64,000 nt of DNA, taken from positions 296,236,001 to 296,300,000 of the forward strand of contig OZ024741.1 of the NCBI GenBank assembly GCA_964016885.1, given 5' to 3'. The notes beneath the pieces were generated by a model. It was given only the letters and a program-made list of their open reading frames with translations, did no database searches and had not been told where the DNA came from. This stretch comes from Eledone cirrhosa. Taxonomy: Eukaryota. This document shows, piece after piece, positions 1 to 64,000 of the stretch. The translations under genes and the position numbers were made by a program. Position 1 is the stretch's first letter. Each line of letters starts with the position of its first letter.

Positions 1-60
<60 letters not shown>

Positions 61-570
61 ACGCGTGCGCGTGCGCGATTTATTTTTAGATACCTTGAGC
101 GGATATGTATTTATTGAAAATTTAGAAGCTTCAACGTATTTGTTTTTTACTGTGAAAAATAGTTTAACAAATTGGGCATAAAGGCTTCGAGACGAAAAAA
201 AGTTGACAGCGACGGTGTGTGTGTGTGTGTGTGTGTTTGCCAAGCTCAACTTTGGATGACATATAAACGCATAAAGTTAGTAAATATCCAGAGCTGGATT
301 AAGTCCTTTTGAAGCCTTAAGTACTTAAAAGATTAGGGTGCCCCCTTATATAAAGTCTGCAATTTTTTTTCCGTTTGAATAGCAAATAGCTTTAATTTCA
401 ATAAAATGGTACCCCATTTCTTTGATGACTTAAACATGTGATTAAATTATTTAATGGTTCATCCTTCTTGATACCAAAGAGAAAAGGTTAACATTGGGAA
501 AATTCATATATATAGAATTTATATATCCTGTGATATATAAACCCACCTGGGTTTATATATCAACCGTACA

Positions 571-840
571 TACGGGGGTGGGCTGAAAAGTTCATAGGCT
601 GACTAGGAAGTAATGAAATCTTGCAAAATTTCATCTCCTCTTATTGATAGCTGGATTGTTTTTTCTTCCAGGTAAACTGACATCTGACTGTCCAAATAAG
701 ACTTCAACAATAACGAGTAGCGACTTCTCTTGAAAATGGCCAAGTTTTGCCATCGTGATGTTATCAAGTACTTCCAGAAAAAGGGTTAAGCCCCCAAGGA
801 CATTCATGCTAATATGATTGCTATATTAGTGGATGAACCT
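571..840 (+). mobile_element. mariner-like DNA transposon, 5' fragment
   Basis: Starts TACGGGGGTGGGCTGAAAAGTTC (mariner-type TIR). From 736 it translates MAKFCHRDVIKYFQKKG*APKDIHANMIAILVDE, resembling a mariner transposase N-terminal HTH, with a stop codon. Confidence 0.7.
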
Positions 841-1037
841 TTCAGGTGAGCGTTGTACATATACGGGGACCAGCACCACTGATAAACCCCGAACTTTCTG
901 CCACAATCATTGGATACTCATCGTCATGCAAGCATAGATACACGCCTACACCTACACCCATCAAGACCTGAGGCAGCTGTTAATAATGTTGGGTAGGAAC
1001 TGAGATATTGGAGTACACACACACTCACACACACACA

Positions 1038-1155
<118 letters not shown>

Positions 1156-1165
1156 ATATAGAAAC

Positions 1166-1213
1166 GGCTTCTACAGGACCAGAACTGTTTCATTCGGGAG
1201 AAATCATCAGGAA

Positions 1214-1216
<3 letters not shown>
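1166..1216 (-). ncRNA. type I hammerhead ribozyme, stand-alone between (TA)n tracts
   Basis: Minus strand: ggcttc-CTGATGA-tttctcccgaat-GAAA-cagttctggtcctg-TA-gaagcc. Perfect 6-bp stem I, stem III cag/ctg, intact core. Confidence 0.8.
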
Positions 1217-1252
<36 letters not shown>

Positions 1253-1311
1253 ACATATATTTATCTATCCCGACACACACACACAGACATATTTATATAT
1301 ATATACTGTAT

Positions 1312-1610
<299 letters not shown>

Positions 1611-1642
1611 ATAAATGGAAATTATATTTATAAAACCATATC

Positions 1643-1708
1643 TATTTCATTATATATATTTCGGGGATATCATATTAACAATATGCTATGCCTTCCTCAG
1701 ACAAAATA
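1643..1708 (-). ncRNA. minimal type I hammerhead ribozyme
   Basis: Minus strand: tattttgt-CTGAGGA-aggcatagcatattgttaatatgatatcccc-GAAA-tatata-TA-atgaaata. Palindromic stem III typical of PLE minimal HHRs; 40 bp from a (TA)n tract. Confidence 0.7.
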
Positions 1709-2067
1709 CAATATAAACAGTTTTATAGATAAATAGATTCGACATACCGTAACAACACCGACTTGCATTTGGAGAGGTTGAGCTGGCAGTGAAAAAATTT
1801 TACACAGAGAGAAAGAAAGAGAGAAAGAAGAAAGAAAGACAGAAAACGAAGAAAAGGAAGAAAAAGAAGAAATGCATGGAACAAAGTAGAGAGATGGAGA
1901 GATAGATAAGGAGAAGAGCTTCATGTAAAGAAACAGAAAGGGATATATATATATAGAGAGAGAGGAAATAGAGATAGATACATATATATATAGAAAATTA
2001 GGTAGTGGGAGGTCAGTTGAGTAAATGTATCAATGGTACATTTATTTATTTATTTATTTATTTATGC

Positions 2068-2285
2068 GAAGGCGTGTGGCTGGGTGGTTAGAGAATTGGA
2101 TTCGCAATCGTAAGGTTGTGAGTTCGATTCCTGGACCAGGCGATGCGTTATGTCCTTGAGCAAGACACTTTATTTCACGTTGCTCCTTCTACCTGGAGTT
2201 GCGACCGATAGATAGTATTAGCAATTGGAAAGACCAACGGAAACATTGTTCCCTCGGTCCGATTTGACGAAAGTCGATCGTTCCT
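2068..2285 (+). mobile_element. tRNA-derived SINE (family 1)
   Basis: A-box-like TGGCTGGGTGG and B-box GAGTTCGATTCC followed by TGTCCTTGAGCAAGACACTT. Near-identical copy at 57384-57600. Confidence 0.8.
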
Positions 2286-2572
2286 ATATATATATAAACC
2301 CAAGAAGCTAGATTTACCACCTTTGTAGTGGGTCCGGGTAAGTTTTTACATTCATATAAATTATTGATTTATTGATATTTTATCTGAGTGACCCGAATCT
2401 TCCTGGTCGTTATTTTTCGTCTGCACGGGTGATTTTAGACATAATCTTTGTGTGTTGGTATCTTAACGATAGTTATAGCTCTGATTTATCTGAATTATTG
2501 AGCCCTCTGCCACTCATGTCGGATTTTATTTATCGTAAATTCGTGAGCTGATTTTCCGATACTCGATTATTC

Positions 2573-2616
<44 letters not shown>

Positions 2617-2624
<8 letters not shown>

Positions 2625-3286
2625 AGATCAAAAGATGGTTAAAGGAGTTCAATATATTTTATTATGCGCATTTCAAAAACAAACATCATCAAACAATAAC
2701 ATTTGTGTTTTCATCAGATAAAACAGGAGAACATGATATGAAGGCTAAAAAAAACACTTGCTGATAGTGCAGTTTTAAATCAACATATGAAAAGTGGTTT
2801 TAGATTGATGTGTGATATTGGGAAAAATATTTTATTTAGAGAGGGGGGGAGAGAAAAGGATGAAAAGGGAAGGAGATGAGAGGGAGAGATGGGTGATAGA
2901 GAGAAAGAGATAGTTTTTATAACAGAGAGGAGATATATTTTATATAGAGGGGTTGAAAGCCGTTGGAAGATACTGTATAAATTAAAAATTTTTGAAAATT
3001 AACGAAGGGAGGATATGTGCGAGGAAAACATATATTATATTTAGGGAGGGGTGGGGGTGGAAAGGATGAAAAAAAGGGGAGGAGATGAGAGTGAAGGTGG
3101 AAAGGGAGAGATGGGTGATAGAGAGAAAGAGATAGTTTTTATAACTGAGAAAAAGATATAAAGTTTTAATATAGAGAGGTTGGGAACCGTTGGAAGATAA
3201 TGTAGATAATCCCACAAACTGTAGAGTGCTTCTTATCCGATATCTGCATTGCTTTATTGTACTACAATAAAACTCACCTCCTACAT
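2617..3286. mobile_element. Naiad-type PLE family A pLTR fragment with internal inversion
   Basis: 2617-3210 matches 9533-10080 (minus sense). 3211-3286 is the element 3' end in plus sense (matches 10801-10876). (TA)n on both sides. Confidence 0.8.
2657..2723 (-). ncRNA. minimal type I hammerhead ribozyme (family A)
   Basis: Minus strand: ttttat-CTGATGA-aaacacaaat...tgtttgttttt-GAAA-tgcgca-TA-ataaaa. Confidence 0.8.
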
Positions 3287-3310
<24 letters not shown>

Positions 3311-3318
<8 letters not shown>

Positions 3319-4781
3319 AGCTGACGGCCGTATGTAAATAACAAACTTTCTGCCAAGCGGCTGGACCAAACGGCACCAATTTTGCACCATAGATGTAACT
3401 TTTTCAAGTAAGAAAGTGAGGGTATTTTTGTCTACTGAATTTTGTTAAAAGAGTAAAGACATTATTTAAATATTCACTTCTTTAAAATTTTCAAATGTCA
3501 ATACTTCCGGTTATACGACATTCCTAACGTCTTCACGAGCCAAAGTATCATCTTCTTTCGGTTGCAACGTTTTTCGAAAGATTTACTTCTGCGTTCACAG
3601 ATTGATTTTTTTAGTTTCAAAGATCCTGTTAAGGGTGAAAGCAGCGATTCTTTGCTTAAACTTTAATCTGTTATTTTAATATATATATATATAATTATAT
3701 ATTCGTGTACAGATATTTTTGCATACACAAAAATAAAATATAAACAAACGTATTTATTTCACTAAAGTACAGACGGCTTATCGTCATTGTTACTGCCGAT
3801 ATGCCACCCAAAAAGTCCTAACCTGGCCGCAAGATCAGATTTTCCAGAAGAAAAAATGTTACTAGAGCAACAGAGAGACTAAGCTTCGCGATTACCATCA
3901 ACAAAGCTCAGGGTCAAACCCTAAATGTGGCTGGCTTTCATCTGGGAAAACCATGGTCAATTGTATGTAGGATGCTCTAGGTTGAGCTCGCCAAACAATC
4001 TCTTCATCTTTGCACCCGAGGGCCGAACAAAAAATATTGTATACTCTGAGGCTCTAACAATGTAATTTATGTATTTTCTGTTACTTGGAATTTCCATTAT
4101 GGTTGTACAAATTATTGTAAAGTTTGTTAAAAAATATGTTCTCTGTTCAACCTTTATTGTTGTAACTATCAATTTTCTTTAACGTACAGGCTGAGAAAAG
4201 AAACCTACAATGAAAGAACATCTTAAAGTTTACCCAAGCCAAATGTTGTATTTATTATCTATCTGCAGGTTCTTAGCAAGCTTACTGTCGCTTTAGTATG
4301 GTATTCAATTCTCATATCGTTTTTGATTGATATGGTGCATATATCGCAGCTATTCATATGTTTTAAACATTAGATAACGATTGATGATGTATATTGTACG
4401 ACGGAATTAGCTGAAAAATATTTTGAATGAACAAATAAAAGAGATATAAAAGAGAGATGTTTGTTGGTTGGTTGGTTCCTTCGCGTATCACACGAAAAAA
4501 AAGGAAAGTGACAATCGGAAAGTATGTACAGGATTGGGATAAGAGTATATCCAGGAAAGTTTATTGATACTAATTTTATAACACCAAGAAGAAGAAAGAC
4601 ATACCACGTATGCTAACCAACCTGACTGCTATTTCTAGAAGGTTGGGAAGCAACCATATGGGATTCTCTCTGCGAGTTCGTTGTCAATGATGATCGTGTT
4701 TCGCGGCCTATGTCTCCGATTCCAACGGTGGTTTACACACACACACGCGCACACACACACACACACGAACACTCACACATG

Positions 4782-4815
<34 letters not shown>

Positions 4816-4822
4816 CACACAC

Positions 4823-4858
<36 letters not shown>

Positions 4859-4869
4859 GAACACTCACA

Positions 4870-4939
<70 letters not shown>

Positions 4940-5045
4940 ACACACAGACTGTAAACAAGACAATGCATTCAATACAGGCGTTTTCACTTCTGCCGGTCTT
5001 CTCTTATCATTTGTTAACCTTGGCGAAGCTGGGTACCTCAGCTAG
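3311..5045 (+). mobile_element. internally deleted Helitron
   Basis: Contains a PIF1 helicase C-terminal remnant and ends in hairpin ccttggcgaagctggg + CTAG (5042-5045). A tandem second 5' end follows at 5047-5262 and matches 3311-3512. Confidence 0.7.
3876..4065 (+). pseudogene. Helitron RepHel PIF1-helicase C-terminal fragment
   Basis: RLSFAITINKAQGQTLNVAGFHLGKP / (frameshift) HGQLYVGCSRLSSPNNLFIFAPEGRTKNIVYSEALTM*, matching PIF1 motifs V/VI (TINKxQGQ, HGQLYVxxSR). Confidence 0.85.
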
Positions 5046-5390
5046 TATATTATAAAGCTAACTGCCGTATGTATGTAACAAAATTTTCGCCAAACGGCTG
5101 GACCAAACAGCACCAAATTTGTACCATAGATGTAACTTTTTCCAAGTAAGAAAGTGGGGGTATTTTTGTCTACTAAATTTGGTTAAAAGATTAAAGATAT
5201 TTTATTGTTTATTTAAATATTCACACTTCTTTAAAATTTTAAAATGTCAACACTTCCGGTTAGCGATCTCTCTCTTTCTTAGTCTGTCTTTTTAGATAGA
5301 TACATAGCTATAACATCGCGCCCTTATAATATCTGTCTGTATGTCTGGCTGTCAGCATTACGAAAACCATTCTGTACATTGACTTCGTTA

Positions 5391-5486
<96 letters not shown>

Positions 5487-5510
5487 GCGTGTATATATAT
5501 ATATAGTGAG

Positions 5511-5544
<34 letters not shown>

Positions 5545-5552
5545 CTCACATT

Positions 5553-5658
5553 AACTGTAAATAACATGTTTATGTATGTATATATACATGTATATACGTA
5601 TAAAGGAATGCTGTAATAGAATTTACAAATTAAACTGTCTCTTATTTATGATACAAAT

Positions 5659-5730
<72 letters not shown>

Positions 5731-5850
5731 GTATATATATATGTATTTGTATCATAAATAAGAGACAGTTTAATTTGTACATTCTATTACAGCATTCCTT
5801 TATACGTATATATACGTATATATACATACATAAACATGTTATTTACAGTT
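5553..5850. repeat. inverted repeat (~105-bp arms) centred on (TA)n
   Basis: 5553-5659 is the near reverse complement of 5744-5850. Confidence 0.85.
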
Positions 5851-6074
5851 GTATAAAAAAGAAGTATAATTGCTTCTACTTTTGGCAGAAGACCAGCAAT
5901 TATCTCAGTACATTACTGGTACTTTATTATATATAATATATATAGTACGACATTCTTCTCTCTTACTTACTCTGTCTTTTTAGATAGATACATAGCTATA
6001 ACGTCGCGCCCTTATAATATCTGTCTGTATGTCTGCCTGTCTGCATTGACTCTTCGCTTCTAACCAACTTTTAA

Positions 6075-6139
<65 letters not shown>

Positions 6140-6192
6140 TATATTCGTGTACATATGTTCAACAGTATTACTATACTATATATTTTCAACAG

Positions 6193-6997
<805 letters not shown>

Positions 6998-7012
6998 ATA
7001 TATATATATATC

Positions 7013-7139
7013 CTTTGAGCTGATCGATCGCGAAACCTGCGTCATATGTGAATAAACATAATGATGTTATATTGATACCTCGTTCCTACTCATTATATAT
7101 ATATATATATATAAATATATATATATAAATATATATATA

Positions 7140-7202
<63 letters not shown>

Positions 7203-7360
7203 CTATATATATATATATAAATATATAATGAGTAGGAACGAGGTATCAATATAGCATCATTATGTTTATTCACATATGACGCAGGTTTCGCGATCGATCA
7301 GCTCAAAGTACAATCAGTATCGATCGTTCGCGTCTCTTGAATCGATAACTAATCAGACTC
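7013..7360. mobile_element. inverted-repeat element around (TA)n carrying a degenerate long-stem-II HHR
   Basis: 7013-7095 is the reverse complement of 7225-7308. Minus 7271-7360 reads CTGATTA-gttatcgatt...gatcgatcgc-GAAA-cctgcg-TC, homologous to the HHR at 39895. Confidence 0.6.
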
Positions 7361-7407
7361 CTGGTTTCCTTAATGGCAGGAAATATCTACACACCAATAA
7401 ACTATAT

Positions 7408-7482
<75 letters not shown>

Positions 7483-7808
7483 TATATATATATAATATAT
7501 ATATATATATTTATTTTTGTGTATGTGTGTGTAGCAAAAATAAGTGGTCTATATATAGAGAGGTAGTATGTATTCTACTCTTGAGTTTTCTAACAAATAC
7601 ATACATGCACATGTAACGTATATACACACATGTATATATGGATATGTATATACGTATATGCATGCATATATATATACATTTGTACATAAAACACATACAC
7701 ATACACGTACACAAACACACACACGCACACACGCATTTATATATATATATTTGCACATAGGCCTATTTGTATATATATTGATGTGAGTGTATGCGTGTGT
7801 ATGTGTCT

Positions 7809-7942
<134 letters not shown>

Positions 7943-8646
7943 TGTGTGGGTGGTATGTTAACCTGTCACGCTCACTCACACATACATACACACAGTTTGC
8001 ATTCGGATAACAAATCACCAAATATGGTAATAGGCGAATGAATGGAGACTGGATCGGAACTTTGTATGAATGAGCGAACGATGGAACGATGGAACGATGG
8101 AACGATGGGATGATGGGATGATGGGATGATGGGATGATGGGATGATGGAATATTGGAATCAATGAAAGTGTGGGTTTATAAGGAAAGCTGTTGCCTTCCC
8201 TTGACAGAGTGAGGAATATTCCTGACGTAAAGATAATGGGGATGGTGGTGGAGAGGGGGAGGCGGAGCGTAGTGGTGGAGTGGTGGTAACGGAGACTGAT
8301 GATTGTTGGGAAGTGAGGGGTGGCGAAGGGTGGTGGGAGAGTGAGGAAATGGTGCAGTGGGGGAGATGGAGTGTGTTGATGGAGTGGGGGAAATGGAGGG
8401 TGGGTGGTGATGGAGTGGGGGAACGGTGCAGTGAGGGAGACGGAGTGTGATGATAGAGGAGGAGGCGGAGGGTGATGGGAGAGTGGGGGTGAATGAGGGT
8501 GGTGGGAGTGGGGAAATGGTGCAGTGAGGGAAACGGAGGGTGGTGATGGAGTGGGGGAATGATGCAGTGGGGGAGACAGAGTGTGGTGATGGAGTGGGGG
8601 AATTGTGCAGTGGGGGAGACGGAGGGTGGTGCAGTGGAGGAGGAGT

Positions 8647-8752
8647 GTATATATTGTGTCGTCAAGTATGAAATTTGTAGAAATTTGTAGAAATTTGTAG
8701 AAAAGAAACAAATTTCAACAAATTTCATACTTGACGATACAATACATATACA

Positions 8753-8754
<2 letters not shown>
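8647..8754. repeat. fold-back hairpin next to (TA)n
   Basis: tattgtgtcgtcaagtatgaaatttgt ... acaaatttcatacttgacgatacaata, with a tandem GAAATTTGTA repeat at the loop. Confidence 0.7.
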
Positions 8755-8805
<51 letters not shown>

Positions 8806-8876
8806 ACCACCGGATCTTGTTACCTGGAGATTTACCCATCTGCATTGTTGAGGCTTCCAAAACGTCCTAAAGAAAT

Positions 8877-8907
<31 letters not shown>

Positions 8908-8931
8908 TAGAATTGGTGCTCTGAAATAGCG

Positions 8932-9332
8932 ATATATATATGAATGTATATACAGTGTATTTTGCAATACACTGTATGCTTAATTAAAAGCATTTCGAAG
9001 ACCTTATGCTATTGTTTTAGAGTAGTGACAGTCTCACTTACTTTAATTTTCAGCAAACAGGGCAACCGCTCTGTATAATCAGTTCCTGATTATTACTAGA
9101 ATTCTATAAGAATCAAACATTTATGATTTTCAGCAAACAGGCGGAGTACTTAGCTTTGATAAGCACCAAAAAGTGCGAAACAGAGATCTGTCAGCTTTAT
9201 CTCCCCTGTTTGCTGAAAATTAAAGTAAGTGAGACTGTCACTACTCTAAAACAATAACGTAAGGTCTTCGAAATGCTTTTAATTAAGCATACAGTGTATT
9301 GCAAAATACACTATATATACATTCATATATAT
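8932..9332. mobile_element. inverted-repeat element (~130-bp arms) with the 3' half of an HHR
   Basis: 8932-9061 is the reverse complement of 9205-9332. The plus strand near 9270 reads GAAA-tgcttttaattaagca-TA-cagtg (stem III tgctt/aagca); no intact CTGANGA upstream. Confidence 0.6.
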
Positions 9333-9385
9333 ACTCTTTTACCTGTTTCAGCCATCCGGCTGAGGCCATGCTGGGGCACCGCCCT

Positions 9386-9449
<64 letters not shown>

Positions 9450-9572
9450 GGAGGTGAGTTTTATTGTAGTACAATAAAGCAATGCAGATATCGGATAAGA
9501 AGCACTCTACAGTTTGTAGGACTGGAGTATACATAATATAAGATCAAAAGATGGTTAAAGGAGTTCCATGTA

Positions 9573-9639
9573 TTTTATTATGCGCATTTCAAAAACAAAC
9601 ATCATCATGCAATAATATTTGTGTTTTCATCAGATAAAA
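9573..9639 (-). ncRNA. minimal type I hammerhead ribozyme (family A)
   Basis: Reverse complement of the HHR at 10682-10748. Confidence 0.8.
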
Positions 9640-10681
9640 CAGGAGAACATGATATGAAGGCTAAAAAACACTTGTGGATAGTGCAGTTTTAAATCAACAT
9701 ATGAAAAGTGGTTTTAGATTGATGTGTGATATTGGGAAAAATATTTTATTTAGAGAGGGGGGGGGGGGTGTGGAAAGGATGAAAAAGGGGAGGAGATGAG
9801 AGGGAGAGATGGGTGATAGAGAGAAAGAAAGAGATAGTTTTTATAACTGAGAGGAGATATATTGTTTTACATAGAGAGGTTGAAAACCGTTGGAAGATAA
9901 TGTATAAATTAAAAATTTGAAATTAACGAAGGGAGGATATGTGCGAGGAAAGAATATTTTATTTATGGAGGGGGTGGTGGAAAGGATGAAAAAAGGGGGA
10001 GGAGATGAGAGTGAAGGTGGAGAGGGAGAGATGGGTGATAGAGAGAAAGAGATAGTTTTTATAACTGAGAAAAAAATATATTGTTTTACATAAATTAAAG
10101 GAATTTGAAAATTAACGAAGGGAATTTATGTATGAAGATAGAGAGAAAAAATAATAATTGTGGATGAATATTCTAACGTCAAAAAAAGTGTGTGTTGATA
10201 AGTATTGTGGCAATTTCAAAATTAACGAAGAGAAAAATTATTAAGGTTTGTGTGTAGAAGGATTTGAGAAAAATAATGTGAAGTTAAAGTTTGTATATTG
10301 AAGGAATTGATAATATATGCGAATAAAGAGTTAATATGTATTAAGAATGAGTTCGTTGATGGGATTTATGATAGAGAGAAAAAATAATAATGATTGCGGA
10401 TGAATATTCTAACGTCAAAAAAATAAATGTATATGTTATGAAGGATTTTACAAGGTGAAGATAGAATGAGGGTAATGAGTAAACAAGTATTATAGAGTGT
10501 ATAATGCCCTTTAAAGTAAGGTGGGAAGATGGGTATATTTTAAAGAGGTGTATGTATATGTGCCTCTCTAAATAAAATATTTTTCCCAATATCACACATC
10601 AATCTAAAACCACTTTTCATATGTTGATTTAAAACTGCACTCTCCACAAGTGTTTTTTAGCCTTCATATCATGTTCTCCTG

Positions 10682-10748
10682 TTTTATCTGATGAAAACAC
10701 AAATATTATTGCATGATGATGTTTGTTTTTGAAATGCGCATAATAAAA
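10682..10748 (+). ncRNA. minimal type I hammerhead ribozyme (family A)
   Basis: ttttat-CTGATGA-aaacacaaatattattgcatgatgatgtttgttttt-GAAA-tgcgca-TA-ataaaa, about 200 nt upstream of the RT ATG. Confidence 0.85.
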
Positions 10749-10954
10749 TACATGGAACTCCTTTAACCATCTTTTGATCTTATATTATGTATACTCCAGT
10801 CCTACAAACTGTAGAGTGCTTCTTATCCGATATCTGCATTGCTTTATTGTACTACAATAAAACTCACCTCCTACATTAACTTGCTCCTTAACGGTTGAGC
10901 GCTTACTCTCATATTGGATACCTTTTGATGGTCCTTCACCTCTTCTTCTACAAC

Positions 10955-11809
10955 ATGGATTATTACAACATAACCAATTCAACTAAAGACATTCCTATAC
11001 CTGGTAAATCTGAATTCACCAAACTTCTTATTGAAAAAACTGACTCCTTCGTAAGAAGACTTAGATGGACAGCCTATTTCTATGACCAGCGCCTTAAAGG
11101 GAACTTCCACACCAAAGAACATAACTTCCTCGATCATCTTTTTAATTCTAGACGAAATCCTCCTTCCAACAAAAATCTAGTACAATTCGAGGAAGAATTA
11201 ACTAAAATAATAAAAAATCTTAAATTCAAGAGATACCCTTACAAAGGACAAGAGCACCTTGTAAATCTCAAGAACACAATCTCTAACCTAAATTCCTCAA
11301 AAAATGTTTTAGTCCACTCTGACAAAACCAATAACTTATATGGTATTTCCAAGGATAATTATAACAACCTTATCCTAAAGGAACTTAGGAAAAAGTATCG
11401 TAAAACCAACCATGAAAATTTAGAATACATAAACCTTGAAGCCTCTGAGATTATGTCAAAACTTGGCATTGAAAAAAAGACCGAACCATTCCTCCCAAGA
11501 ATTCCGAGGATAAATCTCAAGGATCACAAAAACAATTTTCGCACTGAACTACCTGTTAGATTAATCGCCCCCTCTAAATCTGATCTGGGGGTTGTTAGTA
11601 AAGCCATCTTGGATAGAATTATCCCACAGGTTAGTTCTAATTGCTCTTCTTTGAACCTAAATTTATGGTTTGGTACTTCTGAGGTGATTTGCTGGTTCAA
11701 CAAATTGGATAATAAAAACAAACTAAAATTTATTCAATTTGATATTGCCAGCTACTATTCCTCCATTTCGCCTTCACTTCTCAATAATGCTCTATCTTTC
11801 GCACTTAAA
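10955..11809 (+). pseudogene. Naiad-type Penelope-like reverse transcriptase, 3'-truncated
   Basis: STKDIPIP..., RRLRWTAYFY, VHSDKTNNLY (DKT variant of PLE DKG), KDHKNNF...RLIAPSKSDLG, FIQFDIASYYSSI (RT motif A). Homology stops before YxDD. Confidence 0.85.
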
Positions 11810-12499
11810 ATAATAATAAAAAAGAGAGAGTGTCTTATGCGAAGGGGCGTCTAATAGGCCGGAAAATACGATATATTATAATTTAGCGTTAAAAAAATTT
11901 ATATTGCCACGAAAAAAGCCATTAAAAAATCGCGGATATTTACAATTTCGCGAATATACGTTGGTTTCCATGAACAATTATTAGGTTCTAAGGAAAATTC
12001 TGCGAATTAACTGGGACCGCGAATGCCGGTGGTACACATCGGTCACATCGGTCACCGTCGAGACCTCAGGTCTCCTCGGACCCCGTACAGCCCAGCTCCT
12101 CCACAAAATTGGAACATCAACAGTCCGCCTGAGGAAGGAGCCCGCGGGTTGCGGTGGTTGTTGCAGCGTGTGTCCACGGAAATGCCCAAACACCGCCCCG
12201 CTCTAGGTCCAGAGCCCATGACCGTCTCCCCTTCCCTCTACCTTGAGTCCTTGCTTTTTCCCTCCTTTTCCTCTCATTTATGACATTTAGAGTCCTTTCT
12301 TCTACTTTCCCATACAGCCATATCTGCCATTCTTTACCCCTTCCGCTTTTTCTTAATTACTTAATTTTGTTTTTATCTTTCTTTTTCATATTTATGTAAT
12401 TATCAATGATTTTTGCTTGTTAATATTTAATTGAAAATCAATATCTAATTGTATATTTCTTATCATGGAATAGTTTATCATAATTATGTTACATTATAA

Positions 12500-12675
12500 T
12501 ATCGGTAGAGGGTCGGACACCATGCTTTGACGCATTGAGTTACGGCCCTTGCCATTCTGAGTTCAAATCCCGCCGAGGTTAACTTTGCCTTTCATCCTTA
12601 CAGGGTCGATAAAATAAAGTACCAGTAATACACTGGATAATTGCTGGCCTTGTGCCAAAAGTAGAAACAATTATA
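12500..12675 (+). mobile_element. tRNA-derived SINE (family 2)
   Basis: CTGAGTTCAAATCCCGCCGAGGTTAACTTTGCCTTTCATCCT...GGGTCGATAAAATAAAGTACCAG core, repeated many times in the window. Confidence 0.85.
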
Positions 12676-13519
12676 ATAAACAAGATTCTAAACACTTAAA
12701 AAAAAACGTTTCTGAAAAACTTTACAGCGAAATTTCTTTTCCTCACACACAATATTGACAAGATATATCCAAGGTTGCTTGGTAAGGGAGGTGATCTTTC
12801 ATCCCGCAGGAATAAAAAACAACACCCGCCAAAGGGCAGAGGAAATGAGGAGAGTCAACGACCATCCAATAATGTTTACATATTGACATATTGTGTAGAT
12901 ATGTATGTGTGTATGTATGTGTGTATGCGTATGTTTATGTATTCATGTGTGTATGTGTGTGTATATATATATGCAGTCTGCTGAGAGGCGTGCTACTGCA
13001 GCCAAGGGAACAATAAAACTGGAGAGGTGAAACTCCATGATAAATAAGACATGAGACCTGCTGTTCGCCGTCTTTATGGCAAGCATTTGTATCAATGCTG
13101 TGCTATCAATTATTCCAAAAAGTGTGGATGATTTTACCAAGCTTTCATCACTTAAACAAGTCATCCGTCTGGGTATTCTAACAACTAACATGAGTTTAGT
13201 TCCACACAACTTCACCTTTGCAACAAAGTCCTCTGGCGAGAGAGGGAAAATAACGGAGACAGGTCAAGGTTATTATTAGAAGTTTCTAACTGGAGCTCTA
13301 CACAGTGGTGACCACTAGGTGATGACCGTTCTAGCACAATCTGGGAGAAATTGTGCTGTTTGTATCCTCCAGTAGTGACAAAGCAGGTCAATTTAGACGC
13401 ATCGCTGCTTTTCACAATCAGAAAAGTGGGTGAGAAAAGGAGACCTAAACATTTCTTGCTCACATTTCTAACTTGGCAGCCAACTACAGCTGCCTGGTTA
13501 TCCAGTACATACAGTAAGA

Positions 13520-14345
13520 ATATGAAGCAATTGAAAATTAACAAATTATATCTTTGTTCTTGGAATGTAAACACACTCCAAGACAGCGACTCTGCACCAG
13601 AATGCAAGAAGGCATTGGTGTCCCTTGCACTACGGAAATATAATATTGACATAGCTTCACTCAATGAAACATGCCTTGCAGATTCATCACAATTAGAGGA
13701 AGTGAAAGAAGGGTATGTGTTTTTCTTGTCAGGGAAAGTGAGAATGAGCCGCGCCAGTCAGGTGTTGGCTTTGCCATAAAATCAGAAATTATCAGATCCC
13801 TTTTTAATCTACCCATATGTATATCAAACCACATCATGACACTAACATTTGACCCAAAACGCAATACTAGTGGTTCATTAGTCAGTTGCTATGCTCCAAC
13901 CATGGCCAGTTCGGAGCAGGTTTAAGAGAACTTCTATGACCAACTCCACAACGTCATCTCTTATATTCAACATAGAAGTAAAATAATTCTTACGGGGGAT
14001 TTCAATGTTTGAGTAGGTACAGACCACCAGTCCAGGCAGAGAGGACTAGGAGACGGTCGAATGAACTCAATTGGGCTCCGTCTTCTTATTTTTCAATAAA
14101 CAAACTACCGCAAGACATCCCGAATGCATCCTCAACCCAAGGTTTGGCACCTCATAGACTTTGATATCACAATAAAACGAGATTTGAGGGTTATTAACAT
14201 CACATGCTCCTTCCACAACACTTGCTGTCATTCGGGTTATACTCTCCTTCATAGTAAAGTTTCATTCCGTCTGGCACTCAGAAGACTCCAAAGGTCATCC
14301 GTACCTAGGCGCATTAACACTGAACTTTTGAAAACTCGTGAGAAA
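13520..14345 (+). pseudogene. RTE/BovB-like LINE AP-endonuclease fragment
   Basis: SWNVNTLQD...RKYNIDIASLNET...GYVFF; EPRQSGVGFAIK; VSCYAPTM; ILTGDFN; KVWHLIDF. Contains frameshifts and stops. Confidence 0.8.
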
Positions 14346-14487
14346 TAAACTGAGCACGTGTAAAACACTCTCTCTCACACACACACACACACACATATAT
14401 ATATACGTACACACACATATATATATACATACATACACACATACAGATATATATTTACATACACACACACACATATATATGTGTACA

Positions 14488-14598
<111 letters not shown>

Positions 14599-14609
14599 TT
14601 ATATACATG

Positions 14610-14646
<37 letters not shown>

Positions 14647-14658
14647 GTATATATTTAT

Positions 14659-14727
<69 letters not shown>

Positions 14728-14865
14728 TATACATACATATTCATATATATATATATACAGACACACATATATACATATATATGTAGATAGATACAGATAC
14801 ACACACACACACACACATCTATATCTATATATATATATACAGATATAAATAGACTTACTTGCACA

Positions 14866-14940
<75 letters not shown>

Positions 14941-15581
14941 CGTGTGCGTGTGTGTCTGTGTGTGTGTGCGCGCGCGCGCGTCTGTGCGCATCAGACACAC
15001 ACCTTCCCCGAACACCCCTATTGCAGAGCATGTTTGGTCGATGAAATTTCCCATCATGCTTTGCTCTCCATTCACATGTTTTTCAGCCCAGTCACGTGTA
15101 TGTATCGTTAGTCTTGTGTTGTGAATAACCACTACGACTACGATGACGCCACGATCGATCAATGCTCTAGTACACCCACCACCATCATCACTACCACTAA
15201 CACCACCACCAACACCACCACCATCACCACTCACCTCCTCCACCAACACCACCGCCACCACTACCATCACCAACAACACAACACCTCAGCCACCATTACC
15301 AACTACTCCAACAACCAACATCGCCACCACCACCACCGCCACCACTAACAGAAACATAACTAAACAACAGTCAATGAACTAAGAAGCCATTCATAAATAA
15401 CTCCAAATCTCAATTACAACATAACCAAAACCGCTACCACAAGCACCACAACCACCACCACCACCACGACCAACACCACCACAGCCACCACCACCAACAC
15501 CACCACCACCACCACCACCAACACCACCACCACAACCATCACCACCACCATCTATCTTTCTGTCTTCTATATGTCAAAGTG

Positions 15582-15610
<29 letters not shown>

Positions 15611-15612
<2 letters not shown>

Positions 15613-16623
15613 TGAATTCACAAGAATCAAAGTTATGTTTAAAACATTTATTCGTTGACAATTGTTCCTTCCAAACCTAGGCTTGGAGTCTTCGGAGCAT
15701 TTTTAATGTTTGTACATATAATTGACCTCCTACTCAACCGAAGAAACATACAGATACATATATATATATATATATTGATGTTGTGTACAACAGTTTTATG
15801 TTTACAGAGTGGAATTGATGCGACATATATTATATTATACTATATTTGTACAATAATTCAAATTAAGATTAGAATCAAAATTAAATTTAAAAACAAGATT
15901 AAAAGCATAGGTTGGAATATATGCGACAGATAATACAGATAATATAAGAGAATAGTCCAATAATTAATTAAAGAGATAGTATATGCGTTAGTCATATATA
16001 AAGGGATGGAACAAGCAAATATATCATGTATATATGAGTACTGTATGGCAAGGTATTACATGAAATACAAGCACTTTAAGCGAATATGTTAGTGCATTAT
16101 GGTGGTTGCAATGCGAGGATATTTTCTGTATAGTTCAAATTTGTATGTGTGCAGAAAAAGAAAGTTACAGTTTTCACATCCATCACATAAGTTACGATAT
16201 ATTTGTATTGAATGTTTGTTATAGTAATGGATTGCAATGTATTGTAACTTAGTGTTATTTAATCCATATTTATAGATTAGGGTCTTTCAGCTGCGAGAAT
16301 TCACAGCGGTTTAATATCCGGAAGCGGGTAATCCTGTTTTTAAATTTAAATTTAATTTTGATTTTAATCTTAATTTGAATTATTGTACAAATATAGTATA
16401 ATATAATATATGTCGCATCAATCCCACACTGTAAACATAAAACTGTTGTACACAACATCAATATATATATATATATGTATCTGTATGTTTCTTTGGTTCA
16501 GTAGGAGGTCAATTATATGTACAAACATTAAAAATGCTCCGAAGACTCCAAGCCTAGGTTTGGAAGGAACAATTGTCAGCGAATAAATGTTTTAAACATA
16601 ACTTTGATACTTGTGAATTCAAT
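15611..16623. mobile_element. element with ~290-bp inverted arms and a variant HHR-like motif
   Basis: 15611-15899 is the reverse complement of 16330-16623. 16536-16580 reads gct-CCGAAGA-ctccaagcctaggtttggaa-GGAAC-aatt-GTC-agc. The left end abuts (TA)n. Confidence 0.65.
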
Positions 16624-16760
16624 ATTACTGCTCTGTAAAACAACTGATGTTCTTACATTGAGCTATTTATCTTACTGGTAATAAGGTAGTAATAAACTAC
16701 TGACCTTCCCTGTTTATAGTTGTTTATAGTATAGTATATACATAACTATAAATAGTATCT

Positions 16761-16802
<42 letters not shown>

Positions 16803-16859
16803 ATTTACACACACAAACATATACACGTACGCGTTTGCGAGTGCGCGCGCACACACACA

Positions 16860-16894
<35 letters not shown>

Positions 16895-16984
16895 CCAAAG
16901 ATTAGTATGGTTCGTTGATTACTCAATGAATACAATTGTACAATAGATTAGAAGCACTCAACAGCGGTTTTCTTGGAGTTTTTA

Positions 16985-17480
16985 ATATTATTCAGAATAT
17001 TAACAAATGAAAAATATTCTCATAATCAAAATATATACTTTATTATATATATTTCAAAGGTACTCTGTTGTTTTTTCAGTACGTCCTCATCAGACAAAAT
17101 ATATGATTTGATATATGACATACCGCTACGGTCTTGATTATTCAATTCCAGTATTGGCAGTAATTTATTTCATCAAATCTCAACGTTTATATACCACAAA
17201 TAATATGATAAACTTAAAGAAGAAAAGGACGTAGAGCAAATTTCTTCTTTAAGTTAATCATATTATTTGTGGTATATAAACATTGAGATTTGATGAAATA
17301 AATCACTGCCAATACTGGAATTGAATAATCAAGACCGTACCGGCATGTCATATATCAAATCATATATTTTGTCTGATGAGGACGTACTGAAAAAACAACA
17401 GAGTACCTTTGAAATATATATAATAAAGTATATATTTTGATTATGAGAATATTTTTCATTTGTTAATATTTTGAATAATA
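16985..17480. mobile_element. fold-back element (~240-bp arms) with one HHR per arm
   Basis: 16985-17226 is the reverse complement of 17243-17480; the right end abuts (TA)n. Confidence 0.8.
17367..17428 (+). ncRNA. minimal type I hammerhead ribozyme (mirror copy 17038-17099, minus)
   Basis: ttttgt-CTGATGA-ggacgtactg...cagagtaccttt-GAAA-tatata-TA-ataaag. Confidence 0.75.
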
Positions 17481-17516
<36 letters not shown>

Positions 17517-17627
17517 CATATATATATACATATATATATATATACACATATATATATATATATCGTTTCTGAATTTGTTTAACAAGATTCTTTATCTGAG
17601 GCACAAAATCAAAGAAAAGAATCCCCA

Positions 17628-17670
17628 GTCACTGAAGAGGTCACAGAATGTGTGACGAAAGAACTTTGAC
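17628..17670 (+). ncRNA. minimal hammerhead ribozyme candidate
   Basis: gtca-CTGAAGA-ggtcacagaatgtgtgac-GAAA-gaac-TT-tgac. Stems I and II pair well; stem III is very short. Confidence 0.6.
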
Positions 17671-17839
17671 AATATATGAACAATCGTCTGGTTGTGGAAC
17701 CAACCAACCAACCGGAAATTTATAAATTCATAAATTTATAAATTTAATTTATAATAAATTGAAGTGAAAGCTACTGGTGCGTGTGTTTCTTATTGGCAAC
17801 ATGACCCTCCCAAAGTATAACAATATATATATATATATA

Positions 17840-19392
17840 GGAGGAGGTTATAGTTCACTTGAAGCATTGTGTAATGAGGTATAAACGTTTGAATATGTAT
17901 AATAAAGCCAAAACAATGCAGGTATGGACATAGAAAAAAGAATGCAATTGCAAAAGATATTGTTGACAAATCGTCTTTTACCTTAGATTTATTTAAATGT
18001 CCTTAATTTTCGAGATAATATCTCTTCTTCAGAGGGAAATAAAGGTCTCAAACCAGCCTTCTAAATATCTTGCCAAACCATGCACCATGCTGACAGGAAA
18101 TAGTATAGAGTATCTGTTTTATCTCTAATGTCAAAGAGTTAAAATTAGATGGATAAAGAGTAGTCTCCCTTTAAAAGGGGTTTGTTTAGGGTTTTTTTAA
18201 TTTTTTTTATATACATGCCTGTTTAAGTGTGTGGGAGAATGCATGAAGGTGTAAGTATGTGAGTGTGTGTGTGTGAGTGTGAGAAGATAAGTCTATTCGT
18301 AAATGTGGGGGATAGGTGTTATCTGGTGTTAGAACTGGTTTTGTGTGTGTATGTGTGAGAGAGAATAAGTGGAGGTGTAAGCGTGTGTGTGTGGGGGGGG
18401 GGGGGGGGAAATATGGGGCTAGAAGCCCTATCAGGTTATAAATTGGGTGTTGAGTTCTAGTCTATTATTGATTGGTGGTTGTGTTTTATCTATAATTAGT
18501 GCTTCCTTAATTCTAAGATTGCCGAGGTTTCTTTCCTTAGTTTCTATCCTAACTGTTATGGTTTTGTCGGTGTTTTTGCATTTAACTAGGTGTTTCTTAA
18601 ATGAGGAAGCGTTAGTATTGAGGTGTTCTTTTATTCTTATGTGGAGTGGTCTGGTGGTGCTACCTACGTAGAAGTTGTTGCATTTGTCACACTCTAGTCT
18701 GTATACGACGTAAGCCTGGTGGCATAGGTCTGTGTCGTTGATGGGGCAGTTGGCTAGTCTGCAGCAGTTGTCATGTCTGGTGGAGTGTCTTTTGGTTAGC
18801 TGTCCGCGTAGAGAAGGACCTGAGTGGGCCAGTTGGATATCTAGTCCCTCTCGTCTGATGGCTCTGCGGATGGCTGTTGTTGTTTCTTCACTGAAGTGTG
18901 GGAGCTTCAGGAAGCAAGTGTTAGTGCCTCGGGTGTGGTGTCCTCTGTTCTTTCTGGCACGGTTTGTGGTGGATGTCGTGTATCCGTTCAGTTTGAGTAC
19001 TTCCAGGAAATGTGTGGTGTGTGTGTCTCGGTCTCTAGCGTCGGTGCATTTGTTCCGGATACGTGCCAGTTCGTTCCTTATGTATCCGAACTTGGCACCG
19101 AGTGGGAGGGCCGATCTGAAATGTACGAACAGGTCCCTGCTGGCGGCTTTTTTTATAAAATCAGGTGTGGATGTTGCCTTCCTCTGTTACCCTGAGTTGG
19201 AAGTCCAGTAGGGATAGGGATCCGCGGTCATCGAGGTGTTCCATGCTGAACTTTATACTGGCGTCCATGCTGGAGAATGTTGTGTATATTTTATCTGCCT
19301 CCTCACGGGATGATGTAAGGATGAGTATGTCATCTACATATCGGGTGAAGAAGGCATGGGAATGGCAGGTGTTGAGGGCTCGGCATTCTAGC
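17840..19392 (-). mobile_element. 5'-truncated Penelope-like element with RT, GIY-YIG and a 3' HHR
   Basis: Coding remnant at 18431-19391. HHR-like tttccct-CTGAAGA-agagatattatctc-GAAA...TA-aggtaaa at 17977-18039. (TA)n on both sides. Confidence 0.85.
18431..19391 (-). pseudogene. Penelope-like RT C-terminus + GIY-YIG endonuclease (not in ORF track)
   Basis: Manual translation: [12 protein letters not shown]...SLSLLDF...HT*FYKK / frameshift / HFRSALP...LKLNGY...CCRLANCP...VVYRLECDKCNNFYVGSTTRPLHIRIKEH...LRIKEALII...PPINNR. Confidence 0.9.
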
Positions 19393-19397
19393 TATAT

Positions 19398-19528
<131 letters not shown>

Positions 19529-19546
19529 TACATATATATATATATA

Positions 19547-19676
19547 TCAAACCTGTTCCGTAGACTGGTTTAAACCTTAAAATCCAAATAAGTTTCGAAA
19601 AATGAAAGTGAAAGAATACCGCATTTCTATCTCCTCAGCAAGCACCAGAAAAATTGGTATGTTTCACTTCAAAATA

Positions 19677-19757
<81 letters not shown>

Positions 19758-19890
19758 AAATATTTTGAAGTGAAACATACCAATTTTTCTGGTGCTTGCT
19801 GAGGAGATAGAAATGCGGTATTCTTTCACTTTCATTTTTCGAAACTTATTTGGATTTTAAGGTTTAAACCAGTCTACGGAACAGGTTTGA
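19547..19890. mobile_element. inverted repeat (~140-bp arms) around (TA)n, with an HHR-like motif
   Basis: 19547-19688 is the reverse complement of 19749-19890. CTGAGGA at 19799 and GAAAC at 19841 bracket a plausible stem II; stem I is weak. Confidence 0.65.
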
Positions 19891-20089
19891 TTTTGAAATT
19901 TAAATTTGTCCAAGCACCACGGCCATTTGCCAATATACTTTGTTTTTATTGATTTATTATTTTAAATCGAGACAGGCAAACTGTATTATTATAATTAGTA
20001 TTTTTCAATCTAGCTAACTTAGTCATTTACAATACAAACATAGATATGTTGGTATTTGTGTTTATCAAATATATTAATTTATATTAACT

Positions 20090-20158
<69 letters not shown>

Positions 20159-20162
<4 letters not shown>

Positions 20163-20539
20163 AAAAATTGAACGGGAACAAAACAGAGAGGCAGTACGAA
20201 CAAAGGTTTATTAGTTTCAAGCTCTTGAGAGTGGGGTGGTGGTGGGGAACGACGTTTCGGGCATAAGCCCTTCTTCAGGTGAAAAGTGTGTGGGAAGAGA
20301 GTTCCAAGGGTGTGTAGGGGAGTGGTGGAGAAACATATAGAAAAAAGGGCGTGAGAGGAAACGGTACAAATGAAATTAAATATAAAACCATAATAAAAAT
20401 AAAAATAAAAATAAACATGAAGTAAAACAGGTGGTGGAAGGGTGTGGGGCGTGTAGGAGTGGTGGCGGGTGGAGTGGGGAGAGGGAGGCGGGGTGTCCGA
20501 GTGGAGAGGGCTGAAGGTGGTGTGTGTGTGTGTAGGTGT

Positions 20540-20624
<85 letters not shown>

Positions 20625-21672
20625 TAAGAGTTGGAGGAAGAACGGGGTTGCATGTTCAGGAAAAGGTGTGCGTAGGGTGGGGTGTAGGTCGGTGTGTGTG
20701 TGCGTGTGTGGAAGGGGAGGGGTCAGATGGGTGGGGGGAGAGGATTCCGGAGGCTGAGTGTGTAAATATGTGGTGGTACGCACGTGTGTGTGTGGTGTTT
20801 ATACGTGTTGTGGATGTAGGTGGCGTGTGGGAAAAATTTTTTTTTCTAGTGTATGTCCGTGGGTAAGTCCCTAAGGTAGTTCCGTAGAGGATGTGGTGGA
20901 ATGCTGGGTAATATCCTTGGGATGTGGTTGATTCAAGGGAGCGATGTCTAATGTGTGTAACCGTGGTTGGGTTGGTCGGAAGAGGGGAGATGTGCGGTGC
21001 GCGCGCAACAGGAAGTGGTCAGAGGGTCAAGGCAGGAGGAGGGTTGTGTGGTTGTGTGTCTGTGTGTGCGGAGAGGTGGTCAGAGATTCAGGGGGGCATA
21101 GCAGCAGTCGGGGAGAATAGTAAGTGAAGAAAGTCGGTGTGTCAGTGTGTGCGGAGGTGCGGTGGACAGGGGAGAGAATGGGTAGGTGTGAAAGTTGGAG
21201 TGAGGAGAGGGTGTGTGTATTAGTAGAGGTGTTGGTAGGATGTGTGTGTGTGTGTGAGAAAGGGTGTGGGTGGAGCGGGGAGGGGGAGGAGGAGAGAAAG
21301 GTGTGGGGGCCGGTGGAGGGAGTGTAGTGTACTGGTGTGTGTGTGTGCGTGTTTGGATTAGTGTGTGTGTGGTGAATGGGGTGTTAGTGGGTGTTAGTAT
21401 ACTGGTGGTGGAGAAAGGGTTGAATGCGGGTGTTAGTGAGGGGTCACTGGTGGTAGGGTGTGTAGAGTGGGTGGTGTAAGTGGGTGTGTGTGTTCGTGTG
21501 CGTGGGGTTAGGGGGTGTTAGTGATATTAGTTGCGTGTAGAGTGGGTGGTGTAAGTGGGTGTGTGTGGGCGTGGGGTCGGAGGGGTGTTAGTGATGTTAG
21601 TTGCGGGGTGGTGGGGTGGATGTGTGGGGGTGAGGGTTAGTGGTGGTAGTAGGGTGTGTGTTTAGTGTGAGC

Positions 21673-21676
<4 letters not shown>
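20159..21676 (-). mobile_element. C/A-rich element between (TA)n tracts with an ultra-minimal 3' HHR
   Basis: Minus 20249-20280: ac-CTGAAGA-agggcttatgccc-GAAA-cg-TC-gt. Its terminal ~40 bp recurs at 57159-57200, also beside (TA)n. Confidence 0.6.
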
Positions 21677-21732
<56 letters not shown>

Positions 21733-21736
<4 letters not shown>

Positions 21737-24700
21737 TGATAGTTAGAGCCGTGATGGTGATAGTTAGAGCCGTGATGGTGATAGTTAGAGCCATGATGGT
21801 GATGGTGATGGTTAGAGCCGCGGTGATGATAGTTAGAGCCGTGATGGTGATAGTTAGAGCCGTGATGGTGATAGTTAGAGCCATGATGGTGATAGTTAGA
21901 GCCGCGGTGATGATAGTTAGAGCCGTGATGGTGATAGTTAGAGCCGTGATGGTGATAGTTAGAGCCGTGATGGTGATAGTTAGAGCCGTGATGGTGATAG
22001 TTAGAGCCGTGATGGTGATGGTGATAGTTAGAGCCGTGATGGTGATAGTTAGAGCCGTGATGGTGATGGTTAGAGCCGCGGTGATGATAGTTAGAGCCGT
22101 GATGATGATAGTTAGAGCCGTGATGGTGATAGTTAGAGCCGTGATGGTGATAGTTAGAGCCGTGATGGTGATAGTTAGAGCTGCGATGGTGATAGTTAGA
22201 GCCGTGGTGGTGATAGTTAAAGCCGTGATGGTGATAGTTAGAGCCGTGATGGTGATAGTTAGAGCCGTGATGGTGATAGTTAGAGCCGTGATGGTGATAG
22301 TTAGAACCGTGATGGTGATAGTTAGAGCCGTGATGGTGATAGTTAGAGCCGTGATGGTGATAGTTAGAACCGTGATGGTGATAGTTAGAGCCGTGATGGT
22401 GATAGTTAGAGCCGTGATGGTGATAGTTAGAGCCGTGATGATAGTTAGAGCCGTGGTGATGATAGTTAGAGCCGTGATGATGATAGTTAGAGCCGTGATG
22501 GTGATAGTTAGAGCCGTGATGATAGTTAGAGCCGTGGTGATGATAGTTAGAGCCGTGGTGATGATAGTTAGAGCCGTGATGGTGATAGTTAGAGCCGTGA
22601 TGGTGATAGTTAGAACCGTGATGGTGATAGTTAGAGCCGTGATGGTGATAGTTAGAGCCGTGATGGTGATAGTTAGAGCCGTGATGATGATAGTTAGAGC
22701 CGTGATGGTGATAGTTAGAGCGGTGATGATGATAGTTAGAGCCGTGATGGTGATAGTTGGGGCCGTGGTGATGATAGTTAGAGCGGTGATGGTGATAGTT
22801 AGAGCCGTGATGGTGATAGTTAGAGCTGTGATGGTGATAGTTAGAGCGGTGATGGTGATAGTTAGAGCCGTGATGGTGATAGTTAGAGCTGTGATGATAG
22901 TTAGAGCCGTGATGGTGATAGTTAGAGCCGTGATGGTGATAGTTAGAGCCGTGATGGTGATAGTTAGAGCTGCGATGGTGATAGTTAGAGCCGTGATGGT
23001 GATAGTTAGAGCTGCGATGGTGATAGTTAGAGCCGTGATGATAGTTAGAGCTGTGATGATAGTTAGAGCCGTGATTGTGATAGTTAGAGCCGTGATGGTG
23101 ATAGTTAGAGCTGTGATGGTGATAGTTAGAGCCGTGATGGTGATAGTTGGGGCTGCGATGGTGATAGTTAGAGCCGTGATGGTGATGGTGATAGTTAGAG
23201 CCGTGGTGATGATAGTTAGAGCCGTGATGGTGATAGTTAGAGCCGTGATGATAGTTAGAGCCGTGGTGATGATAGTTAGAGCCGTGGTGATGATAGTTAG
23301 AGCCGTGATGGTGATAGTTAGAGCCGTGATGGTGATAGTTAGAACCGTGATGGTGATAGTTGGGGCTGCGATGGTGATAGTTAGAGCCGTGATGGTGATA
23401 GTTAGAGCCGTGATGGTGATAGTTAGAGCTGTGATGGTGATAGTTAGAGCCGTGATGGTGATAGTTGGGGCTGCGATGGTGATAGTTAGAGCCGTGATGG
23501 TGATAGTTAGAGCCGTGGTGGTGATAGTTAGAGCCGTGATGATAGTTAGAGCTGTGATGATAGTTAGAGCCGTGATTGTGATAGTTAGAGCCGTGATGGT
23601 GATAGTTAGAGCTGCGATGGTGATAGTTAGAGCCGTGATGGTGATAGTTAGAGCCGTGGTGGTGATAGTTAGAGCCGTGATGATAGTTAGAGCTGTGATG
23701 ATAGTTAGAGCCGTGATTGTGATAGTTAGAGCCGTGATGGTGATAGTTAGAGCCATGGTGGTGATAGTTAGAGCCGTGATGATGATAGTTAGAGCCGTGG
23801 TGGTGATAGTTAGAGCCGTGATGATGATAGTTAGAGCCGTGATGATGATAGTTAGAGCCGTGATGGTGATAGTTAGAGCCGTGATGGTGATAGTTAGAGC
23901 CATGATGATGATAGTTAGAGCCGTGATGGTGATAGTTAGAGACATGATGATGATAGTTAGAACCGTGATGGTGATAGTTAGAGCCGTGATGATGATAGTT
24001 AGAGCCGTGATGATGATAGTTAGAGCCGTGATGGTGATAGTTAGAGCCGTGATGATGATAGTTAGAGCCGTGATGGTGATAGTTAGAGCCGTGATGGTGA
24101 TAGTTAGAGCCATGATGATGATAGTTAGAGCCATGATGATGATAGTTAGAGCCGTGATGATGATAGTTAGAGCCGTGGTGGTGATAGTTAGAGCCGTGAT
24201 GATGATAGTTAGAACCGTGATGGTGATAGTTAGAGCCGTGATGATGATAGTTAGAGCCATGATGATGATAGTTAGAGCCGTGGTGGTGATAGTTAGAACC
24301 GTGATGGTGATAGTTAGAGCCGTCATGGTGATAGTTAGAGCCGTGATGGTGATAGTTAGAGCCGTGGTGGTGATAGTTAGAACCGTGATGGTGATAGTTA
24401 GAGCCATGATGATGATAGTTAGAGCCGTGGTGGTGATAGTTAGAGCCGTGATGATGATAGTTAGAGCCGTGATGATGATAGTTAGAGCCATGATGATGAT
24501 AGTTAGAGCCGTGATGATGATAGTTAGAGCCATGATGATGATAGTTAGAGCCGTGGTGGTGATAGTTAGAACCGTGATGGTGATAGTTAGAACCGTGATG
24601 GTGATAGTTAGAGCCGTGATGATGATAGTTAGAGCCGTGATGGTGATAGTTAGAGCCGTGATGGTGATAGTTAGAGCCGTGATGATGATAGTTAGAACCG

Positions 24701-26780
24701 TGATGGTGATAGTTAGAGCCGTGATGATGATAGTTAGAGCCGTGATGGTGATAGTTAGAGCCGTGATGGTGATAGTTAGAGCCGTGATGATGATAGTTAG
24801 AGCCGTGATGGTGATAGTTAGAGCCGTGATGGTGATAGTTAGAACCGTGATGGTGATAGTTAGAGCCGTGGTGGTGATAGTTAGAACCGTGATGGTGATA
24901 GTTAGAGCCGTGATGATGATAGTTAGAGCCGTGGTGGTGATAGTTAGAGCCGTGATGGTGATAGTTAGAGCCGTGATGATGATAGTTAGAGCCGTGGTGG
25001 TGATAGTTAGAGCCGTGATGGTGATAGTTAGAACCGTGATGGTGATAGTTAGAGCCGTGGTGGTGATAGTTAGAACTGTGATGGTGATAGTTAGAGCCGT
25101 GATGGTGATAGTTAGAGCCGTGGTGGTGATAGTTAGAGCCGTGATGGTGATAGTTAGAGCCGTGATGATAGTTAGAGCGGTGATGGTGATAGTTAGAGCC
25201 GTGGTGGTGATAGTTAGAGCCGTGGTGGTGATAGTTAGAGCCGTGATGATGATAGTTAGAGCCGTGGTGGTGATAGTTAGAGCCGTGATGATGATAGTTA
25301 GAGCCGTGATGGTGATAGTTAGAGCCATGATGATGATAGTTAGAACCGTGATGGTGATAGTTAGAACCGTGATGGTCATAGTTAGAGCCGTGGTGGTGAT
25401 TGTTAGAGTCGTGATGGTGATAGTTAGAGCCGTGATGGTGATAGTTAGAGCCGTGATGGTGATAGTTAGAGCGGTGATGGTGATAGTTAGAGCGGTGATG
25501 GTGATAGTTAGAGCGGTGATGGTGATAGTTAGAGCCGTGATGATAGTTAGAGCCGTGATGGTGATAGTTAGAGCCGTGATGGTGATAGTTAGAGCCGTGA
25601 TGATAGTTAGAGCCGTGGTGGTGATAGTTAGAGTCGTGATGGTGATAGTTAGAGCCGTGATGGTGATAGTTAGAACCGTGATGGTGATAGTTAGAGCGGT
25701 GATGGTGATAGTTAGAGCGGTGATGGTGATAGTTAGAGCCGTGATGGTGATAGTTAGAGCCGTGGTGGTGATAGTTAGAACCGTGATGGTGATAGTTAGA
25801 GCCGTGATGATGATAGTTAGAGCCGTGGTGGTGATAGTTAGAGCCGTGATGGTGATAGTTAGAGCCGTGGTGGTGATAGTTAGAGCCGTGATGATGATAG
25901 TTAGAGCCGTGGTGGTGATAGTTAGAGCCGTGATGGTGATAGTTAGAGCCGTGATGGTGATAGTTAGAGCCGTGGTGGTGATAGTTAGAACCGTGATGGT
26001 GATAGTTAGAGCCGTGATGGTGATAGTTAGAGCCGTGGTGGTGATAGTTAGAGCCGTGATGGTGATAGTTAGAGCCGTGATGATAGTTAGAGCGGTGATG
26101 GTGATAGTTAGAGCCGTGGTGGTGATAGTTAGAACCGTGATGGTGATAGTTAGAGCCGTGATGATGATAGTTAGAGCCGTGGTGGTGATAGTTAGAGCCG
26201 TGATGATGATAGTTAGAGCCGTGATGGTGATAGTTAGAGCCATGATGATGATAGTTAGAACCGTGATGGTGATAGTTAGAACCGTGATGGTCATAGTTAG
26301 AGCCGTGGTGGTGATTGTTAGAGTCGTGATGGTGATAGTTAGAGCCGTGATGGTGATAGTTAGAGCCGTGATGGTGATAGTTAGAGCGGTGATGGTGATA
26401 GTTAGAGCGGTGATGGTGATAGTTAGAGCGGTGATGGTGATAGTTAGAGCCGTGATGATAGTTAGAGCCGTGATGGTGATAGTTAGAGCCGTGATGGTGA
26501 TAGTTAGAGCCGTGATGATAGTTAGAGCCGTGGTGGTGATAGTTAGAGTCGTGATGGTGATAGTTAGAGCCATGGTGGTGATAGTTAGAACCGTGATGGT
26601 GATAGTTAGAGTCGTGATGGTGATAGTTAGAGCCGTGGTGGTGATAGTTAGAGCCGTGGTGATGATAGTTAGAGTCGTGATGATAGTTAGAGCCGTGATG
26701 GTGATAGTTAGAGCCATGGTGGTGATAGTTAGAGCCGTGATGATAGTTAGAGCCGTGATGATGATAGTTAGAGTCGTGGT
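21733..26780. repeat. ~5-kb 21-bp minisatellite (GTGATGGTGATAGTTAGAGCC)n with 18- and 27-bp variants
   Basis: About 240 units. Source of the 1743/1746-aa ORF-track entries. Higher-order duplication of about 915 bp (marker variant at 25377 and 26292). Confidence 0.95.
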
Positions 26781-27568
26781 GATAATAAAAATGATAACTG
26801 GTATAGTGTCGATGATGATAAAATATATTAATGACAATGATGATAGGGGTGACGATGGTGATAAATCATAGTAATGAGAGTATCATTATGATAATGGTTC
26901 AAATACCACTGGGGTTTGCTGGGGTGGAAGATTTAATCTGTCATGTGGTTTAACACAGCCACATGTCACTAGGATGGGAGGTTTAATCTGTCACCTGGTT
27001 TAACACTACCAACTGTCCCCAGGACACCTTTAGCTGAAGGTTCACTGTTGTAAACATTCTGACCAGGTTTCCTGTGTCAACATTGCACTTATTAAAATAA
27101 TTGAAATGAAAAACAGACACATTCAATATACAAAATCTCATAATGTCATGAAAAACCGTTAACATTATATAAAAATAATTGAGTAGTATTTAATAAAAAC
27201 ATAACATACTACTAAAGGGAAGAGAAAAGGGAGAAAAAAGGAAATGAAAATAGGAAAAAGAAGAAAAAAAGAAGGACCAAGCAACGAAAGTAATTGGAGA
27301 GAGGGGGAGGCACTACATACCAATCTGAGCAGTGCCTCAACAGTGTCCCGCAGACAAAATGATAAATGCTTTACCGCAGAGAATGGCCAGAGACACCCGC
27401 TGCACCAGCCACCCAACCATATGGGGCTCCCGCCTCAAGCGGGCTACTGTCTTTCCGACTTTACGGAAGAAATCTATATCTAATCTATACATATCTAGAA
27501 AACACATACGGTGTTATGAGGTTCTTTGCTTGCAAACGAAACTAATATTAATATTATTGTTATTATTG

Positions 27569-27735
27569 AGGGCGGTGGATTGGCAGTATCGGTAGAGCGC
27601 CAGACACCTTTACGTTCTGAGTTCAAATCCCGCCGAGGTTAACTTTGCCTTTCATCCTTACGGGGTCGATAAAATAAAATACCAGTAATGCACTGGGGTA
27701 ATCACTGGCCTTGTGCCAAAAGTAAAAACAATTAT
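27569..27735 (+). mobile_element. SINE family 2
   Basis: GGGCGGTGGATTGGCAGTATCGGTAGAG...GAGTTCAAATCCCGCCGAGG... Confidence 0.85.
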
Positions 27736-27868
27736 TATTATTCACTCGCGAATACGTTTAGATATCCACCATGCTAGAGCAAAAACAAATTTTGTTTTTA
27801 ATATTCGCAATGCCGGCCAGAAAATCGCTCTGTATGCAAATTAGACTAATTAGCCGATGTATACATTT

Positions 27869-28374
27869 GAGGATGCTATGTATTCTCAGCAGTTCTAACG
27901 GGTAGCAGTGACGAGAGGATACTCTGTATTCTCAGCAGTTCTAATGGGTAGCAGAGACGAGAGGATACTATGTATTCTCAGCAGTTCTAACGGGTAGCAG
28001 AGACGAGAGGATACTATGTATTCTCAGCAGTTCTAACGGGTAGCAGTGACGAGAGGATACTATGTATTCTCAGCAGTTCTAACGGGTAGCAGTGACGAGA
28101 GGATACTATGTATTCTCAGCAGTTCTAACGGGTAGCAGAGACGAGAGGATACTATGTATTCTCAGCAGTTCTAACGGGTAGCAGTGACGAGAGGATACTA
28201 TGTATTCTCAGCAGTTCTAACGGGTAGCAGTGACGAGAGGATACTATGTATTCTCAGCAGTTCTAACGGGTAGCAGTGACGAGAGGATACTATGTATTCT
28301 CAGCAGTTCTAACGGGTAGCAGTGACGAGAGGATACTATGTATTCTCAGCAGTTCTAACGGGTAGCAGTGACGA
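27869..28374. repeat. 46-bp minisatellite, 11 copies
   Basis: GAGGATACTATGTATTCTCAGCAGTTCTAACGGGTAGCAG(T/A)GACGA repeated head-to-tail with no spacers. Confidence 0.95.
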
Positions 28375-28789
28375 GAGAGTAGACAATCTTGATATGAGGC
28401 AATAACTTCGCAACAATTGTCGACATTTTCCTCTCTACTACCGCTGGAGTAAAAGGATCACGCCAGTCATCTAGAAAACACACATGGTGTTATGAGGCTG
28501 CTTGCTTGCGAACGAACTGAATACTACTAATATTATTATAATATCATTAGTAATCACTCACGAACTCTCTCTCTCACACACATGCACGATGGACCACTTT
28601 TCTGGTGCATGATTGCTGCAAAACAATAGGCGAAACTGCTGTCGCGGCTTTGAAGAAAAAATAGGTATATGTTTCTCTATTATTTCCTCGTATGTAATAT
28701 ATATATATATATATATATAATATTAGATGATATTATAATGCACTGGGTAATTGCTGACCTTGTGCCTAAAGTAGAAACAATTATATATA

Positions 28790-28977
28790 ATTGTTTCTAC
28801 TTTTGACACAAAGCCTGCAAATACCCAGTACATTACTGGTACTTTATTTTATCGACCACGTAAGAATGAAAGGCAAAGTTAACCTCGGCGGGATTTGAAC
28901 TCAGATCATAAAGGGACGTAACTATGCTGAAAAGCATGGCGTCCGACCCTCTACCGATACTGCCAATCCACCGCCCT
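28790..28977 (-). mobile_element. SINE family 2
   Basis: Reverse complement of the family 2 consensus; tail-to-tail with a partial plus copy at 28738-28785. Confidence 0.8.
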
Positions 28978-29158
28978 AAATATTATATATAATATTAGAT
29001 ATTTACTCTCTCTAGAGTTGTGTTCTTTAGTTAATTTGTCCTCGTTTTACTGTGTGCGTTATCTTACAGAATACACTTACACACACACACACAGAGACAC
29101 ACACTTACACACACACACACACACACACTGACATATACACACTAACCCCCCTCCCCCC

Positions 29159-29196
<38 letters not shown>

Positions 29197-29292
29197 GAAT
29201 CAGGGTTTTTCCAGTTCAATTACTCGTTTCGGCTCACGGCTATAGAGTATTCTTTGGATTTTCATTAAGAACATCTGATATGTATATGTATG

Positions 29293-29352
<60 letters not shown>

Positions 29353-29412
29353 ATATATGTATATATATGTATATATATATTCACATATATATATATATAT
29401 ATATATTGACAT

Positions 29413-29504
<92 letters not shown>

Positions 29505-29804
29505 CAGGGGAGAGTGGTGTGGGGTATAAGAAGAAGGAAAATTAACGTGAAAGCCAAGGAAAGGTGGATGAAGGAGAAAACTATTGTCTGAGTAAGTGCG
29601 AGGGTGGAGAGATAGTTAGATAGATCGAGAGAAGGAGAGAGGGAGGGAGAGAGAGAGACATAGTTAAAGGGAGAGAGGGGCGAGAGCGATGGTGAGATAC
29701 AGGGATAGTGATAAATATATATATAGAGAGAGAGGGGAGAAAGAGAGAGTTGTTAAAGGGAGAGAGGGGCGAGAGAGATGGTGAGATATAGAGATAGGGA
29801 TATG

Positions 29805-29845
<41 letters not shown>

Positions 29846-30583
29846 GGGCGGAGAAAGAGAGAGATAAAGAGAAAGAAAGAGAGTTCCATTAATATTTAAT
29901 AATCTAGCGTGGATGTTTGTTAAGTCAGTGGAATGTAACATTAGATTCGCGTAGGATATTGCAAAGATATTAGGCAGACAAGTGAACAGAAATCACGTGT
30001 CGTACATCCGACATGGCCGACGACAACGTCATTGTCGTTAATGAATCTCAGTGAATCTCTTCACTTCTCAGTAACCAGTTGTGACTGGGTTCAGTTCAGA
30101 CAGACTGTGCGCGCACCTTGGGCAAGTGTTTTCTGCTACAGTTTTCGGTTTGACCAATGTCTTGTCAGCGGAATTTGATTGATAGAAACTACAGTAGTCT
30201 CTCGTGTATGTGGTAATCAGGGATTACCAAAACACTCATCTATTTGTATATGCGCTATAATTTATGTACATGGTATTTAGAGATAGATGGGAGAGATAGA
30301 TATAGATAAAGACAGGGACAGAGTTTGGTGGTAATAGATATAGATTTCTATTTATTTGCCACCAGGGCATCAAAGATTGGGACAAATACAAAGGGGAGAG
30401 TTTACATACATTTAAAAAGACGTGTAAAAAACATATATCAAATTAAATTTAACAATCGATGTCCTCAATAGGGAGGGGCGTTGACATGAGTCGCACACAC
30501 CCCCGAAAAAATGTGCAACCCTCCTCTTCAGGAGCACAAAGAGCGGGTGCTTCCTTCCTCTTCTCATTCTTCTCCTCTCTCAC

Positions 30584-33500
30584 CTACAGGCTGATATAGA
30601 GAGAAGGCCCATTCACTCGGGCCATTCTCGCTACTTTCACCCACCTTTCATAAAACTTGCTGGGGTAGAGCACCTCTCTCTCCATTCTGATCCTTCTTCT
30701 AAAGTGGTACTTGAAAAGAAAGACCAGTTGTTGGCCGGAGAAAAAGGTGTCTGACCTTTCAACCTTGTCCACCATACAACTTCTTTCGCCATGGCTATCA
30801 CACAGAGAAAACAGCCTCTCCTTCGTTTTTGAAAGGGGGAGGCTGTTTGATCGTGACAATGTTCTCGGTGGTCAACCGGATTGGTCCCACTCGCGACAGT
30901 AGTCGTTCCACATAGCCCCACAGGTCAGCAACGCCCGGGCAGTGTACGAACGAATGCGTGTGCGACGGTTTCCTCGTCACACACGCATCTCGAACAGATC
31001 TTCTTCGAGGGGTCCCTACCCGGGCGCCCGTGTCTGTAGAGCTTGTCCCGAACGGGTAGAGCTCCTCGGTAACATTGCCAAGCCAGGGACTTTTGGAAGT
31101 TGTCCATCGGTCCCGGGCCTAACGTCCTACCGAACAGACTGGCCAGCTCGTCTTCCTCCATGCCCAGAGCCTCTCCGAGAGCATCGTCGCACTTACTGCG
31201 CACCAACCCTCTATAGAATGTTGAGGTTGAGTCTCCACTGTTTGCCGGATCCGCTTGCCAGAAGGCCGTGAGCGCCTGGGCACATTCAATGTGCCAGTCG
31301 CCCACTTTTCTCGGACTTTGCTTGACCCAGGATTGCAGCTCGGTGAGTGAGACGAGTCTCGGAAAGGCTCGCCTCACAAACAGGGCCCACACCGGCTGAC
31401 CGGTGAGGAATACCTGGAGGTGCCGTAGCCTTAATGCGTGTCTACGCATCGTCAGCCACGGCACCCCCAGCACTCCGCTCGAAGGGTGTTGACAGCAGAT
31501 GGATCTTCTCACCAAAGGAGCCCGCTTCTTCCAAAGAAATCGGAAGAGCGCGCACTCCATTTTGACGAGTGTTTTCTCTGGGCAAGGCACGACGGTCAAG
31601 CGGTAGTAGATGACGGACGCTATATAAGCGTTCGCCACCTCCGCTCGACCTTTCAGGGATAGTTTGCACTCGGCCCACTTCTGGGCGAGTGCAAACACCT
31701 TGTCCGTTACCTCGTCCCAGTTTTTCACCACCTGGAGGTCCGGTCCGAACCAGACCCCGAGCAGCTTCACCGGTCCCTCCGTCCAGCGTCCGACGATGCC
31801 ATCGGAGGGCATCGTTTTGCCCCTCCACGTCCCGAGTTGCAAACCGACGGACTTGTCCCGGTTCAGCTTGGCTCCTGTGAACCTTTCATATTCCTCCAGT
31901 AAGGTGCTGATCTGCCCGATTTCCGAGGCGCACGACACCATTACTGTCACGTCATCGGCGTAGGCCGACACCGCTTTCCGCAATCCCGGTTCCAAGGGGA
32001 TGCCCTGCAACCGCTCCAGCTTCTGCAGTAGTGGCTCGAGAGCCAGCACATACAGGAGGGAGGAGAGAGGGCATCCCTGTCGGATGGATCGCGTGATTTG
32101 GAACGGCTCCGAGAGGTAGCCGTTCACCTTGACCCCCGAGCAGGTGTTGCTACTGTGTATTGCAGCAATCCAGCCCCTGAAAACGGGTCCGAAGCCTGCC
32201 GCCGCGAGCACCGCATCCAGGTACCGATAGTCAACCCTATCGAACGCCTTAGATTGATCCAAGTTGATCAGGGCCCCACCAAAGCCGGGTTCGTTCCCTA
32301 CCCTCTCTACGATGTATCGCATGAGATGGAGGTTGTCGTGTATGGACCTGGACGGGATTGCGCATGTCTGCGCTTCTCCCACCAGGTTCCCGACGACAAG
32401 CGCCAACCTCTTCGCTAACACCTTGGCCAAAATCTTTAACTCTGTGTTTAGCAGAGTTATGGGCCTGAAGTTATCTATGTCATCCCCCTTGTTCTCATCC
32501 TTCCTCACCAGCGTGACTACGCCCTTGGTCACAGAACTGGGAATTCTCTCGTTCTGTTGCCCGTTGCAGTAGACCGCCTCGAGGAGACCGGAGAACAAGC
32601 CCGGCATCGCTACATAAAGTTCGTATGGTAGACCATCGAGACCCGGAGATTTGCGTTTGCCGCATTGGCTCAGCGCTTCCCCTATTTCAGCGGCTGAACT
32701 GGGCCTATCGCAGGACTTCGCCTCCCCGTCCGAGAGCCGCGCCAGACCGTCGAGGTATGGACCGAAATCTATGGCCCCACCCGGCCTGCCGGCCCTCCCG
32801 AACAGTCGTGCAAAGCGCCGTTGAAAGGCCACGCTCATCCGCTCAGGTTCAAGGATCACGCGTCCATCCTGGTCCTTCAAAGACCGAATCGTGGACTTGT
32901 TTCCACTTTTTGCCTCTGTCACTCGGGCCCAGCTAACAGCTTTGGCTCCCTCGTTACCCAGAGCACGTATTTTACTCCTGACAACGCAGCCCTCGTGCTT
33001 CGCATCAAAGAACTGGTCTAGGGCCGTTCTTGACGCCAGCACGCCGGCCACGTTGCCACTCCTAATCGCCTCTTCTACTCTATTTGTTAATTCCCTTTCA
33101 GTTCTATTCCTATCTGATGCTAATTCCCGACTAAAACCTATCGATTCTATTCTAATTTCTCTCTTGAGAGAGCCCCACCACCTGCTGTCGACAATTGCCC
33201 CCGTCAAACGCTGCTTAACTAGTATGCTAATCTGCTTACTGTAAGCTTTGTTTGTCGGTAAAGACAAGTTTAGCTTCCAGTAACCGGGTCCCTGTCTATG
33301 AGTTCTATCAAGGTTGACCACTCCGGTCACCAACTTGTGATCCGAATAGTCAACCATGAACATTCGTGAACAGCTTAATATGTCCCTATCCTTATTTCTA
33401 ACTAGGAACCTATCCAGGTACGACCTAGATGTTCCGCTAAGATTAGTCCACGTGCACAGTGGCACAGTCGGAAAATCTAGTCGATATCTATCGGCCAGAT

Positions 33501-34017
33501 CAAATCGGCCGATTAATCGTTTGAGGCTGTTACACCCCCCTCTATCGGGACATGCCCCTACATAGTCCCAACGTGCATCCAGGATACCATTCCAGTCCCC
33601 CACTAAAAGCAAGGAGCGAGACGTTCCCAGGAAATTCTCCAGGCGTCGGAAGAAGTCCGGTCGCGGTGTCCCAGATGGAGCATACGCTGCCACCAGCCTG
33701 AAAGCTCCACCTTCACCACTGCCGACGTCTAAAACCACCAGTAGACCCTCCGGGTCCAAGTGTACCTTCTGTGTGGCAAGACGCAGGTATTTTCGCAGCA
33801 GAACGACAACCCCACCCCCACCCCTCGGCTGACAGAGAGATGCGTAGATCTCAAAGTCGTCGAAGATGGGGGCCAGTTGGCGCTCGCTGCTGATCCTGGA
33901 CTCGCAAATAACCATTACATCCACTCTGTGCGACCTGAGGTCATTTAAGAGTTTGCCCTGTTTCCAGGACATCCCCAGGCCGCGTGCATTCACACATCCA
34001 ACTCTTATATTGGCCAT
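30584..34017 (-). pseudogene. Tx1-like ORF2 (endonuclease-reverse transcriptase); 1030 aa open, C-terminus frameshifted
   Basis: VNARGL, GDWN, SYLDRF, SDH (APE); KSPGLDGLPYE, FRPITLLN, DQSKAFDRVD, RQGCPLS, YADD (RT); CSRC...ETVAHAF.HC. Frameshifts after about 30940. Confidence 0.9.
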
Positions 34018-34059
34018 GTTGGTGCTGAAGACTTAAAAAGGAAGAGGAAAGGAAATTAC

Positions 34060-35845
34060 TTACCTCTTCGTCTCCTGGGGACCAGGCTGCACAATTTCCA
34101 TGGGGGTGTTGGAAGGGTTGTTTGGTGGGGTGGTGGTTTGTGGTGGGGTGAGGACATCAGTGTGTGGTGGGATTAGGGTGTTTGGTGGGGTGTGGGTGTC
34201 TGGTGTGGGGGTGGGGAAACATCTCAAGAGGACGTGGTTAAGTGGTCTGGTGCAGTTGGTCCCCACATGCATTGGATCGTTCTTTTTCAAAGTTACATAG
34301 GTTTCCGTTGGGACCCTAATCATCATTAGGTGCGGTTTGTTCGCTGCTTAGGTGAAAGTGATACCTTCGGTTTCCACCGAAGGGTTATTTTCTACTGTTT
34401 TCATCAACGTTTTATTGTTCTTGTTAATGTATGTATTGAGTTTTTGTTGTGTTTGTTTTTGTTTGTTGTTCTTGTGCGTGTTTGCGTTTTGTAGTATGTG
34501 TTGTTTTGGGGACGGGTGGGTTTTTTTATTTGTGATGTTTGTTCTGTTTGTGCTGGTGGCATTTTTGTTAATGTGGTGCCTCTTTTTTTTCCTTTTCACC
34601 TGTTGAAAGGGTTCTCCCTCGTCGTCACTGGGTGACGTTGATACGGAGTCCTCTTCCATGTTGTTGGGGAGGGGTATATTTTGGGGTTTTGTTGTGGTTG
34701 CTTTTGTATTTGTTTTAGGTGGGGAGGGGTTGATTGGAACAGTGTTTTGTGTTCTTATTTTTCCGTGTTGTTGTGGTTGTTGTTGTTGTTGTGGTGGTGG
34801 TGGTTGTGTTGTTGTGTTCGGGGTTGGCAGGAGAGCCTTTTTTTTTTTACTCGTTAATTGAGGACAGGCAGCCCTCAGGTGACCCCTGCTTAAGCAGTGG
34901 TAACATGACTGCCGCCTTCCCTCTACTGAGATGTTTATATAAGTTAGCCCGTCCAGAGGCACGCGTTGTGGGATATTCGCTATTCGTTCTGGGATCATTT
35001 GCACCAGAACTTCTACGCTGGTCCCACCAAATACACCTCCGGAGTACTTTCCTATTGAAATTATCTTGTCTTCGTCAAAGTCAATGATTCCACATAGTAT
35101 CCACCAAATATTTACATTTGGTGTGATACTCATTATTTTTATTCTTTGTGTCCCTTTTCCCCTTGTATGTGGGGAAAAAGGTGAAGCGGGGGGACACAAT
35201 AGGTGATACCGAGTACTTTTGAGCTGTTGACTGGTTGTTCATTAGCACCGAAATGGTACCAAACAGTTTACCTTTTTGTATGAAGGTTAAGTCCTTCATT
35301 GCATCTTTTAGAACCAGCTCAATTTCATTTTGTGATAATTGAGCTGGTTTTCTTGTTTCGTTCGATATTGTCCTGAAAACCACAGTTTTCAGGACAGCCT
35401 CTCTATGTAATTCCTGTGGAGAATTGATGCTAAAAGCACCGTTTTCGCCAAAAGTCACGAATTGTTTTGCGTCTTGTAATAGTTGTTTAGCATTTGTTAT
35501 GTCTATTGGCGTGTATAGTTCGTTTTTTTTTACAGTCTGTGCGAATGTTGTTTTGGTGTTGTTGTCTTTTTTGTTGCTGCTGTTGTTGTCACTGTTGGTA
35601 ATATTGTTCATGTTTTCCTTGGTGTTGCTATTGTTGCAGTTGTTGGTTGTGGTGTTATTGTTGTTGTTCTTGTTGTTGGTGCTGGTATTATTTACCGGGT
35701 TTGGTTTCGTGGTTTCAATATTTTCAACGTTTTTCGATAATGCGAGGGGAGAAGGCTGCAAGCTTTGTACTCCTACCTTCCCTCCACCACTTTTCTTAGT
35801 GGGCGTGGCACTCACGACAGTGTGCGAGGTGGAAATGGCATCCAT
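34060..35845 (-). pseudogene. Tx1-like ORF1 (gag-like, CCHC zinc knuckle), frameshifted
   Basis: Overlapping ORFs 35081-35845, 34348-35199 (CYHCLSRGHLRAACP) and 34060-34326 lie directly upstream of ORF2. Confidence 0.75.
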
Positions 35846-36044
35846 TGCTGACTGCCAAATCTACAGTTTTGAGATGAAAATGAAAATTTCGCCCCAGAGA
35901 GGGGCGAAAATTAGTTGACTCAACGTCTGAAGACCCAGGCAAGGGGTTAAACTAAACAATGCTATTAAATTGAGCAATGAACTCACAGTTTTTTTGACAA
36001 TAATCCGTAAAAATCCGGAGCGAAGTAATTCACGTCTATATCAA

Positions 36045-37262
36045 GTGGTAATTGATATAGAGAGGTAGGTTGGGAGAGTGTGTTGTATATTAGATATAGA
36101 GGGGCGGTGATTGAAGTTAATTGATATAGAGAGGGGGATTGGGAGAGAGTGTTGTATGGTTGATGTAGAGAGGGGGAGAGGCAGGCGGTAATGAATAGAG
36201 AGGGTAGAGATAGATATTATTAAATATAGAGAGGGAGAGAGTTTAGTAGTGATGAATAGAGTGAGAGGGAATGAGAGAGAGAGCGTTGTATGGTACATAT
36301 AGAGAGGAGAATAGTTTGGTGGTAATTAATAGAGAGCGGGAGTTGGGAGAGAGTTCCGTGTAGTAGAAATAGAGAGGGGGGAGTTTTGTGTTAACTGATA
36401 TAGAGAAAGAGATTGGGAGAAAGTGTTGTATGGTTGATGTAGAGAGGGGAAGAGTTTGATGTTTATTGATATAGAGAGGGGGATTGGAAGAGAGTTCCGT
36501 GGAGTAGATATAGAGATGGGGACAGTTTGGTGTTAATTGATATAGAGAGAGGGATTGGAAAGAGAGTGTTGTTTGGCTGATGTAGAGAGGGGGAGAATTG
36601 GCTAGTGATAGACAGAGGGAGAGGGAATGAGAGAGAGTGTTGTATGGTATATATAGAGAGGGGGATAGTTTGGTGGTATTGGTATAGAGAGAGAGAGTTC
36701 CATGTAGTAGTATAGAGAGGAAGAGATTTTGGTGTTGATTGATATAGAGAGGGGTATTGGAAGAGAGTTGATTGATATAGAGAGGGGAAGAGTTTGGTGT
36801 TACTTGATATAGAGAGAGGGATTGGGAGAGAGTGTTGTATGGTTTATGAAGGGAGGGGTTGAGGTTGGCGGCAATGAATAGAGAGGGTTGATAGAGATAT
36901 GTATTGATAGATATATAGAGGGGGGGTTTGGTGTTAATTTATATTGAGAGGGGGGTTGGAAGAGAGGTCTGTGTAGTAGATATAGAGAGGGTGAGAGTGT
37001 GGTTTTAATTGATATAGAGAGGGGGATTGGAAGAGAGTTTCGTGTAGTAGATATAGAGGGGGAGAGTTTGGTGTTAATTGATATTGCGAGGGGGGTGGGA
37101 AGAGAGTTCTGTGTAGTAGATATAGAGAGGGTGAGAGTGTGGTTTTAATTGATATAGAGAGGGGGATTGGAAGAGAGTTCTGTGTAGTAGATATAGAGGG
37201 GGGAGAGTTTGCTGTTAATATATATATAGAGAGACGGGTATTAGAAGAGAGTCCCGTGTAGT
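36045..37262. repeat. degenerate GA-rich minisatellite (GATATAGAGAGGGGGAGAGTTTGGTGTTAATT-like)
   Basis: Recurrent alternating ~35-40-bp subunits; related sequence at 30280-30344 on the other side of the LINE. Confidence 0.8.
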
Positions 37263-37479
37263 AGTGTATGTTCTGGTATTTTCTCCCCAGCAACCAAAAC
37301 ACACATCTATTTGGATATGTGCTACAATTTATGTACATCTTATGTTTATGGCATATCGAAGTTTTCTTACCATTTTAGAGTACAAACAGCTAGACTAATC
37401 ACTACAACTAAATTGACTAACCCCCCCCCCCCCCCCCCCAATTCCGCAATGCTTCCACCGCCCGTGGTAATGAATGTAC

Positions 37480-38150
37480 AACATAGTGTATAATGGTAAT
37501 GTATATATAGCAGTGTGCAAAGTGGTGATATATAACAGAGTGAATAGTGGTGGCGTATATATAGTAATGTAAGTATAGTGGTGGCGTATATATAGTAATG
37601 TATGTATAGTGGTGATGTATATATATTTATGTAAGTATAGTGCTGATGTATATATAATCATGTAAGTATAGTGGTGATGTATATATAGTAATGTATGTAT
37701 AGTGGTGATGTATATATATAGTTATGTAAATATAGTGGTAATGTATATATAATCATGTATGTATAGTGGTGATGTATATATAGTAATGTATGGATAGTGG
37801 TGATGTATATATAGTAATGTAAGTATAGTGGTGATGTATATATAGTTATGTAAGTATAGTGGTGATGTATATATAGTAATGTATGTATAGTGGTGATGTG
37901 TATATAGTTATGTAAGTATAGTGGTGATGTATATATAGTAATGTATGTATAGTGGTGATGTATATATAGTAATGTATGTATAGTGGTGATGTGTATATAG
38001 TTATGTAAGTATAGTGGTGATGTATATATAGTAATGTATGTATAGTGGTGATGTATATATAGTTATGTATGTATAGTGGTGATGTATATATAATCATGTA
38101 TGTATAGTGGTGATGTATATATAGTAATGTGTACAATGGTGATGTATATA
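37480..38150. repeat. ~30-bp minisatellite (GTATAGTGGTGATGTATATATAGTAATGTAT)n
   Basis: Direct inspection. Confidence 0.9.
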
Positions 38151-38164
38151 TATATATAGCAGGC

Positions 38165-39500
38165 TTAGGGTGTTTCATATTTATGGGGAAAACTTTTTTG
38201 AATCACGTCATGTCGATTGCGTCCTGAATTCATTCTACATGAAACTGCGAGGAGATTCTACATGAAACTGCGAATATATTTAGAGGTTGCATAGTTTGGT
38301 GCTTTTTTCAATGCTATGCCAAAAATATACAAAAACATTACTTGAAGCTAATTTGTATTTTTTTTAGTCTATTTTTGACTATGTATGTGCAGGAAACATT
38401 TTTACCGTTTATAGGATCCTAAATGAAAAAGAAATGAACTTAGACTAAGTATGTAGAAATAATTTTACATTGGTGATTTTCTTATAGTGTTCGTATAAAG
38501 AAGTATTTGATATTACGTTAATGAGGTTAGTTTTTCGATATTTGTTTTGATAATTCAACAAGATAATGAGTTAACAATAAGGTTCTTATGCATTGTTGGT
38601 TCAGTGCTGGTTTTGTTGGCGTGTAGTAAACACAATGGTTTTCGTCAAATTCCACCCATTTAAAAAAAATTATAAAATAATTTTCTTCTTTTCATAGCCT
38701 AAATGGGTTTCAGAAATGTGAGAAACCAAAGGCTCGTTAAAATAAAATTGATTTGTTTATTTTGTTTTTCATCTTTCACAGAGAAAGCCATTTAGGTGCT
38801 TAAAGTTAACTAAAACTCGACTCCCATCTAAACAACAAGGGCTTTTGTTATCTCTCTACCATTACGTCGAACTCGGGTGGACAATTTCAGAAGCCTCAAA
38901 AAACACTAACCAGAATATCAAGGAAGTGTGGAGAAAAGAAAATACACCTACCAAAACGTAAAAAAACATCCGCACTTTAATCGAGAAATTGTATAAGTAG
39001 TATCAAGGACGAAAAAATGACTGGCAAAGCAATTATAAAGTGTGGGATTTGGAAAGGTGATCGAAGAAACTTTTGACATTGCAAGCCATGATGTTATTAA
39101 ACAAAATAATGTCCCATCTGAAGACAAAGCTTTCCTTGAGACACAGCAGAAAGATCGGATGCTTTCATTCCTGGCTGGTGTTGATGTAGAACATGCGTGA
39201 CTCACTCAGAAGAAGGAAATGAAGATTCATGATATGAAAGTAAGACAGAGAAAGCAGGATGAAGACTAGATGCCTGAGAAAGTAGCTCTTGAAAGTTCGT
39301 CATCTAGCTCAGCTATTAATGATGATGAGGATGAAGAAATTTTCAAGTCAAGAACCGCCCGGAAAATCACCGCCATTCTTGTTGTTATGTGGGAACAGGA
39401 AACACTATCAGTATAACAAGCAAGTACTTCTTACATCACAATTGCGGAGAGTCTTGTGCCCTGAAGGATGGTTTTGGACAAGGAGTTGTGGCGAAATACA
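38165..39500 (+). mobile_element. degraded DNA transposon remnant (tentatively hATm-like)
   Basis: Begins TTAGGGTG. The degraded frame 39063-39200, TFDIASHDVIKQNNVPSEDKAFLETQQKDRMLSFLAGVD, resembles the FDIA...ED..FL..Q...GVD region recalled from such transposases; not searched. Confidence 0.35.
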
Positions 39501-39748
39501 TGTTTAAGCTAGCAGGAACAAAATAATAATCATCTGTGGCTCTTTAAGCATTGCGTGTGAGGCAGGGGTGGGGGGCTACAGACCCCCCCCCCCCCATAAT
39601 CGATCACTAATCAAAAGAGTTTAATGGTGTAAGTTTAAACAGGAAAATCAGCTTAAGGAATTACTCTGTAACATAAAATCATATGACACAATGATTTCAA
39701 ATGAATGAAACAGTTCTAATCTCGTAGAAGTAATTTCTATCTGAAATA

Positions 39749-39842
<94 letters not shown>

Positions 39843-39894
39843 TTAATATATAAGGGAACAAAGAATCAGTGTTGCATCATATACATATTTTATT

Positions 39895-39986
39895 ACATAT
39901 TACATATGTTTCACTGTCGATCAGCTCGAGGAGTGATCTATTAATGATCGGACCTGACTCTGGAATCGGAAGCTCCTCAGATATGT
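39895..39986 (-). ncRNA. type I hammerhead ribozyme with ~60-nt stem II domain
   Basis: acatat-CTGAGGA-gcttccgatt...atcgacagt-GAAA-catatg-TA-atatgt. Perfect stem I, palindromic stem III; 55 bp from (TA)n. Confidence 0.8.
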
Positions 39987-40039
39987 TTTAATATGTAGAC
40001 TCGTGTCTGAGAGTGGTTGAATATTATTCCGATTCGTTC

Positions 40040-40119
<80 letters not shown>

Positions 40120-40349
40120 TGCGTGCGTGCGTACATGTGTGTGTGTGTGTGAGAGAGAGAGAGAGTGCAGGTGAAACTCCAGAGTCACAAGATTCGCAAT
40201 TTAGCCGTAATAAATGAATATTTAAACTAAACTCTTCTTCGGTATTGAGTACCCTTTTCCCTCGTCCATCAACTGCATACGGATATTTCACTTCACACAC
40301 AGAATTAGGATCGACCAAGTAGACATAGATTAAACATGAAGAACAACAC

Positions 40350-40350
<1 letters not shown>

Positions 40351-40430
<80 letters not shown>

Positions 40431-40445
40431 CGGTAGTAGTAGTGA

Positions 40446-40515
<70 letters not shown>

Positions 40516-40516
40516 T

Positions 40517-40549
<33 letters not shown>

Positions 40550-40550
40550 A

Positions 40551-40595
<45 letters not shown>

Positions 40596-40620
40596 CAGCG
40601 GCAGCCGCAGTAGCAGTTGT
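40351..40620. repeat. (AGT)n microsatellite
   Basis: Direct inspection; source of the poly-S/V/T ORFs. Confidence 0.95.
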
Positions 40621-40947
40621 TATAGTTTTATTAGTACAGTAATTATTCTTAGTGTTGTGGTTGTTGTTGTTGTTGTTGATGATGATGTTGTTGTGGTTGT
40701 TGTTGTTGTAACTCAGCACTGTTAATATTTCCGCAAATAAACACAATGAGATGCTGCGCACGCGTCAAATATTCACGTGGCTTCCAGCTGATGGACGAAA
40801 AGTAGGCGGTGGGTGTTTTTATATTAGGAACAACATCAACAACAACTACATTAACAACAACAAAAATAATAACAATTTTATTTGTTTGCATGCATTTGTT
40901 GATGTTTCGATTTACGTGTGTAAATGACGATTCGAAGGTACATGTAG

Positions 40948-41700
<753 letters not shown>

Positions 41701-42312
41701 CTTTGCTCAACAAATTTCTATGGAGCACACGCATAGGATTAATTATAATACAACATTCCCAGCCAGAAACTTAAGTTATGAAAGCAGTGTAATTATTGTA
41801 TCGACAGATTAACATATGAAAACGTTAAAGTACTCACAATTTCAACAATTGAAACAGCCAGTATCCGCCTAGTTTAGCACACAAAAATATGCTGGAGCAC
41901 AAAAACAATCAACGTCTAAGCTGGTATAAGTGCTCTTTCAAATTCTGTGGAGAATCCGCTAGTCATCGATTAATAATAAATTCATAAGCAGCAAATTCCA
42001 GATGAGGGAATATCATCAACCAGCAGTCGTGTAAGGGGTTTCCGAAAATCGACCTTACTACTAAATTTTCAAGCCAGTGCCGGCATTGCTAGTCGGTCAG
42101 CAAATGACAGCTGTAGTGGCTGACTGGCTGGGGTTGACGGTAATGCTTTATATATATCTTATCTATATAAATAAAAGTCGAATCGTGTCCGTCTGTGTGT
42201 CAGTCCACTCATGAGATGATTGAGTTTAAACGAAGGAAGAGGTATGGTGAAAATTCTACGGCGAAAAAAAAAAAATCAAACAGCGTTTCAACTTTTGCAC
42301 AAAGCTGTGTGC

Positions 42313-42405
<93 letters not shown>

Positions 42406-42640
42406 CGTGCGTGTGTCTGTGTGTGAATGTATGAGTGTGTAAAAGGGGGGAAGGGGGATGGTGTAAAAAACTATGCTCTCTGTAAGTGTATGTGTCTCCA
42501 AAGGAGAATGAACTAGTAAGTACATAATTATCATCATCATCGTCATCATCATCATTGTCATCCTCATTGCTATCAACATCATCATATCCTCCTCCTCCTC
42601 CTCCTCCTCCTCCTCATCCTCCTCCTCCTCCTCCTCCTCC

Positions 42641-42684
<44 letters not shown>

Positions 42685-42934
42685 GTCATCATCATTGTCT
42701 TAAGATTCTGTTAAGGGACAGTATGTCACCGGGAACGCAGTGTGGAAATATGGAGCTAGGGTGACCCCGTATGGCAATGGGAAGATAGTGTGGGAAAATA
42801 TGGCACTTTGAAGTTATGATGCCGCACTATGGCACTACGGAGCTAGGGTGGCACTCTATGGAACTGGCAAGATTCAGTGACACAGTATGGACATGTGGAG
42901 CTAGGGTGAACATCCTATGGCAATGGGGCACAAG

Positions 42935-43170
42935 TCCAGGCAAGGTTGTTTGTGGAAGACCAGCAGTCACCTATGCATACCTGTCTGCCCTCTCCACGCC
43001 ATCGATGTTGTGCACGGGAAAGGCAATGGCCGATACAGCTTGGCACAACTGACGTGGCAACTCATTTCTACAGCTGAGTGAACTGATGCAACGGGAAATA
43101 AAGCATCTTGCTCAAGAACACAACGCAATGCCCGGTCCGAGAATCGAACTGACAACCTCACGATTGTAAG
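42935..43170 (-). mobile_element. SINE family 1-related
   Basis: Reverse complement has GTTCGATTCTCGGACCGGGCATTGCGTTGTGTTCTTGAGCAAGA. Confidence 0.7.
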
Positions 43171-43294
43171 TGGTAATGGAAATCATGCTAACGAACGCCA
43201 TTTACCTGAATTTTGTAATAAATAAAATTATGTCAACGAATGATTTCCAGGCAAGGATATCAAATGAAAAACTAAGGTACCGACATCGAACTAC

Positions 43295-43390
<96 letters not shown>

Positions 43391-43660
43391 GTGCGTGCGT
43401 GCGTATGTGTGTGTGAGCCTTCGAATTGTTTCCTCATACCTTTCGTAAAAGAGTAAATTTTTTTAATGAAATTTTCCAGAGATACCTTTGCCATGATGTA
43501 GATTACGCTTGTAGCGATGAAATGATGAAACACACACACACACACATACACACGCGCACACGCGCACATACACACGCGCACACACACACAACATATTTTA
43601 ACTTATTTTTTTAAATACTTTCCTTATTGTATAGTTCCGCTCCTTAATGCTTTCATTTAA

Positions 43661-43862
43661 TTGTTTCTACTTTGTTTATTATAATTGTTTCTACTTTTGG
43701 CACAAGGCCAGTACATTACTGGTACTTTATTTTATCGACCCCGTAAGGATGAAAGGCAAAGTTAACCTCGTCGGGATTTGAACTCAGAATGGCAAGGGCC
43801 GTAACTCTATGCGTCAAAGCATGGCGTCCGACCTTCTACCGATACTGCCAATCCACCGCCCT
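43661..43862 (-). mobile_element. SINE family 2 with target-site duplication
   Basis: Full-length reverse copy flanked by ATGCTTTCATTTAA at 43647-43660 and 43863-43876. Confidence 0.85.
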
Positions 43863-43875
43863 ATGCTTTCATTTA

Positions 43876-44162
43876 ATAGGAGAAAATATGTGTTGACGAA
43901 CACTCATTTCATGTGTAATAGAGTGAACTCTATAGATGGTAAACACAGCCACAAGGATATGGTCCGAACGTGGAGGAGACGAACTCCCACTGTCATCGCC
44001 TCCATCTCTCTCGCCCTCCCCATCTCTTTGTATGGTGAGCAAATGGGGTCCCACGTGCTGGCCTCCCCACAGCCCCGGCGGACAGAATGGAGAAGGCATT
44101 CCCCCAGAGGATGGTAAGGAAGATGCGCTGGAAGAGCCATTCCAACTCTCGAGGCTCACACC
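43876..44162 (-). mobile_element. CRE-like LINE 3' fragment
   Basis: EPRELEWLFQRIFLTILWGNAFSILS resembles the CRE C-terminal R.E..L.QR......RGNA motif; flanked by TGCTTTCATTTA (43864 and 44163). Confidence 0.5.
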
Positions 44163-44554
44163 TGCTTTCATTTATTGAATACTTTCAATTTCTCTTCGTA
44201 GTAGACTACGTAAATTCTCAATTCTTTTCGTCATGGCTTCCATTTTCCAATCAGGATAAAGTCACAGGTTTTTCTATGAATATGTAATGTAATGTAATGT
44301 GATTTTTACAGCTATGACTTGCAAAATAAAAAATAAAATTTCATGGGTATAGTTGGAATTTAGACGTTCAAAAGTATATCCCTGTAAAATTTCATTTAAA
44401 AATGTATTTTATTGATGCGGGTTTTATTAATTTTTAAAGGAATTGCTTACGTGTAGAGGCTGGCCGAATAGATTGAAGGTCTTGAATGAATTGCCCCTAA
44501 AGACATATTTCAATTGATTGTAATAACGAATTCCATTCGTTACCAAATTCTCCA

Positions 44555-44679
44555 AAGACCTCGACGACAGAGCTCGTCGTCGGAGTCTTGAATATTTTCC
44601 TATTACCCACTCTACTACCCTAAGTATTGAGTACTCTGGTGCGCTATGGTCCACCTGGTTCCTTACCACACTTCCTTCG

Positions 44680-44682
<3 letters not shown>
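44555..44682 (+). mobile_element. PLE family B pLTR 3' fragment
   Basis: ttcctattacccactctactaccctaagtattgagtactctgg...cttccttcgtt followed by (TA)n; the 5' side is a short hairpin gacgacagagctcgtc. Confidence 0.75.
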
Positions 44683-44715
<33 letters not shown>

Positions 44716-44744
44716 GCGCGCGCACGCACACATATATATCGGGT

Positions 44745-45260
44745 TTCTTTACCATACAGCCATGCCTATCTTCTTCGTAGCCGCCACCACGAGGGTTGTA
44801 GTGACAGTGTCCTCAGAAGCTTTCCAGAGGGTCCTATCGGAAACAATCGTCTACAAATATTACGGATAGATCCCCAAGTGACACCAACCGAGCTTATGGA
44901 TGTTATCCAACCATCTTGTTCGTGGTGTACACCAGGGTCTCTTGCCGGTTGGCTTTGCTAATAAAATATGTTGTTCTGCTGGAGAACAAGTCACAGGTAG
45001 CGGATAGCCATGCCTTCACCTGATATGGTGATTAGTGGTGATATACATAAGTAGGCTCCTGCTGGACGAATAAGCAACCCTGGACAAAACAGCGGTAAGA
45101 TAGTCGGGGAGATGGAGCAATAGAAGTACAGTGAGCTGTTGTGCTCTCAAGAAAGTTCTCACTACCCAGCACGAATAAGATACAAAAAGACTGCAGAAAT
45201 TGAATAAAAACAGCCACACTTATATTTGGTATTTTTTAAGTGCAATCGTTCGGATCAGTT
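44745..45260 (-). mobile_element. bipartite non-autonomous RTE derivative
   Basis: 44745-44975 resembles the RTE 3' coding end (KPTGKRPW...WLDNIH). 44985-45260 is a non-coding module also present at 46310-46563. Confidence 0.55.
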
Positions 45261-45959
45261 TTATTAGAAGACAATATTCGTTTGTCACGAGGAACACATC
45301 TAATTTATTTACCTTATTTATAATGTTGGTAAGTAGATAAGAGATGTTTGAAGAGTGTGAGTACTAGAATGTTTAAAGGGCACTTCTATTAGTGTAATAC
45401 TGTTTAATGACTTCACAAGATAAACATACACATCAGTTATGGCTGCTATTTATATATATATAAGAGATTCTATATTTGGTAACAGTTTCTAATTCGGATT
45501 GTTTGTTGATAATTCTCTATTTAGATTCTTCTAATTATGTTCTTGCGCATTGATTTCAGTGTTGTTGCTGTCGTTGTCGTTGTTGCTGCTGTTGTTGTTG
45601 TCATTGTTGTGGTTGTTGTCCTTGTCGTTGTTGTTGGTGTTGTTGTTGTCGTTGTTGTCATCGTGGTTGTTGTTGTTGCTGTTGTTATTGTGGTTGTAGT
45701 TGTTATTGTTATTATTGTCGGCGCTGTTGCTATTGTCCGCGTGGTTGTCGTTGTTGCCGTGGCTGTCGCTGTTGTTGTGGTTGTCGTTGTTATTGCAGTT
45801 GTTATTGTTGTTGTTGCTGCTGTTGTCGTCGCTGTTGTTGCTGTTGTTGCAGTTGTTATTATTTCGACGTTGTTGTTACTGTTGTTATTGCTGTTGTTGT
45901 TATTGTTGTTATTACTGTTGCTGTTGTTATTGCTGTTGCTGCTGTTTTTGTTACAGCCA

Positions 45960-46930
45960 GCTACAGTAAGAAATGGGACAAGACCCGGTAGGTCTCAGTT
46001 GACTTGGACAGCAAATATCACTTTCCTCTTTTTCCCGCCAAGAGACCCGACTAGGTCTCGTGATACAAGGAAATGAAGGTGGTAAAGATGGTGGAACTTA
46101 CTGCTTCTTGTGAGGTGAACATCAAGGATGCATTCAACAGGAAGGCCAAGAAGTACAGTGAGCTGGTTTAACTATGTGAAACCTGCAGATGGGTGACATC
46201 AAGTTTCCCTGTAGAGGTAGGTGTCAGAGGATTTGTTGGAACTAGGGTTGACTAATTGCTCAGGGGCCTTGGAGTGGCGGCAAAGGAAAGGAAACATGAT
46301 TGTTATTCTGCTAGAGAACGAGTCACAGGTAGCGGATAGCCATGAGACCACCAGATATGGTGGTTAGTGGTGCTATAAGTAGGACGAATAAGCAACCCTG
46401 GACAAAAAAAAAGCGGTAAGCTAGTCGGGGAAATGGAGCAATAGGTGACACTGTTGTGCTTTCAGGAAAGTTCTCACAGCCCAGCGCGAATAAGACACGA
46501 AACGACTGCAGAAATTGAATAAAAACAACCAACACTTGGCACTTTTGAAGTGCAATCGTTCGGGGGCATTATCGGAGGCAGTAGAGGAAGTGAATGACTC
46601 CATCTGGCTTAAAAGAGAAAATGAATGGTGCGCTTGACACATTGAGGTGGACGGAGACGTCTCGGTTGGAGTCACAACACCAGGCACATAAAATGTCATG
46701 CCCCTCCGATGTGTTGACGTGGACGGAGTCACAACATCAGACTCGCCTAAGATTGTGTTGTTGTGTGGGAGTGTTGTCACCTATATCGGTGGGTGGCCTT
46801 GAGTAGCTCTGGTGTCACAGAGGAAGGAGCCTAAACACCTATACAGTTACTTCACCACCTGATGAGACATTTGCGCCTACATTCGGAGATGGAGTATAGT
46901 AGCATCCTCAGCACAGATCTGTGTTTACCA
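45960..46930 (+). mobile_element. HERO/R2-group LINE 3' fragment (restriction-like endonuclease), interrupted
   Basis: VVKMVELTASCEVNIKDAFNRKAKKYSELV...FPVEVGVRGFVG, resuming after the 46310-46563 insertion as SEAVEEVNDSIWLKRENEW. Confidence 0.7.
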
Positions 46931-47387
46931 AATATATATATATATATATATATATATTAGCAGTGGATCCCGGCGTTGCACGGGTAAGAACATTGGTAAT
47001 AGCACCTCCAATGAGAAACGTTTATTTGTGAGTGCCTGTTAAAAACTCACGAACTGGACATGCTCACCGACATCCAGAGTTGACACTGCACACATTGCTC
47101 CTGTGGGACCCTGCATGGACATACTGGAAGAGGAAGACCGAAGTTAACATATGTTGATGCCCTAAGGACTGACACTGGTCTGTTGGAGACGCAGGACATA
47201 GCAACGATAATGAGGGACAGAGACCGCTGGAGAGAACTCGTCCATGGATCTCGGGAATTTTACCCGCCCTAGATAGATAGATATATTTTTATGTGTATAT
47301 TTATATATATGTATATGTGTATATATATATATGTGGATATGTGTTTGTATATGTATGTATATCTATACATACATATAAAAGTGAAAT

Positions 47388-47432
<45 letters not shown>

Positions 47433-47442
47433 TCATTTTTGT

Positions 47443-47945
47443 ACCGTCAAGGAAGCACCAGAGATGTCGCAGCATCAGCGACGGCATGCCCAGCCCTCCA
47501 CGCAACGGGTGTTGACAGCAGATGGAGCGTCTGACCATGGGAGTACGCCCTTTCCATAAAAAGCGGAAGAGGAGGCGCTCCATTTTAGTCAGAGTTGGGC
47601 CGGGGCAAGGCACAACGGTTAGGCGGTAGCAGATGAAGGATGCGATGAACCCATTCACCACCTCTGCTCGACCTTTCAGGGACAGCTTCCTCTCGGCCCA
47701 TTTCTGGGTGAGAAATGCCACCCTGTTCGTCACCTCGCTCCAATTTTTCTCCATCTGGAGGTCCGGACCGAACCAGACCCCGAGCAATTTAACCGGTCCT
47801 TCCGTCCAGCGCCCCACGATGCTGTCGGGCGGCATGGACTTGCCTCTCCAGGTGCCGAGCTGCAAGCCCACCGACTTTTCCTGGTTTAACTTTGCTCCTG
47901 TCACTGCTTCATATTCCTTGAGAGTGGTGCCGAGCATCTGGACAT
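47443..47945 (-). pseudogene. Tx1-like ORF2 internal fragment
   Basis: Homologous to 31400-31920 (GAKLNQEKSVGLQLGTWRGK...RRSICCQHP). Confidence 0.9.
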
Positions 47946-48375
47946 TTCCGGCGCTTGACCGGGCCCGCTCTGATTATGCGCCTGTAGACTGAGGAGTGGA
48001 AAACTGAGAGAGGGCGCTTGCCCTGGTGTTCAGGGTGGCCGTGGTCTTTTGTGTGGTTTTCGCCACGAGTGATCCTCGGAAGTTTCCCCCCTATTTGGGA
48101 ATTTTTGAATTTTTTGATATTTCTATCTTCTTGTTATAACCTTTTTTACACGGACAAAACCCACGCTGAGAGAACTCGTCCATGGATCTCGAGAATTTTA
48201 TCCGCCCTAGATAGATAGATTTATTTTTATGTGTATATTTATATATAAGTATATGTATATATATATATATATGTGTGTGTATATGTGTTTGCATATGTAT
48301 GTATGTATATGTATGTATGTATATGTGTATATATGTGTATGTATATATGTGTGTGTATATGTATATATGTGTATA

Positions 48376-48422
<47 letters not shown>

Positions 48423-48427
<5 letters not shown>

Positions 48428-48608
48428 AACAAGTAAGACCCCGACGGCTGAGCTCAAGCCGTTTCGACGGCTAATTCAGAATTAGCCGTCGAAACGGCTT
48501 GAGCTCAGCCGTCGGGTCTTACTTGTTCCTATTACCCACTCTACTACCCTAAGTATTGAGTACTTTGGTGCGTTATGGTCCACCTGGTTCCTTACCACAT
48601 TTCCTTCG

Positions 48609-48610
<2 letters not shown>
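48423..48610 (+). mobile_element. fold-back PLE family B pLTR fragment
   Basis: Palindrome 48423-48532 centred on ctaattcagaattag, then the family tail; (TA)n on both sides. Confidence 0.8.
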
Positions 48611-48648
<38 letters not shown>

Positions 48649-48649
48649 G

Positions 48650-48706
<57 letters not shown>

Positions 48707-48784
48707 GTGGCGAAGATAATACATCAGCAATGACGTGTTGGTCATAAGGTCGTTATGCAGACAGCTAGGCATACAGACATATAT

Positions 48785-49000
48785 TATAAAGGCGCGACGG
48801 AGATCGATAACTCCCCGGCGCCTAACACCCCTTTAACAACAGAAAATTGAAAAATAAAAGCTGCAGTTAATATCTTTAGACCGCAAGGAATATAAAAATG
48901 CAAGTTTGAAGTCAATCGGAGTAGAAATTTGGATTTGTATAGACTTTGCAAAAATGAGGACACACACACATACACAGACAACTACAGTTTTATATATATA
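48785..49000 (-). mobile_element. non-autonomous Helitron-like element fragment
   Basis: Minus 5' end ATATATATAAAACTGTAGTTGTCTGTGT...GTCCTCATTTTTG, shared with 47373-47441 (plus). Confidence 0.45.
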
Positions 49001-49448
49001 TGAGTATCGCTATTAGCTTTCTCTGTTAATGTATTAAGTATTATACTCTTGGATGGCCTGACATGAAATTTCCAGATATTTAGGTATGACCGTCTTTATT
49101 TATTTTTTATATGAAATATTGATTGATTCTTCCTGTATCTCATGTCTGTTATTTTGCCTGAGAAAATATTTATATGAATACTTAAATAATACGTACATAT
49201 ATTTTTTTATTTTATTATCCAGTTGAGTTCTCAACACGTGGTTTGGATTCCTAACAGGGTTCAAAGACCTGCGTGTATATTATTTTATAATTTACGATAA
49301 CCTCGCCTTCCCATTTGGGGACAATGTGAGAATTTTTTTTTTGAAGGACTGCTGGACTTTCAAACTTAGCGGTTCTTCGAGCACTGACAGTGAATATCGC
49401 TGAATATTAATATCGATGTAGTTTTCTATATTGATATTGCCTGGGCAT

Positions 49449-49569
49449 TCCCCTGAAGAGTTATAAGAGCCCACTTGCAAGTAAATCTGTTGATCATATG
49501 CAAGCTTCTACATAACTTGGACTTTTTCTCCCACCTTGTAGAAATCTTATAACGAAACGATCGTATCGA
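49449..49569 (+). ncRNA. type I HHR with branched ~95-nt stem II (diverged copy, stem I damaged)
   Basis: CTGAAGA-gttataaga...tcttataac-GAAA-cgatcg-TA. Confidence 0.7.
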
Positions 49570-49800
49570 AAGTGAGATTTATTTAATTATGTCTCATATA
49601 AAATAATACAGCCAACTATCCACATAATCGTTTCTACTTTTAGGCACAAGGCCAGCAATTACCCAGTGCATATCCATATAATACAATATAGTTAGCACCC
49701 CAAACGTATAATTGGGATTGTACTAAGGTATATCCTAATGTTTGTTGAGTGAGACGGAAGCCGGTCGGAGTATTGCTTAAAGTTTTCTCTGTTAATGTAT

Positions 49801-49838
<38 letters not shown>

Positions 49839-49940
49839 GTGGTCGGAGTATCGCTAATAGCTTTCTCTGTTAATGTATTAAGTATATATATATATACTTA
49901 ATACATTAACAGAGAAAGCTATTAGCGATACTCCGACCAC

Positions 49941-50018
<78 letters not shown>

Positions 50019-50195
50019 ATACATTAACAGAGAAAACTTTAAGCAATACTCCGACCGGCTTCCGTCTCACTCAACAAACATTAGGATATACCTTAGTATA
50101 ATCCCAATTATACGTTTGGGGTGCTAACTATACGTATTTTGCGGATGGCCAGTTATATTATTTTATATGAGACATAATTAAAATACACCTCTCTT

Positions 50196-50317
50196 TCCAA
50201 ACGATCGTTTCATTATAAGTTTTCTACAAATTGGGAAAATAATGTCCAGGTTATGTAGAAGCCTACACATAGTCCGAAGGAATATATGTAGGTGGGCACT
50301 TATAAATCATCAGTGGA
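50196..50317 (-). ncRNA. type I HHR with branched ~95-nt stem II
   Basis: tcca-CTGATGA-tttataagt[cctacatat..atgtgtagg][ttctaca..tgtagaa]aacttataat-GAAA-cgatcg-TT-tgga. Confidence 0.8.
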
Positions 50318-50915
50318 TGCTCGACAAATATCGATATAAAAACAACCTTACCGCTATTAATGTTCAGCCATGGTACCCCTCCGTGCTAGAATGACCGCCA
50401 AATTTGAAATTCCAGCAGTCTCACTATGAGAAATCTCACACTGCCATCAAGCGGAAAGGGGAGGTTATCGCAAAACGTAAAAGAATAAAATAATATGCAC
50501 GCGGGTCAATTATTTTTTTCAATAATTTTAACCATGCGTGAAGAACTCAATTGGATATAAAAAATAAATATATGTATGTATTATTTATACACGCATATAG
50601 GTATTTTCTTAGGCTAAAAACAGAGATAAGATACCAGAAGAACAATCAATATTTCATACAAAGAATAAATACGGAAAGTCATACCTAAAAAGTATCTGGA
50701 AATATTCATCCCTGGCCAAATCAAGAGTATAATATTTAATACATTAACAGAGAAAACTTTAAGCAATACTCCGACCGGCTTCCGTCTCATTCAACAAACA
50801 TTAGGATATACCTTAGTATAATCCCAATTATACGTTTGGGGTGCTAACTATACGTATTTTGCGGATGGCCAGTTGTATTATTTTATATGAGACATAATTA
50901 AAATACATCTCTCTT

Positions 50916-51037
50916 TCCAAACGATCGTTTCATTATAAGTTTTCTACAAATTGGGAAAATAATGTCCAGGTTATGTAGAAGCCTACACATAGTCCGAAGG
51001 AATATATGTAGGTGGGCACTTATAAATCATCAGTGGA
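50916..51037 (-). ncRNA. type I HHR with branched stem II (tandem copy)
   Basis: Identical to 50196-50317 at +720. Confidence 0.8.
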
Positions 51038-51089
51038 TGCTCGACAAATATCGATATAAAAACAACCTTACCTATATATATATGTATAC

Positions 51090-51124
<35 letters not shown>

Positions 51125-51149
51125 TATATGTATACATGTATATATATAT

Positions 51150-51248
<99 letters not shown>

Positions 51249-51311
51249 TATGTGTGTGTGCGTGCGCGTGCGTGAGTGTGCGTGCATATGTGTGTGTGTT
51301 AGTGAGTGTGC

Positions 51312-51354
<43 letters not shown>

Positions 51355-51761
51355 CGCGTGAATAAGTAAGTGGTGTGTGAAATATTAAGTAGGTATCAAG
51401 TGGCAGTGGCTGGATGAATAGAGGTATTTATAAGGACAATGAACTAAAACGGGGTATGTGTTGTAGCTTTATAAGAGGCAGGCGCCAGCACTTGACATGG
51501 TTGACATTAATAGTTATAAAGTAACACGGCGTTACTTCTTGGCAATAATGATCAGTGTGATATTTTGTTTTATTTATTTTATATATATATTTTTAATATT
51601 TACTTCGTATGTTTGAAAGAAGGGGCAGTTTCTAAGGTTCTAAGGCCTTCTTCACTGACCGAACAGGTTGTAGTAGTGTGGTTTGTGTATGAGATGTACG
51701 GCGTGGTTTGAAGCTCATATGGTTATGTGGTTTGTAATCAATATGGTGCATTTAATTTGTA

Positions 51762-52090
51762 AAGGCGCGAGGTTTAATAGTTACGGTGTTCGACTCTCGA
51801 TTGTAAGTTTGTGAGTTCGATTCCCAGTAACGCGTTGTGTCCTCGAACAAAGCACTTACTTTCACGTTTCTTCAGTATACTCAGCTGACAGAAAATGAAT
51901 TGAACCTGTATAATTCAAAGAGCCAGCCTTGTCACAACCTGTGTCATGTTGAATCTCCCTTAGAACTCTATTATGGATACAAGTGTCTCTGGAATGCTCA
52001 GTCACTTGCACGTTAATTTCATGAGTAGGCTGTTCTCTGACCAAGCAGCTGGAACATGCATCGCCGTAACCGACGGAACTCCAACACACG
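51762..52090 (+). mobile_element. SINE family 1-related, long form
   Basis: GAGTTCGATTCCC B-box and GCGTTGTGTCCTCGAACAAAGCACTT; a 5'-truncated relative lies at 52780-53035. Confidence 0.75.
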
Positions 52091-53267
52091 TACACACACA
52101 GATTTAATCTGTCGCTTGGTTTAAACTTTTCGATACCAAACTACCTGAAACCGATCCTTACTCTACGATACAAAACTTTTAAACTGTTCATATTTATCTA
52201 AAAAAAGAAAAGAACTTTCCTACAAGAACCTTTGCTAAGTTATGTTCCAAACACTAGTTTAATAATGAGAAAGTTAGTTATATTAATAATTTCCTCAAAA
52301 TCCTTGGCTATCTTCAAAATTATTTGAAAATCATAGGCAGTGTCTTTCATTAGAACTATGGTAACGAAAGGGTTAGCATCCTCCCCTAGCTTGTATGTGC
52401 TTTTAGCTGAGTGCGTTCTGTTACAAACATTTGGGCAAGGTCTCCAATTGAAGGAGAATTTCCTGTTTTACTTCTCTTTCCCTTCAGTTTCGGAAGCTCT
52501 GAAAATATCACACATGGCCTGAATAATGGATAATACAAAATCCCTTGTTTTTTTTTTCTATGTACAGTGAACTCAACGCCACGACAAGGTAAGCTGAAGA
52601 CGTGAAGACGTTCTGTCGCCTTTATATCATTGTGCCTGTCACAAGAAATGCACATTGGTGGCAGATCACACAATAAAATGTCTGAAAACCTTCTGCCGCC
52701 TTCACACCATAGTTGCAGACGACAAGTTAATAAATAACTGAATACATTCTGTTTACTTTACGTCGTCGATTTCCAGTGGAGCATTGTGTCCTTAAGTAAG
52801 ACACTTCATTTCATGCTACTCCAGTTCATTCAGCTGGCAAAAATGAATTGTACTTGTAATTCAAAGGGCCAGCCATGTCACACAATGTGTCACGCCGAAT
52901 CTCCCTGAGAACTACGTTAAGGGTGGACGTGTCTGTGGAATGTCCAGCTACTTGCAGGTTAATGTTATGAGCAGGCTGTTCCGTTGGTCAAGTAACAGGA
53001 ACACTCGTCGTCGGAACCGAACTAGATCCAACAACAATAACTTTACACTATCGCTGCAGTCAACAAGATAAAATGAATATACTCTCGGGTTTCGAATAAT
53101 CTTCCTCATCCTCTCTTTCTTATTCCAATCCCACCACTTAAAAATTTTGCAAATCTATCTCCGGCAAAATTTTATTTTAAGTGGTAGCACTCCCGCGACA
53201 ATTAATTTTTTTATACATTAAAAAATATTAATATGACAAAAAAAAAATCATTACAAGAAATCTCATA

Positions 53268-53700
53268 CGTTACCTATGGTCATGAATCTTGGGTAATGAC
53301 CGAAAGAATACGCAAATACAAGCGACCAAAATGGGATTCTTCCGAAGGGTCTTTGGAGTAACGCTACTCGATAGAGTGCGAGACTTGAAGATCAGTAAGT
53401 AACTCCGGGTAGAGCCACTACTTTTCCAAATTGAGAAATCACAGCTCTGATACTATGGGCATGTGGTTAGAATGTCTCAGGAAAGAATAGCTGGGCAGAT
53501 TTTATGAACAAAACCAACCGGCAAGAAACCCAGGGGTAGACCTCGAGCAAGATTGTTGGATAACATCCATGAGCTTGGCTGGTCACGCTTGGGGATCCAG
53601 CCGGATCAGTTGGAGACAGTTGCTTCTGACAGGACCCGCTGGAAGGAGAATTTGAGGACTCTGCCCTCGTGACCCTCTCAAGAATAAGTGGGCGAAGAAG
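53268..53700 (+). pseudogene. RTE (Expander-like) LINE 3' fragment
   Basis: TYGHESWVMTERIR...MGFFRRVFGVTLLDRVR...YYGHVVRMSQER...KPRGRPR. Confidence 0.8.
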
Positions 53701-55103
53701 AAGGTTGAGGTCTCAATATGTAAACTAAACGACTAAATCTGGTTTTAAAAACAAGAACAATGGAAACAACCTAGAAAAAAAAACGATTTTCCAACACCCT
53801 GGTTATTCCAACTTCTCCGCTTATTCCATCACCCCGCCTATTCTCACCCCCACCCACCCCACCAGCCTATTATTTGGGACCTGAGAGTTAGACATTCTGT
53901 CTACATAATACTACCGCCATTTGCAGACGACAAAACAACAACAACAAAAATAAATGAAGACGTCATGTCTCTTGTAATATCGTAGCAATTGAAAAGAAAT
54001 GACAGAAGACCTTCTGTCGCCTTTGCATCATCGTGAAAGCCCATAACAAAAAAAAAGCAAGATGGCTGAAAAGTTTTGGTTGTCTTTACAACATGGCAGA
54101 CGACAAAAGTAACAAATAACAAAATAACGAATGGAAAAAAAAGGAAAAAGCTGAAAACAAAACAGTAAAAAAAAACATTGAACAAATTGTGGAGGGAGGG
54201 GACCAAGATAACTTTCAGGATGTAATGGCGACATCAACAACAATAACTACACCAACAACAACAATAACTACAACAACAACAACAATAACTACATCAACAA
54301 CAGCAATAGCAATATCTATATCAACAACAACAATATCTATATCAACAAGAACACCAACAACGGATGACAATAACAGAAACAACAATAACAAGAACGATGA
54401 CTAGAACCACTATCACCACCACCACCACCACCACCTCAACCACCACCACAACCATCACCACTACCACCACCACAATCACCACCACCACTACCATCACCAG
54501 CACCAATGCCATCATCACTACCACCACAATCACCATCATCACCACAACCATCACCACCACCACCACCATCACCACCATCAACACCACCATCACTACCACC
54601 ACCACCACAATCACCACCACCAACAACAACAACACCATCACCCCCACCATCACCACCACCACCATCACCACTACCACCACCAAACACAACAAAGGCAGCA
54701 ATAACAAATCCACAACGAGGATAAGAAAAACGCCTAGAGGTACAATAACAACAACAAGAACAACAAAAACAACAAAAACAACAAAAACAACAACAACAAT
54801 ACAATTAATGTTAAGTGTGAAAAGGATGAGGGTGAGGGGAGTGGTTATAGTAACACTAAACAGTTCTTATATTTCTACACATCAACAGTGTCTTTGTTAT
54901 AATTGTAGTTAACTTGCCTTGTTAACTATCTGATAGTGTCGCCGACAATTCACCGTTTCCGCTGAACCTCTCTTCTCTTCATATCCGGTCGAGCTATTGT
55001 CTATACTAGAGAATCGGTGCCTACATTCTCTTCTGTCTGCGTCTCTCTCTCTCTCTCTCTGCGTGGGCGCGCATCTACACACATACACACATACACACAC
55101 ACA

Positions 55104-55158
<55 letters not shown>

Positions 55159-55164
55159 AATACT

Positions 55165-55630
55165 TCTTTTTCGCCCACATATTCCTGGGAAGGTCGAGAG
55201 AGCAGAGTCCTCAAGCACTCCTTCCAATTGATCTGGCTGATTCTCCAAACGAGACCAGTCGATCTCATGGATGTTATCCAACCATCTTGATCGGGGTCTA
55301 CTCCCTTGATCTCATGCCAGTTGGTTTTTACTCATAAAATCTGTCCAGTGATTCTTTCTTGAAATATTCTAAACACATGTCCGAAGTATCGGAGCTGTGA
55401 TCTCTTAATTCGGAGAATTAGCGGCTCTACGTGGAGCAGCTCCCTGATCTCCGAGCTACGCATTCTATCGAGTAACATTGCTCCAAAGACCATTCGGAAG
55501 AACCCCATTTCGGCCACTTGTATTTGTACCCAAGATTCATCACCATAGGTAATGGTTGGCACAAATATCGAATTAAAGATAACGAGTTTGGCTTTTACAC
55601 TTACCTCCTTGTGGCACCATAAATGGTGTA
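55165..55630 (-). pseudogene. RTE LINE 3' fragment (same family as 53268)
   Basis: KAKLVIFNSIFVPTITYGDESW...AEMGFFR...QLRYFGHVFR. Confidence 0.8.
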
Positions 55631-55712
55631 GCACAATGAATGGTGCTACACTAATACATCAATTAATGTTGCCTAGACAAAATATATCGAAGGCCATGCT
55701 TATATATATATA

Positions 55713-56800
55713 TCATCATCATCATCATCATCACCGTTTTACGTCCGTTCTTCCACGCTAGCATGGGTTAGACGGGTTGTCCTGTTGTGGGCAGTGTCTG
55801 GTCGGCTGACCATGCCTTGCTCATACAGGAACTGATCTGGCTTGATTTCTACAGCTGGATGCCCTTCCTAACACCAACCTCATTTACAGTGAGTGCTGGG
55901 TGCTTTTTCGTGGCGCCTACACGTCCACTTTACAGTGTGGGCTGGGTGCTTTTTTGCCGTGGCACCTCCACGACCACCTTGCGGTGGGGGGGGGGGCATA
56001 TTGTTTATATGCTTCAGCATGTACCCATGGGAGGTCGGGTACCCTGTATTACTGCGTGACGCCAGAAGTCACGGTCGTGTGTCATTGACTTTGAGAGGTG
56101 TAGTTGGGTAAGGTCGGCTTTTATCACCTCATCCCAAGTCATCTTGGGTCTCCCCACTCCGCGGTTTCCATCAACTTCTAGTGCTCTGCACCTTTTTATG
56201 CAGCTGTCATCCTTCATACGCATCACATGTCCATACCAGCGTAACCGCCTCTCCTGCACGCAGCATTTGATTCCTCTTATGCTCAGTCTCTCTCTCAATT
56301 CATTTATGCTTTGTCGTTCACGTATATTACTGTTACACATCCATCGGAGCATGCAGGCTTCGTTTCTCTCTAATCTACGTAAGTCTTCCACCTTCAGCGC
56401 CCAGGTCTCACTACCATGCAACATCGCTGTTCGGATACACGCATCATACAGTCTGCCTTTCATTCTGAGGGAGAAGCCTTTTGCAGCTAGCAGTGGTAGT
56501 AGTTCCCTAAACTTCTTCCATCCCGTTCTTACCCTAGTTATTGTACTTTCTGAGCACCCACCTCCGTTGCTAATTCGGTCACCTAGGTAGCAGAAGCTAT
56601 CTACTGTTTCTACAGGGCCCTCCCAGAGATTGGTGGTACTTGTTTCCTGTGGCTGTTTGCTTGCTGTTTCAGCACAGCTGCTGCATGTGAATCCTACATT
56701 CTTAATTAAGCTTCCTGAGATCCCGCTACATCTCTTGTGTACCCATTGTTTGCATTTGGGGCAAAGAATGGAGTTCCTACCTACACCTTTCCTACATACT
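55713..56800 (-). mobile_element. 5'-truncated RTE LINE with Cys-rich insert, 3' UTR and (ATG)n tail
   Basis: [23 protein letters not shown]...FCYLGD...LHGSETW...RRLRWYGHVMR...GRPKMTW; tail seen as (cat)n at 55713-55733. Confidence 0.85.
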
Positions 56801-56816
56801 GATATATATATATATG

Positions 56817-56898
<82 letters not shown>

Positions 56899-56901
<3 letters not shown>

Positions 56902-57096
56902 CGAAGGAAATGTGGTAAGGAACCAGGTGGACCATAACGCACCAAAGTACTCAATACTTAGGGTAGTAGAGTGGGTAATAGGAACGAGTAGGACCCCGAC
57001 GGCTGAGCTCAAGCCGTTTCGACGGCTAATTCTGGACTAGAATCCAGAATTAGCCGTCGAAACGGCTTGAGCTCAGCCGTCGGGGTCCTACTCGTT

Positions 57097-57100
<4 letters not shown>
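56899..57100 (-). mobile_element. fold-back PLE family B pLTR fragment
   Basis: Palindrome 56978-57100 centred on ttctggactagaatccagaa; (TA)n on both sides. Confidence 0.8.
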
Positions 57101-57162
<62 letters not shown>

Positions 57163-57197
57163 AAAATGGAACGGGAACAAAACAGAGAGGCAGAACG

Positions 57198-57316
<119 letters not shown>

Positions 57317-57383
57317 ATACGACGAGCTTTTGATTCCAGAGTCGGGCCAGATCGATACAGATCGAACCTTGAGGTGATCAATA

Positions 57384-57596
57384 GCGTGTGGCTGAGTGGT
57401 TAGAAAATTGGATTCGCAATCGTGAGGTTGTGAGTTCGATTCCTGGGTCGGGTGATGCGTTATGCCCTTGAGCAAGACACTTTATTTCACGTTTCTCCTT
57501 CTACCTGGAGTTGCGGCCGATAGATAATATTAGCAATTGGAAAGACCAACGGAAACATTGTTTTCTCGAGCCGATTTGACGTAAGAAGATCGACTG

Positions 57597-57600
<4 letters not shown>
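57384..57600 (+). mobile_element. SINE family 1
   Basis: Near-identical to 2068-2285. Preceded (57321-57385) by a fragment homologous to stem II of the 39895 HHR. Confidence 0.8.
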
Positions 57601-57671
<71 letters not shown>

Positions 57672-57678
<7 letters not shown>

Positions 57679-58325
57679 TATAGAGAAAAATACTGCAGGT
57701 AGCACATGGATAACATGTAATAAAATAAGTCCCTCATCAGTGATTTGCCGAAGATCATAGATATTTCATTGCATTAAAAATCATATATCTCACTTCGGTG
57801 CAATAATAACCAAATAAGTTATTAGGACAATTAAAACGCGTAAAGCGAGTGAGACAGGAGAACAACAGAAAGTATAGCATACCGTAGGGGACAGAAACAA
57901 GCTTCAAAAATTATTCTGTTTAGCATAAGCTAGGTGAATATATGAGCGCTTAGAGAATAGAACCTGCACGAACGAGGGCTATGAGCAGAGAGAGAAAAAA
58001 ATAGCGTTCGTGAGTGCAGAATGAAATGAAGAGAAGAGGGAGAAAAACAGTGAGTGAGTGAAAGTGTGAGGAAGAGTTAACGGACAAGACAGAGGGGGAG
58101 AAACAGAGAGAATGGGGGAACAGTAAGAGAGAGAGAAAAAAACACAGAATCGCAGTGGTAAATATATGTATTAAAATATAGAGAAAAATACTGCAGGTAG
58201 CACATGGATAACATGTAATAAAATGAGTCCCTCATCAGTGATTTGCCGAAGATCATAGATATTTCATTGCATTAAAAATCATATATCTCACTTCGGTGCA
58301 ATAATAACCAAAATAAGTTATTAGG

Positions 58326-58329
<4 letters not shown>
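57672..58329. mobile_element. terminally redundant non-coding element (498-bp unit + ~158-bp repeat) in (TA)n
   Basis: 57673-57830 is repeated at 58171-58329. Confidence 0.75.
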
Positions 58330-58411
<82 letters not shown>

Positions 58412-59411
58412 GAAATGGCTGTGTAGTTGCTATTTAAGGTAACTTAAAATGCAGTGGGAATACGAAGAAAGCAAGAACGGGGGGGGGGTCCTCATTAGTT
58501 GTCTACTGTGGGTCTCAGATATTTCTACGCTTTAAAGACAATATATCTCGCCCCAGGCCGTCAATAACTAGATAAGTTATTGGGAAAACGGAGGAGGGGG
58601 GGGGGGGGGGAAGCAAAGGGGAAGAAAAGAGAAACCAGTAAAAAAACAGCGAAAACAATACACAACAAACCGAGCAATGTGCGAGCAACTTAAGGTAAGG
58701 AAATCCAAGACCACTCGATAAGAGAACTTAAGTTCAAGACTGAGTGGTCGGGAGAAATATATATATATATATATATAAATATATATGGTGGATATCATTA
58801 AAATATATATATATTATAGTAGGAGAATACACAACCAAATTCTTGAAAAAATATTTATTGGTTTACAATTGTTTCAAAGGCCAGACCATAATTTGATCCA
58901 TAAAAATAGAACCTATAAATTTTTGAATCGGTAGAAATGAATCATCAATATTGATGTGATACGAGATAATGTTCAAAATCACTTAAACGAATCAATATGA
59001 CGCAATCTTTTAAGAACGAAATAATTAAAGAAACGAATGTATATAAGGGTTATATACATTTATTTCTACCGTAAAGAATTATACTAACACTTTTCATCTT
59101 TCTTTAATTATAACCTAACTACATCAACTATAATTTCATTTCAATGTACCATTTAAAAAAAATATAATTTGTAGTAACGATTAGTCTCCCTTTCAATATA
59201 TTTATGTCTCTTGTTATTTATCTTTACTGACTTCCGGTTATGTCAATCCACTGAAATTAACGTGCTTAACAAGTTTCTTTGAATAATTATGTTTAGTCCT
59301 TCCGACTTAATCCTTCTATTGGTAATTAGTATGGTATGTGTTTCATGTTTTTTTTATAATCTCTTCCATCAGTGACATGTATTTTTGAATTCTATATTTA
59401 CATTCTTTTTG

Positions 59412-59536
59412 GGTTCTGAAGATGAGGTCCGATCGCAATTCGGTTTTTATATCACCTGGACCTATCGATTCATAAATTGATAGGTTTTATTTTTATGGAT
59501 CGAATTATGGTCTGACCTTTCAAACAATTGTAAACC
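59412..59536 (+). ncRNA. type I HHR with branched ~100-nt stem II
   Basis: ggtt-CTGAAGA-tgaggtc...gaccttt-cAAA-caattg-TA-aacc. The inverted partial copy at 58817-58934 retains GAAA. Confidence 0.7.
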
Positions 59537-59595
59537 AATAAATATTTTTTCAAGAATTTGGTTGTTTATTCTCCCACTATGATTTTTATATTAAC

Positions 59596-60032
59596 GCTCT
59601 GCCGATATACTTTTTGCATAACTTACATTTGTCTTGCTTGCTTTCACTGTACGCTTGTCTTTCACTTAATACACATTAGCACACTCTACTCTTAACTACT
59701 GGCTTATAATTCTCACAACTAATCTCTAATCTCTCCTTCCTGATTGGTTTGTACACACACACACGCACGTGTGTGTGTGTGTACAAACGAATCAGGAAGG
59801 AGAGATTAGAGATTAGTTGTGAGAATTATAAGCCAGCATCGAAGAGTAGAGTGTGCTAATGTGTATTAAGTGAAAGACAAGCGTACAGTGAAAGCAAGCA
59901 AGACAAATGTCATGAAAAAAGTATATCGGCAGAGCTTGTCTTGCACTTAATATACATTGAGCACACTCTCCTCTTCACTACTGGCTTATAATTCTCGCAA
60001 CTAATCTCTAATCTCTCTTTCCTTATTGGTTT

Positions 60033-60035
<3 letters not shown>
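59596..60035. repeat. inverted/triplicated ~160-bp element ending in (CA)n
   Basis: 59596-59760 is the reverse complement of 59769-59934, with a third partial copy at 59934-60035. Each ends TTTGTACACAC. Confidence 0.8.
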
Positions 60036-60121
<86 letters not shown>

Positions 60122-60329
60122 ACGCATATATATATATATATATATATGTATAGTTGATACATGGAACAAACAAAACACAGGAGGCAATTTTTACACAGTT
60201 ATATTAGGTTCATGCTTGGTGGAAGTGGAGGATAGTTATAAAGGCACAAGAAAAGTGGGAAAGTAATCAATGAATTTATATGAATATGGTAAATACCATT
60301 CCCAATGCCTATACAATAAACCTATCAAG

Positions 60330-60740
60330 TTCATGTCGGAGATCACTTTCCCACAAGTTAAGTAGAACCATGTGGTCTGCAAATTTCTGACTCGTTGGTC
60401 TTCATACCACTTTCAACCCGGCTGCGCATGTCAGTCATGTTCATGAAGTTTGTAAACAGGACAGGTGACGGTACGCACCCTTGGCGCAGTCTAATATTCA
60501 CATCGAATGGTTCGACTTTGCACCATTTATTCGAACACAAATACTAAGGCATTCGTATAGAGATACCAGGGAAACAAGAAGCTGTCCATCGATCCCATAC
60601 TCCTGTAGAACCTTCCACAACAGGTCTCGTGGAACGTGGCCATATGTCTTTTCGAGGTCTACGAAACAAGCATACATCTTTTGGCAACATTCCCACGATT
60701 TCTCAAAGACCTCTCAAAGCCGTTGGAATGTGTTATGGAT
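60330..60740 (-). pseudogene. RTE LINE RT-domain fragment
   Basis: FVDLEKTYGHVPRDLLWKVLQEYGIDG...LRQGCVPSPVLF..FM. Confidence 0.75.
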
Positions 60741-61799
60741 TAGACCCCATTGGGAAGGAGAATTTGCCTCTTGAAGAAAGGTCTCTGTGAGTGGTGGAAG
60801 TTTATCCGCCTAACAGAGTCCGAATACAGATCCTCCTTGGTGAAGTCACTGCACCGTTAGATGTAGTTAAGACTGAGTTTTATGGGAGACTTCAATGAAT
60901 ATGTTGACACTGGTCACTACTTTTTCTAACAGGTCGGGCTACCGCATAGAGACTCGCTTTCTTTGTCTATGTTATTCTTGTTGTTTAATCCCATAACACT
61001 CCAGACCTATGTTCAATGTTATTCCAGCCGTGACTATCCGGTGTTCCTTTAAAGCCATCAGAAGTGCGTGGTTTGCGGGATATCAGGTTACTATTTCTGG
61101 TCTAGCATTGAGGCTTCCTCAATTTCTCTACTTGTTTTGTAGCACATACCGTGTTCCTTAAGTATGTGTGTGCGTGTGAATATGTGGGTGTGTCTTTGTG
61201 TTTGTATGTGTTTGTGTGTCTGTGTCTGTGTCGATATGTATGTCTGCGTCGGTGTGTTTGTGTGTGTTTGATGCATGTGTGTATGTGCGTGTGTTTCTCT
61301 GTGTGTGTGTGCGTTAGTGTGTGTGTGCGTTAGTGTGTGTGTTTGTGTGTATGTGTATGTGTGTGTCTGTGCGCGCGTGTATTTTTGTGGGTGTGTGTGT
61401 GTGTGTTTATGTATGTGTGTGTTGTGTGTATACGTGTGTGTTTGTGTGTCTGCATGTATGTGTGTGTTTATGAATGTGTGTGTATGTGTATATATGTGTA
61501 TGTGTTTGTTTGTGTATGTGCGTGTGTTTGTGTGTGTGTGTGTTTATGTATGCGTGTTTGTGTGTATGTGCATTTGTGTGTATGTGTGTGTGTATATGTA
61601 TCTATGTGTTTATGTGTACTGTGTGACTGTGTGTATGCGTGTGTGTGTGCGTGTGTGTGTGTGTGTATGTGAGTGAGTGTGGGTGTGTGCTAGAAAGAAA
61701 TCGAGATAACTGAATTAGGTGTCATCACAGGAGCCATCAAAAAGATATCTTGTTTAACGATGGCTCGGACAAACAGCAACACAGCAAGTAAATATAATC

Positions 61800-62761
61800 A
61801 CTGTTTCTACCTTTGACACAAGGCCAGCAATTATCCCAGTGTATTACTGGTACTTTATTTTATCGACCAGTTAAGGATTAAAGGCGAAGTTAACCTCGGT
61901 GGGATTTGAACTCAGACCATAAAGGGCGTAACTCTTTGCTGCAAAGCATGGCGTCAGACCCTCTACCGACACTGCCAAGAACACGTGATGGCACTCAGTA
62001 GCAGAAACAACAATCGCAACAGTAACATAACAGTAACACAACAGTAACAACCACAACAGTAACAACTACAACAGTAATAACAACGGCAGCAGTAACAGCA
62101 GTAATAACAACAGTAGCAACAGTAACAACAACAACTGCAACGCCACAACAGCAGCAACAGTAGTTACAAGAACAACAGCAGCAGCAGAAACAACAACAAC
62201 TACTACAACAACAGCAACAATAACAGCCACAACAGCAGCAGCAGTAATAACAACTACAACAACAACAGCAGTCACAACAAAAACAACAACTACAGCAGCA
62301 ACAGTAACAACAATAATGGTTTATAATTTAGGCACAAGGCCAAAAATAGGAGAGAAAAGGAAAGTCGGTTAGGTTAACCCTAGTACATGACTGGTATTTT
62401 ATTTCATTGGCCCCGGAAGGCTGATAAGCAAAGTTGACCTCGGCAAGATTTGAGCTCAGAACGTAGAAAGTCGTAACTATATTCCGCTGAATCAACAACA
62501 ACAGGAACAAGAACAATGATAACAACACTGACAGCAACAACAAGAGCAACAAAACAACACTAGGAACAATTAAAATAACTGTTTCTACTTTTGACACAAA
62601 GCCAGCAATTACTCCAGTACATTACTGGTACTTTATTTTATTGACCCCGTAAGGATGAAAGGCAAAGTTAACCTCGGCGGGATTTGAACTCAGAACATAA
62701 AGTGACGTAACTCTATGCTGCGAAGCATGGAGTCCGACCCTCTACCGATACTGCCAATCCA
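61800..62761 (-). mobile_element. three SINE family 2 copies (61800-61977, 62325-62470, 62577-62761) among (AAC)n-like repeats
   Basis: Reverse-complement matches to the family 2 core. Confidence 0.8.
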
Positions 62762-62891
62762 ATTAAAATAACATCAACAGGAGCAACAACAACAAGAGCA
62801 ATAACAACAACAGGAGCAACAAAAACAACAACAAGGGCAACAAACACGATAACAACAACAGGAGCAACAATAACAATAATAACAACAACAG

Positions 62892-62932
<41 letters not shown>

Positions 62933-63430
62933 GCAACTTCATCACCGGTAGCAGCAACAACAACAATAACAGTAGCAGCATCAGCAACAGCCACACCAAT
63001 TAAAATCACAAGGACAACAAAATCGGCTACAACTACAACCACATCATCATCATCATCAACAACAACAACAACAACAACAACCAAACAATAGAATAACAAC
63101 AATAACAACAGCAACGACGTTACAATAACAACAGCAACAACGTTACAACAGCATCACAACAACATCACAACAACGACGACCGCATCAACAACATAATCAC
63201 ATGTAAAACAATACACGGCAATAACAGCCGACCGGCTGTCCGCCATTAACATGCAGACGACATAGTCAAATCTAGTCACGTGTCATGTAAATGGCGATGT
63301 TCACTCAAATCACGCAAACCTTAAAATGTTTATATTTCCCCTTCCACATATTCCTTCACTTCTTTCATCGATTTATTTATTTGTCTGGTTCTTTTTTCCT
63401 GCATTTCTTTTCTTTTCTTTTCTTTCTTTC

Positions 63431-63497
<67 letters not shown>

Positions 63498-63540
63498 TCC
63501 TTCTTTCCGTCTTTCTTCACATCTTTCTTCTCTCTTCATT

Positions 63541-63636
<96 letters not shown>

Positions 63637-63637
63637 T

Positions 63638-64000
63638 GGAAGAAGCGCCCTCCTATGGTGAGAAGATCCATCTGCTGCCAACAACCTTCGAAAGGAGGGG
63701 TGGGGATGCCGTGGTTGATGATGCGTAGACACGCATTAAGGCTACGGCACCTACAGGTATTCTTCACTGGTCAACCGGTGTGGGCTCCGTTCGTGAAACG
63801 AGCCTTTCCGAGACTCATCTCGCTCACCGAGCTGCAGTCCTGGGTCAAGCAAAGATCCGGAAAACTGGGAGACTGGCACACTGAGTGTGCCCAGGCGCTC
63901 AGGGCTCTCTGGCAAGCAGACCCGGCCATCGGTGGAGAATCCACCTCGTCATTCTATAGAGGGCTGGTGGCTAGCAGGGCCGATGACACCCTTGGAGAGT
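63638..64000 (+). pseudogene. Tx1-like ORF2 fragment, 5'-truncated after (CTTT)n and running off the window
   Basis: WKKRPPMVRRSICCQQPSKGGVGMPWLMMRRHALRLRHLQVF, homologous to 31170-31535. Confidence 0.9.

Follow-up and report, generated by a model that had tools for sequence, protein, structure and literature searches.

The question raised by this locus is whether a hammerhead ribozyme can carry a branched domain of about 95 nt in its stem II, and what element would bear such a ribozyme. The stem II of hammerheads is normally a small hairpin, and standard searches limit stem II accordingly. The DNA analysed is a stretch of 64,000 nt from Eledone cirrhosa, referred to as the window. We consider it probable that the locus holds a type I hammerhead with a conserved, covarying three-way stem II of ~95 nt, located on an abundant non-coding repeat that is likely a non-autonomous derivative of Hydra-clade Penelope-like elements (PLEs), and predicted to undergo self-cleavage after GUH mainly as a dimer.

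Hammerhead motifs were found at the three positions at which a preliminary description of the locus had placed them, with cores starting at 49453 (+), 50313 (-), and 51033 (-) (Table 1). In these motifs, GAAA is followed by the CGATCG palindrome, U, the cleavage base, and the 3' strand of a stem I of 4 to 5 bp. Stem I of the B copies ends at 50196 and 50916 on one side and at 50317 and 51037 on the other, so the coordinates of the preliminary description bound stem I exactly. Copy B2, the predicted dimer partner of B1, has the same orientation and lies 720 bp upstream of it. Private defects were present in all three window copies and were confirmed by three contig runs of one sample. Stem I of copy A is broken, with CCCC/TCGA versus TCCA/TGGA in the family, and both B1 and B2 have GAGC in place of the family GGGC.

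Table 1. Positions of the hammerhead parts, host element copies and further long-stem examples (window positions unless a locus is named)
Feature	Position	Strand	Remark
Copy A, whole hammerhead	49443..49569	+	5' GGGC 49443-49446; predicted cut between 49565 and 49566
Copy A, stem I 5' strand	up to 49452	+	broken in copy A
Copy A, core CTGAAGA	49453-49459	+	
Copy A, stem II insert	49460-49553	+	94 nt
Copy A, closing helix	49460-49468 with 49545-49553	+	
Copy A, junction GCCCA	49469-49473	+	
Copy A, hairpin 1	49474-49504	+	
Copy A, hairpin 2	49506-49543	+	
Copy A, GAAA	49554-49557	+	
Copy A, palindrome CGATCG	49558-49563	+	then T and A; position 17 = 49565
Copy B1, whole hammerhead	50196..50322	-	GAGC 50322-50319 (family: GGGC); predicted cut between 50200 and 50199
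Copy B1, stem I	50317-50314 with 50199-50196	-	
Copy B1, core CTGATGA	50313-50307	-	
Copy B1, branched stem II	50306-50212	-	95 nt
Copy B1, closing helix	50305-50298 with 50220-50213	-	U.U at 50306/50212
Copy B1, junction strand	50297-50293	-	
Copy B1, hairpin 1	50292-50262	-	
Copy B1, hairpin 2	50260-50222	-	
Copy B1, GAAA	50211-50208	-	
Copy B1, palindrome	50207-50202	-	
Copy B2, whole hammerhead	50916..51042	-	core CTGATGA 51033-51027; 95-nt insert; predicted cut between 50920 and 50919
Subfamily-A non-coding element copy	49002..49803	+	3' end into (AT)n; other-repeat fragment interrupts at ~49624-49680
Short inverted repeat, two element 3' ends around (AT)n	49828..49938	.	centre of tail-to-tail arrangement
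Subfamily-B element	50016..51072	-	partial tandem, 720-bp unit; holds B1 and B2
Internal copy of element 3' end, then tail and next unit	50700..50760	-	tandem junction; predicted RT start region
Further families, ~95-110-nt stem II, CGATCG palindrome	L061:1481-1639	+	
Further families, ~95-110-nt stem II, CGATCG palindrome	L082:1485-1641	-	
Further families, ~95-110-nt stem II, CGATCG palindrome	L125:7319-7479	-	
Further example of the same list	L123:2943-3097	-	
Further example of the same list	L124:3018-3173	-	

The stretch between CTGANGA and GAAA had been described as a closing helix plus two hairpins, and this architecture, with a 5-nt junction strand, was recovered in the 94- to 95-nt inserts of all three window copies. 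When the insert regions were folded in isolation, exactly the three-way junction was obtained as both the minimum free energy (MFE) structure and the centroid, with z scores of -4.22 and -5.41 and none of 200 shuffled sequences folding as well. The hairpin 1 strands proposed as compensatory between the diverged copy and the B copies (cttgca/tgcaag versus cctaca/tgtagg) were present as quoted. The closing helix strands (gttataaga/tcttataac versus tttataagt/acttataat) were also found, but the outermost B-copy pair is a U.U mismatch at positions 10.1/11.1. Hairpin 2 (ttctaca/tgtagaa) was conserved as claimed, but its covariation was almost nil, with one of seven pairs changed in one sequence. A U.U at the base of stem II was seen in 62 of the 154 genomic copies with an exact core; it occurs naturally among hammerheads (PMC3088659), and among the core contexts that File S2 of PMC8557442 lists for Hydra elements, the one with U at 10.1 and 11.1 (ctgatgat...tgaa) is the most frequent.

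Genome-wide searches covered 3.0 Gb, and the branched signature gave 3,064 matches versus none for a reversed-pattern control. An anchor in the 3' part of the element gave 3,140 matches, again versus none for its reversal, and DNA searches returned 2,074 and 2,113 candidates, of which 40 each were scored. A total of 166 distinct copies in 27 clusters were extracted, and 26 copies were aligned, comprising 2 window copies, the medoids of the 14 clusters that had more than one member, and 10 copies chosen by eye for diversity. RNAalifold, run on the 26 copies without a given structure, returned the full type I hammerhead with stems I, II (both hairpins), and III, and 10 of its 34 pairs were changed on both sides; in the named structure such changes affected 13/42 pairs, including pairs of stems I, II, and III. 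The covariation score was 0.188, compared to 0.102 in shuffled alignments (0/500) and at most 0.057 when the structure was slid, and since this shuffle ignores kinship, independent tip pairs on a tree of natural copies were compared instead (about 8.7 pairs per draw, 200 draws). For the whole structure, 7.7 co-differences per draw were counted versus 2.2 with permuted partners (median p 0.003), and for stem II only, 5.7 versus 2.0 (median p 0.017; p < 0.05 in 70% of draws). The compensatory changes read from the window copies were thus upheld in the larger alignment.

The covariation signal came mostly from hairpin 1, with 5/10 pairs, and single clear swaps were located at the inner end of the closing helix, in stem I, in stem III, and in the small apical stem of hairpin 2 (A-U in 20/26 copies, U-A in 6/26). 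Across subfamilies, the columns that vary numbered 0/11 in the core, 2/16 in the closing helix, and 0/14 in hairpin 2, compared to 16/18 in the flank and 17/21 in the loop. The closing helix and hairpin 2 are mostly invariant and hence show little covariation; with so little variation in the former and at the base of the latter, their pairing rests on folding energy and conservation, and part of this conservation was built in, since many aligned copies came from search patterns fixing CTGANGA, TTCTACATAA, and TGTAGAA.

The element copies share a common 3' end ~150 nt past the ribozyme and have variable 5' truncation, most of them being dispersed and 5'-truncated. Among 106 scored 3' ends, 79 ran into (AT)n, 10 into a tail or the next unit, and 17 into other sequence. 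Unit lengths were 711-767 or 989-1009 bp, and 13 of 14 same-strand neighbour pairs were spaced 711-1009 bp apart, with one at 1417. Tail junctions numbered 331 versus 0 in the control, with another ribozyme within 900 nt in 28 of 30. No protein hits were obtained by tblastn in 10 full units (E up to 1), and no same-strand Hydra ORF followed the tail in 30 tail-junction loci. The fixed 3' end, 5' truncation, (TA)n target, partial tandems, tail, and inverted copies are together the anatomy of a non-autonomous PLE; pseudo-LTRs, tails, and inverted copies have been described for PLEs (PMC8557442). At L561 and L562 (G000:C2:312.27-312.28 Mb), at least 14 branched ribozymes were also found in a tandem array that mixes ~745-bp and ~1,000-bp units.

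Within the window, the element of copy A is arranged tail to tail with the B element. The B element has terminal direct repeats of 346 bp with 98.8% identity (50007-50352 and 50728-51072), its 3' end at 50016 lies in (AT)n, and it is 5'-truncated at 51072, likewise in (AT)n. The joints of the subfamily-A copy skip 49623-49680. The 3' end of this copy (49691-49803) is identical to the neighbouring B copy at 112/113 positions, for which a template switch, conversion, or an assembly chimera are the alternatives. Elsewhere in the window, a perfect inverted repeat of another repeat family is located inside (AT)n (48426-48530), a 1,035-aa LINE ORF that has both an EN and an RT domain was found at 30925-34032 (-), and a PLE GIY-YIG fragment at 18431-19186 (-). 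The latter two ORFs were considered as partners and rejected, as neither had a link to the element.

An exact core (C3UGANGA9, G12AAA15.1, U16.1-H17) was present in 154 of the 166 distinct copies, CTGANGA being part of some selection patterns. Among these 154, all 4/4 stem I pairs were formed in 144, the palindrome was perfect in 133, and position 17 was non-G in 153 (U 58, A 56, C 39). Stem III shifted between perfect palindromes across subfamilies (CGATCG, CAATTG, CGGCCG, and one CAGCTG), and this retention of palindromes points to cleavage as a dimer. The 8-nt palindromes were calculated at -10.0 kcal/mol as a duplex versus +2.4 as a monomer hairpin. A palindromic stem III has been described as the dimer signature of PLE hammerheads (PMC4209133; PMC6765202), and an unstable palindrome combined with tandem copies, as found here, corresponds to the dimeric PLE type.

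The ends of insertions were compared with the predicted cut. In a set of 90 copies with a 3'-part anchor, the 5' truncation fell exactly at the predicted cut in 2 and 7-15 bases before reaching it in 12, and 67 continued through the site. At least 37 distinct junctions were counted by eye among the first 100 matches listed, with 5-6 at the predicted cut site and ~5 each also at +1/+2, -4, and +17, giving no unique peak at the cut, and such counts are confounded by AT microhomology. As the insertion ends mostly read through, most templates would have been uncut or religated; a circular intermediate would account for this, and so would a ribozyme that is slow or dead. A dead ribozyme would be a hammerhead-derived motif that no longer cuts and whose structure is retained as a signal for binding or packaging by the Penelope-like RT protein, a reading we hold to be unlikely given that the 11 catalytic positions are fixed, positions 7 and 17 vary as catalysis allows, stem III switches solely from palindrome to palindrome, and a related family has the known U3-A8 compensatory core (PMC4209133). 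Its support comes, besides the read-through and the lack of a clear truncation peak, from an active fold that is often not the favoured one, from the conservation of hairpin 2 in sequence beyond pairing, from a young Hydra family whose core has A in place of U4, so that activity may be dispensable, and from HHR mutants that were no block to insertion in vitro (PMC11167929).

A further helix, absent from the preliminary description, was noticed between a conserved 5' GGGC just before stem I and the junction GCCC. It was paired in 90.8% of cells, with a duplex energy of about -9 kcal/mol, none of the four GGGC columns varied, and compensatory change was found in 0/5 of its pairs in the 26-copy alignment. 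In nested folding of the 26 copies, GGGC/GCCC won in 14 versus 11 for the closing helix. Stem I had a median probability of 0.02, and hairpins 1 and 2 were formed in 23/26 and 25/26 copies. Full-length copy A folded no better than its shuffles (z -1.67, 15/200), and the constrained hammerhead fold was 3.9-8.7 kcal/mol above the MFE in 6/6 copies. The earlier suggestion that the extra domain might stabilise the minimal core finds no support in this folding, in which the helix competing with the closing helix is the more often dominant one. The alternative suggestion, that the domain might bind the RT, would fit the near-invariant sequence of hairpin 2, part of whose invariance derives from the search patterns.

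Two interpretations of the GGGC/GCCC pairing are possible, a pseudoknot and an inactive fold that competes with stem II. The usual geometry of stem I-stem II contacts is the opposite of a stem II that is longer than stem I. The competing fold is favoured here because stem II, of 8-9 bp, is longer than the 4-5-bp stem I. We regard as quite improbable that the helix forms alongside stems I and II as an activating pseudoknot of a fast, tertiary-stabilised ribozyme that is not gated. Both the geometry and the missing compensatory changes argue against it; the conservation of GGGC and GCCC speaks for it, as do the stem I-stem II pseudoknots that are common and activity-raising in natural hammerheads (PMC3088659), and nested folding cannot score pseudoknots, so its 14/26 result leaves room for one. 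A neutral-passenger origin, in which loop II captured a structured piece that is tolerated solely because its fold does not get in the way, is very improbable: engineered hammerheads do tolerate large stem II inserts (PMC2777235) and other long-stem families of the genome have a different, rod-like insert, but the length was kept at 94-100 nt in 154/154 exact-core copies, conservation of hairpin 2 and the junction exceeds that of the flanks, short-stem forms of the family have not spread (2 genome matches, one a deletion copy), and several families converge on ~95-105 nt.

For this non-coding element, we propose that read-through transcripts of partial tandems would carry two cores 711-1009 nt apart, that the 8-nt palindromes of the two cores would pair, and that cutting would release a unit-length RNA, which may circularise. 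As no RT is encoded by the element, any such activity would have to be supplied in trans; a Hydra-clade RT/GIY-YIG protein would nick (TA)n and, with uncut or circular RNA as template, begin reverse transcription ~150 nt downstream of the ribozyme. The inserted domain would most likely slow or gate folding of the core, with an early GGGC/GCCC helix possibly competing with the closing helix until a partner copy or protein is present, and hairpin 2 is the likeliest protein contact. As large stem II inserts work in engineered ribozymes (PMC2777235), activity is plausible and calls for no new chemistry. One tested PLE hammerhead needs protein to cut, and insertion in vitro was unaffected in HHR mutants (PMC11167929).

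The RT with DKT, CxCx5C linker, and C-terminal GIY-YIG of autonomous Hydra-clade elements were not found in the branched element; the DKT and CxCx5C motifs occur in other families of the same genome. No ORF-bearing branched copy was found among the listed upstream flanks of branched copies, and no autonomous branched partner in 79 loci including 30 GIY-YIG and 30 Hydra EN hits (4 strong matches). The candidate driver is therefore named from the similarity of element ends, where the last 40 bases of the element match the end of a young intact Hydra family at 33/40. This family (L523-L530, e.g., L523:1659-3797 +) has 713-aa open frames with DKT and CxCx5C motifs, present in 8/8 fetched copies, which were picked for that length, and may tentatively be named the best driver candidate. 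Its repeat has a short hammerhead-like core, the one with U4 changed to A, and a Pfam search of the 713-aa protein with E up to 0.1 found no domain. Another young Hydra family (L128:446-2152(-), L488-L517) has 96-99% protein identity, frames up to 785 aa, and a long 3' UTR, with no CTGANGA-type core among the matches listed. An apparent linkage at L128 and L542 was due to separate insertions.

The pattern CTGANGA-N80..110-GAAACGATCGT gave 6,554 genome matches versus 5 for the reversed pattern and includes other long-stem families. Most of the matches listed (the first 100 of 6,554) belong to such families, with stems II of 95-110 nt forming long rods with internal loops. Three rod-like families, D, E, and F, were distinguished, D and F with Hydra ORFs, and two single examples, G and H, seem to be branched in other ways. 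Families D, E, and F share the internal-loop motif TGAT-A-N-TT-TGTA with TACA-TAG-ATC, which resembles hairpin 2 of the branched form in reverse order. Family D was found downstream of same-strand endonuclease hits in 8 loci, and family F at both ends of a full, frameshifted Hydra-clade element with DKT and CxCx5C motifs. The aligned core of family F is the U3-A8 form, located upstream of a CTGATGA sequence that is not the core. The element ends of D and F differ from those of the branched element, and the branched-form covariance model gave no score to the rod families, leaving a parallel solution or very distant relatives. At 9470-11830, the window itself also has the 5' part of a Hydra-clade element. 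It shows inverted repeats and a motif resembling a hammerhead, whose palindrome is TGCGCA and whose 36-nt stem II is of intermediate length; this motif was located at 10688 (+), 9633 (-), and also 2717 (-).

With more than 6,500 matches whose core halves are 80-110 nt apart, in several architectures, the number of PLE ribozymes has likely been counted too low, and claims of ribozyme-less PLE clades are open to retest. A more far-reaching reading, unlikely in our view, is that of a natural gated hammerhead in which the branched stem II and 5' GGGC would act as a switch, off until the RT protein binds hairpin 2, thus coupling RNA processing to mobilisation; it would belong to an overlooked class of PLE hammerheads with ~100-nt stems II, and some supposedly ribozyme-less elements would carry one. 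The separable conserved domain and the competing helix offer direct mutational handles on the role of PLE hammerheads.

The preliminary expectation that standard descriptors may miss the branched form was borne out. No Rfam hit reached the gathering score in the window, and when the region, a typical copy, and a short-stem deletion copy were searched with E allowed up to 10, no hammerhead family was among the results. As this natural copy with most of stem II deleted was missed too, stem length is not the sole reason. The miRNA and snoRNA hits of Rfam were rejected as sub-threshold matches to AT repeats. Spaced-pattern hits in metagenome and viral contigs were attributed to chance, since among the matches listed stem I and the cleavage triplet were present in 0/80 and 0/80, compared to 36/39 control copies of the Eledone cirrhosa genome, and the branched covariance model found 0/80 in metagenome loci among the matches listed. 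The main survey of hammerhead variants in PLEs is reportedly that of Lunse et al. No description of a natural multi-way stem II was found in the literature covered, nor in the parts of PMC10085705 and PMC12542633 that it included; long-stem forms may be present in the alignments of Lunse et al. (RNA Biol 14:1499) and in the supplement of PMC4209133.

Hammerheads in PLEs and non-coding retrozymes were already known, and the branched form is, as a structure, a well-supported, real, and apparently new variant of the hammerhead, with catalysis predicted. Engineered stem II aptazymes (PMC2777235) likewise have a folded domain in stem II that controls stem II formation; they are artificial and ligand-gated, whereas gating of the branched element is a prediction. 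The minus hammerhead of CChMVd has a long helix II that escapes standard patterns, with branching not mentioned in the relevant part of PMC3705267. The discontinuous Clec2 hammerheads (PMC2950038) are, like the branched form, natural, carry long insertions, and escape standard patterns, but the search for them allowed insertions in loop 1 or loop 3 and not in stem II.

The metazoan non-LTR retrozymes (Cervera and de la Pena 2020, PMC7229834; PMC7761336) also consist of tandem units that are non-coding and AT-rich and carry a single type I hammerhead, their mobilisation is likewise attributed to PLEs, and axolotl HHR_Amex2 also has a U.U at the base of helix II. Their units, however, measure 150-450 bp and hold canonical ribozymes in which loops 1 and 2 make contact, and their circular RNAs have been demonstrated. 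The units described here, known from DNA, measure 711-1009 bp and have a non-canonical stem II, which places the branched element outside this class. The minimal metazoan PLE hammerheads (Cervera and de la Pena 2014, PMC4209133) share the helix I of 4-5 bp, helix II of 7-8 bp, palindromic helix III, dimer model, and U3-A8 core variant, seen here in family F; their helix II ends in a small loop, and the part of that work considered does not describe a multi-way junction.

The closest likeness was found to the type I hammerheads of Hydra-clade PLEs (Craig et al. 2021, PMC8557442), which have the same topology near the element 3' end, the same ctgatgat...tgaa and ctga.gag...cgaa core contexts, and a short self-complementary stem III, in elements that also show (TA)n insertion, partial tandems, tails, and inverted copies. 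In that study, core halves were searched at 7-17 nt apart, 'half cores' at 35-50 nt were noted, and the longest stem II region in the whole File S2 table is ~53 nt (PLE-X1_sMoe). The listed Hydra stems II have 3-7 bp and loops of 3-10 nt, whereas the branched element has a stem II of 94-100 nt on a carrier without an ORF.
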